Source: Piromyces finnis finn
Lineage: Eukaryota > Fungi > Neocallimastigomycota
NCBI GenBank assembly: GCA_002104945.1
Contig: MCFH01000068.1
Span: 186,001-250,000 of the forward strand
DNA length: 64,000 bases
Direction: 5' to 3'
The position numbers were made by a program, and so were the translations under genes. Position 1 is the stretch's first letter. Each line of letters begins with the position of its first letter. The notes beneath the pieces were generated by a model. That model did no database searches. It had not been told where the DNA came from and worked only from the letters and a program-made list of their open reading frames with translations. Below, piece by piece: positions 1 to 64,000 of the stretch.

Positions 1-279
1 CCTAACTTCTTTGTTATTTTAATATTTTTTCAAAAATAATAAATAAAATTTAATTTTATTTATTAAAAGTAGAAAACGTTTTATTAGAAAATGAATTTTT
101 TCTTTATTATTAAATTAAGCGTCCTGGCGCTCCCCTTATAATAACTGTGGGTTTTACTTTTGTTTTCAGTACCCTTATTGTTAAAATAAGCTTCACTGAC
201 TTACTTAATTTTTTAATAAATTAAAAATTCTTCCTTTTTTAAACACTAAGGTGTTATTATATATTTTAGGAGTTTTTAT
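1..279 (-). mobile_element. 5' leader (PBS and downstream) of family-B LTR retrotransposon; element continues off the left edge
   Basis: Directly follows LTR 280-688 on the minus strand. Its first 10 nt (ATAAAAACTC) are complementary to LTR positions 430-439, and leader 241-257 pairs with LTR 378-394. Confidence 0.7.
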
Positions 280-688
280 TGTAAAGAACTAATGTTCAAT
301 AAATAAAAACACAAATATATAAAAAGGAAAATAATAAAAGCAAATAAAAATTTTATTATTGAACACTTAACAAAATTATAACAGGTTAGTGTTTAATAAT
401 TTTATTTTTATTATAAAATTTCTTTGTTAATAAAAACTCGAATTCCCAATAATTTTTTGAGAAATTTCACTCGTATTTATATAAATGTTTTTAAAAGTAA
501 ATTTATAAAAATTTTACAACTTAATTTTTTAAGCCAATCAGAAATTATCTTCTTTGGTAAAATTTCGTTATAAAATATTTTAATAATTAAAAAAAAGATA
601 TTAATGAGGTTTCGAACTCGAGTAGTTCAAACCAAGGTCTTAGTTACTAACCACTAAGACAGGTTACTAATTTCTATGATTCGTTACA
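280..688 (-). mobile_element. Family-B LTR (409 bp), 5' LTR of an element inserted into the integrase remnant of element A
   Basis: TGTAA...TTACA termini. Close reverse-complement match to 17002-17406. It cuts the A integrase frame at ...ETTVAF. Confidence 0.85.
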
Positions 689-1550
689 AAGGCGACTGTT
701 GTTTCCGTAGCTGAAGGAACTGATTTGAATGGGATGAAATGAGACATTTTAGTATGCCGATCGATAACAACAAAGATACAAGTAAAACCATTAGAGCAGG
801 GAAGATCAGTAATAAAATCCATTGCGATGGAGGACCATGGTTTGTCAGCAATACTGAGAGGCTGTAGAAGCAAAGGTTGTATCGTTTCCTTTTTTCTTTT
901 TCTTCTTTTGTAAGTGGACCATGAAACTTTCCTTTATGCCCGATAGTAGACACTTTACGGATAGTATCTTTTGAAAAATCCTTATTAGAACTTTGGCGAG
1001 TGGAACTATTTAAGTACTGTTTGGACGCAGAGATTCGAGAGTCTATTCTGGAGGAGATCGTTTGAAGAGCGAGTAAAGTTTTAGGCCCTGGAAACATCTC
1101 TAAAATTCTAGAAGCAACTTGATCATTAAGTCCGGCTATGAAGGCATCCATTTTTGCCTCCTCATTCCAGTTAGATTCTCCAGAGTATCGGTTAAACTCG
1201 AGAATATATTCTCTAATTTCACCAATACGTTTTTGTTTTAAGGTTCTAAGTTTTTGGTTTGCACAGAAAACAATATCTTCGCATCCATAAAAAGCTTCCA
1301 TTCTATTTATAAAGGCGGTGTAGTCTCCTAAGCATGGGTCGTGGTTATCAATTATTGTTGCTACCCAATTCATGGCATCACCGTATAATCTTGAGATTAG
1401 GTAGACTATTTTAGCCTCATCACTATTGTATCTATCAGGATAAAGCATGAAAATAAGTTCAAGTTTCGCCAAAAAGCCTTTGAGGTATCTACTGTCACCA
1501 GCAAATCCATCCTTGAGGGTGGCATCGTCGTAGTTACTTTGATGATTCAT
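689..1550 (-). pseudogene. gag: Element A: Ty3/Gypsy gag joined directly to an integrase-core fragment (internal deletion derivative)
   Basis: Retrotransposon gag motifs (FLAKLELIF...AKIVYLISRLYGDAMNW; WNEEAKMDAFIAGL). The zinc knuckle stops at LCFY and the sequence runs straight into LLQPLSIADKPWSSIAMDFITDLP...VVIDRHTKM. Confidence 0.85.
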
Positions 1551-1644
1551 CTTCTTTTTCTTAAAAGATATTAAAATGAGCCGTTAAGTTCTATAATTCA
1601 ATAATTATTCAGATTAATCCAAGAGTATTTCTAAGAGTAGACAG

Positions 1645-1745
1645 AGAATAACCAAAAGTAAACAAAGAGTGCCAAGGAGTAAACAAAGAGTATCCAAAAG
1701 TAAACAAAGAGTATCAAGAGTAAACAAAGAATAACCAAAAGTAAA
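1645..1745. repeat. Imperfect ~22-bp tandem repeat (AGTAAACAAAGAGTATCCAAA-like, ~5 copies) in the leader of element A
   Basis: Repeated AGTAAACAAAGA cores upstream of gag. Confidence 0.7.
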
Positions 1746-1749
1746 TATA

Positions 1750-2354
1750 AATCATTCACCCAAAAGGATATAAATTATTGTTTTAATTAAATTAAAATTA
1801 TTTTCCGGAATTAATTAACTTTATTTTATAATAATTATTTCAATAACATAACTTATAATCTTTGAATTAAAAGATTATAATTACTAATATTATATTCATT
1901 GAATTATATTATAATTAAGAAATAATTAATATTATGAATATATAAACAATAGTTATTTTTAATAATTAGTAATAAGTCTTAAGTTTAGCCTTAGTATTAA
2001 AAAATATATTATGAATATAATCATGTACTAAAAAGTTATTTTATTATTATATGTAAAATTACAATTAGTATAAATAGTTTAGAATAGTTTATGAATTAAA
2101 TCTTTGTAAAGATTATTACCTTATTAATACTTAACAAGTATTACTATTAAATAATCTTATTATTATATATATTCTTTAAATAAAATAAAAAAAAGAAATT
2201 ATTTTAACTATAATACATAATTTAATTATTACTATTCATTTATAAAACAATTAAGATTATTTTAATAAAACATTTTTTCTAACCTAGTTATCTTTAATCT
2301 TTTATTTAATTTAATATTTTAATATTAAATTATAAGTTTAGTAAAACTTTTACA
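1750..2354 (-). mobile_element. Probable 5' LTR region of element A
   Basis: ...CTTTTACA terminus at 2354 interrupts a D-family LTR. Segment ~1750-1870 recurs at ~36835-36950. Inner boundary not resolved. Confidence 0.4.
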
Positions 2355-3153
2355 AATACGTATTTAAAATAATGTATAATGTATTAAATTAATGTACCGT
2401 AAATTTTTATAAAATTTATATCGCAATACATTAACATAAATTTATGTAAATTTTATTTTAAATTACAAAAATTTATATCACAATACATTAACATAAATTT
2501 ATGTAAAATTTAATTTTATGATAAGATAAAGTTTTTGATGATAAAATAAAATTTTAAATTAAATAATTTTTAACCAATAAATACTTTAGATAATAAAAAA
2601 TTTTTTTTATAAACTAAGCCTCAAAATTAGAAATAAATAAATTAAATATATGTTTGAAATATAATCAATCATATAGTAAATAAATCAAAACTTTATTTTA
2701 AGTTTAGTAAATAAATTGAATTTAAATAGTTTAATAAAAATAATTTCTTTTAATAAATGTATAAATGTAAACAATGTAAAATTATAATATTAAAACATGT
2801 ATATTAGAATATATTCAATTTATTTAAAAAGTACAAATAAAGAAAATTTTTCTACTATTGAAACGATAGTTGGAAAATCGTATAGGTTAATTTTGTTTAG
2901 ATAAATTAACATTAGTTTATAATTAGTTTATATAGTTTAGTTAATTTAGTTTTTAATAATAAAAGAATTATTTATTGATTACCTAGTGAGGGCTCTGGTA
3001 AAATATCCTTCACGGTAAAGTAATCAACGGTTGTTTAGTTAGTATAGTTTTAAAAATAAATAAATAAATAAATAAAAATTATTATTAAAAATAATTAGTT
3101 TAATTGTTAGTTTAGTGTTGTATACAAACCTGAACTAGTTAGTTTATTTTACA
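2355..3153 (+). mobile_element. D-family solo LTR missing its first ~32 bp
   Basis: Colinear with 16168-16992 from AATACGTATTT onward, and ends in TTTTACA. Confidence 0.85.
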
Positions 3154-3593
3154 AATATAATATTATCTTAATTCTATATTTTACTATAGAAAGTGATAAT
3201 ATTTGTATCTAAAAAAAATAAGAAAATAAAATAAATGATTTTTATACTTGTTCATTTGCAAGTATTACTTAATTTTTAAAAATATAAAGTTTATTATATT
3301 TAATTATAAAATTATAATATTATTTAATAACTCTCGTATTATTATATAATTAATAATTAATACATCTTGTATGTATCATAGAAGTTATATAAAAAAAAAA
3401 TATTGTTTTATTGAAATAAATATCTAATTTTTCTCTCTTGGATAATTAGTAACCATTTATTAAATTTAATATAATATATCTAATTTTACTGGATTATTAG
3501 GAACAATTTTAAAAAGAACATTTTCCTATTACTATTTATACAAAATTATTATTTTAAAGTATAACTATAAACAAATATAAACTATTTAATTTA

Positions 3594-3624
<31 letters not shown>

Positions 3625-4547
3625 TTTGCATTTATAATTTTTAGTTTAATAATTTTATACATGTTAAATAATTTAATTTTTATCTGTATTTTAATTATTG
3701 TTATTATTATTATTATTATTAATTTATAATTTATAAATTTAATTATTTATCAGTATTCGTGTAAGAATTAATAATTATTTATTGAATAATTATTAATTCT
3801 TATTTAATTATTTTTCTAATTATTAAATTAATTAATTATTTAAATTATTAGCATACATTCATTTAAATTACTATAAATATTTATTTATATTAATATTAAT
3901 TATTCCTTTACTTAATTTAAAATTTATTTAATTATTATATTAATTAATTATTTATTTAATTTAGTAATTTATTTAAAATAATAGTAAACATTCATTTATT
4001 TTATTTATTAATAATTTTTGTATTACATTTTATAAGAAACATGTATTTTATTTTACGTTTATATTTATGTGTATGTATCGTATCTTGAAATAGCTTATAG
4101 AAACAACTAGAAGATATAAATTCATATTAGGACAATCGGATATTAAGGTTTTTCCGAATTTTAATCGGTTTTACTTAATATTACGATGATTGATATATTA
4201 GTTATCAATCGAATATCTTTTTAGGTTTTTCTTCTAGTCTTTTCCTAAAAAGATTATTTGTTAAGAATAGAAATTATTTATTAAACTTTAAATTATTAAA
4301 AAATTATAAATAAAAGAACTCTGGAATTCCACTAAAAAATCCAGAGTTATTATTATAAGAACTATTATAATAAATAACCTTTATTAAAAAACAATATTAA
4401 TAAAACATTTTAAATTAAATAATATTAAAGTTTTGTGTTGTTTATTATATTTCCTTATAATAAACTCTTATTACGATAAGTATAAAATTTTATTTTAACT
4501 TCTCAGTTTAATAATATTAATTATTATTAAATTATAGATAATAATTA

Positions 4548-5161
4548 TGTAAAGATATCAAATGCCTCAACTTGATATCTTTAATGTAACTTAAGCCACA
4601 AGTATTATTGTTTAAGTTACACAAATTATATTCAGAAAAAGAAAATGAGACATAATTTATTTATTAATAATTAAAGTTTAAAACAAAATAAATTATTAAT
4701 ATATTTTTAATGTTTAACAAGTAAATTAAAATTCTCAATTTAAATCCCTAGTTTTAGTATTGTTTTTTCATAGAAATAGATAAATAATATATAAATAATA
4801 AATGATTAATATATCAATAATACATGAGCACATATTCAAATTGAATAGTACTTATTTTGAATTGCCAATTGTATTTTACTAAAAATAGTTATAGTTTAAA
4901 TATTTATTAATAATTAAGATTTTAGTGTAAATTTTAAATAATAATATATAAGAAATAAATAGTTATAATATAATATAAATGTACTTAGGAAAAATATAAA
5001 TAGAAGATATTTTTCATCATTTTATCGATGTAATTGCTATTAATAAAATTTCTATTATAATAAAAGATATTTTTAATAAAACAATTTTTATTTTATTTTA
5101 AATTTAGTGTTATTGTAATAGAATAGATATCCTAATCTATTCTTTCTGTGTCGGCATTACA
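4548..5161 (+). mobile_element. F-family solo LTR, TSD AATTA
   Basis: Reverse complement of 38496-39099. AATTA at 4543-4547 and 5162-5166. Confidence 0.9.
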
Positions 5162-5209
5162 AATTATTATTATATAATATATATAACAATAATTATTACA
5201 ATTCGTTAC
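5162..5209 (-). mobile_element. 5' tip of another LTR-like element (T) starting TGTAACGAAT; remainder probably left of 4543
   Basis: ...ATTCGTTACA terminus abuts the G integrase fragment. Same start motif as the B and G LTRs. Other end not found. Confidence 0.5.
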
Positions 5210-7311
5210 ACAGAGGTAAACAATTTACCTCTATGTTTTGGAATGCTGTTTGCCACACTTTCAATATTTCTTTGTTATTTTCTTCGCCGTTCCACCATCA
5301 AACAAACGGCCAGACGGAGAGGGTAAACTCCGTTGTCGAACAATATCTTAGATGCTATTTAAATATCAAAGGTAACAACTAGTCGAAGTTCCTTAGTTTA
5401 GCAGAATTTAGCTACAATAATGCTATTCAAGAATCTGCTAAATCATCCCCCTTCTGTAATGGCGACACAGAAAGAATAGATTAGGATATCTATTCTATTA
5501 CAATAACACAAAATTTGAAAAATAAAATAAAAAATTGTTTTATAAAATATCTTTTATTATAATAGAATTTTAATAATAACAATTACATCGATAAAATGAT
5601 GAAAAATATCTTCTATTTATATTTTTCCTAAATACATTTATATTATATTATAACTATTTATTTCTTATATATTATTATTTAAAATCTACACTAAAATCTT
5701 AATTATTAATAAATATTTAAACTATAACTATTTTTAGTAAAATACAATTGGCAATTCAAATTAAGTACTATTTAATTTGAATATGTGCCCATGTATTATT
5801 GATATATTAATCATTTATTATTTATCTATTTCTATAAAAAAAACAATACTAAAACTAGGGATTTAAATTGAGAATATTAATTTATATGTTAAACATTAAA
5901 AATAAATTAATAATTTATTTTGTTTTAAACTTTAATTATTAATAAATAAATTATGTCTCATTTTCTTTTTCTGAATATAATTTGTGTAACTTAAACAATA
6001 ATACTTGTGGCTTAAGTTACATTAAAGATATCAAACAGAGGCGTTTGATATCTTTACACCTTCTTCTTAAATTATGGTTTTAATCCTAGACATTCACAAG
6101 CCATTCCAGACAACATCAATGTTCCTAGGGCCCAAGAATATATTATGGACTATAACAAAATAATTAATAGTTTGAAAGAAAACTTCAAGAAAGCCTCCGA
6201 ATCTCAAAAGAAATTTGCTGACAAATATAGAAACAATCCTCCAGAATTCCATTCTGGTGATAAAGTGTGGATCGATAGTTCCCTAGTTGTAAGAAAAGGA
6301 TCCAAGAAGCTCAATCAAAAAAAACTCGGACCATTTATAATAGAAGAAAAGATCTTGCCTGTTTCGTTTAAGTTGAAATTACCAAAAAATCTTAGAATAC
6401 ACTCAGTCATTCATGTTTCCAACCTAGAACCTTACATTGAAGAAAACAACCTCCTCCTCCTCCCATAGTAATAGATAATCAAGATGAATATGAAGTAGAT
6501 GAAAATCTCGACAAGAGAATTCACTATGGTAAAGTACAATATTTAATTAAATGGAATGGCTATCCACTTTCGGAAGACTCATGGGAGCCGGAAACCAACT
6601 TAAAAAATTGTCCTGACTTATTAAAATCCTTTAATGAACATTTGTTAATAACAAACTTAATTTTCTATTTATACTTAAAAAATAATAATAATAATAATAA
6701 TAATAATATAGAGAGAAGAAAGTTATTTGCTTTTGGATATTTGTTTAGTTGTATAGTAAAATTTTATTTAATTAATTATCATTTTGTTTCTATTTATTTT
6801 GTTTTTTGTTTTTATTTCTGTTTTGATTTTAGTGTTAATAAGATTCGTCTGGTATCCGAATCCTAGAGGAGGGCCATGTAACGAATCTGTTTATTATTAA
6901 ATTTAGAAATTTGTCCTAGTCGTAGAGTACTAAGACTATGAATCAAACTATCATAGGTTTGATTTATACTGTTTCCAACAAAATTAATTATTAATTGTTC
7001 TACATACTTAATGTTTCATTATTTTTCTTAGATTTTATTACTTAAATTATTTAATCAAATCAAATTTAAGATTTAGAATTATATATTTTTTGATTGGATT
7101 GTGTAAATATTGAAAAAATATAAATAGATGTAAAATTAAAAAATATATAAAATTTTTCTTTTGTGTTTTTATTAACAAACAAAATTAATAAAAAGAAAAA
7201 AATAAAATCAACAAAATATATTTTTTCTAAATAAATTATTTTCTTGGGTGTAAACCTGTTAAATCAACAAAGCTTCTTAATTAATAAAAAATTAAATTAA
7301 GAAGCGTTACA
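5210..7311 (+). mobile_element. Element G: 3' part of a chromovirus (integrase core, GPY/F, chromodomain, PPT, 3' LTR 6877-7311)
   Basis: RGKQFTS...QTERVNSVVEQYLRC; KLGPF...HSVIHVSNLEPY; YEVDE..D.R....VQYLIKWNGY..SEDSWEP; PPT AGAGGAGGG before TGTAACG. Confidence 0.85.
5455..6058 (-). mobile_element. F-family solo LTR inside the G integrase, TSD CCTTC
   Basis: Matches 38496-39099. CCTTC at 5450-5454 and 6059-6063. Confidence 0.92.
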
Positions 7312-9923
7312 TAAAGTAAATAATAATGTTAATAATAATAGTAATAATAATGGTAATAATGTTAATTATAGTAAAAACTATAATAGTATGAATAATGGTG
7401 CTAGTACACAATATTCTAATATATCAAATCCTAATAATAATACAAGATCAACTACTAGCATTAATAATCAAAATGATGAAATGAATGATTTGATTAACGG
7501 AATGCAGAACTTATACATAAAGACCTATTATTTCTGCCATGAACCAGGTCATATTGCCAGATTTTGCCCACACATGAACTCTACATATTATACAAAAAAC
7601 TAGGTTATGGAAGAGGGCAAACTTCCGTTAATCAAACTGCCAACACTAATAATAACTATTACTATAATAATAATAATATAATGAATCCCGATGTTACAGC
7701 AACTACTTATTCACCTAATTATGAAGCTATTGTTGCTCCAGCTAAAAGACATCGAGATGAAAAATTAATAGCTAAAAATCCATATTCCAGAATTCCTAAT
7801 ACAGAAAGAGAAAAGAATAATTTTAAAAATATTAATACTAATATTAACACTAATAATAACATTAATAATATGAATAAAACTAATTTAAATAATAATATAA
7901 ATAATAACAATTTTAATAGTATGAATAGTAATACTACAAATGAAAATAATTTTAACAATAATATTAGTAATAATTTTGATGATATCAATAATAATAATTT
8001 TAATACATTATTACTAGAATAATACTAATAATTCTAGTAATAATTTTAACAATAATAATTTAAATAATAATGATAATAATAATATTAATGATAATTCAAT
8101 TGATAAGAATAATAAAACCAAGAAAGTAAATTTTAAATTAGAAAATGAAGATAAATCAAAGAAAAATAAGACTACCAGTTTAAATACCGATATAGATATG
8201 AAAGAAGCTAATAAGGTAAAGAAAACGTGTCTAAATGAAGAATCCACTTTGGAAAATATATTACCTAGTGATAATTCTAATAGTATAAAAACAAAAACTT
8301 CAATCCAAATGCTAAAAGATTCAGAGGAATATAATATATGTACCGATTTATTAAATACTCTAGCTAATATTACTTTTGGACAACTTTTAGGTGTTAGTAA
8401 AACGTCCAAAGCTGAATTAATTAAAGGATTAAAGAATTTAAAGTTGGATAATATTATTATTAGTACCACTGAAGTTGATGAAAATAATAATAATTTGTAT
8501 AAATTAAATAATAATTTCATTAATATCGATGGAAGAACTAAAGTAAATGATCATGATGTTGCAGTTGTTCATGGTACAATCAATTCCTATTCAGCAGCTA
8601 TATTTATTGATGCATGTAGTAATACAAATTTAATTACGCTCTCCTTTTAGATAATAAAATTAAAGATTTTGAAATTGTAGGACAAATTAGAGGAAGAATA
8701 AGACAAGCAATGGTTGATGATGTTGCTAGAGTATATGATCTAGTGAAACTTCATGTAAAAATAGGCAAAATTGAATTTGATTCTATATTCAGAATATCAG
8801 ATAAAAACGATTCATTTTATGATGCTATTATTGAATTTAAAACACAAAATGAAAATCGCATTATGATTGATACCGTTGATAAAACATTAGTTTTGAAATA
8901 TTCTGATAATAAATTTATTCCTATTGTTGATGTTGAAGATATTTCTATATTTCAATCCCAAGCTCTTTCTTGCTATTCCAATGATGTAGAAGATATTTAT
9001 TTTGATTACGAAGATATAACCGCTAGTACTATTTTAGCTGTAGTTGAAGAAAATAGACCTAACAAAATAGAAAATAATAATAATAATAAAATGGATATTA
9101 TGAATAATATAATTTCTAATATCAAAGTTGATAACGATGTTGATAAAAATTTATTTAGTTCTCTTCTTTCTCTTCTTAAAAATTTTAATGATGTTATTGC
9201 TGTATCTTCTGATGATTTGGAACCATCAAATTTGTTACCACACCACATTACTTTGGAGGATAATGTGCGCCCTATTAAACAAAAAGCTTATAATATTTCA
9301 CAAGTTCAATTATCAGGTTTAAAGAAGAATTAGAAAAACTAATTAATAAAGGTTTAATTGAACCGTCTCATTCTCCGTGGGCTTCTCCAGTGGTTATGGT
9401 TAAGAAGAAAAATGGAAAATGGCGCCTTTGCATTGATTTTAGAAAATTAAATAATGTAACTGTTAAAGATGCATACACCCTACCTAAAATCAAAGAAATT
9501 TTTGATTCACTTAAAGACTCAAAAATCTTTTCGACAATTGATTTATTTAGTGGATATCATCAAATTCCTATGTTCAAAGAAGATATGGATAAAACTTCTT
9601 TTACCACGAAATTTGGTAACTATTATTTTAAAGTTATGCCTTTTGGTTTAACTAATGCTCCTGCCACTTTTCAGCGCGAAATGAATCGTATCTTTTTCGA
9701 TTTAATTAATGAATGTGTTCAAATATATTCAGATGATATTATCATTTATTCTTCTAGTTTTGAAGATCATATTAATGATTTAAGAAAAGTTTTTACTATT
9801 TTACGTAATAACAAATTAAAGTTAAATATTGAGAAATGTTCTTTTTGTCAACTTGAAATAGAGGTTTTAGGTCATCGGGTTACTATTGATGGTTTACTTC
9901 CTTTGGAAAAAAAAGTCGCATCT

Positions 9924-10927
9924 TGTTAAGTTTTTGGATTTGGTTATGCGGCCAGGTCAGAATGTTATCAATTATATAGTAAATATGTTTTTTAAGAAAT
10001 TAAATTTAAATATAAAATAACCCTTTAAACTTCCAAATGAAAAATTAATATTTATTCTTTAGAATAACTTTTTTATAAAATTTTATTTATTTATTAATAA
10101 TAATATAAATGATAATATATTTAATAACTATATAATTAAGTTTATAACTATAATCTTTACAAAGAATTAAAATCAAATTCAATTCATTCTATTTTATATT
10201 CTTTGTTCAGATTATTAAATTGATAAAAATAAAGTATTACATGTAATATATTAATAATATAATTAGATAAATAATAAGATTGTTTGTTTGTTTGTTTGTT
10301 TTGTCATGACATAAAATAAAATAAACATATGATTAATCATTTAAACACTTGATCCATTAACCTATTTTATAATAATTAAAATTATTTAATTTATAAATGT
10401 TAACTGTTACACCTAAATGGTTTAGTTCTATTTTTAGTAACAGTCACTATCATTAATTAAATTAATATAATTAAAATTTCCATTGATATCTTTTTAATTT
10501 TCGTCAAGTCATAAGAAATGTCTATGATCCATACTTGATATCATATTAATTTTAATTTACTTATTAAAATCTTCAAATGATCATATCTTTCTTAAATGAC
10601 CAGTTAGAAGAACCGCGATTGTACCAAAATGTAGCCTTTTCCTTAAGCTTTCTAATAAACCTGGTTTCACAGCCGTATCACTTACAACCGTAGCGATCGT
10701 TTTTGGCGAGTTACGCCTTGTTTCGTGTTTGTTTATTTTTGGCTAAGGGTTATAGTGTATTGATATTAAAATTTTGAAATCATAACCCTTTCACTGAATC
10801 AGAATTTAAAAGGTGACTTTTAAAGGTGTTTTAAAATAATCATTGAAATTATTTAATTATAATTATTATGTTTAATTAATTATAGATATTATCTGAATTT
10901 GTTTTAAATCCAGTTAATATCTTCACA
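9924..10927 (+). mobile_element. Family-X ~1-kb solo-LTR-like element, TSD CATCT
   Basis: TGTTAA...TTCACA termini. CATCT at 9919-9923 and 10928-10932. Other copies at 38224-45586 (-) and 46861-47865 (+). Confidence 0.88.
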
Positions 10928-10968
10928 CATCTATTAAAGAAATGAACCCACCACGAGATATCTCTGAA

Positions 10969-13900
10969 TGTAAAATATTCTAAACTAAGTTCAGGTTTGT
11001 ATACACTCAATATTCTAAACTACACTTTAAATTATTTTTAATTTTTTATATTTTATTTATTAAACTATTTTAAAATAACTAAACTAAAACAACCGTTGAT
11101 TACTTTACCGTGAAGGATATTTTACCAGAGCCCTCACTAGGTAATCAATTTATATTTATTTAAAACTAAAATTATTAATCTAAACTATAAACTAATTATA
11201 AACTAATGTTAATTTATCTAAATAAAATTAACCTATACAATTTTCCAACTTATTAGAATAGAAAGTTCACCTTTGTATACGAATAGTAATAGAAAAAAAA
11301 ATTAATAATTAATTATAGTGAGAATTTAATAATAGAATTAAATTCGGGGATTATATAAAAAATATTAATATTAAAAAAAAAAAAAAAAAAAAAAAAGGAA
11401 AATTTTTTTTTTTTAGAAATTAATTTTAGTTAATTTCGGGGTATTTTAAAATTATTTGGTATAGAATAATTTGTTGTTAAAATAGTTTAATAGTTAATAA
11501 TTAATAAATAGTAATAATATAAAAATACTAGTTTAGTTAATAATATATAATACATTATTTGGTTTTAGTTATTAATAAGAAAGTTTAAAATAAGTATAGA
11601 AAATAAAGTTGAGTAAATTAAATAATTGGGATATTAAATATTGGTTGACTATTTGTTGTTTATTAAGTAGTAATATGAATACTAGATATAGAATGTTAGA
11701 CAACCGTGACGATGGAATAGCTGGAGTCATTGACGCAGGCTCTGAGGCGAGTTCCATGATGGATATTGAGGATGAGACTGGTAAAAGCGTTAACACCAGG
11801 GGAAAACTCATCCCAAAACCTCCAAGATTTTCGGAAAAAGAAGTGAACTTCTTTACTTCCTGGCAAGATTGGAGAAATACTTTAAATATAACTTGGAAGA
11901 AGATGCTACCGACGCCTACAAGCTGGATATCTTGGGATGCTACCTGGAAGGAACCGCCGCCGAATGGTTTGCCGACTTAGAAAGAGAAGAAAGCCCCCTG
12001 TTGAACTCTTACGAAGATTTTATTGAGGCAATGAAGGCTCGCTACAAGACTTGCAACAGCGCCGATGTAGCTAACAGTCGGTTGGTGAAGATAAAAGCAG
12101 GACAATTAAGGAACGTAATGGACTACTGTGAAGCTTTTGAGAAGATGGCCAGGGATTCGTCATTTAATGATGAAGCTAAGATCTACTTCTTTATGGAAGG
12201 ACTACCAACATCCGTCAAGGACAAAGCAAGGCTACTATATCCAAAAATTAGAAAACTTACCGAATTGATCAATGTGGTTGCCGCTAATGTCGAAGTTGAA
12301 TGGAAAACTTATGGAAAAGAAAGTTAGAAGATATAATAGACACTTAGGAACTAACAGATATGCTTCTTATGGAACCAAGTATAATAACTATGTGGATCAA
12401 GAAGACTACCAAAATTCGACCAAACCAAGAAAATGCTTTTTCTGCAAAAGAACAGGACACTTGAAGAAAGATTGTCCTCAACTTAAGGACAAAATAATAA
12501 ATCGACCAAAAGCATTTATGGCTACTACCGCTGGAAGAAGGATGTTGAATGTTTATGACATCGTGCTACAAGTCAATAATGGTGCTTATCTTAAGGCTCT
12601 TGTGGATTCTGGTTCGGACTTGGACTTTTTGGATTGGAAGGCCGTTGATAAGTACAAGATTCCATTCCAAAGAATGTTTAAGGATAAATATGTTGAAGGT
12701 ATAGGTGGTAATGGATTTTTGAAGTATGAAACAATTCCTTTGATAATGAATATCAAGAATCATAAGGAATCCATTCAATTCTACCTTACCGATCTTCCTT
12801 CTGGTATTTCTATTATTTTGGGCAAGAATTGGTTAAGAAAACATGATCCTACAATTAGCTTCAAGGATCAAACTCTAGAATTTAAGTCCAAATTCTGTTC
12901 TTTAAATTGCTGTGCTACTCCAGAAGAAATGGAAAAAAGAAGCAAAGAAGAAGAATTGTCCAAGGAAGAAGAAAGAAGAAAAGAGAAGGAACTAGTACAG
13001 GAAATACTCAATAATTATAAAAATAGTTTAAAAATTAGAGATAGTGAAATTAAGAACAAAGAAAATATAAAAATTATAGATAAAAATAAGAATTCATGTA
13101 TTAAAAAGAAATGTAGTAAAAACTTAAAATTAAATAAAAAGAATGTTCAAAAGTATATTGTATGTAGTGTTATTTCAAATGAAGAAAATAAAGGTGAAGA
13201 TGTTGAAGAAAGTGTTGTAGAAATTCCTGATGTATATAAGGAATTTGAAAATGTATTTGATGAAGTTGAGTGTAATGAACTACCTCCACATCGAATATAC
13301 GATTGTAAAATAAGATTGAAAGATAAAGATAACTTATTTTATGGTCCGTTATACCCTTTGACAGAAGAAGAAAGGAATACGTTAAAGGAGTATATTTCTG
13401 AAAATTTAGAAAAAGGATTTATTAGACCGTCTACTTCACCTGCTGGAGCACCTGTGTTGTTCGTTAGGAAAAAGGATGGGACTTTAAGATTGTGTGTTGA
13501 CTACCGAAGACTCAATGAAAACACAATTAGGGATTCATATCCACTACCTCTCATATCTGAATTATTCGATAGATTAAGAGAAGCCAAAGTTTTTACTAAA
13601 CTTGATCTCAAGTCTGCTTATAATCTAGTTCGAATAAATGAAGGTGATGAATATAAGACTGCATTTAGGACAAGATTTGGTCACTTTGAATATCTTGTCA
13701 TGCCGTTTGGATTAAAAAACGCTCCTGCAACTTTCCAACATTTTATCAATGATGTTCTCGGGGAATACTTGGATGAATTCGCCTTTTCTTATATTGATGA
13801 TATTCTTATCTATTCGAAAAACTTGGAAGAACACCGAAAGCATGTAAAGAAAGTTCTTCAAAGATTAAAAGAAAATGGTCTTTATGCGAAACTTAGCAAA

Positions 13901-16900
13901 TGTGAATTTGAAACTTCAGAAACTACTTTCTTAGGGCATGTTATCTCAGATAAGGGAATCTCTATGGATCCAAAGAAGGTTAAAGCTATTATGGAATGGC
14001 CTGTGCCAACATCTGTTAAAGAAGTTCAGTCGTTTATTGGATTATGTAATTATTATAGAAGATTTATTCCAAACTTTGCTAGTATTGCTAAACCGTTACA
14101 TAATCTAACTAAGAAAGATGTCAATTTTCATTGGCCAGAAGAATGTAATGAAGCTTTTTGTATATTAAAGAAATTCTTTACCGAAGAACCAATTTTAATT
14201 CATGCTGATCCTGAATTACCTTTTGTGGTTGAGACAGATGCAAGTAATTTCGCAATCGGTGCCGTATTATCTCAAAGATTACCGGATAATAACGAGCTTC
14301 ATCCAATTTGTTATTATTCAAGAGGATTGACTAAATCGGAAAAGAACTACCCAATTTATGATAAAGAACTTTTGGCTGTTATTGAAGCTTTGAAACAATG
14401 GAGACATTACTTAGAAGGAGCTAAGCATCAATTTATGATCTACACAGATCATAAAAATCTTACTTTTCCAAGGAAGCCCGAATTATTATCGCAAAGACAA
14501 ATTCGATGGAATTTGTTCTTAACACGTTATGACTTCAAAATACAATATAGACCGGGTAAAGAAGGTGGAAAACCTGATGCTTTCTCAAGACGCCCTGATT
14601 ATGAAAAGGAAAAAATTAATAAAGAAGATGAAGAAGCCTATTCTTGCTTGACAGTTAAAGAAATCGAAGATACTTTATGTCTTGTGTCTATTCAAGGGAA
14701 TCTCAAAGAAGATTTAATTAAAGAAATTAAAGAAGATGAAGAAATTAAGGAGTTAATAAATATTCTACAAGGAAAATCTACCGCAAGTAAGAAGTATAAG
14801 AAGTTAATGAAGAATTTTAAGTTAAGCGAAGAAGGAATTCTTTTGTATAAAAGTTTAATTTATGTACCAAAGAAAATGAGAGATATAATAATCTCAATGC
14901 ATCATGACAATCCAATTCATGGTCATTTTGGTATTATTAAAACAAAAGAATTAATTACAAGAAACTTTGTTTGGATAAACATGACTCAAGATATAGTTAA
15001 GTTTATTGCTTCTTGTAAAGTTTGTGGAGCTGCTAAGGTTGATCGTCATAGACCTTATGGACTTTTACAGCCGCTACCAACTCCGGAAAGACCGTGGTCT
15101 TCTGTTTCTATAGATTTTATAACTGATTTGCCAAAGTCAAAGGAAAAAACAGTTATAATGGTTGTTGTGGATAGATTAACGAAGATGGCTCATTTTATTC
15201 CGTTTAGAATGGTTCCGACTGCTCAAATCGCCGCTGATGTATTCTTTAGAGAAGTTTTTCGTTTACATGGTCTACCTGATGAAATAATATCGGATCGAGG
15301 AACCCAATTTACTTCTGAATTTTGGCAAAGATTATGCACTTTGTTGAACATTAAGCACAATATTTCGAGTGCTCACCATCCTCAAACAGACGGGCAGACT
15401 GAACGTGTAAATAGTATATTAGAACAATTTCTTAGATGTTACATTAACAAAAGAAAAGATAACTGGATGAATCTTCTGCCTTATGCCGAATTTGCGTATA
15501 ATAATACACTTCAGCAATCTATAAATCAAACTCCATTCTTTGCAAATTATGGGCAAAATCCAAGATTTAATACCGATATTCCTGCTGATAGTGACAACAG
15601 AAGAGCTAACAGGCACGCCTCTCAGATGCAAGATAATATTAAATTTTTAAAGAAGAACTTAGAAAAAGCCAAGGAAAGATATAAGAAGTATGCCGATTGT
15701 ATTAGACTTATTCGACCAAAGTTAAAGGTTGGTGACCTAGTTTGGTTAAAGCGTCCTGATTTACTTCCGAAAGGGCCTCCAAAACTAACAAATAAGAAAC
15801 TTGGACCATTTAAGATTATTGAAAAAACAGGACCCGTTTCTTATAAATTGGAACTACCAGAAAGTCTAAGATGTCATCCCGTTTTTCACATTTCGAACTT
15901 AGAACCTTTTGTTGAAAGAGAAGTTGAAGTGAATGAATCATCTTCTAGAATTCCAAACATTGCTACTGATTCTACTGAAGGAAGAATTCCATTGAAGATT
16001 GTTAGTGAAAAAGTTGTTAATGGAACTAAGTACTACTTTATGGTTTGGAAAAGTTTATTACCTTCAGAAAGTACATGGATTAGAGAAGATGAAATCGAAG
16101 ACCCTCAGTTGATCCAGGAATACCTTAAACATAAGTCGCTCAGGGGCTCGACTTAAGAAGAGGGGCATGTAAAATATTGTATTAATAGAATAATGTATTT
16201 AATACGTATTTAAAATAATGTATAATGTATTAAATTAATGTACCGTAAAATTTCATAAAATTTATATCACAATACATTAACATAAATTTATGTAAATTTT
16301 ATTTTTTAATTACAAAAATTTATATCACAATACATTAACATAAATTTATGTAAAATTTAATTTTATGATAAGATAAAGTTTTTGATGATAAAATAAAATT
16401 TTAAATTAAATAAATTTTAACCAATAAATATTTTAGATAAAAAAAAAATTTTTTATAAACTAAACCTCAAAATTAGAAATAAATAAATTGAATATATGTT
16501 TGAAATATAATCAACCATATAGTAAATAAATCAAAACTTTATTTTAAGCTTAGAAAATTCTTTAGTAAATAGATTGAATTTAAATAGTTTAATACAAATA
16601 ATTTCTTTTAATAAATGTATAAATGTAAACAATGTAAAATTATAATATTAAAATATATATATTAGAATTTATTCAATTTATTTAAAAAGTATAAATAAAG
16701 AAAATTTTTCAACTATTGAAACGATAGTTGGAAAATCGTATAGGTTAATTTTGTTTAGATAAATTAACATTAGTTTATAATTAGTTTAGTTGTTTTTTTT
16801 TTAATAATAAATATTGATTACCTAGTGAGGGCTCTGGTAAAATATCCTTCACGGTAAAGTAATCAACGGATGTTTTAGTTTAGTTATTTTAAAATAATTT

Positions 16901-16992
16901 AATAAATAAAATATAAAAAATTAAAATAATTTAAAGTGTAGTTTAGAATATTGAGTGTATACAAACCTGAACTTAGTTTAGAATATTTTACA
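10969..16992 (+). mobile_element. Element D: chromovirus with inverted termini (5' end is the reverse complement of R-U5; normal 3' LTR 16168-16992), TSD CTGAA
   Basis: 10969-11250 is the reverse complement of 16726-16992. CTGAA at 10964-10968 and 16993-16997. PPT AAGAAGAGGGG before 16168. Confidence 0.9.
11674..16156 (+). pseudogene. gag-pol: D gag-pol (gag, CCHC, PR, RT, RNase H, integrase, chromodomain-like), with two frameshifting deletions in gag
   Basis: Homologous to the single ORF of E. A 1-nt loss near 11833 and a deletion near 12320 break the frame. Motifs LVDSGS, YIDDIL, ETDAS, SDRG, GPF. Confidence 0.9.
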
Positions 16993-17001
16993 CTGAACTA
17001 C

Positions 17002-17406
17002 TGTAACGAATCATAGAAATTAGTAACCAGTCTTAGTGGTTAGTAACTAAGACCTTGGTTTGGATTACTCGAGTTCGAATCATCATTAATCCTTTTTTAT
17101 TAAATATTAAAATATTTTTACAACAAAATTTTATCAAAAAAGAAAATTTCTGATTGGACTAAAAAATTAAGTTGTAAAATTTTTGTAAATTTAATTTTAA
17201 AAATTTTTATATAAATACGAGTGAAATTTCCTTAAACATTTTTTAATTCGAGTTTTTATTAACAAAAATTTTTATAATAAAAATAAAATTATTAAACACT
17301 AACCTGTTATAATTTTGTTAAGTGTTCAATAATAAAAATTTTATTTATTTTTATTTTTTCCTTTTATATATTTGTGTTTTTATTTATTGAACATTAGTTC
17401 TTTACA
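17002..17406 (+). mobile_element. Family-B solo LTR, TSD ACTAC
   Basis: TGTAA...TTACA termini. ACTAC at 16997-17001 and 17407-17411. Confidence 0.92.
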
Positions 17407-19736
17407 ACTACGTTCATTTTTAGGTATGACTAGTTATTACAGAAATTTTATTGAAAATTATTCTGCTATTGCAGCTCCTCTTTGCAAATTATTAAAGAAG
17501 AAAATTAAATATGAATGGACAGAAATTCAAGAACAAAGTTTCAGAAATCTGATATATTGCCTAGTTAATGCACCAATTCTTTGTTTTCCTAAATTTGATG
17601 TTCCTTTTATAATTAGATCTGATGCTTGTGGATATGGAATTGGTGGTGTTTTACTACAGTTATATGATGACAATATTGAACACCCAGTTTATTTTGTTAA
17701 TAGAAGTATTAAGAAATCAGAAGAAAATTATACCACCAATGAATTAGAAGGTGCTGCTGCTTATTATTGTCTTTTACAATTTGAGTCATATATTCTAGGG
17801 AATCCATTTCAAACTATTCTTTATACTGACCATGAACCTTTAGATCCCATCATTAAGAAAGGAGAACCGAATACGAAAAAACATCAACGCTGGTGTGATA
17901 AATTTAGTCAATTAAAAGTTAATATTATTTATCAACCAGGAAAAACTAATAAAATTGCTGATGCTTTATCCAGAATAACTTTGAAAGAGAACTTAATTGT
18001 TAACACTACTATTTCTAATGGTAATGACAATAATAATAAAGATGAGAATAATAGTAGTATTAATAAGTTTAATGCTAATAATTTGGATAATTTGGAAATT
18101 AATAATAATAATAATGATAAAAACAATAATAATAATAATATCAACAATATCGATATTTCCAACAAAACCAATAGTTCCAATTTTACCGAGGAGGAGAACG
18201 AAAAATTTGTTTCCGATTTTATGAAAAAATTTTTAAATGATAAAATTGTCACTATTGACAATAAATTATATTTCAAAGATAATAATAATTTTAGGGAGAT
18301 TATTGATAACCCTTACACTAAAATTAAAATAATTGCAAAAGAGCATAGAATTGGACATGAAGGAGTACAGAAAACTTATGAAAGAATCAAAAACAAATTT
18401 TATTGAAAAAATTTAATCATTGATGTAAAAAAATATGTCTCCTTATGTAAAATATGTCAGTTAAATAAATCTGAGCCATTACCAAAGCCGACAGAAAAGT
18501 TTAGAACACCTGTAGAAGCACCCTTTGTTAGACTTGGTCTTGATATTATAGGTCCATTAAAATAAACCACACTTGGGAATAAATATATAATGGTATGTGT
18601 GGACTATTTTACTAAATGGGTGGAAGCAAAACCAGTTAGAACTACTAATTCTCAAGAAGTAACTAATTTCTTAGTTGAAGTATTTAGTAGGCATGGAACT
18701 CCACAATTAATAATAACAGATAATGGTGTACAATTTGTTTCAGAGTACACAAAAATATTTGTAGATCTTTATGATGTATACATTCATTTCATTAGTACAT
18801 ACTATCCAGTATCTAATGGACTGGTGGAAAACAGAAACAGAGAAATTGGTAAGCAATTAAAAAATTTCTTTGATAACAATGAAAACTGGGATTTATTGTT
18901 ACCAATTGCATTATGGGCTATTCGAACTTGTAAATCTGTTTCTACTGGTTATTCAAGTTTTGAACTCTTGTATGGAAGATCAGAAAATATTCCAATTGAT
19001 ATTAATATAAGAAATTCAATATTAAGTATAGAAGAAAGATCAATAGAAGAATTATTAATGGAAAGATTTATAGACCACGCCAAATGGGTAAAACAAGCTG
19101 CCAGTAAAATGCTAGGGACGATAAACTATTGGAAAAGTAGAAGATTAGCTCAACAAAGTATGAACAATAAAAATAATTATAAAATAGGGGATAAGGTAAA
19201 GATTAGGAACCAACAAAGAAACAAGTTAGAACCCTATTTTATCGGACCTTTTATTATTAGAGAAATATCTTGGAACACATCTAAATTACAAGATGAACTG
19301 ACGGGACAATATTTTGAAAGAAATGTCCATTTTAAAAATATATTACCATTCAGGGAGTAGAAATAAAATGAAATAAAATTATAAATGCATTGAAATATAT
19401 ATATATACTAACTATATAAGTATATAATTATAATAATAAGTAAGAAGAAAATTGATAACTTAGTAGATTAATAATTATATTAATTATTAATAATAATAGA
19501 AAGATATATACATATATATATAAAAAAAACAAAAAAAAATTTAAATATAAAAATTTTTATAAAAATTTTTAATTATTTTATATATAATTATAAAAATATT
19601 TCAATATAAATTTTATTAAATTATTTCGCATATATTTAATAAAATTTTATAATTAATTTTATTAAATATTAATTTATTATTTAATAATTAATAATTAATT
19701 ATTAAATAATCTAAAGATATATATTATATCTTTACA

Positions 19737-22094
19737 GCGAGAGAACTAACTTTTTCAATTATTTCAAATGGACCAAGCATTTGAGGTGCTAGTTTCTTCT
19801 TCAAGTTAGTTCCAGGAGAATCTTTCAATAACCATACCTTCATTCCCACTTCGAATTCGAATTCCGGGGGACTCATTCTTTTCATATCACTATATTTCTT
19901 ATGTGTTTCTTTTGCTTTTTCTAAGTTTTCTTTTAATAATTTAAAGTTTTCATTCATATCAATTACTCTTTGTTCAGCTCTATAGATGAGTTTAAAGTCA
20001 AATCTGGATAAGAACAAATTCCATCTAATTTGTCTCTGAGATCTGAGATAACATTTCAGGTTTTCTAGGAAATGTTAAGTTCTTGTGATCGGTATAAATT
20101 ATGAACTGATGGCATGCACCCTCTAAATAATGACGTCATTATTCAAGAGCAACTATAATAGCTAAAAGTTCCTTGTCATATATGGGATAGTTTCTTTGAC
20201 AACTTGTCAAACTTTTAGAAAGAAATGCAATATGATGTAATTTGCCTTCAAATTCTTGAGAGAGAATAGCACCGACAGCATAATTACTAGCATCAATTTC
20301 TACAATAAATTGTTTATTACTGAACCTCTTTAACATTTTTTGGAACCGGCCAATCGAGAGTTGCTTTAATTTTATTCTCATCCATTTGCAACTCATCCTT
20401 TGAAATGATATAACCAAGAAAAGTAGTTTTCTTAACATCAAACTCACATTTTTCTAATTTAACATAAAGATTATTTTCAAGTAGTTTCTTAAGTATCTTT
20501 TTAACATGTTCATGATGTTCTTCGATATTATTAGAATAAATAAGAATATCATCAATATATGAGATAACAAAATCATCTAAATAATCACCAAGAACATCGT
20601 TACTGAAGTGTTGAAAGGTTCCAGGTGTATTTTTCAATCCAAAAGGCATAACCAGATATTCAAAATAACCATACTAGTACGAAAAGCCGTTTTGTATTCA
20701 TCACCTTCTTTAATACAAACAAGATTATAAGCGGATTTAAGGTCTAATTTGGTAAAAATCTTAGCATTTTTCACCCTATCCAAAAAGTCACTAATTAAAG
20801 GTAAAGGATATGAATTACGAATTGTAATATCATTCAACCTTCTATAATCAATACAAAGTCTTTAGGAACCGTCCTTCTTTTAACAAATAAAATTGGGGCA
20901 CCAGCAATTATTTCCTAATAAAACCTTTATTTAAATTATCATCTATATATTTTTTAAGTTCCTCTCTTTCAACTTCAGTTAATGGATACAAAGATCCATA
21001 AAACAAAGTTGAATCATCTTTAAGTTTGATTTCACAATCATAAGGTCTATGAGGAGGTAACACTTCACAATTTTTTTCATTAAACACTTCACTAAATTCT
21101 AGATATTGGGTTGGTACGGCGACCAATTTATCTTTATTAATATCTTTTTCATTATTATTATTATTACTACATGATTCATTATCATTATTACATGTTTCAT
21201 TAATTTTTGTTACAATACATTTAACTTTTTTGTTAAAACTAATATATTCATCATCGCTATCATCTTCATCATTAATGGTTCTAACAAGGCGACCTTTAAC
21301 ATATTCTTTTTCTTCATGGTTTGGGATGGAGGGATCTACTTTCGGTTTTTTGGTTAAACTTCGGTCGAGAACATCATGATCTAATTGATCATTCTTGGAC
21401 TTCTTTCTTGGTTTTCTCTTTCTTTTGCCTTTATTACAATGTCTGGCACAATAATCAGAACTAAAAGCGATTTTCTTAGAGTCGTAGAAAGCATTTGGAT
21501 TATGCTTCTTTATCCACGGCAAACCAATAATAACATCAACACCGGGGACTTGTAATCCATAAAGTTGAATTACTTCGAAGTGATTTTTTCAACGGAGTAT
21601 GCACTTCTCAGTCCTTTCCCAAACACTAACAACTCCATCACTAACACCTGAAACACAGAATGGTTCTATTTTTTCCAAATTAATACCAAGGTCTTCAGCA
21701 AGACTTGGATTAATGAAATTCAATTCAGAACCGGAATCAATTAAAACCTTAATTTTAACTTCCGAAACTTCATTGGTACTCAAGTAAAAGTCCACAAGGT
21801 TTAAATCACTTTTCACTCCCTTGACTCCAACTTTGTAAATTTTTGGATTAACAATTTTTGGAGTCCTTTCTTTCACAATTCTTAACACTTTTCTGGGCTT
21901 TACTCTATTAGGACAATTAAATTTTAAATATCCCGTCTGTTTACAAAGAAAATATAATCCTTTTTTCTTTTCTTCTTCAAAGTTGTCTATGTTTTCATTG
22001 TAATTTTTACTTGATCCTTGGATGTTCACATACCTTTTACATTTATTTTCTCTACTAATCCTGAATACATCCACATCCATAGGATCATTAGCCC
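19737..22094 (-). pseudogene. Element H: truncated, internally deleted F-family copy
   Basis: Highly similar to 39550-43105 but with stops, frameshifts and two internal deletions. Cut on the left by a ...TCTTTACA terminus at 19736. Confidence 0.9.
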
Positions 22095-22232
22095 TTTCCA
22101 TTATAAGTGATTTTATAGCTTTTTGTTTTATTTAAATATTTAAAAATGTTCATTACTTTTTTCCAGTCACTAACAGTAGGATTTTCTGAATTTCTAGCTG
22201 CTTTTCCAACTGAAAAAGGTATATCAGGTCTA
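22095..22232 (-). mobile_element. Ty1/Copia RT C-terminal fragment
   Basis: RPDIPFSVGKAARNSENPTVSDWKKVMNIFKYLNKT resembles the Copia RPDI...P....W..VKRIL.YL..T motif. Confidence 0.75.
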
Positions 22233-24256
22233 TCACTATTTTCATTTTTACCAAGATCTTTCCTTATCAGTGGCATCAATGTAAACATACATAGCCTTAC
22301 ATTCTGCTATATTGTCTATTGCCTTTTCAACTAAATAAGTAATACTATTACCTGAAATAATAGGATTAATAATATTAGCATACTTTTCACTTTCACTACT
22401 TCCAGCATCAATATATACTTCAGCTGTAGAATATAATGGAACTGATTCAAGAGGAGTACAACCACCAGATTCCATACATTTTATGACATTTTTAAATATC
22501 TTACTATTTGAGTCATAACTAGTTCCATCTAAGAAAGCATGTCTTTGAACTCCATCAATTAGAGTTGATGTACAAACATCATCTGAATTAAAACATATAA
22601 TTATATTTTTAGAGGCATCTTCACCTTCATTAGCATCAAGAAAACCTATATTTTGTGCTAATATAGAATCAGCAGCAACTTGAGCATTACCTTTATTCAA
22701 GGATTTACATGTACCTTCAGTACAAGCAATTATATTTCCTGAAGTTCCGAAATCTATATAACCATAACCTGCCTTTTTTTCACCATCAACTTCTTCACAT
22801 TTATTTCCGTCATCACCATAGGTACACTTAATTACCTTGGAAGTATCCTTTCCACCTAAAAAGTAATAATTACCTTCTTCTTCAGTCATTCTTTCAGCAG
22901 CAACAGCAGCAAATTCACATTTTTTTGAATCGTCATGTTCACATAAAATTAATTTAGAGTATTTTCCACCAGCATCTATACCAGAAGCATCTAAATAATG
23001 ACCTTCCCCAGTAGGTTTTTGCACTGTACAAGATTTATCCTTACACTCAAACAATTAAATTGGTTTGTTTTCTGTTGAGGTTAATTCACCATGAAGATAA
23101 TAACCATTTTTTTGTTCATACACTTCTTTACATTGATTAGCAGTTGAACAATCAATTAATTTTTTTACCTCTGTATCAGTTTTTCCATCACCATTTGTGT
23201 AAAAACCTAGAACAGTAGGTTCAACTACAATAGTACATTTTCCACTTTCATTACAATTAATTAATTTTTTATAATATGAACCTGTTGTGTCAAAATCTTC
23301 CCCGCTAACATAATAACTGGATTTTGAAGGACCTTCCAACTTTGAGCATTTTTTATTAGAATCACAATAAATTAAATTACTATATGTATTACTTTAAAAA
23401 TCTTCACCACTCAAATAATAACCTGAATTCAAATTTGCAATTCCTACTTTTGAACATGTATTAGAAGAACACTTAATTAAATCATTATATTTATTATTTT
23501 CAAAATCTTCCCCACTTAGATAATAACCATCATTTGCATTTGTTAATGCTTTCAAAGAAGGTGAATCACCAACATAGCTATATAATTTATTTGTTGTATC
23601 TGCTGTTGTTGAAGGAAGGTAATATCCCTTTTTTGGAGTTGACGATGCTTTACAAGTTCCGGCTGTACATAAAAATAAAAATTGTTTTTCTGAAATCATA
23701 AAATATCCTTCCTTAATTTGAATATACGTTGAAGGACCAGTTGCAACAGTACCCGCAACACAATTATATAATACACCTACTGAATTATTTGAAATAGTAA
23801 CCTCACTACTACTATCAACTTTAAATTGTTTTAGTGCATAGCCTGTAATTGGTTCACATGAGCCATCAGGATTTGCTTCATTGGTTGTTGCTTTTAATTT
23901 ATATATCTTATCAGTACTTAAGCAATAACCAAATGAAGTTAAACTCGTTCAACTATCAGGAACACCATCATCAACACAAGCTGTTAAAGCTATAATCATA
24001 ATTAAAAATCATTTAATTCTAATACTACTACCTAGTAATACTCTTTAATTAAATTTTATCATTACCTGCATTAATAGCATCACCTCCACCTTCACCTTGA
24101 CCAAGTACACTTTTTGAAAGGGACAATAAAACTAAATATTGTAATGACAACCTTTTTTTAAATCATTTATGTTAAATTTTTGTTTTGTTAATTTTTTATC
24201 ACATATACATAATATAAATGTTTTATTTTTTTTTAAAAAAAAATAATACTTACCAT
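22233..24256 (-). pseudogene. Cys-rich repeat secreted protein, fungal scaffoldin-like; pseudogene
   Basis: ATG at 24256 followed by a GTAAGT donor; signal-like KRLSLQYLVLLSLSKSVLG exon; repeated GYYL...LIxC....C units. In-frame stops near 23950, 23394 and 23055; 3' end lost at the Copia fragment. Confidence 0.7.
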
Positions 24257-26405
24257 TTTATTCTTTTTGATATTAACATTTTGAATTACTATTATTTTAA
24301 AAGATAATTTAAAAAATGTACATTTATTAATTATTTTAGGATAATAAAGATATTCAAAATGACTTTTAAATTTTATTATTTAGGGTAAAATTTTTTTTTA
24401 TTCTTTTTTAAATTACTAAAAACCTAGTTATTTGGATAAAATACCATAATAATAAATGTTTTATGGATTATTTTCTTTCATTATTTCAATTAAAAAAGCT
24501 TTTTTTAATTTAAGTGAATTCTTTTTTTAAATTTAATTGTAAACTTTTTTAGAGGTTCTTTTGAAAAATAAAAAATCAAAATACCTAACCCTAATCAAAA
24601 CAATTTTAATTTTACTAGTTATGTTTTTTTTTTTAAAAAAAACATTAATAACAATTGTATTGCTGTTTAATAGTTTTGTTGTGTCATTACTTTTTTTTAT
24701 TATTAAATAATAATTACTCTTTTAAAGGAATACAAGTGTAAAAAATATTGCTACTATAATTATGATTTTTAATGCTTTTTTTATCATAAACTCAACTGTA
24801 AAATGTTTTACATATTCCTTTACTCTACATTATTAATACATATAATATATTATATATTTGTTTTGTTTATAATTATGTAAAGTGTTATTCTTTTCTACGT
24901 TAATCCTTTATTTAAATATTATAAAAGTATAATAATATTTAAAATGAATCAAAGCATAATAAAATTTATTAGTTTTAATAGCTTTTTCTAATTCGAGATA
25001 TCAGCAATAATTTATAAACTAACAAATAATTTGATAAATTACTGTTATACATGCCAGCTCTTTTTTTTTATAGTAATATTAAAAAATTACTTAAAGTTTC
25101 TAAACCTAATTGCAGCTGAATTATTTTATTATTACGCAAAATTTAAAATAAATTATTATTAAAAGTTTATGTACCACTTAATTACAATAGAAATAACACT
25201 ACTACAAGAATCTCCACCTTTAATTACTGCATATTTAATTTATAAACAAGAAAAAAGAAAAAGAGTTAAAGAATTTTTCATTCTTTTTTACTTTTGACAA
25301 TCCTAAAACAATAATATTATATTTTTATTTTGATAATTAAAAACTATAATTTTTATTGTTTTTTCAAACTTTAAAAATTTGTTTTGTATAAATTTCTTAA
25401 AAAAAAGTTAGTATTTAGTAAAATGTTATGTTTTATATTCATTAAGAATAAAATAAAGTGTATAAAATGATACTCGGAAAACAAAAAAGGTAAATTTAAA
25501 AATATTGATTATTGAAGATTTCAACTAATTTGATTTTATTATTAAAAATTGTGAATGTACAATTAATTTTCCAATATTAATTCATTCAAATAAAATAAAG
25601 CCCTAATTAGATTGTTGATTATTAATTTAAAAGCAGAAAAATAAATTTGTTTTAATGGTGTTAAAATAAATATTAAAGATTAATTTTAAATGGAATTGAA
25701 AATCTTTAGTAATGTATCAATCTTGAATGTTAATAATACGACTAATAAAATAATAAAATTATTCTTTAAAATTATTAAAAAAGTACTTTATACTAAGAAA
25801 AAAAAAACATTTTGAATATAATTTAACATGATTTAATTTAAGATTATTAAAATATTTTTTAATATTAACTGAAAAATAAATATACTTTTATTATGGATAA
25901 TATTAAATCTATATTATTTGTTTATATTTGTAAAATATTGTATTAGTTAAATGTATTAGTTAAATAATGTATTTAATACGTATGTAGATCAATGTATAAT
26001 GTATTGAATTAATGTACCGTAAATTTTACAAAAATTTACATCACAATACATTAACATAAATTTATGTAAATTTAATTTTATGATAAGATAAAGTTTTGAT
26101 GATAAAATAAAATTTTAAAATTAAATAATTTTTAACCAATAAATATTTGAGATAAGAAAAAATTTTTTTTATAAACTAAGCCTCAAAATTAGAAATAAAT
26201 AAATTAAATATATGTTTGAAATATAATCAACCATATAGTAAATAAATCAAAACTTTATTTTAAGCTTAGAAAATTCTTTAGTAAATAAATTGAATTTAAA
26301 TAGTTTAATACAAATAATTTCTTTTAATAAATGTATAAATGTAAACAATGTAAAATTATAATATTAAAACATGTATATTAGAATTTATTCAATTTATTTA
26401 AAAAG

Positions 26406-26452
26406 TATAAATAAAGAAAATTTCTCAACTATTGAAACGATAGTTGGAAAAT
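26406..26452 (+). promoter_or_regulatory. E LTR TATA box (26406) and predicted TSS / self-primer (26442-26452)
   Basis: TATAAATA lies 36 nt before AGTTGGAAAAT, which is complementary to the PBS at 26753-26763. Confidence 0.7.
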
Positions 26453-26944
26453 AGTAATTAATTACAATTGTATAATTAGTATTAATAATATTAGATTATT
26501 AATAAAGTTTATAATAAAACATTTTTTATTTAATTAAAAACTGATTACCTAGCGAAGGCTCTGGTTAAATAACCTTCGTGGTAAAGTAATCAGCAGTTGT
26601 CATAGTTTCGAAGATAAATTTATTATTTAAATAAATAAAAAAGTATTAAAAAATAAATTGGAATTTTTTTTGTTTTGTATTGTTGTTTTGTTAGCACAGA
26701 CCTAAATCCAATAATTTAATTTAAAGGTTAGATTTAAATTAAATATTTTACAATTTTCCAACTTTTTAGAATAGTGGATTTACCTTTGTGTGGGAAATAA
26801 AAAAAAAAAAAAAAAAAAAAAAAAATTTAAATAGTGAGAATTTAATATTAGAATTAAATTCGGGGATATATATATAGGAAAAAAAAAAAAAAAAAAAAAT
26901 TTGTGAATAATAGTAGAATAAATATAATAGATAGAATAGTATTA

Positions 26945-26982
<38 letters not shown>

Positions 26983-27089
26983 GATTTTAGAATAGAAAGG
27001 AATTTGTAGGATTTGGATAATCGAGGATTAAAATTTTGGAAATAAGGAATAGTTTAGATTGTATTGTTTGGTGGATAATATATTTTAGT

Positions 27090-30000
27090 ATGAACGGGGA
27101 ATATAGGTATATCGACAACTGTAATGGTAATGGAGTAGCTGGAATCAGTGACGACGATTCTGAGGCTAGCTCCATGGAAATAGAACATGAGGATGGCGAA
27201 ATCGTCAACGCCAGGGATAACCTCATACCAAGACCACCGAAGTTTTATGGAAAAAGGAATGAGTTAGCAAGTTTCTTTGCTAAACTCGAAAAATATTTCA
27301 AGTACAATCTAAGACAGAATGCTACCGAAGCTTACAAGATTGATGTACTTAGTTGCTATTTAGAAGGACCCGCCGCCGAATGGTATGCCGACTTGGAGAA
27401 AGAAGAAAGCCCTTTAATAAAATCTTATGAAGACCTTAAAGCCGCAATGCAAGCAAGGTACCGAACGTGCACGAGTTCTGATGTGGCTAATAGAAGATTA
27501 ACGAAGCTCAACTACAAGCAATTCAAAAGTGTGATGGATTACTGCGACTGTTTCGAAAAAACCTCTAGGGACTCGTCTTTTGACGATGAAGCCAAGATAC
27601 ATTTCTTTGTAGAAGGATTGCCGCCGTCTGTTCAGGAGAAGACAAAACTAGTATATCCTAAGATAAGAAAGCTGTATGATCTAATCAATACTGTAGCTGC
27701 TAATATTGAGGAAGACTGGAGAATCTACGGAAAGGACCCAATGAATATAGATGGAGAAAGAGGAAGAAGATATAACCGGAATCTAGGAAAGCGACTCTAC
27801 CAAGGGAATTATGGGATGAAATTCAACAACTACCGAGACTTTCATCACGAGGAAAAAGTACAAAAGACCAAGAAATGCTTCATTTGTAAATCAACAGGAC
27901 ATTTGAAGAAGGATTGCCCAATGCTCAAAGATAAATTGGCAAACCGCCCAAAAGCATTCATGATCAAGGAAAACAGAAAACAGCACTTGTTGAATGTTTT
28001 CGATGTTGTACTTCATGTCAATCGAGGAATCTCACTAAATGCGTTAGTTGACTCAGGATCCGACTTGGAATTCATGGATTGGAAAACGGTCAATAAATAT
28101 AGAATACCAATCCAAAGGATGATGAAAGACAAGTTTGTGGAAGGACTGGGAGGAAATGGATTACTGAAGTATGAAACGATCCCGTTGATCATGTCTATCG
28201 GCAATCACAAGGAGTCTATTCAATTTTATATTACGACTCTACCTTCAGACGTATCACTTATTTTAGGAAACAAATGGCTAAGAAAACATGATCCGATTAT
28301 AAGTTTTAAGAATCAAAAATTAGAGTTTAAGTCTGAATTTTGTAAGACGAATTGTTGCGCTACGGATGAAGAAATAAATGAAAGAATTGAACAAAATAAA
28401 TTAAAGGAAGAGGAAGATAAAAGAAAGAGATTAGAGTTAGCTGAAGAAATTATTAATAATTATAAGAATAGTTTAGTTATTAGAGATAGTAAACTTAAAA
28501 ATAAAGAAAATGTATTAGTAATAGAAAAGAAAAAGAAAAAGTCATGTATAAATAAAAAATGTAAAACATCAAAATTAAATAAAATTCTTCATCAAAAATA
28601 CTTAGTATGTTGTGCGATTACAAGTGATAATGATGGTACACCTGAAGTCCCAAATGAATACAAAGAATTTAAAAATGTATTTGATGAAATTGAGTGTAAT
28701 GAGTTACCTCCTCATCGAATATATGACTGTAAGATTAAATTAAAGGATGATAATGAATTATTTTATGGACCATTATATCCTCTAACCGAGGAAGAGAGGG
28801 AAACGTTAAAGGAATATTTAAAAGAAAATCTAGAAAAAGGATTCATAAGACCCTCAACTTCACCTGCTGGAGCACCTGTACTGTTCGTTAGGAAAAAGGA
28901 TGGAACTTTAAGATTGTGTGTTGACTACCGAAGACTCAATGAAAACACAATTAGGGATTCATATCCGTTACCTCTTATATCCGAATTATTCGATAGATTA
29001 AGAGAAGCCAAAGTTTTTACTAAACTTGATCTCAAGTCTGCTTATAATCTAGTTCGAATAAATGAAGACGATGAATATAAAACTGCATTTAGGACAAGAT
29101 TCGGTCACTTTGAATATCTTGTCATGCCGTTCGGATTAAAAAACGCTCCTGCAACCTTCCAACATTTTATCAATGATGTCCTCGGGGAATATTTGGATGA
29201 ATTCGCGTTTTCTTATATTGATGATATTCTTATCTATTCAAAAGACTTAAAAGAACACCGAACTCACGTAAAGAAAGTCCTTAAAAAATTACAAGAAAAT
29301 GGGTTATATGTAAAATTAAGCAAATGCGAATTTGAAACGAATAAAACGTCATTTTTAGGTCACATAATTTCGGACAAGGGCATCTCCATGGATCCAAAGA
29401 AGGTAGAAGCAATTATGAATTGGCCAATTCCAAAGACTGTAAAGGAAGTTCAATCATTTTTGGGTTTATGCAATTACTATAGAAGATTCATTCCGAACTT
29501 TGCAGAAATAGCGAAACCTTTGCACAATCTAACAAAGAAAAATGTAGTTTTTGACTGGACTATAATTTGTAATAATGCTTTTGAGAAGTTAAAGCAGTGC
29601 TTCACTGAAGAACCCATTTTAGTACATGCCGATCCAGAATTACCTTATATAGTGGAAACTGATGCTAGTGATTTTGCAATTGGTGCAGTATTATCTCAAA
29701 GATTAAACAATAAGGAACTACATCCAATTTGTTATTTTTCAAGAGGACTTACTAAGTCAGAAAAGAACTATCCGATCTACGATAAAGAATTATTAGCGGT
29801 TATATGTGCACTTAAAGAATGGAGACATTATTTGGAAGGAGCTAAGCATCAATTCACTGTGTTTACAGATCACAAGAATCTTACCTTTCCAAGAAAGCCT
29901 GAATTATTATCTCAAAGACAAATTCGATGGAATTTGTTCTTAACTCGTTACGACTTCAAACTCCAATACAGACCAGGAAAAGAGGGAGGAAAACCGGACT

Positions 30001-31574
30001 CATTTTCAAGAAGACCTGACTTTCAAAAAGAGGAAATTAAAGATGAAGAAACATTTTCTTGCTTAACTATAAAAGAAATTAAGGAAAACTTATGTTGTAT
30101 TGCAATCCAAGGAAATCTTAAAGAAGAATTAATCAAAGAAGTTAAAGAAGATACAGAAATACAAGAATTAACAAAAATTCTACAAGGGAATTCTATTGCA
30201 AGCAGAAAGTATAAAAAGCTTATGAAGAACTTTAAATTAAATGAAGAAGGTATTCTTTTGTATAAAGGATTAATTTTCGTACCAACTAAAATGAGAGAAA
30301 ACATAATTTCAATTCATCATGATAATCCAGTTCATGGCCATTTTGGTATTATCAAAACCAAAGAATTAATAACAAGAAATTTCATTTGGTTAAACATGAC
30401 TCAAGATATAGTAAAGTATATAGCTTCTTGCAAGACTTGTGGTGCAGCTAAAGACAATCGCCATAAACCTTATGGATTATTGCAACCTCTACCTACTCCT
30501 AGTAGACCTTGGTCCTCGGTATCGATGGATTTCATAACTGATTTACCAAGATCTCATCAGAAAACGGTTATAATGGTTGTGGTTGACAGACTAACAAAAA
30601 TGGCTCACTTTATTCCATTCAGAATGATTCCAACTGCTCAAATTGCAGCAGATGTCTTCTTTAGAGAAATTTTCCGATTACATGGATTGCCAGACGAAAT
30701 TATATCTGATAGAGGAACGCAATTCACTTCTGAATTTTGGCAACGTTTATGTTGCCTATTAAATATCAAACATAATGTTTCAAGTGCTCACCATCCACAA
30801 TCCGATGGTCAAACTGAACGAGTTAATAGCATTCTAGAACAATTCTTAAGATGTTATATCAATAAAAGAAAAGACAACTGGATGAATCTCTTACCTTATG
30901 CGGAATTTGCATACAATAATACACTACAACAATCGATTAACCAAACACCTTTCTTTGCTAACTATGGTCAAAATCCAAGATTTGATTTAGAAATTCCAGC
31001 TGATAGTGGTAATAGAAGTGCTAACCGTCACGCCTCTCAAATGCAAAACAACATTAAATTTTTAAAGAAAAATTTAGAAAAAGCTAAACAAAGATACAAG
31101 AAATATGCTGATTGTATAAGACTTATTGGTCCGAAATTGAGAATTGGTGATTTAGTTTGGTTAAAGCGTCCTGATTTACTTCCTAAAGGACCTCCTAAAT
31201 TAACTGATAAAAAACTTGGACCTTTTGAAATCATCGAAAAGACTGGACCAGTTTCTTATAAGTTAAGATTACCTGAGTCTTTTAGATGTCATCCTGTTTT
31301 CCATATCTCGAATTTAGAACCTTTTGTAGTGAGAGAAAATAGTGATAATTTGCAACATTCTATCAAGATACCTAATATCGCTACTGATTCATCTGTAGAA
31401 AGAATTCCATTGAAAATAGTTAGTGAAAAAATTGTCAATGGAATCAAGTATTATTTCATGGTTTGGAAAGATCATCTTCCTTCAGAAAGTTCTTGGCTTA
31501 GAGAAGATGAAATTGAGGACCCTCAAATGATTCAAGAATTTCTTAAACACAAGTCGCTCAGGGGCTCGACTTAA
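27090..31574 (+). CDS. gag-pol: E single-ORF gag-pol polyprotein (1494 aa from first ATG): gag, CCHC, PR, RT, RNase H, integrase, chromodomain-like
   Basis: Uninterrupted ORF with CFICKSTGHLKKDC, LVDSGS, YIDD, ETDAS, H...H/C..C, MDF/SDRG/E, GPF and a C-terminal YYFMVWK...SW. Confidence 0.95.
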   Translation: MNGEYRYIDNCNGNGVAGISDDDSEASSMEIEHEDGEIVNARDNLIPRPPKFYGKRNELASFFAKLEKYFKYNLRQNATEAYKIDVLSCYLEGPAAEWYADLEKEESPLIKSYEDLKAAMQARYRTCTSSDVANRRLTKLNYKQFKSVMDYCDCFEKTSRDSSFDDEAKIHFFVEGLPPSVQEKTKLVYPKIRKLYDLINTVAANIEEDWRIYGKDPMNIDGERGRRYNRNLGKRLYQGNYGMKFNNYRDFHHEEKVQKTKKCFICKSTGHLKKDCPMLKDKLANRPKAFMIKENRKQHLLNVFDVVLHVNRGISLNALVDSGSDLEFMDWKTVNKYRIPIQRMMKDKFVEGLGGNGLLKYETIPLIMSIGNHKESIQFYITTLPSDVSLILGNKWLRKHDPIISFKNQKLEFKSEFCKTNCCATDEEINERIEQNKLKEEEDKRKRLELAEEIINNYKNSLVIRDSKLKNKENVLVIEKKKKKSCINKKCKTSKLNKILHQKYLVCCAITSDNDGTPEVPNEYKEFKNVFDEIECNELPPHRIYDCKIKLKDDNELFYGPLYPLTEEERETLKEYLKENLEKGFIRPSTSPAGAPVLFVRKKDGTLRLCVDYRRLNENTIRDSYPLPLISELFDRLREAKVFTKLDLKSAYNLVRINEDDEYKTAFRTRFGHFEYLVMPFGLKNAPATFQHFINDVLGEYLDEFAFSYIDDILIYSKDLKEHRTHVKKVLKKLQENGLYVKLSKCEFETNKTSFLGHIISDKGISMDPKKVEAIMNWPIPKTVKEVQSFLGLCNYYRRFIPNFAEIAKPLHNLTKKNVVFDWTIICNNAFEKLKQCFTEEPILVHADPELPYIVETDASDFAIGAVLSQRLNNKELHPICYFSRGLTKSEKNYPIYDKELLAVICALKEWRHYLEGAKHQFTVFTDHKNLTFPRKPELLSQRQIRWNLFLTRYDFKLQYRPGKEGGKPDSFSRRPDFQKEEIKDEETFSCLTIKEIKENLCCIAIQGNLKEELIKEVKEDTEIQELTKILQGNSIASRKYKKLMKNFKLNEEGILLYKGLIFVPTKMRENIISIHHDNPVHGHFGIIKTKELITRNFIWLNMTQDIVKYIASCKTCGAAKDNRHKPYGLLQPLPTPSRPWSSVSMDFITDLPRSHQKTVIMVVVDRLTKMAHFIPFRMIPTAQIAADVFFREIFRLHGLPDEIISDRGTQFTSEFWQRLCCLLNIKHNVSSAHHPQSDGQTERVNSILEQFLRCYINKRKDNWMNLLPYAEFAYNNTLQQSINQTPFFANYGQNPRFDLEIPADSGNRSANRHASQMQNNIKFLKKNLEKAKQRYKKYADCIRLIGPKLRIGDLVWLKRPDLLPKGPPKLTDKKLGPFEIIEKTGPVSYKLRLPESFRCHPVFHISNLEPFVVRENSDNLQHSIKIPNIATDSSVERIPLKIVSEKIVNGIKYYFMVWKDHLPSESSWLREDEIEDPQMIQEFLKHKSLRGST

Positions 31575-32445
31575 GAAGAGGGGAATGTAAAATATTGTAT
31601 TAGTTAAATGTATTAGTTAAATAATGTATTTAATACGTATGTAGATCAATGTATAATGTATTGAATTAATGTACCGTAAATTTTACAAAAATTTACATCA
31701 CAATACATTAACATAAATTTATGTAAATTTAATTTTATGATAAGATAAAGTTTTGATGATAAAATAAAATTTTAAAATTAAATAATTTTTAACCAATAAA
31801 TATTTGAGATAAGAAAAAAAAAAAAAAAAAAAATTTTTTTTATAAACTAAGCCTCAAAATTAGAAATAAATAAATTAAATATATGTTTGAAATATAATCA
31901 ACCATATAGTAAATAAATCAAAACTTTATTTTAAGCTTAGAAAATTCTTTAGTAAATAAATTGAATTTAAATAGTTTAATACAAATAATTTCTTTTAATA
32001 AATGTATAAATGTAAACAATGTAAAATTATAATATTAAAACATGTATATTAGAATTTATTCAATTTATTTAAAAAGTATAAATAAAGAAAATTTCTCAAC
32101 TATTGAAACGATAGTTGGAAAATAGTAATTAATTACAATTGTATAATTAGTATTAATAATATTAGATTATTAATAAAGTTTATAATAAAACATTTTTTAT
32201 TTAATTAAAAACTGATTACCTAGCGAAGGCTCTGGTTAAATAACCTTCGTGGTAAAGTAATCAGCAGTTGTCATAGTTTCGAAGATAAATTTATTATTTA
32301 AATAAATAAAAAAGTATTAAAAAATAAATTGGAATTTTTTTTGTTTTGTATTGTTGTTTTGTTAGCACAGACCTAAATCCAATAATTTAATTTAAAGGTT
32401 AGATTTAAATTAAATATTTTACAATATTAGGATACATTTTTCCTT

Positions 32446-32977
32446 GTCGTTCCAGTTTTTATCCTGGTTGTTAAGGCGTTTCCTTAGCATACATAAGGCT
32501 TCTGGTTCGACCCCGCAGATGTCAGTGCCTGTGGATTTTCCCACTGGGTTTGCCATGGGTTGGGTTATGATATTCAGGTAAGTATAAATGAACTTTCTAA
32601 TTTACTACTATGATAATAACACTCGTCTAGCCGGCCTGAGAGGGTCTAGTGTACATGGTACATTCCAAATTAGAACTTAATAAGTGGTGACTTAGGCTAT
32701 GCCAAAAACACATAATATTCCTTAATCAATTTAAGTGTAAACATTAGGGGGCGGTTGACACGTGATCAAATTGACTATAAGAGGCTTAGCATTATAGTTG
32801 TGAAATATCGTACAACGACATGCATCTAATGTACATGGATTAAGTGAGCGTCGAAGCTGAAGAAACAGTATGACAGACCAGGAGGGTCACAACCACCTAG
32901 CAATAGGAATGAGCCAACGTTTCTCTAAGAACCACCATTGGAGCTAACTCTGATCGATGGGAGAAATGCACTCGGAA

Positions 32978-33007
<30 letters not shown>
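32446..33007 (+). mobile_element. tRNA-headed SINE with poly(A) tail and 12-bp TSD ACATTTTTCCTT
   Basis: A-box-like GGTTGTTAAGGCG and B-box GGTTCGACCCC. A-run at 32981-33007. TSD at 32434-32445 and 33008-33019. Confidence 0.88.
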
Positions 33008-33009
<2 letters not shown>

Positions 33010-34563
33010 ATTTTTCCTTATTTTTCGTAACAGTGTATTTTTTATTTAAAAGCTATGCATTAAGTCATTCTGGAAAAGATTTTTCTGAATTATTATTGTC
33101 AGATAATAATATTTTTGATTATGAAAATATAAAGAATCTCATAGTATTTGGGTAAGTTTTATTATTGTATGGTTATACAAAATCATTTCATTTATTTATT
33201 ATGTTTTCCTTTTAAAATATATTATGCTTGTCAAAAAAAGTGATTCTCATTCTTACTCTATGACAAATTGGAATGATATGGTAATTTATTTGAAATATCA
33301 TTGATTTATAAATGATGTTTAACAAAAATATCAGATAGCTTACTTAAAAAAATTTTAAATATATTCACATTTAATATTATATTACCTCTAAAAGACATAT
33401 TCACTCTATGATCGTTGGTCAATGTGCCTTTCTAAAATAGGAAATATGAAACTTTGGAATTTTGCAGAAGCTGGAGCTGTTATCGATTTAAATGTGTAAT
33501 AAAATATTTAAACATTATATATAGACATTTCTATTCTATCTATTAATCTATTAAAAATATATATATTTTTGGTAAATAAAAAAGAACATATAGGAGCCAT
33601 TATCCTATTGATTTCATAAAACAATATGAATTATTTTATGAACGTATGTCACATGAAAAGAGGTATTTTGATCAATGGAATGGAACCAATACGTTATTTG
33701 CAATATATTTAGGTGCCAATGATATTAGTGTTTTAAATACTAATAAAACAGTTAATAATCAGCAATATGTAAATAATAATAAAGCAATTAATGAGAATTT
33801 AAGATACATTATCAATATCATGTTTAAAAAAATTGAAAATATGTATGAAGTTGGTGGAAGAAACTTTATGATTTTAAATGTATTTCCAATAGATTTAGCC
33901 CCAGTAAATGATAATGGAAAGTATAATTATTTGAAAGAAGAAGTTTTATACTTCAACTCATTATTAAGTGAAAAATCTAAAACTTTATTTAATAAATATT
34001 CAGATATCAATGTCATTGTTTATAATACTCATGAAGAATATAAATATATATTAGGAAATAGTACTAAGTTTAATTTCAAATTCATAAATAAATTATGTAA
34101 ATTTAATAAAAAGAGCAAAAGAAGAAATTGCAATAAATATTTCTGGTATGATCCTACACATATAACTAAAAAGGGAAATACAATTTTAGCAGAAGATATA
34201 AATGAATTATTAAAATCTATCAATAAATAAATAAAAAAAGTGTAAATGTGAACTATAGAAAAATATGAAATTCATTATTAAAAGTAAATAGTAATTTTGT
34301 TCCTGTAATATAAATAGTCTAAAATAAAACTAAAATTAATTTGTATCTAACTAAAGATCTTTTAAAAATAATAGTTAACTAAATCATTATATATTTTGTG
34401 TATAGGCCAAATTAAAATATCTTATAAAATCGATTTTTTTAAAAAAAATTATTGTTTATTTTTACATATAAATATGATTGTATGATATTTGGCTAAATAT
34501 ATGGTTGTTAGTAGATGTATTAAATTTGATATTTTCAGTTATAAATAAATATATATGATGCTA

Positions 34564-34828
34564 TTTTTAACTTCTGAGTGCGTAAGCCCCATAGTGAATC
34601 ATTTCTATTTTTAAGTGGTTGTGATCCTCCTGGTTTGTCATACTGAATATTAGATACATGTTGTACGATATCTCCAATCATAATATTAAGCCTCATCTCA
34701 ATTTAATCACGTATCGCCCCTAATGTTGCTTGTGTATTTGATATAGCCTAAATCACCACTTATAAAGTTATAATTTGAAATGTACCATGTACACTTTGAC
34801 CCTCTCAGGCCGGCTAGACGAATGTTAT
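34564..34828 (-). mobile_element. Older 5'-truncated copy of the same SINE
   Basis: Reverse complement matches 32615-32900 (CTAGCCGGCCTGAGAGGGTC...) and the GCACTC(G/A)GAAGTT+A(n) end. Confidence 0.82.
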
Positions 34829-36089
34829 TTTTTAATAAAGAATAAAATCTTATTTATTTTTTATATAAGTTTTTTATATTATTGACATTTTGTTATTACG
34901 ATAGTATATTAAAATGATAAAAGTTGCTTTGTTTAAAACATTCAAATATTTTAAAGAAATGTTTTATCTACCTAAAAAGAAAAGTTACTTTTAATTCTTT
35001 TATTACTAAAATTTATAAAACAAATATAAAAAGAATATTTTATTTTAAATATTTAAAATGAAAAACTTTAAATAGAAACATTTATTTTACCATTTTATTA
35101 ACATTGTTAATGTATATAATTCTTGAAAATATTATGTAAAGCAGAATAATAAATAAGCATTATCTATATAATACATTTTTAGAATATTGTCATTTTACAT
35201 TGTTTATATTATTTTTGCATAAATTAGTTTTTATTTTATATCTTAATTAAAAATTAACAAAGTATTTAAATTATGAAAAAATAATAATTAAAAACCCTTT
35301 TCTTATTGAATTAAAAATAATTATTAAAGAAAAGACATATTTTTACTTGAACCCTTAAAATTGAAATTATGCTAAATTGTAAATTGCGGTAATAACAATT
35401 TATGTTTAACTTTTTTTTTCATTTAATTATCAAGTAATTTCTTGATATTGTTTTTCTTTTGCCTACAACCTTGTTTATGGGTTAAAATATATAAAAATGC
35501 ATTTTATACTGCAAAAGAAATGTTGTTTATCTATAATTTTGAATATTATTCAATTGTTAATTATTCGAAAAAAAAAAGAAAGCTAAAGTATATTAAGTTT
35601 TATAATTAAAAAATAAATTATATTAAGCAAGCAACTATTCGTGTATTCACTTCACATTTCAAACAACAATTAAATATTATATAAAACAATAAAACAATTA
35701 ATTAGTAATTAGTAACAGAATAAAATGAAGTGTTAATATTGAATCTTTTTTTGTTTGTTATTTCTATATTCATTTTAACCATTCCTGATAAAAGTAAAAG
35801 ACTATAATTTATTTTTTCAATTATGGCAAGATAGTTATTTAAAATTTGCATTTTTTCTTGTATAGAATTATCTATTAGTCTAGTATTCCTCTTAACAAAG
35901 TGTTATTTCATCAAAATATGCTTTTATCCATAAATACAGCAAAATCTTTGTTTAAAATCAAAACCATGATTAAACATTTCATAAAAAATTTCAAAAAGTT
36001 CTAACCCTTTGGAATTTGAATATTTTTATGATTGAGATTCCATCTTATAATAATAAAAAGTTGGAGCAAACGAATCACTAGCTAAGTTA

Positions 36090-36195
36090 GCTTGGAGGAC
36101 GTTAATCATATGACTATGGTAACGACGAAAGGGCAAAAGTTAGCTTTATTGAAGATCATCTAGGTGAAAAAGTATTGAGATGGTATTGTAATGAG
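36090..36195 (+). pseudogene. Possible decayed Gypsy gag scrap
   Basis: DERAKVSFIEDHLGEKVLRWY resembles the gag D..KV.F...L.G.A..W motif. Short and surrounded by stops. Confidence 0.35.
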
Positions 36196-36510
36196 AACTA
36201 GTGAAAAACCATTGTTATTGTAGGAAATAATAATAAATAAATAAATAAATAAAAACACAAAATTAAATAAACAATATTATTTGAGATTTATATTATTTTA
36301 TTTATTATTATTATTCAATATTAATAATAGTTCAAAAAAGCATAAAATAAAAATAATACATGGTTATTTATTCGTTAATTCTAATTCTATAATACATGAT
36401 CGGATTTTACATTAATTTAAAATTATCTAATTTATAATTATTCATACACCTAATTTAAATATAATTTATCTAACTATTCATTTAATTAAGATATAAATTA
36501 AAAGTAAATA

Positions 36511-36575
36511 GTAGGATTCGAACCAATTACATAATCCGTACTATACCAGAGCCAGGTACCACTGATCTATCCTAA
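36511..36575 (-). other. tRNA-like A-box/B-box cassette (not a functional tRNA)
   Basis: TAGATCAGTGGTA and GGTTCGAATCC at tRNA-like spacing, but no acceptor stem. Confidence 0.6.
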
Positions 36576-36953
36576 TGGTTATATCGATTGTAAGAAATAT
36601 TTGTGGTCATAAGTTTACTTATAAATATTTCAATTGAAACCTTGTGAAATATTTTGGAAATTATGGTTGGGAGATTGTGGTTCGTTAGAAAGCCACGTTC
36701 GAGATAAACAACATATCTTAAAATCAGGTCAATATCTCTGCTGGTTCACGAGATATTCTAATTCAAAGATATTTTGTTAGTAATGATTAATTGTTTACTA
36801 AGAGAATGATCACTCCTGATGTATCAAACATAAATCATTTACTCAAAAGGATATAAATTATTGTTTTAATTAAATTAAAATTATTTTCCGGAACTAATTA
36901 ACTTTATTTTATAATTATTATTTCAATAACATAACTTAAAATCTTTGAATTAG

Positions 36954-37999
36954 TGTAACAGGTTTCTATATAAAAAATTTATTAATATAAGAATTAATAA
37001 TTTTTATATAGAAGAATAAATATTATATTCCCTATAAGTCAAGAAATTTATTTATTTAAAATATTTTTTTTTATTATTATTAAATTTTTAAGAATAAAGA
37101 TTTAAATTTAAAAGTTAATAAAAACATAACTATTTAATTTTTGATCCACACCACTTCTATTTATACTTTTTCTAAATCTGATGTGGCTAAATAAAAAATT
37201 AAATTTTCTTTCTAAATTCTTTAAATTAATTAAAAATTACATAAAATGAATCTCGTGATAAAAATACATAAAATATTTAATTTTTTGAATATTCGAACTT
37301 ATTCTTTTTCGAATAAGTTCTATAAGTTTCTATGAGTCATAAATTAAATAAATAATTTAAAATAAATTTTGTATCAAAGTGTGAGTCGAACCCGAGTGAT
37401 CCAGATTAATGTCTTAAATACTAACAATTAAGACAATATTAATTTTCAAATAGATTTTGTTAAGGAACCAACAAATAATGTTATTCTTGTCATAATTAAT
37501 GATTATGACCTAATCCATTATTGTTCCTAAATGTATGAAAACTTTACAATATTCTTATTTGTAAATTAATGTATACACTTAAATTATATTTAAAATTATT
37601 AATAATTATTTTTATTGAACTTAAATTTTATTTTATTAAACTTAAAAATTAATTTAGTAATAATAATATATTGAAAATTATAGTTTATTGAACTTTTAGT
37701 TTAATTTATCAAGTTAATGAATTTTTATTAATTAAAATTATGAATAATATTTCTGTAAAATAGTAAAATTCTTTAGTTAAATATATTTAAAGTAAATTTT
37801 TAATGTATGTTAATCAATTTAATAATATGTATAAATATTTATTATAATAGTAATGTAATTTTATTATTCATTTAAAAGTAATTTAAATACTAAAATTAAT
37901 GTAAATAATTAAAGACTAATTCTTTTAATTAACACTACTTAATTTCTTACAAAAAGTATAAAAAGGTGTATATTATAAGAATTAGAGAATATACAGATA

Positions 38000-38030
<31 letters not shown>

Positions 38031-38187
38031 TTATAATTTTATATTAATATCTTAATAAAACAATTTTATTAATAAAACAAATTTTCTTATTTCATTTTAA
38101 TATTATTTTTGAGTATTAATAATTTATTAATATTATATAAATAAAAGTAAATTCCTCGAACCGTAACAATTTTTGTAGTAATTTTAT
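36954..38187 (-). mobile_element. Element W: LTR-like element with tRNA-like cassette, interrupted by Z1
   Basis: Ends ...AACCTGTTACA. Contains GTCTTAATTGTTAGTATTTAAGAC...GGGTTCGACTC, homologous to the B head. 5' end not found. Confidence 0.6.
37458..38168 (-). mobile_element. Element Z1 (711 bp), 4-bp TSD ATTT
   Basis: TGTTA...TAACA termini. Reverse complement of 47934-48630. ATTT at 37454-37457 and 38169-38172. Confidence 0.85.
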
Positions 38188-38223
38188 TGTAAAATATTCT
38201 AAACTAGTTCAGGTTTGTATACG
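38188..38223 (-). mobile_element. 36-bp U5-end remnant of a D-family LTR
   Basis: TGTAAAATATTCTAAACTAGTTCAGGTTTGTATAC matches the reverse complement of the D U5 end. Confidence 0.75.
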
Positions 38224-39135
38224 TGTGAAGATATTAACTGGATTTAAAATAAATTCAGATAATATCTATAATTAATTAAACATAATAATTAGAATTAAAT
38301 AATCCCAATAATTATTTTAAAACACCTTTAAAAGTCACCTTTTAAATTTTGATTCAGTGAAAGGGTTATGATTTCAAAAATTTAATATCAATACACTATA
38401 ACCCTTAGCCAAAAATAAACAAACACGAAACAAGGCGTAACTCGCCAAAAACGATCGCTACGGTTGTAAGTGATACGGCTGTGAAACCAAGTTTATGTAA
38501 TGCTGACACAGAAAGAATAGATTAGGATATCTATTCTATTACAATAACACAAAATTTAAAATAAAATAAAAAATTGTTTTATTAAAAATATCTTTTATTA
38601 TAATAGAAATTTTATTAATAACAATTACATCGATAAAATGATGAAAAATATCTTCTATTTATATTTTTCCTAAATACATTTATATTATATTATAACTATT
38701 TATTTCTTATATATTATTATTTAAAATCTACACTAAAATCTTAATTATTAATAAATATTTAAACTATAACTATTTTTAGTAAAATACAATTGGCAATTCA
38801 AATTAAGTACTATTCAATTTGAATATGTGCCCATGTATTATTGATATATTAATCATTTATTATTTATTTATTTCTATGAAAAAACAATACTAAAACTAGG
38901 GATTTAAATTGAGAATATTAATTTACTTGTTAAACATTAAAAATAAATTAATAATTTATTTTGTTTTAAACTTTAATTATTAATAAATAAATTATGTCTC
39001 ATTTTCTTTTTCTGAATATAATTTGTGTAACTTAAACAATAATACTTGTGGCTTAAGTTACATTAAAGATATCAAACAGAGGCGTTTGATATCTTTACAA
39101 TCTCTCTCTCTAAGTCGAGCTCCTGCGAGATTAAT

Positions 39136-42100
39136 TTATAAGGAATCTTTTCTCGAAGGAATTTCAATTACAAATGGTTGGTATCTATGCTTGATTAGAT
39201 TACCAACTTTATTCTTTCTAATTTTCATGGAGGAGTCGTTCGACTTATATTTTGACTTTTTAGAGTTTCTTTCAAACTCTTGTATTAATTGTTTATCTGG
39301 AATCTGATCTTCAGAAATCCAAGTGGATTTGTCAAATCCTTTCCATGATAACTTATAAAATGTTTCACCATTAACGGATTTCATCTTTTCAATTTTCTCT
39401 GGAATTTTTTCAATTAAATCTGTGTTAAGGTGAATGTTCCTCTTCCTACGATTAGACCTGTCGTTAAACATGTTTTCAAAGTATGGTTCTAACAATGAAA
39501 CATGAAAGACTGGATGACATCTCATTGTCTTTGGAAGTTTCAATTTGAAAGCGAGAGAACTAACTTTTTCAATTATCTCAAATGGACCAAGCATTTGAGG
39601 TGCTAATTTTCTCTTTAGGTTAGTTCCAGGAGAATCTTTCAATAACCATACCTTCTTTCCCACTTCGAACTCCGGGGGAATCATTCTCTTCATATCGGCA
39701 TATTTCTTATATGTTTCTTTTGCTTTTTCTAAGTTTTCTTTTAATAATTTAAAGTTTTCATTCATATCAATTACTCTTTGTTCAGCTCTACTAGGTCTAT
39801 CATTAGCTGGAATTTCTAAGCTGAACTTTGGATGAAAACCATAATTAGCAAAGAATGGGGATTGATTTATAGATTGTTGTAAAGTATTATTATATGCAAA
39901 TTCAGCAAATGGGATAAGATCAACCCAGTTATTCTGCTTTTTATTTATAAAACAACGGAAATATTGTTCTAATATGCCGTTCACCCTCTCCGTTTGACCA
40001 TCTGTCTGCGGATGGTTGGCAGTCGATAATGAATGATTGATATTAAGAAGGTCACAAAGTCTTGACCAAAAGTCAGAAGTAAATTGCGAGCCTCTATCAG
40101 AAATGATGGAATCAGGAAGACCATGCAAACGGAAGACATTAGCAATAAAAGCATCAGCAGCAATCGAAGCAGTAGGAAGACAACGTAAAGGAATGGCGTG
40201 AGCAAATTTAGTAAATCTATCGACAACAACCATGAGAGTTGTCATATCTCTGGACTTAGGAAGATCAACAATAAAATCAATAGAAATATCAGACCAGGGC
40301 CTACTGGGAGTGCCCAAGGGGGATAATAATCCATAAGGCTTATGTCTGGGGACTTTGGATTTGCAACAAGTCACGCAAGATTTGATAAAAGATTTAACGT
40401 CTGAATGAAACCTTGGCCACCAAAAGTTTCTGGAAATCAGTTCAGTGGTTTTCTTAATACCGAAATGACCAGCAGCAACAGAATCATGATGAAGTTCCAA
40501 AACTCTTGTCCTAAGAGATTTAGGAACATAAATAAGATTATTATATAACAAAAATCCTTCATTATCAATAATAACTTTATCAATATTTTTAATAGGTGCA
40601 TTACATGCAGAACCATTCATTTTAAATTGGACAATAGAATTATACAAATCGTCATTTTTAAGTTCTAATAAAATAGAATCGATTAACGGTTTGTTATCGC
40701 TATGATGAAACGAAATAGTAAGACAAGAAACATCAGAATTAATATTATTCTCTAAATGGTCACTTCTACGAGACAGGATATCAGGCTTACCGGATTTCTT
40801 TCCAGCTCTATAAATGAGTTTAAAATCAAATCTGGATAAGAACAAATTCCATCTAATTTGTCTCTGAGATAACATTTCAGGTTTTCTAGGAAATGTTAAA
40901 TTCTTGTGATCAGTATAAATTATGAACGGATGACGTGCACCTTCTAAATAATGACGCCATTCTTCAAGAGCAACTACAATAGCTAAAAGTTCCTTGTCAT
41001 ATATAGGATAGTTTCTTTGACAACTCGTCAAACTTTTAGAAAGAAATGCAATAGGATGTAATTTGCCATCAAATTCTTGAGAGAGAATAGCACCGACAGC
41101 ATAATTACTAGCATCAGTTTCTACAATAAATTGATTATTACTATCCGCATGTTTCAGAATAGGAGCTGACGTGAACAGAGATTTTAATAAAATAAAAGCG
41201 TCCTGATCTTCTTTCACCCAGTTAAAAGCAACATTCTTTCTAGTGAGTTTGTGAAGAGGGTTTGCAATTTTAGCAAAGTCTTTAATAAAAATTCTGTAAT
41301 AGTTGCATAAACCAATAAAAGACTGAACCTCTTTAACATTCTTGGGAACCGGCCAATCGAGAATTGCTTTAACTTTATTTTCATCCATTTGCAATCCATC
41401 CTTTGAAATGACATAACCAAGAAAAGTGGTTTTCTCAACATCAAACTCACATTTTTCTAATTTAACATAAAGATTATTTTCAAGTAGTTTCTTAAGTACC
41501 TTTTTAACATGCACATGATGTTCTTCGATATTATTAGAATAAATAAGAATATCATCAATATATGAGATAACAAAATCGTCTAAATAGTCACTAAGGACAT
41601 CGTTAATGAAGTGTTGAAAAGTTGCAGGTGCATTCTTTAATCCAAAAGGCATAACCAGATATTCAAAATGTCCATATCTAGTACGAAAAGCCGTTTTGTA
41701 TTCGTCACCTTCTTTAATACGAACAAGATTATAAGCGGATTTAAGGTCTAATTTAGTAAAAATCTTAGCATTTTTCACCCTATCCAAAAGGTCACTAATT
41801 AAAGGTAAAGGATATGAATTACGAATGGTAATATCATTCAACTTTCTATAATCGATACAAAGTCTTAGGGAGCCATCCTTCTTTTTAACAAATAAAATTG
41901 GGGCACCAGCAGGAGACGATGATTTCCTAATAAAACCTTTATTTAAATTATCATCAATATATTTTTTAAGTTCCTCTCTTTCAACTTCAGTTAATGGATA
42001 CAAAGGTCCATAAAATAAAGTCGAATCATCTTTAAGTTTGATTTCACAATCATAAGGTCTATGAGGAGGTAACACTTCACAATTTTTTTCATTAAACACT

Positions 42101-43728
42101 TCACTAAATTCTAAATATTGGGTTGGTACGGCGACCAATTTATCTTTATTAATATCTTTTCCATTATTATTATTATTACTACATGATTCATTATCATTAT
42201 TACATGTTTCATTAATTTTTGTTACAATACATTTAACTTTTTTATTAAAACTAATATATTCATCATCGCTATCATCTTCATCATTGATGGTTCTAACAAG
42301 GCGGCCTTTAACATATTCTTTTTCTTCATTGTTTGGGACAGAGGGATCTACTTTCGGCTTTTTGGTCAAGCTTCGGTCGAGAACATCATGATCTAACTGA
42401 TCATTCTTTGACTTCTTTCTTGGTTTTCTCTTTCTTTTGCCTTTATTACAATGTCTGGCACAATAACCAGAACTAAAAGCGATTTTCTTAGAGTCGTAGA
42501 AAGCATTTGGATTATGCTTCTTTATCCACGGCAAACCAAGAATAACATTAACACCGGGGACTTGTAATCCATAAAGTTGAATTACTTCGAAGTGATTTTT
42601 GCAACGGAGCATGCACTTCTCAGTCCTTTCCCAAACACTAACAACTCCATCACTAACACCAGATACACGGAATGGTTCTACTTTTTCCAAATTAATACCA
42701 AGGTCTTCAGCAAGACTTGGATTAATGAAATTTAATTCGGAACCGGAATCAATTAAAACCTTAATTTTAACTTCCGAAACTTCATTGGTACTCAAGTAAA
42801 AATCCACAAGGTTTAAATCACTTTTCACTCCCTTGACTCCAACTTTGTAAATTTTTGGATTGACAATTTTTGGAGTCCTTTCTTTAACAATTCTTAACAC
42901 TTTTCTGGGCTTTACTCTATTAGGACAATTAAATTTTAAATGTCCCGGTTGTTTACAAAGAAAACATAACCCTTTTTTCTTTTCTTCTTCAAAGTTATCT
43001 ATGTTTTCATTGTAATTTTTACTTGATCCTTGAATATTCACATACCTTTTTCGTTTATTCTCTCTACTAATTTTAAATACATCCACATCCATAGGATCAT
43101 TAGCCCTTCTACCATTAAAATAAAATTCACTTAAAGAATTCCTTTTCATCATATCTTCAACTAAAATAGTTGAAGAAATCAATTGTTCAATTGAAGTTGG
43201 GTTTGATTCAATGAAAGCCAACTTCTCCCTAAGTGGTGGTAATAAACCTTTCAGAAACATGTAGATTTTTGCGCTATCATTAAAGCTTGAATTTTGGCTA
43301 ATACGTTGAAACTCGGTAATGTAATCTAATACCTGACCAAGTTTCCTTTGGCGAAGATTATCTAATTTTCCGTTAGCTACAACGGTATCGTATCTATAAC
43401 TGCCAAAATTAGCCTTCAACCTATCTACAAATTCATCATAATGGTTTAAAACCCCACTATTATTCTTCATCAACACTGAAGCCCATTCCAAAGGTTTACC
43501 AGAGAAGTATGATATAACGAAGTCGACCTTGACTCGATCTGTATTATACAGTGTCGGTCGAGTACGAAATACCAACTCAACTCTGGTTAAAAATCCATCC
43601 AATTCTCTTTGTTTACCAGAAAATATCGGTGGAGCATTAATAATGTTCCCCGAATTCCCAGAAACACCCACAGTCCTATCACCCATCTCTAAATTTAAAT
43701 TTTCAAACTCACTAATTAAGTCCTCCAA
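39136..43728 (-). CDS. gag-pol: F single-ORF gag-pol polyprotein (~1530 aa); start codon uncertain (ACG-TTG, or ATG 14 codons in)
   Basis: CFLCKQPGHLKFNC, LIDSGS, YIDD, ETDAS, integrase core, GPF and chromodomain-like FYKLSWKG...TW. No internal stops. Confidence 0.93.
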   Translation of the reverse strand: MEDLISEFENLNLEMGDRTVGVSGNSGNIINAPPIFSGKQRELDGFLTRVELVFRTRPTLYNTDRVKVDFVISYFSGKPLEWASVLMKNNSGVLNHYDEFVDRLKANFGSYRYDTVVANGKLDNLRQRKLGQVLDYITEFQRISQNSSFNDSAKIYMFLKGLLPPLREKLAFIESNPTSIEQLISSTILVEDMMKRNSLSEFYFNGRRANDPMDVDVFKISRENKRKRYVNIQGSSKNYNENIDNFEEEKKKGLCFLCKQPGHLKFNCPNRVKPRKVLRIVKERTPKIVNPKIYKVGVKGVKSDLNLVDFYLSTNEVSEVKIKVLIDSGSELNFINPSLAEDLGINLEKVEPFRVSGVSDGVVSVWERTEKCMLRCKNHFEVIQLYGLQVPGVNVILGLPWIKKHNPNAFYDSKKIAFSSGYCARHCNKGKRKRKPRKKSKNDQLDHDVLDRSLTKKPKVDPSVPNNEEKEYVKGRLVRTINDEDDSDDEYISFNKKVKCIVTKINETCNNDNESCSNNNNNGKDINKDKLVAVPTQYLEFSEVFNEKNCEVLPPHRPYDCEIKLKDDSTLFYGPLYPLTEVEREELKKYIDDNLNKGFIRKSSSPAGAPILFVKKKDGSLRLCIDYRKLNDITIRNSYPLPLISDLLDRVKNAKIFTKLDLKSAYNLVRIKEGDEYKTAFRTRYGHFEYLVMPFGLKNAPATFQHFINDVLSDYLDDFVISYIDDILIYSNNIEEHHVHVKKVLKKLLENNLYVKLEKCEFDVEKTTFLGYVISKDGLQMDENKVKAILDWPVPKNVKEVQSFIGLCNYYRIFIKDFAKIANPLHKLTRKNVAFNWVKEDQDAFILLKSLFTSAPILKHADSNNQFIVETDASNYAVGAILSQEFDGKLHPIAFLSKSLTSCQRNYPIYDKELLAIVVALEEWRHYLEGARHPFIIYTDHKNLTFPRKPEMLSQRQIRWNLFLSRFDFKLIYRAGKKSGKPDILSRRSDHLENNINSDVSCLTISFHHSDNKPLIDSILLELKNDDLYNSIVQFKMNGSACNAPIKNIDKVIIDNEGFLLYNNLIYVPKSLRTRVLELHHDSVAAGHFGIKKTTELISRNFWWPRFHSDVKSFIKSCVTCCKSKVPRHKPYGLLSPLGTPSRPWSDISIDFIVDLPKSRDMTTLMVVVDRFTKFAHAIPLRCLPTASIAADAFIANVFRLHGLPDSIISDRGSQFTSDFWSRLCDLLNINHSLSTANHPQTDGQTERVNGILEQYFRCFINKKQNNWVDLIPFAEFAYNNTLQQSINQSPFFANYGFHPKFSLEIPANDRPSRAEQRVIDMNENFKLLKENLEKAKETYKKYADMKRMIPPEFEVGKKVWLLKDSPGTNLKRKLAPQMLGPFEIIEKVSSLAFKLKLPKTMRCHPVFHVSLLEPYFENMFNDRSNRRKRNIHLNTDLIEKIPEKIEKMKSVNGETFYKLSWKGFDKSTWISEDQIPDKQLIQEFERNSKKSKYKSNDSSMKIRKNKVGNLIKHRYQPFVIEIPSRKDSL

Positions 43729-43919
43729 CGTTAAATATAAAACAAAATATAAAAAATGTTTTCTTACTACTGTTTCAAGTAAGTAATTTTTTTTTTTTTT
43801 TAAAAGAAAAAACTATTTCTACAAAAACGATGTTAGTTAATACAAAAGTTATTCAAACTCGATCTGTTATACAGTGTCGAACAAGTTTTGTATTATATAA
43901 TAATAATATTAATCAGAGT

Positions 43920-43966
<47 letters not shown>

Positions 43967-43976
43967 CTTCTGCTAG

Positions 43977-44186
43977 GGTAGCAACAAAGTTTCTTCAATA
44001 CTCTCTTGAACCAAGGTAGCAACAAAGTTTCTTCAATACTCTCTTGAACCAAGGTAGCAACAAAGTTTCTTCAATACTCTCTTGAACTAAGGTAGCAACA
44101 AAGTTTCTTCAATAATCTCTTGAACCAAGGTAGCAACAAAGTTTCTTCAATAATCTCTTGAACCAAGGTAGCAACAAAGTTTCTTC
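43977..44186. repeat. 38-bp tandem repeat, ~5.5 copies, in the F 5' leader
   Basis: Unit GGTAGCAACAAAGTTTCTTCAATA(C/A)TCTCTTGAAC(C/T)AA, head to tail with no spacers. Confidence 0.92.
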
Positions 44187-44357
44187 GGGCGGTAGATATC
44201 CTAACGTACTCTTGAAGTAGTTAGGTAATTGTTATTGTAATGCTGACACAGAAAGAATAGATTAGGATATCTATTCTATTACAATAACACAAAATTTAAA
44301 ATAAAATAAAAAATTGTTTTATTAAAAATATCTTTTATTATAATAGAAATTTTATTA

Positions 44358-44403
44358 ATAACAATTACATCGATAAAATGATGAAAAATATCTTCTATTT
44401 ATA
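44358..44403 (-). promoter_or_regulatory. F LTR TATA box and predicted TSS / self-primer
   Basis: Minus-strand TATAAATA lies 35 nt before GTAATTGTTAT, which is complementary to PBS ATAACAATTAC (44225-44235). Confidence 0.7.
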
Positions 44404-45591
44404 TTTTTCCTAAATACATTTATATTATATTATAACTATTTATTTCTTATATATTATTATTTAAAATCTACACTAAAATCTTAATTATTAATAAATATTT
44501 AAACTATAACTATTTTTAGTAAAATACAATTGGCAATTCAAATTAAGTACTATTCAATTTGAATATGTGCCCATGTATTATTGATATATTAATCATTTAT
44601 TATTTATTTATTTCTATGAAAAAACAATACTAAAACTAGGGATTTAAATTGAGAATATTAATTTACTTGTTAAACATTAAAAATAAATTAATAATTTATT
44701 TTGTTTTAAACTTTAATTATTAATAAATAAATTATGTCTCATTTTCTTTTTCTGAATATAATTTGTGTAACTTAAACAATAATACTTGTGGCTTAAGTTA
44801 CATTAAAGATATCAAACAGAGGCGTTTGATATCTTTACAGTTTATTAGAAAGCTTAAGGAAAAAGCTATATTTTGGTACAATCGCGGTCCTTCTAACTGG
44901 TCATTTAAGAAAGATATGGTCATTTGAAGATTTTAATAAGTAAATTAAAATCAATATGATATCAAGTATGGATCATAGACATTTCTTATGACTTGACGAA
45001 AATTAAAAAGATATCAATAGAAATTTTAATTATATTAATTTAATTAATGATAGTGACTGTTACTAAAAATAGAACAAATAGAACTAAACCATTTAGGTGT
45101 AACAGTTAACATTTATAAATTAAATAATTCTAATTATTATAAAATAGGTTAATGGATCAAGTGTTTAAATGATTAATCATATGTTTATTTTATTTTTATG
45201 TCATGACAAAACAAACAAACAAACAAACAATCATATTACTTATCTAATTATATTATTAACATATTACATGTAATACTTTATTTTTTATCAATTTAATAAT
45301 CTGAACAAAGAATATAAAATAGAAGGAATTGAATTCGATTTTAATTCTTTGTAAAGATTTTAGTTATAATCTTAATTATATAGTTATTAAATATATTATC
45401 ATTTATATTATTATTACTAAATAAATAAAATTTTATAAAAGGTTATTCTAAAAAATAAATATTAATTTTTCATTTGGAAGTTTAAAGTGTTATTTTATAT
45501 TTAAATTTATTTTCTTAAAAAACATATTTACTATATAATTAATAACATTCTGACCTGGCCGCATAACCAAATCCCAAAACTTAACAATACG

Positions 45592-46236
45592 TGTCAAAAT
45601 CACAATTCATGAAATTTGACATTTCATGAAATTTCATAATTTTGAATTAATAGTTAAATTAATTAAAATATTAATTTAATAATATTTTACTAATAATAGT
45701 TTATTTAATATAAATATTAATTGGAAAGCTATTTATTATCCGGAGATAAATAGTGTAACAATTAATTAATATTAAACAAACCAATTAGTAAAATAAGATT
45801 CATTTAAATAATTATTAATATTATTTTTAACAACTTATTAATATCGATATTTAAAGAAAATTATATTATTATTATTATTATTATATTTTATTAATATTTA
45901 TATTTATATTATTATACATGTATAACTTAAATTATATTATTATTATACTTTATTAATATCAACATTATATTAAAAATGAAAGTATAAATAAGTTGAACAA
46001 AGAACAACTTTAAGAAGTTCTTTGTGAGATTATTATACTCATTTTTATATAGTAAATTCAATATTTAAAATTAATAATTATCATTTATTTATTTTATAAA
46101 AATTAAATAAAATATTTCTTAAAAAACTATATTTATTACTCTTTTATTTATAAAAATTTATTATTTACTATATAATTAAGCCTATCTTAACCTAGTAGAC
46201 TTAATTATAGTTCTAAATCCACTCTAACTTTTGACA
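45592..46236. mobile_element. Element Y (645 bp) with TGTCAAAA...TTTTGACA termini; no matching TSD
   Basis: 8-bp inverted termini. Flanks are ATACG and ACACA. Confidence 0.5.
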
Positions 46237-46237
46237 A

Positions 46238-46282
46238 CACAAGAATTTAACATTTCCTAGAAAACCTGAAATGTTATCTCAG
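46238..46282 (+). pseudogene. 45-bp remnant of F-family RNase H (HKNLTFPRKPEMLSQ)
   Basis: Matches the F/H RNase H sequence and sits between two LTR-type termini. Confidence 0.75.
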
Positions 46283-46860
46283 TGTAACGAATCGTTGTAA
46301 CAATAACATATATAAAAATTTAAAAAATTTGGACACATGAAAAAAAATAAAAATTTTTTTAAAATTTGAAAATTTGAAAAAATTTATTTTTTAAATTTTT
46401 ATTAAAAAATTTCAAATTATAAAATTTCTAATATTTGAAATTATTAAATTTTTTTTAAAAATTATTATAATTTTATTATAAAAAATTTTTATTTTAAATT
46501 TATTAACTATTTACAATAATTATATTAATTATTAATTTATAAAAATTAAATATTTTATAATTAGACAATAATTAATTAATTTTAAAAAATGTAATAATTA
46601 AAATTGTTCATGTATAAAAAGAACAAAAATTGACAAAAATTACGAAGCTTTAGCGTTAGTAATTTTTTAACTTAAAGTTAATAAAATTTATAAACTCCTA
46701 TAAAACCTAAAACTTTAAAAATTTTAATATTTTTAATAACTTAATATATGCTGATATTAAGTTATTGCTAAAATAAAAATATTATTTAATTTTCTTTATA
46801 TAAATATTATTAGCTTTACGCCTTCAATAGGAAAGCGTATTATATTTGTTAATTAATATA

Positions 46861-47865
46861 TGTTAAGTTTTTGGATTTGGTTATGCGGCCAGGTCAGAAT
46901 GTTATCAATTATATAGTAAATATGTTTTTTAAGAAAATAAATTTAAATATAAAATAACACTTTAAACTTCCAAATGAAAAATTAATATTTATTTTTTAGA
47001 ATAACCTTTTATAAAATTTTATTTATTTAGTAATAATAATATAAATGATAATATATTTAATAACTATATAATTAAGATTATAACTAAAATCTTTACAAAG
47101 AATTAAAATCGAATTCAATTCCTTCTATTTTATATTCTTTGTTCAGATTATTAAATTGATAAAAAATAAAGTATTACATGTAATATGTTAATAATATAAT
47201 TAGATAAGTAATATGATTGTTTGTTTGTTTGTTTGTTTTGTCATGACATAAAAATAAAATAAACATATGATTAATCATTTAAACACTTGATCCATTAACC
47301 TATTTTATAATAATTAGAATTATTTAATTTATAAATGTTAACTGTTACACCTAAATGGTTTAGTTCTATTTTTAGTAACAGTCACTATCATTAATTAAAT
47401 TAATATAATTAAAATTTCTATTGATATCTTTTTAATTTTCGTCAAGTCATAAGAAATGTCTATGATCCATACTTGATATCATATTGATTTTAATTTACTT
47501 ATTAAAATCTTCAAATGACCATATCTTTCTTAAATGACCAGTTAGAAGGACCGCGATTGTACCAAAATATAGCTTTTTCCTTAAGCTTTCTAATAAACTT
47601 GGTTTCACAGCCGTATCACTTACAACCGTAGCGATCGTTTTTGGCGAGTTACGCCTTGTTTCGTGTTTGTTTATTTTTGGCTAAGGGTTATAGTGTATTG
47701 ATATTAAATTTTTGAAATCATAACCCTTTCACTGAATCAAAATTTAAAAGGTGACTTTTAAAGGTGTTTTAAAATAATTATTGGGATCATTTAATTCTAA
47801 TTATTATGTTTAATTAATTATAGATATTATCTGAATTTGTTTTAAGTCCAATTAATATCTTCACA
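46861..47865 (+). mobile_element. Third family-X copy with non-matching flanks
   Basis: Near-identical to 9924-10927. Flanks are ATATA and AGTAT. Confidence 0.88.
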
Positions 47866-47878
47866 AGTATTCGTGACA

Positions 47879-47914
47879 TATTAATACATTATTCTATTAA
47901 TACAATATTTTACA
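47879..47914 (-). mobile_element. 36-bp U3-end remnant of a D-family LTR
   Basis: Reverse complement TGTAAAATATTGTATTAATAGAATAATGTATT equals the start of the D LTR. Confidence 0.75.
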
Positions 47915-47933
47915 GTTGGTTCCTTAACAAGAA

Positions 47934-48630
47934 TGTTACGGTTCGAGGAATTTAATTTTATTTATAAAATATTAATAAATTTATTAATACTCAAAAATAA
48001 TATTAAAATGAAATAAGAAAAAGTGTTTTATTAATAAAATTGTTTTATTAAGATATTAATATAAAATAAAATAAAAATAAAAATAAAAATATCTGTATAT
48101 TCTCTAATTCTTATAATATACACCTTTTTATACTTTTTGTAAGAAATTAAGTAGTGTTAATTAAAAGAATTAGTCTTTAATTATTTACATTAATTTTAGT
48201 ATTTAAATTACTTTTAAATCAATAATAAAATTACATTACTATTATAATAAATATTTATACATATTATTAAATTGATTAACATACATTAAAAGTTTACTTT
48301 AAATATATTTAAATAAAGAATTTTACTATTTTACAGAAATATTATTCATAATTTTAATTAATAAAAATTCATTAACTTGATAAATTAACTAAAAGTTCAA
48401 TAAACTATAATTTTCAATATATTATTATTACTAAATTAATTTTTAAGTTTAATAAAATAAAATTTAAGTTCAATAAAAATAATTATAAATAATTTTAAAT
48501 ATAATTTAAGTGTATACATTAATTTACAAATAAGAATATTGTAAAGTTTTCATACATTTAGGAACAATAATGGATTAGGTCATAATCATTAATTATGACA
48601 AGAATAACATTATTTGTTGGTTCCTTAACA
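47934..48630 (+). mobile_element. Element Z2 (697 bp), 4-bp TSD AGAA, preceded by the last 15 bp of another Z copy (47915-47929)
   Basis: AGAA at 47930-47933 and 48631-48634. GTTGGTTCCTTAACA occurs twice. Confidence 0.85.
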
Positions 48631-49058
48631 AGAATACTAGAAATAACTAAATTGCCTTAGTAGTTAGTAGCTAAGACTTTGAGTGTGAATGACATTAGTT
48701 CGAGAACGCATAGATACTATTTTAAAAATTATAATTTTATTTTATTTTATTTTTAAATTTTATTTTATATGAAGATTATTGATTGGCTAAGAATTTTAAG
48801 TTGAAAAAATTTTATAAATTAATTTAAAAAATTTTTAGTATAAATACGAGTGAATTTTCCCAAATATTTTAAAAAATCGAGATTTTATTAATAAATAATT
48901 ATATTATTAAACACTAACTTATTAAGTTAAATTTTATGTGTTTTTAATAATATTTTTATAAATTAATAATTTACAGAATATTTTAAAGTGTTAATATTAT
49001 TAAGTTATTTAGTAAATATTATAATTTGTTTTTATTGTTAAAGACACATTTCTTTACA
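48631..49058 (+). mobile_element. Element V: B-related LTR with tRNA-like cassette; 5' tip displaced by Z
   Basis: GCCTTAGTAGTTAGTAGCTAAGAC...AGTTCGAG, TATAAATACGAGTGAA and the ...TTCTTTACA end all parallel family B. Confidence 0.75.
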
Positions 49059-49660
49059 ATAACTAAAATAATTATAATAATATTGAATATAATGAGTATA
49101 ATAGTAAATGGTTTCAATAGTTATAATAAAAACAACACATTGAATAATAATGCATTTAATAATGTCAGTAATGTCAATGTGAATAATATGAAGAATAACT
49201 TTAATGATAGTGATAACAGGAACGATATTAATAATAATTACCCTAATCAATTAAATTATAAATATTATAATAATTATTATAAAAAGAACTTACCAGAAAA
49301 TAATTACAATAAAGCAACCAAAATTAATTTAAACAATCCATCTGAATCAAATAATTTAAACTATGGGAGAAGGACAACTCCCAGTAATCAAACCAAGTTT
49401 GGCAATTCTTTTGATTCAAATGACGAAATAAATGAAAATATTATGTATGTTCATAATAATGAACTAAATGGGAATAATTATTTCTATGATAGTAATAATG
49501 TTAATTTTAACAACAACCATATTACTAATTTTATTTATAATGATACTACTAATAATAATAATAATAACAATTCTTATGATATTAATAACAATTCTTATAA
49601 TAATAATTATAATAATAATAATTATATATATGACAATAATACTTTTTTTTTTTAACGGCA
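49059..49660 (+). other. Asn/Tyr-rich open stretch, probably a low-complexity retroelement coding remnant
   Basis: Asn-rich frame like the C gag region; no domain recognised. Confidence 0.3.
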
Positions 49661-49846
49661 TCAAATATTTTAAACTTTATTATTAATTTAATTAAAATTA
49701 TAATACATGTAATATAAAAAATTAAAAATAAAAATAAAAATAAAAAAATATGTTTAAATAAACACAAATGAATAAAAAATGGGTATAATGTATTCTAGTA
49801 ATTTTAATTAAAGTAAGAAAGCCACTATTATACTAAGGTATAATAA

Positions 49847-52800
49847 TTTTATTTGACTTCCAATGGGACATAGAGCCAAAGATCAAAATTTTGTCATGGG
49901 ACAAAATTATGATCTCCATTGGTTGCGCTGGCCCTCCTGGCCTGTCTTACTGTTTCTTCAGCATTGACGCTCTTGGATGTTGCTTCAAACCTTTTGAACA
50001 TTGACCATTGCTGGCCAGTAGCAAAAGGCATGATTTTGGTTAGAAGTTCCGCGGTTACCGTCAAGAATGGTGTTCCTTCATTAGTACCAGATTGAATCTG
50101 ACACTTGCAAAGTTCTTTTCATTCCCTTGAATTGTAATTGATATTGTTAAAACTTCTTCCTCCAAGAAGGAATTTAAATATTTTACTGCACACACTAGAA
50201 TAATCATACACATTAATATTCACCGGATTATTAGAACTATTACTATTATTAATTAAATTACTATCTAAATTAGAATTATTATCATCACTATTGCTATCAT
50301 TACTAATATTATTATTTCTATTACTACTATTGTTATTATTACTATTGTTATTATTACTATTGTTATTATTACTATTGTTATTATTACTATTGTTACTATT
50401 ACTATTGTAATTATTATTACTACTATTATTATTATTATTAATATTATTACTATCTCTACTGATATTAACATTTTCATTATTATTGATAGGACTGTTGGAA
50501 TTACGTTGACTGAAAAAATTTAGTAGCTGGACTATGGAATCATAATGTTTAATACGGATATCTCTAAATGTTGGACAATCTAATAACCAATGTTTAATAC
50601 TTTGAACACCACACTTGCAACATGGACAGTAGTTAGGACAAACTGGATCAACAAATTTAGCAGCTTTGGCAACTCTAGCATCCAACTTGTATCCGCTTCT
50701 TGCTTTCAATAACCAGTAGAAGCCATAGGCAAACTCTGGGTACTCATAACATAACTTGATGAAATCTTTAGTTTCAATAAATTTATTATCATCATAATAT
50801 TGCGCTTTGATTGAATTCCCTTTGAGATCTTTCCAATAAAAGTTTTTAACTGCTTTAACATCTCCATGCTTCTTTAGTTTTTTATCAAGTGTCCTATTTG
50901 ATTTGCACCATGTATATTTTCTAAATTTAGGAATGTAATTGACAAGGTGTGAGATAATACAATTCGAGTTTTTCCATTTGTTAAAACATCTAACCTGAGC
51001 TAACGCACATTTGGCTGACAATGGAGGAATATTCAAATCTTTTGAGATAGAGTATAAAGATATAAACGATACAGCTTTATGAACTCCGGCAACCTATCGT
51101 ATTCCTTTGTTAACATGCTTCTGAGCAATCCTAGACCTAGCTTTGTTGGATCCAAGTAATGGTGCAAAGTATGAAACTCTGCTGATTACTTGTGAATTAA
51201 GTACTAGCTTTTTGAAGGGAATAGGAATATTAGGATTTCTTAAGAATTTACTGACTGAAAAAAGTCCTTTCAAAACTTTGTTATTAAGAGTTTTAATAAC
51301 TGGTTTAAGGGACAGATTCTTATCAAATGGAACACCAAGATAAGTATAACAATCAGTAGTTGGAATGGGTTGTCCTGTTAAGTAAAATGTTGGATCTCTC
51401 TTACTCTGATTTTCTATTGATTCAGGACGAATTACCATCGTTGAACATTTCTGGATACCAAATTCCATTTCATTATACAAGGCCTATTCATTAACTCTTC
51501 TAAGCATCTTTTTTAAGCATCCTCTTGTTGGAGCACAAATAACTATATCATCTGCAAAAAGTCCACCACAGCATCGAGTGTCACCTAAACTGACTCCTAG
51601 ATCTTCGCACTCTTTAAAAATATCATTAATAAAGAGATTAAAAAGAATAGGAGAAAGTGGGCAACCTTGACGGACTCCTTTCTTCACATCAAAAAATTTC
51701 GAGAATTTTCCATCTAATTTTGCATTAGCCTTAGATGTTAAATATAAATTTTTGATAAATTGTAAACTCTTACCTCGAATTCCTAAACAATCTAATTTAT
51801 GGAGAATATTACCGATTGGGACTGAATCGTATGCTTTCCTGAGATCTAAAAAGGCCAAATATGTCTCTTTATTATCTAATTGACATCTACGGCATATTTC
51901 TTGGATTGAAATGAAAAGACTGATACTTTCTTCCTTTTTTCGAAAACCAAATTGTTCAAGTCTAATGAAATTATTATTAAGACCATATTCTGAGATTCTA
52001 GTGGTGACAATTTTTGAAATCAACTTAATACCATTATTGATAAGTGATATACCTCGATAGTTAGCACAATCTGTCAAATCTCCCTTCTTAGGAATAGAAA
52101 CAATACTGGATTCATTCCATGAGTTGGGGAAGTCTCCATCCCAAATACGGTTGAATAATTTAAGAATAAAATTTAAACCATGAGCATCATTATCTGAAGT
52201 GGTATTGCCGGAAGAATTATTATCTGTAGCATTATTAGAATCATTACTTGATGGAATTAATGCTTTGTAAAATTCAATTGGAATACCATCCGGACCTGAT
52301 GCTTTACAATTTGGAGTAGAGAGGATAGCTGATTTGACTTCATCAATACTAATATCTTGGTTGATATCCCATTCATCAAGCATAGGAAGTGAAAAACGTT
52401 TATTCGTTGGTTCTTCATACCAATGCTCCAAATCAAGACTTACACCACTTGGATCTGATGCAAGCTTTTCGAAATGATCATGCCACACTTCTAGTTGTTC
52501 TTCTGTAGCAACAACTAATTCTCCATTTTTATTTTTAATTGGTTGAGCAATAAAGAAAGAATCTTTTCCAATTTTTGCAGTTTTCTTGATCCATTTCCAG
52601 GCCTTCTTAGGATTATGACTCTTCATATACTCACATCCTGTTTTAATCCAATGAAGATATTCTTGTTTCCTAAATTCATTACATCTTTTGTGGATGTAAT
52701 CAATGAGCTTACGGTAGATTTTAATTCTTTTAATAAATTCATCTATATCATAAATTCTTTCTTTTTTAAATCTCTTATACAACTTCATTTTGATTTTTTG

Positions 52801-55216
52801 AAGATTAAAAATTTGTTGTGAAATATGAAATGAAGACTTTATAACATTATTTGCTGAGGTAATACTGAGCTCGTCTGCAATTGAAAAAGCAGTTGAAGTA
52901 AACTCTTTGGAAAGTTCATCTGTAGAAACATTAGGATCGTTGAATTTTGCTGAAAGTATTTGGAATTTATTATGACTGAGAATAGATTCCTTTTCCTCAA
53001 TACATTTTAATCTATTCCATTTCAGAATTTTCTTAGGAACATTAAAGTCATTAGAAAAATCTTCCATAGGAATAATTTTACCATTAATAAGAAGTGGCTT
53101 ATGGTCTGATACAGGATAAAAATTATTTATAAATGATCCTGAGTGAATAAGATCTTTCATCTTCGAGTTGATAAGAGCATGGTCAATGTCGGAAGATTGA
53201 TCACCTCGAGTCCAAGAGATAGTAGACTCTCTAAGCGGAAGAATTTCCCAATCTCCTAATCCATTAGTTGATAACCAGTTGGATAATTTTACTTTAGACA
53301 TATTAAAATCACCAACAAGAATCGATGGATGGGATGAATGAGTTTGTAACCACAAGCGAACTTCTAACTTTGCATGATCAACATAGATGTTGTGATGACT
53401 ATGAGGCATATACACATTTCCAATCGAGCATTTGAATCTATTCCAGAGACTAAAAGTATAAATAGAAATAATATACTTTCCAGAGAAGTTTTCAAGTGAG
53501 GCTTGACACGAATTGTGAAAACCTAAATATAAACCTCTCATTCCAGGAACTGATTCGTCAGCTTTCTTGAAAAAGTGTCTATAGTTTCGCAAAGTAACAC
53601 GACAAGGATAATCTGTATTCGAACCAGAACCATTACCAGTTTCTTGGAAACATAAAAATAATGGTTTGAAAATAGCTGTGAAATAGCTAATACTATCTCT
53701 CTTTTCGTGATTCCACCCATTGGTGTTCCAACTAAGACAAAAAGAAAAGTTATCAGGCTTGTTGGATGAGGAAGAATTGTTGCTATTATTATTATTATTA
53801 AAGTCATCATTATTAATGGATGATGCATCAGAGGAATAAGTAGAACTATTACTAGATGGCTGTGAAACTGAAGAACTATCAACTATTGAACTGTTATCAG
53901 AGTTGATAGAACTATTAGAATTAATTGTTGAATGTTGAGATTGAAATTGTGTTTGCTGTAGATCTGGAATATTTTCATGATGGGAAACTTGTTGAAGATC
54001 TTGTTGAAGATCTTGTTGAAGATCGGATTGTTGATGAGATTGTTGAACTGATTGTTGATTTGATTATTGAATAAAATGTTGATGTTTATTAGAAACTAAA
54101 ATTTTACGTTTGAGCGTGGAAAAAGTGTATTTGTGATTCCTTCTACTACGAGTTGAAAAGGAAATTGAGGTAACTGAAAGTTTCTTCTTTAACATGTGTA
54201 AGATTTTAATACAATCTTTCGATGAACCATGAACCTTGACTAAGAAAAAGTGATCATTGAAAATCTGAAAATATTTAACACTAATAACTGAATTAAATTT
54301 ATCTTCTAGAATAACCTCGAGTTTTTCCCATAGCATATTAACTGACCATGATCGAATACCACGGATAAAGGAGCGAATATCATCTAAGGGGATACCATAA
54401 GACCGGGTACCACGTCTGATATAATTCTTATCTTTAATATAAAGGACTGACATGATAATTAATTCTAATTAAAAAATATTGAATATAAAATAAATACTAA
54501 TAAAAATTATAAATATAACGTATATGGAAAAAATCTGTCTCTCTCTTCTTAAAAGTACTGGATAGTACAAAAATTGTTACGATGCTTTGTTTAAAGTTTC
54601 TTTTTTTTTGAATTCTAGTTGTAAATTTTCTTTAAAAATTCTAGTTTTGGTTTGTTGTTAGTAAATTCGATTCGCTTTTTGACACTAAAATTGTTTGACT
54701 TTACTTTTCATTAAATATTTAAATTGGTAAAAAATTTGAATCAAGAATATCGACACCAGAAAGCTTGTGAATAGTATTTTTACATGATGTAGAGTGAATC
54801 AGTCTCTTACAAGAAACAATACAACAATAGCTACATGAATATAAAAATACAATGCAAATGCTAAAGTTGACTACATTGGATTCTTACAAGAGAAGAGTAG
54901 TACTACATGAATACATGAATAAAAGAAAAAATACAGCAACAAAATGTATTACTCTTCTAATTAAATACTATACAAACTTACTTGAATATCAAACATTCAA
55001 CTTATTCATCAAATACTTAAATTCGATGGATAAATGTTTTTTAATCACTCAGTACCATGAGCTTAGTCCTAATAATATTTCCAAATAAAGACTAACCAAG
55101 TATCCATTGCGCAATACTTGGATTTAATTCTTTCTACTCTCTCAGTACCATGAGTATGAGTAGAGCCCCTTGAGAATCTTCGTTTATTAAATATATGAAG
55201 ATACGTACCCAAGGAG
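49847..55216 (-). mobile_element. Full-length APE-type non-LTR retrotransposon (LINE), left copy
   Basis: One frame, 54453 to 49894, contains endonuclease (LSWNTNG, CFQET, VGDFN, SDH), RT (YRGISL, GVRQGCPLSP, FADD) and CPCC...HWLLDC. Short A-rich tail near 49847. Confidence 0.9.
49894..54453 (-). pseudogene. LINE single ORF (~1519 codons) with four in-frame stops
   Basis: Track ORFs 54064-54453, 51484-53592, 51094-51480 and 50119-51036 share one frame and are separated by single stop codons. Confidence 0.88.
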
Positions 55217-55389
55217 AACAATAATATGTTTATGATATTAAACACAATGATAATAATTATGATATTAATGATAATAATGATAACTATGTATATGATGAAA
55301 ATAACTATGATGTTTATGCTACTAATTATAATAATAATGATGAAAATATTTATAATATCAACGAATATAAATGTAACAATATTAATAAT

Positions 55390-55480
55390 ATTAATAAAGA
55401 CAATGAGGAATTCTCCTATATGCTGGTATTCTAAAAATAAACAATTATTGCAACTTCAACTAGTAAATTGTGATCTACGA
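55390..55480 (+). mobile_element. Ty1/Copia RNase H scrap
   Basis: NSPICWYSK(K)Q.IIATSTS resembles the Copia PISWxSKKQxxVAxST motif. Confidence 0.6.
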
Positions 55481-55900
55481 TCAGTATAAATATCAGAAAG
55501 TAATCCATGAGGTTTAAATCCATTTTTAATAAAAGCAGTAGCAGTTTGTTTAGCATCATGTATTTTCTCAAAAAGAACTAAATGAATCATTTTTGAAAAT
55601 CAATCAACAGTAACCATTAATACGATGTATCCTTTAGGATCAGGTAAACCAAATAAAAGTCAATTTCAACAGAACGCCATGGTATATCAGGTGTTTTTAA
55701 AGTTGTAAAGGTCCATATTTTTTTGTGTTTACCGAATTTATTTCTAGTAAAAATTTCACAATAATTATCAAATTTAGTTATATCTTTATAAACTTTTAGC
55801 CACAAATAGTTTCTAATAATTAATTCTTCAGTTCTCTTAATACCTAAATGGTCAGCAGCAGGTTTTTCACGGTATCGTAATAGTACTTCTAATATTGACG
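55480..55900 (-). pseudogene. Decayed Gypsy integrase fragment
   Basis: HLGIKRTEELIIRNYLW...C...PWRSVEIDF. Confidence 0.75.
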
Positions 55901-56948
55901 TAAAGATATATATATATATTAAATTCAAAAAAAATTGGTGGATAATGCCTAAATTATAGATAGAATATTTTATAATTTAAAACTCAATATATATTTTGTT
56001 ATGAATCTAAGTGTATTTAAATGAATTCAATCAATTAAAATCATTTTTTAAAAGTACAACACTTTTAAAATAATTTATCAAAATAAAATTAAAGAACAAC
56101 CAAAAAACTTGATTTTCAAAATTAATATTATATATAAATAAATACATAAACTTAAAGGACTCTTTAGAGTCACCAAAAACAATCAGAAAATAACCAAAAA
56201 ATCAAAAATTTCTATTATTTTATATTTATTTAGTTTATACTCTTTAGTAAGATACATATTTAAGTTATCTTTTTATAGTATATAATAATAAAATTATATC
56301 AAAGGAGTATTGAATGGAAAAAGTATTACTCTTATGTAGATTCCTATAAATTATTAAAAAATATAAAATGAAGTTTCTTTATAAGAGCTCATTAAGTAGA
56401 GTTACATGAAATTTCCACTAGTAAGTAAAAATTTTTCAAGGATTACAAATTTTTAAGTATTATTCTTTAACTTTGTAAATAAGAAAAATCGATTTAATAT
56501 CTTATATATAAAAATTGATGTCAAAAGGAAAGGTAATAATTTATTTTATAAAATGATAAAACTAATAAAGATTTTAGATATAATAAAAGGTAATTTTTTT
56601 AAACAAAAGTAAGTTAAATTTTTGTTTCTAAAATATTTATAAATAATAATTTTTTAAAATTCTATATTTTTATAATTTACAATTGTAAATCAAAATTAAA
56701 AAAATAGAAATTTATTTCAAATGTAATAAAAAATAAAAAAGGAAAAATTAAAAAAAAGTAAGAATTAAAGGTATATTAAAAACTAAACTTATTATTTGTA
56801 TAACTATTAACACAAAATATATAATAAACTAACCTTTTTTTAATAATTTATATAAAAATATAGTTATTCATATAATTAATTATTTATTATTAATAAGTTT
56901 TGAAAAGATTTAAACATAATAGTAAGTTTCATTTTTCTTATAAATAAA

Positions 56949-58424
56949 ATGATGAAATTTTATTTTAGTTTATTAATATTATTTAATATAGTTAATTTTA
57001 AATTAATAAAATGTAAAAATCTTATTGAGAATTTTCCAGAATTTAAAAGAATAAAATCTCAGCATTTATATATGATTACACCTCCAAATCAATGTAAATG
57101 TCATCATCAAACTATATTTTTTAGATATCCATCATTTATTAAACAAAATTTTCAAAGTTATAACATAACTGAGGTAACTATAAAAAAAAAAGAGTATTTT
57201 GTTAGTTCAGTTCAACATTTTGTTAAAGACATTAAATCAAAAAAGGGGTATAAATGTATAAAAGATGCTTTAAATAATAATAATGTTATACGTTTGTATA
57301 ATGACGTTGATTGTAATATCTATTGGAGATATAGTTATATTCGTAAATATTTACCTGCTAAAATAAGTAAACACCAAAGGTTAAATGGTTTTATTAATGG
57401 TTACGTTTTATCAAGGAAAGATCTTTTATATAATAATTATAAAATTATGAAAAAAAAATTTCCAAATGATTTTACATATATGCCGGAGACATATATATTT
57501 AAATCTTTAAAAGAATATAATGTAAAGTTTAAAGATTATCATATTTCAAAAGATAATTTATGGTTAGTTAAACCAAGATATTTATATGGAGGGAAAGGTA
57601 TATATTTTTTAAAAAATATTAATGAAGTAAAAAAGGGAAATATAATAACAAAATATATATCGAATCCTTTATTGATAAATAATAGGAAATTTGATATAAG
57701 ATTATATTTATTAGTTACAGGTCATAATCCTCTCAAAATTTATATATTTGATGAAGGATTAGTTAGATTATCATCTGAAGAATACAATTTGGATATAAAT
57801 GATTTGGATAATCGTTTTAAGCATTTAACTAATACTTCAATTAATAAAAAAAATAGAAAGAATAAAAAATTAACAATGTCAATTGCTGAAGCCAAAAAAT
57901 ATATTGAAGAATTTTATAAAATAAAATTTTCTAACATATGGGAAGGAATAAAGGATATAGCTATAAAAACAATTATTTCCATGAATAATATTGAAATAGA
58001 AAAAGAAAAAAAATATACATTAAATTCAAATAATTTATTCGAATTATATGGAATGGATATTATGGTTGATAGCAATTTTAAAACTTGGTTAATTGAAATG
58101 AATTGTAATCCAAGTTTATCTTATTTTCAAGCAGAAGAACATAATAAAATAATAAAATATAAACTTGTTCATGATTTGTTTAATATAATTGGTTTAGTTC
58201 CATATTCGCATATTACTGGTAAAGCATTAGAAAAGGAGTGTTATTATGATAATTCTATTGAGGAAGCTGTTGATCAATCCATTTGTGAATTTTTAAGACC
58301 TTTAGGAGGATTTGAACAAATATTTCCTACGAAAGAAAATATAAAATATTATATGAAATTTTTTAAAACCATTACGCCAAATAATCAAGCATTGTGGGAT
58401 AAAATTGATAAAGAAAAATTTTAA
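56949..58424 (+). CDS. Tubulin-tyrosine ligase / TTLL-family ATP-grasp protein, 491 aa, intronless, with a signal-peptide-like N-terminus
   Basis: WLVKP...GGKGI, KYISNPLLI..RKFDIRLY.LVT, ELYGMDIMVD and WLIEMNCNPSL are TTL-domain motifs. Confidence 0.9.
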   Translation: MMKFYFSLLILFNIVNFKLIKCKNLIENFPEFKRIKSQHLYMITPPNQCKCHHQTIFFRYPSFIKQNFQSYNITEVTIKKKEYFVSSVQHFVKDIKSKKGYKCIKDALNNNNVIRLYNDVDCNIYWRYSYIRKYLPAKISKHQRLNGFINGYVLSRKDLLYNNYKIMKKKFPNDFTYMPETYIFKSLKEYNVKFKDYHISKDNLWLVKPRYLYGGKGIYFLKNINEVKKGNIITKYISNPLLINNRKFDIRLYLLVTGHNPLKIYIFDEGLVRLSSEEYNLDINDLDNRFKHLTNTSINKKNRKNKKLTMSIAEAKKYIEEFYKIKFSNIWEGIKDIAIKTIISMNNIEIEKEKKYTLNSNNLFELYGMDIMVDSNFKTWLIEMNCNPSLSYFQAEEHNKIIKYKLVHDLFNIIGLVPYSHITGKALEKECYYDNSIEEAVDQSICEFLRPLGGFEQIFPTKENIKYYMKFFKTITPNNQALWDKIDKEKF

Positions 58425-58872
58425 GAAATTACAAGATATAAATTAATTTATATAATTTATTGAAAAATTTTACTTATTACTATTATATATATAATAAAAT
58501 ATTCTTAAATATTAATAAATAAAATTAATATGAATGAGAATATAAATAATTAATTGTAACAGTTCAAATAATAATTAAAAAACAAAATTACTTTACAAAA
58601 TAAAATTATATTTATAACTTTATAATAGGTACAATTTTAAATAATTACAACATTAATGAATTTTACATAAGATTTTTATTTAAGCAAAATGTATTGTTAA
58701 CTCAAATTATAAAAACTTACGTATATTTTTTAATAACAGAAATAGTAAAAATGTTATTTGTAAAAACATTAAAAGTAATTATATTTATTAAAATTATAAA
58801 GATGATAATTTTAACTTTTTAAATTTGAATATTCATTATTATGTTAAATAGTTAAATCTTTCATATTGTAAT

Positions 58873-59029
58873 AATTATCGTGGTATTTCTCTCATCAATA
58901 ATGTAGGTCCTAAAATCATTTCAAAAATTATAACTGATAGAATTTCAAAGTATACTCTTTCTCATAACTTTATAAGACCTGAGCAATTTGGTTTTTGCAA
59001 TAAAGAATATATTAGCATATTTTTTTCCA
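58873..59029 (+). mobile_element. Older diverged fragment of the same LINE family (RT N-terminus)
   Basis: NYRGISLINNVGPKIISKIITDRISKY...FIRPEQFGF versus NYRGISLINNGIKLISKIVTTRISEY...FIRLEQFGF in the young copy. Confidence 0.8.
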
Positions 59030-62000
59030 CTCCTTGGGTACGTATCTTCATATATTTAATAAACGAAGATTCTCAAGGGGCTCTACTCATACTCATGGTA
59101 CTGAGAGAGTAGAAAGAATTAAATCCAAGTATTGCGCAATGGATACTTGGTTAGTCTTTATTTGGAAATATTATTAGGACTAAGCTCATGGTACTGAGTG
59201 ATTAAAAAACATTTATCCATCGAATTTAAGTATTTGATGAATAAGTTGAATGTTTGATATTCAAGTAAGTTTGTATAGTATTTAATTAGAAGAGTAATAC
59301 ATTTTGTTGCTGTATTTTTTCTTTTATTCATGTATTCATGTAGTACTACTCTTCTCTTGTAAGAATCCAATGTAGTCAACTTTAGCATTTGCATTGTATT
59401 TTTATATTCATGTAGCTATTGTTGTATTGTTTCTTGTAAGAGACTGATTCACTCTACATCATGTAAAAATACTATTCACAAGCTTTCTGGTGTCGATATT
59501 CTTGATTCAAATTTTTTACCAATTTAAATATTTAATGAAAAGTAAAGTCAAACAATTTTAGTGTCAAAAAGCGAATCGAATTTACTAACAACAAACCAAA
59601 ACTAGAATTTTTAAAGAAAATTTACAACTAGAATTCAAAAAAAAAGAAACTTTAAACAAAGCATCGTAACAATTTTTGTACTATCCAGTACTTTTAAGAA
59701 GAGAGAGACAGATTTTTTCCATATACGTTATATTTATAATTTTTATTAGTATTTATTTTATATTCAATATTTTTTAATTAGAATTAATTATCATGTCAGT
59801 CCTTTATATTAAAGATAAGAATTATATCAGACGTGGTACCCGGTCTTATGGTATCCCCTTAGATGATATTCGCTCCTTTATCCGTGGTATTCGATCATGG
59901 TCAGTTAATATGCTATGGGAAAAACTCGAGGTTATTCTAGAAGATAAATTTAATTCAGTTATTAGTGTTAAATATTTTCAGATTTTCAATGATCACTTTT
60001 TCTTAGTCAAGGTTCATGGTTCATCGAAAGATTGTATTAAAATCTTACACATGTTAAAGAAGAAACTTTCAGTTACCTCAATTTCCTTTTCAACTCGTAG
60101 TAGAAGGAATCACAAATACACTTTTTCCACGCTCAAACGTAAAATTTTAGTTTCTAATAAACATCAACATTTTATTCAATAATCAAATCAACAATCAGTT
60201 CAACAATCTCATCAACAATCCGATCTTCAACAAGATCTTCAACAAGATCTTCAACAAGTTTCCCATCATGAAAATATTCCAGATCTACAGCAAACACAAT
60301 TTCAATCTCAACATTCAACAATTAATTCTAATAGTTCTATCAACTCTGATAACAGTTCAATAGTTGATAGTTCTTCAGTTTCACAGCCATCTAGTAATAG
60401 TTCTACTTATTCCTCTGATGCATCATCCATTAATAATGATGACTTTAATAATAATAATAATAGCAACAATTCTTCCTCATCCAACAAGCCTGATAACTTT
60501 TCTTTTTGTCTTAGTTGGAACACCAATGGGTGGAATCACGAAAAGAGAGATAGTATTAGCTATTTCACAGCTATTTTCAAACCATTATTTTTATGTTTCC
60601 AAGAAACTGGTAATGGTTCTGGTTCGAATACAGATTATCCTTGTCGTGTTACTTTGCGAAACTATAGACACTTTTTCAAGAAAGCTGACGAATCAGTTCC
60701 TGGAATGAGAGGTTTATATTTAGGTTTTCACAATTCGTGTCAAGCCTCACTTGAAAACTTCTCTGGAAAGTATATTATTTCTATTTATACTTTTAGTCTC
60801 TGGAATAGATTCAAATGCTCGATTGGAAATGTGTATATGCCTCATAGTCATCACAACATCTATGTTGATCATGCAAAGTTAGAAGTTCGCTTGTGGTTAC
60901 AAACTCATTCATCCCATCCATCGATTCTTGTTGGTGATTTTAATATGTCTAAAGTAAAATTATCCAACTGGTTATCAACTAATGGATTAGGAGATTGGGA
61001 AATTCTTCCGCTTAGAGAGTCTACTATCTCTTGGACTCGAGGTGATCAATCTTCCGACATTGACCATGCTCTTATCAACTCGAAGATGAAAGATCTTATT
61101 CACTCAGGATCATTTATAAATAATTTTTATCCTGTATCAGACCATAAGCCACTTCTTATTAATGGTAAAATTATTCCTATGGAAGATTTTTCTAATGACT
61201 TTAATGTTCCTAAGAAAATTCTGAAATGGAATAGATTAAAATGTATTGAGGAAAAGGAATCTATTCTCAGTCATAATAAATTCCAAATACTTTCAGCAAA
61301 ATTCAACGATCCTAATGTTTCTACAGATGAACTTTCCAAAGAGTTTACTTCAACTGCTTTTTCAATTGCAGACGAGCTCAGTATTACCTCAGCAAATAAT
61401 GTTATAAAGTCTTCATTTCATATTTCACAACAAATTTTTAATCTTCAAAAAATCAAAATGAAGTTGTATAAGAGATTTAAAAAAGAAAGAATTTATGATA
61501 TAGATGAATTTATTAAAAGAATTAAAATCTACCGTAAGCTCATTGATTACATCCACAAAAGATGTAATGAATTTAGGAAACAAGAATATCTTCATTGGAT
61601 TAAAACAGGATGTGAGTATATGAAGAGTCATAATCCTAAGAAGGCCTGGAAATGGATCAAGAAAACTGCAAAAATTGGAAAAGATTCTTTCTTTATTGCT
61701 CAACCAATTAAAAATAAAAATGGAGAATTAGTTGTTGCTACAGAAGAACAACTAGAAGTGTGGCATGATCATTTCGAAAAGCTTGCATCAGATCCAAGTG
61801 GTGTAAGTCTTGATTTGGAGCATTGGTATGAAGAACCAACGAATAAACGTTTTTCACTTCCTATGCTTGATGAATGGGATATCAACCAAGATATTAGTAT
61901 TGATGAAGTCAAATCAGCTATCCTCTCTACTCCAAATTGTAAAGCATCAGGTCCGGATGGTATTCCAATTGAATTTTACAAAGCATTAATTCCATCAAGT

Positions 62001-64000
62001 AATGATTCTAATAATGCTACAGATAATAATTCTTCCGGCAATACCACTTCAGATAATGATGCTCATGGTTTAAATTTTATTCTTAAATTATTCAACCGTA
62101 TTTGGGATGGAGACTTCCCCAACTCATGGAATGAATCCAGTATTGTTTCTATTCCTAAGAAGGGAGATTTGACAGATTGTGCTAACTATCGAGGTATATC
62201 ACTTATCAATAATGGTATTAAGTTGATTTCAAAAATTGTCACCACTAGAATCTCAGAATATGGTCTTAATAATAATTTCATTAGACTTGAACAATTTGGT
62301 TTTCGAAAAAAGGAAGAAAGTATCAGTCTTTTCATTTCAATCCAAGAAATATGCCGTAGATGTCAATTAGATAATAAAGAGACATATTTGGCCTTTTTAG
62401 ATCTCAGGAAAGCATACGATTCAGTCCCAATCGGTAATATTCTCCATAAATTAGATTGTTTAGGAATTCGAGGTAAGAGTTTACAATTTATCAAAAATTT
62501 ATATTTAACATCTAAGGCTAATGCAAAATTAGATGGAAAATTCTCGAAATTTTTTGATGTGAAGAAAGGAGTCCGTCAAGGTTGCCCACTTTCTCCTATT
62601 CTTTTTAATCTCTTTATTAATGATATTTTTAAAGAGTGCGAAGATCTAGGAGTCAGTTTAGGTGACACTCGATGCTGTGGTGGACTTTTTGCAGATGATA
62701 TAGTTATTTGTGCTCCAACAAGAGGATGCTTAAAAAAGATGCTTAGAAGAGTTAATGAATAGGCCTTGTATAATGAAATGGAATTTGGTATCCAGAAATG
62801 TTCAACGATGGTAATTCGTCCTGAATCAATAGAAAATCAGAGTAAGAGAGATCCAACATTTTACTTAACAGGACAACCCATTCCAACTACTGATTGTTAT
62901 ACTTATCTTGGTGTTCCATTTGATAAGAATCTGTCCCTTAAACCAGTTATTAAAACTCTTAATAACAAAGTTTTGAAAGGACTTTTTTCAGTCAGTAAAT
63001 TCTTAAGAAATCCTAATATTCCTATTCCCTTCAAAAAGCTAGTACTTAATTCACAAGTAATCAGCAGAGTTTCATACTTTGCACCATTACTTGGATCCAA
63101 CAAAGCTAGGTCTAGGATTGCTCAGAAGCATGTTAACAAAGGAATACGATAGGTTGCCGGAGTTCATAAAGCTGTATCGTTTATATCTTTATACTCTATC
63201 TCAAAAGATTTGAATATTCCTCCATTGTCAGCCAAATGTGCGTTAGCTCAGGTTAGATGTTTTAACAAATGGAAAAACTCGAATTGTATTATCTCACACC
63301 TTGTCAATTACATTCCTAAATTTAGAAAATATACATGGTGCAAATCAAATAGGACACTTGATAAAAAACTAAAGAAGCATGGAGATGTTAAAGCAGTTAA
63401 AAACTTTTATTGGAAAGATCTCAAAGGGAATTCAATCAAAGCGCAATATTATGATGATAATAAATTTATTGAAACTAAAGATTTCATCAAGTTATGTTAT
63501 GAGTACCCAGAGTTTGCCTATGGCTTCTACTGGTTATTGAAAGCAAGAAGCGGATACAAGTTGGATGCTAGAGTTGCCAAAGCTGCTAAATTTGTTGATC
63601 CAGTTTGTCCTAACTACTGTCCATGTTGCAAGTGTGGTGTTCAAAGTATTAAACATTGGTTATTAGATTGTCCAACATTTAGAGATATCCGTATTAAACA
63701 TTATGATTCCATAGTCCAGCTACTAAATTTTTTCAGTCAACGTAATTCCAACAGTCCTATCAATAATAATGAAAATGTTAATATCAGTAGAGATAGTAAT
63801 AATATTAATAATAATAATAATAGTAGTAATAATAATTACAATAGTAATAGTAACAATAGTAATAATAACAATAGTAATAATAACAATAGTAATAATAACA
63901 ATAGTAATAATAACAATAGTAGTAATAGAAATAATAATATTAGTAATGATAGCAATAGTGATGATAATAATTCTAATTTAGATAGTAATTTAATTAATAA
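59030..64000 (+). mobile_element. LINE right copy, an inverted duplicate of 50246-55216; runs off the window
   Basis: All mirrored ORF coordinates sum to 114246 and the translations are identical, including stops at 60180, 62760 and 63150. Confidence 0.93.

Follow-up and report, generated by a model that had tools for sequence, protein, structure and literature searches.

An integrase-type Ty3/Gypsy element of Piromyces finnis with inverted R-U5 ends: a probable single integration of aberrant cDNA carrying two U5 termini

The closest described systems are Tf1 and Tf2 of Schizosaccharomyces pombe and the other self-priming chromoviral Ty3/Gypsy elements, which combine the order PR-RT-RH-IN with a Tf2-type SH3 domain and a C-terminal chromodomain, encode a single gag-pol open reading frame (ORF), carry, next to U5, a primer-binding site (PBS) complementary to R nt 1-11, and generate a 5-bp target-site duplication (TSD). 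Element D, located at 10969-16992 of the 64-kb window (the whole stretch of 64,000 nucleotides of P. finnis DNA that was analyzed), has the same domain order, SH3 domain and chromodomain, and its sibling C has one gag-pol ORF of 1512 aa. D differs from Tf1 and Tf2 in having no 5' LTR and, in its place, an inverted R-U5. We consider it probable that this copy arose when an aberrant cDNA with a U5 terminus at each end integrated once, as a dead end.

Structure and family of element D

The sequence-only reading of this DNA had described D as lacking a 5' LTR and beginning with 282 bp that are the reverse complement of R-U5. Both features were confirmed by the absence of a left U3 and by alignment of the two inverted arms (10969-11250 and 16726-16992), which are 91.5% identical over 282/267 bp, indels included. 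The outer end of the left arm, TGTAAAATATT, is a U5 terminus, and the inverted arm proper (10969..11239, minus strand) is the reverse complement of U5 and of R from nt 12, of the L002/L003 LTR type. It is followed by the 11-mer ATTTTCCAACT (11240..11250, plus strand, as are all further parts of D), which is the PBS and also the reverse complement of R nt 1-11, and constitutes the homology at the junction. Downstream lie a leader with long A/T homopolymer tracts (11251..11868), whose nearest relatives are not the same as those of the left arm, a gag region (Retrotrans_gag / Ty3_capsid, 11609..12327) that in D is spread over different reading frames, and an open pol of 1294 aa (12272..16156) with zinc knuckle, protease, RT, RNase H, integrase (H2C2, rve, SH3_Tf2-1) and chromodomain. 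The polypurine tract AAGAAGAGGGGCA (16155..16167), a motif found in identical form before the 3' LTR of C, leads into the sole complete LTR of D (16168..16992, 825 bp), which comprises U3 (16168-16725, with TATAAATA at 16690) and an R-U5 of the L016 type (16726-16992) that starts with AGTTGGAAAAT (16726-16736). The genome in which D sits is AT-rich. Two direct LTRs, present in C, are not found in D, an aberrant member of a family that otherwise has them; as the left U3 promoter is missing, D cannot make normal genomic RNA.

Pfam searches with the pol of D matched RVT_1 (3.8e-37), RT_RNaseH (1.1e-37), Integrase_H2C2 (2.9e-17), rve (2.4e-10), SH3_Tf2-1 (9.1e-19), Chromo (1.6e-07, aa 1242-1287) and, weakly, RVP_2, and no tyrosine recombinase was among the Pfam matches of D. 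The presence of rve agrees with the earlier assignment of D to the DDE-integrase type; judged by its domains, D is an integrase-type chromoviral Ty3/Gypsy element of the Tf1-like self-priming group and not a DIRS element. In 32 siblings the PBS directly follows U5, as TATTTTACA joined to ATTTTCCAACT, and the complement of the PBS lies 36 bp downstream of the TATA box TATAAATA. In the predicted fold of the 5' end of C's RNA, nt 1-10 are base-paired to the PBS (z -3.05). On the plus strand of the window, ATTTTCCAACT occurs only at 11240 and in the PBS of C (26753), while its complement occurs only at the R starts of four LTRs (2868, 16726, 26442, 32113), where 0.04 occurrences per strand would be expected by chance. 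A Tf1-type self-priming architecture, with no tRNA primer, is thus supported for the family by these sequence features.

Insertion site in an older retroelement

D is flanked by CTGAA on both sides (10964..10968 and 16993..16997), a 5-bp match with a chance expectation of ~0.003, and a TSD of this length is usual for the family, as illustrated by C with ATATT on either side. When the two flanks are joined around a single CTGAA, the resulting sequence is found contiguous at 11 other loci of the genome, 2 of them exact and 9 with one mismatch, the undisturbed target there being GAAATGAACCCACCACGAGATATCTCTGAACTAC. Identical flanks and an uninterrupted target elsewhere together indicate that the D unit is one clean insertion, which lends support to the earlier claim that it was integrated in its present form.

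The sequence that had been described as a host ORF proved to be something else: 15 codons from the pol of E, an older Gypsy element. Next to the RT part of this pol (9318..9923) lies Z (9924..10927), a solo LTR of a third family (TGTTAAG...TTCACA, TSD CATCT) inserted in E pol, and then a small island of E pol (10933..10968, ..IKEMNPPRDISE), which aligns with AIMEWPVPTSVKE of D's own pol and served as D's target. To the right of D stands Y (17002..17406), a solo LTR of another self-priming family with the TSD ACTAC, whose duplication overlaps that of D by one base (16997), and E pol resumes at 17412..19282 (..LRSFLGMTSYYRNF, RNase H, integrase); all these features lie on the plus strand. E pol has therefore received, besides D, the two solo LTRs Z and Y, that is, three insertions of three families within 45 bp. 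A cellular gene at the site was rejected, since no ORF of at least 50 aa runs across the joined flanks and the ORF is a retroelement pol fragment. Targeting to tRNA genes as the cause of repeated insertion at one site was likewise rejected: ARAGORN detected no tRNA in the window and only one among 44 family loci, and Rfam gave no matches between 10500 and 17600 at E<=1.

Origin of the inverted arm and rival explanations

The two arms differ at 30 alignment columns, 26 of which hold variants common to other copies and only 4 of which are private. LTRs at two further loci (L002 and L003, which are independent in local comparisons made on either side of 11026-11074) share 98.9% identity with the left arm, and those of another set (L016) share 98.9% with the right arm. 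With 26 of 30 differences shared in this way, the arms have not merely aged. Of the two origins proposed before, ageing or derivation from different co-packaged RNAs, the second is favored, and the comparison of arm sequences points to a second, co-packaged RNA of another subfamily as the probable source of the left arm. The same pattern argues against a simple intramolecular fold-back, in which the minus strand of D would snap onto its own rc(R1-11) and copy its own R-U5, leaving the arms to diverge later. Such a fold-back is the simplest version of the mechanism first suggested, and the complementarity it needs is present within one molecule; however, it should give arms identical at integration, and it yields a hairpin-ended molecule with no free second end. 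We judge it very improbable. The pairing originally suggested, of a minus-strand 3' end with the primer complement in minus-sense R, does yield exactly the structure of D.

The junction itself carries a scar. Base 11239 is A, as at a normal U5/PBS border, and is private to the left arm of D, whereas a G would be expected at this place from every one of the 29 other distinct R-U5 sequences, which puts the crossover 1-4 nt to the left of the 11-mer. The scar is consistent with a minus strand of D that continued into U5 for at least 1 nt before being extended from a T:G mismatch. The arm had been said to stop exactly at the 11-mer; the 11-mer is indeed both the PBS and the complement of R1-11, but the join itself lies at least 1 nt inside U5.

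The route that we favor uses the second strand transfer. Because R1-11 is complementary to the PBS, minus-sense DNA that copies R to its first base ends 3' in ATTTTCCAACT, and the same 11-mer would also end normal plus-strand strong-stop DNA. Minus-sense R-U5 DNA may thus have replaced plus-strand strong-stop DNA at this transfer, its most economical source being full-length minus strong-stop DNA from a second, co-packaged RNA of a different subfamily. The 3' 11-mer of this DNA would anneal to the PBS complement that forms the 3' terminus of the completed D minus strand, each 3' end would then be extended on the opposite strand, and the double-stranded product would read rc(U5)-rc(R)-PBS-gag-pol-PPT-U3-R-U5. 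As the LTR carries an 11-bp terminal inverted repeat (TGTAAAATATT...AATATTTTACA), both ends of such a molecule resemble legitimate integrase substrates, and integrase could have inserted it with the family's usual 5-bp duplication. In elements of the Tf1 type, cleavage releases R1-11 to serve as the primer, so that canonical minus strong-stop DNA does not contain these nucleotides. For the model to work, priming must have occurred in trans, the 5' end must have stayed uncleaved, or a minus strand must have paused immediately after the first transfer.

A rearrangement at the DNA level after ordinary integration, which we consider unlikely, could have taken either of two forms. An L002-type element or solo LTR might have inserted in the opposite orientation at CTGAA and D later at the duplicated CTGAA; a deletion would then have resolved the unstable head-to-head pair, its ends lying in two 11-bp direct repeats, the copies of ATTTTCCAACT in rc(R) of the earlier element and at the PBS of D. 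This requires two insertions at exactly the same 5 bp and a deletion of ~7 kb with both ends in 11-mers and no remnant, although the three insertions within 45 bp, with the TSDs of D and Y sharing a base, mark a local hot spot and weaken the argument that two insertions at one site are implausible. Alternatively, one normal insertion might have undergone an inversion between its own 11-bp inverted repeat (R1-11 / PBS) and a subsequent deletion between the 11-bp LTR termini; arms identical at insertion are then predicted, and the 26 pre-existing family variants among the 30 differences would call for an additional gene conversion. The family is mosaic, with unlike LTR types ~5.7 kb apart, which indicates that its copies recombine, and all junctions lie in shared homology of 11-15 nt, as microhomology-mediated repair would give; against either form, no intermediate appears among 33 family junctions. 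The 11-mer and the 11-bp LTR termini are common to both routes, so that sequence alone cannot separate a cDNA-level from a DNA-level microhomology join.

An assembly artefact appears improbable; it would mean that a 5'-truncated or normal copy acquired the inverted LTR piece at its left end through a misjoin or a chimeric long read. The region is a nest of repeats, the frame breaks in the gag of D could be long-read indel errors, and four sequencing runs belong to one sample and study, probably the sample behind the assembly, the contigs from them holding only 0.29-0.48 of the sampled words. A misjoin is nevertheless not expected to produce a perfect 5-bp TSD, flanks that rebuild the target of 11 other loci and a break placed precisely at the PBS. 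Nor does the arm duplicate neighboring sequence, as missed-adapter palindromes do, and the assembly statistics match PacBio/Falcon, with reads commonly >6 kb. In Tf1, a Rad52-dependent pathway inserts cDNA at PBS-homologous sites, often beside resident elements, guided by the single-stranded PBS at the cDNA ends (PMC11042837), and such single-strand annealing at PBS homology, known from Tf1 lacking integrase (PMC11042837), offers a precedent for insertion of D independent of integrase. The marks of that pathway are PBS or PPT homology in the target, no TSD and frequent truncation or tandem arrays (PMC11042837), whereas the termini of D are intact and bordered by a clean 5-bp TSD, and its target (..GATATCTCTGAACTAC..) has neither PBS nor PPT homology. 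Annealing of this kind gives tandem or truncated elements and not an inverted R-U5, and the TSD and the empty-site sequence speak against this explanation, which we find hardly credible.

Recurrence, significance and comparison with known systems

We searched this genome for further inverted copies with a junction-centred DNA search and with U5rc...PBS-leader patterns at gaps of 237-297, and the PBS-leader was also searched with the 16 nt upstream of it at 0 and at up to 2 mismatches; a second self-priming family was treated likewise. D was the only inverted copy among 72 PBS-bearing copies of the two families, and a normal U5/PBS junction was present in 32 of the 33 copies of its own family. 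The sequence-only reading had entertained a mode of replication and had itself stated that a sole locus would mean a one-off accident instead; on the evidence of this genome the idea of a replication mode is abandoned. D is most likely a one-off accident of reverse transcription that was still inserted by integrase, and not a new way of replicating. A single locus lends no support to the reproducibility of the route, and our incomplete coverage of the literature yielded no published precedent, nor any account of such a copy among Tf1-like elements.

If the cDNA origin is true, D provides a natural record of events that are normally observed only with engineered systems: a two-U5 molecule would have been accepted by integrase in vivo, two subfamily RNAs would have shared one particle, and the sequence identity that enables self-priming would also make the second strand transfer prone to a specific error. 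It is tempting, though quite doubtful at present, to generalize that self-priming LTR retrotransposons have a built-in failure mode, in which minus strong-stop DNA passes as plus strong-stop DNA because the PBS is the complement of R1-11, giving two-U5 cDNAs that integrase inserts in vivo. If such copies recur in the Tf1-like elements of fungi, plants and vertebrates, they would form a new class of defective retroelement, would be natural evidence for heterologous RNA co-packaging and U5/U5 integration, and could conceivably mark a stage in the evolution of retroelements whose terminal repeats are inverted. The effect on this genome is small, namely one promoter-less dead-end copy inside the already broken element E; the hypothesis lends itself to direct testing in Tf1.

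Other known systems share parts of this picture. HIV-1 minus strong-stop DNA self-primes through the TAR hairpin, an intramolecular dead end seen in vitro. As in the route proposed for D, the 3' end of a minus-strand DNA anneals to minus-sense DNA and is extended; in the case of D, however, another genome would have supplied the template, and the product became integrated. Tyrosine-recombinase retroelements such as DIRS-1 resemble D in bearing inverted terminal repeats, but D has a DDE integrase and a TSD, and no tyrosine recombinase or internal complementary region. Inverted repeats are the norm of DIRS families, which generate no TSD, whereas the LTRs of D's siblings are direct, and the inverted ends of D are an accident of one copy and not family design. 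Some defective HIV-1 proviruses arose when short homology at the PBS misdirected the first or second strand transfer and the product was then integrated (PMC12657518). These retroviral products are deletions or tRNA read-through inserts (PMC12657518), whereas D has an inverted R-U5 and two U5 ends, an outcome that depends on complementarity between the PBS and R1-11, a feature absent from tRNA-primed elements.

Structure and family of element D

Element D, a Gypsy element at 10969-16992, carries a complete 3' LTR of 825 bp (16168-16992) with a polypurine tract directly before it. U3 is absent from its left end, which consists of an arm (10969-11250) that is the reverse complement of the R-U5 part of the 3' LTR (16726-16992), with 91.5% identity and indels. 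The sequence-only reading that D has no 5' LTR and starts with inverted R-U5 was thus borne out. The arm meets the internal region at ATTTTCCAACT (11240-11250), which has one other plus-strand occurrence in the 64-kb window, as the PBS of a sibling element. The complement is confined to the four LTRs of the window, one copy in each, with 0.04 matches expected per strand; the window is very AT-rich, with a G+C content of roughly 13-33% per 2 kb.

The 1294-aa ORF of D encodes zinc knuckle, protease, RT, RNase H, integrase (H2C2, rve, Tf2-type SH3) and chromodomain, and the ORF upstream is a Ty3-type gag. No tyrosine recombinase was found among the D protein domains. This domain set places D among the chromoviral Ty3/Gypsy elements; its earlier assignment as integrase-type rather than DIRS agrees with the DDE-type integrase domains (rve). 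In the sibling element C (25929-32423) the LTRs are direct, the TSD is 5 bp long (ATATT) and a single, unbroken ORF of 1512 aa (27036-31574) encodes gag-pol. The gag of D is spread over three reading frames (11609-12327), with its pol open; these frame breaks may reflect true decay or indel errors of long reads. With gag split and no promoter at the 5' end, D is expected to leave no descendants. In the leaders of both elements, long homopolymers of A and T, of up to roughly 30 nt, lie just 3' of the PBS (11366-11415; 26800-26980).

ATTTTCCAACT comes immediately after the LTR end TATTTTACA in C and in 31 further copies in the genome, while the PBS complement, AGTTGGAAAAT, sits 36 bp 3' of TATAAATA in the LTR. 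When the 5' RNA of C was folded, its first 10 nt paired with the PBS (z -3.05). Judged from sequence, the layout of this family is that of putative Tf1-type self-priming. A second self-priming family, Y, has the PBS ATAAAAACTC (282-272, minus strand), which comes after TTCTTTACA; the Y LTR contains the complementary GAGTTTTTAT. The Y-family LTR opens with a tRNA-like segment (TAGTGGTTAGTA ... GAGTTCGAATC; 17002-17090 and, on the minus strand, 688-600) that received no call by ARAGORN or Rfam.

The insertion site

D is flanked on both sides by CTGAA. The 36-bp flank at 10933-10968, reading ..IKEMNPPRDISE, can be aligned with AIMEWPVPTSVKE in the pol of D itself. It falls between two pieces of an older Gypsy element, E: an RT fragment (9318-9923) and an RNase H-integrase fragment that begins at about 17412. 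The 5-bp TSD described earlier stands, but the "host ORF" around it is the pol of E, and no ORF of at least 50 aa crosses the joined flanks. Within 45 bp, the pol of E took three LTR-element insertions from three different families (9919-17411): D and two solo LTRs, Z of a third family (9924-10927, TSD CATCT) and Y of a fourth (17002-17406, TSD ACTAC). The TSDs of D and Y share one base, 16997. This cluster suggests a highly local hot spot for integration, or nested insertion by chromodomain integrases that target existing elements. Elsewhere, a 49-bp reverse complement of the first bases of a D-family LTR (47866-47914) adjoins the end of another Z-family LTR (46861-47865) and marks a further nested insertion, of which it is a truncated remnant.

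Genome-wide counts were made in an assembly of 56,455,805 bases in 232 contigs; the genome of Piromyces finnis, an anaerobic gut fungus, is a PacBio/Falcon assembly of 56.46 Mb in 232 contigs (PMC5622200). Removing D and one CTGAA leaves GAAATGAACCCACCACGAGATATCTCTGAACTAC, a target that is uninterrupted at 11 other loci, two of them exact matches and nine with a single mismatch; the reversed pattern, used as a control, gave 0 matches. With the CTGAA flanks, these uninterrupted loci indicate that the whole unit, inverted arm included, occupies one staggered cut of family-typical size.

The junction and the two arms

The base beside the 11-mer, 11239, is A, one of the left arm's two private states. 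All other copies predict G there (the complement of R nt 12); every normal U5|PBS border has A in front of the PBS. This makes the shared tract TAC[A/G]ATTTTCCAACT, with the crossover in TAC, left of the mismatch. The inverted arm had been said to stop exactly at the 11-mer, which needs correcting, as the crossover lies to its left. The strand that gave the PBS gave at least one U5 base as well.

A junction-centred DNA search of the genome returned no further contiguous match, and genome-wide U5rc...PBS-leader patterns retrieved D alone. When all D-family PBS-leaders were listed with their upstream 16 nt, 32 of 33 junctions were normal and one, that of D, was inverted; all 39 Y-family junctions genome-wide were identical and normal. 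The sequence-only reading would take a single locus as an accident and not as a replication mode; with one inverted junction in 72 over both self-priming families, D is a one-off.

Between the left arm and the R-U5 of the LTRs at C187:108048 and C135:134779, loci with nothing but the LTR in common, identity is 98.9%; the right arm shows 98.9% identity with a different LTR set (C152:575009 and others). When the arms were aligned together with 29 distinct R-U5 sequences, both states were present in other copies at 26 of the 30 columns at which the arms differ, with two private states per arm. The arms stem from two pre-existing variants and not from divergence in place, which excludes a simple snap-back of one minus strand. 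Of the two origins offered earlier, ageing is thus set aside, while different co-packaged RNAs would fit, the particle then having contained a second template.

Across the family in general, copies combine variants of U3, R-U5 and leader in different ways, as frequent co-packaging and template switching would produce; DNA recombination could contribute too. The apparently ordinary copy L002 (C187:106548-109829) has a 5' R-U5 of left-arm type (99%) and, 5.67 kb downstream, an R-U5 of a different type (88%; C187:113719-113997). Another copy, L032, combines a D-like U3 (97.9%) and leader (95%) with an R-U5 of a third type.

Mechanism, alternatives and known systems

We infer an aberrant-cDNA origin for D, which is plausible. 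In a self-priming element, minus-sense DNA copied to the first base of R would end 3' in the same 11 nt as plus-strand strong-stop DNA, and could anneal to the PBS complement at the 3' end of the completed minus strand. The most economical candidate would be full-length minus strong-stop DNA of a co-packaged RNA whose 5' end was not cleaved off as primer; extension of both 3' ends would give rc(U5)-rc(R)-PBS-...-U3-R-U5. The sequence-only reading proposed this pairing; we add the template source and a way to a fully double-stranded product. The scar at 11239 fits a D minus strand whose synthesis went 1 nt into U5, followed by extension from a T:G mispair. Because the family LTR is bounded by an 11-bp inverted repeat (TGTAAAATATT / AATATTTTACA), a U5 end replacing the U3 end would show integrase nearly equal terminal bases. 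According to the summary in PMC11042837, about half of Tf1 cDNAs retain a single-stranded copy of the PBS at their 3' end; a U5+PBS end is thus a normal integrase substrate.

Joining at the DNA level is a live alternative and would leave an identical scar at 11239. Either two opposite-orientation insertions at the same 5 bp were followed by deletion between the 11-mers, or an in-place inversion between the PBS and the first 11 nt of R was followed by deletion between LTR termini. Local crowding of insertions and the homologies in common keep such routes in contention; they require two or three rare steps, and the inversion predicts identical arms. Integrase-independent annealing at the PBS homology (PMC11042837) is opposed by the TSD and the target sequence of D. 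An assembly artefact would not readily account for the TSD, the empty sites or a breakpoint this exact.

The anatomy of D is real, at a single locus known from the assembly alone, and its mechanism is testable. No precedent for this form was found in the literature searched, which covered little of the older subscription-journal retrovirology, so that one may exist. In HIV-1, minus strong-stop DNA undergoes self-priming. This process and the aberrant strand transfers behind defective proviruses (PMC12657518) are the nearest known, but neither yields an integrated element with two U5 ends. The likeness to DIRS elements is limited to the inverted ends. The element belongs to the Tf1-like self-priming chromoviruses, and this copy is an aberrant form of it.
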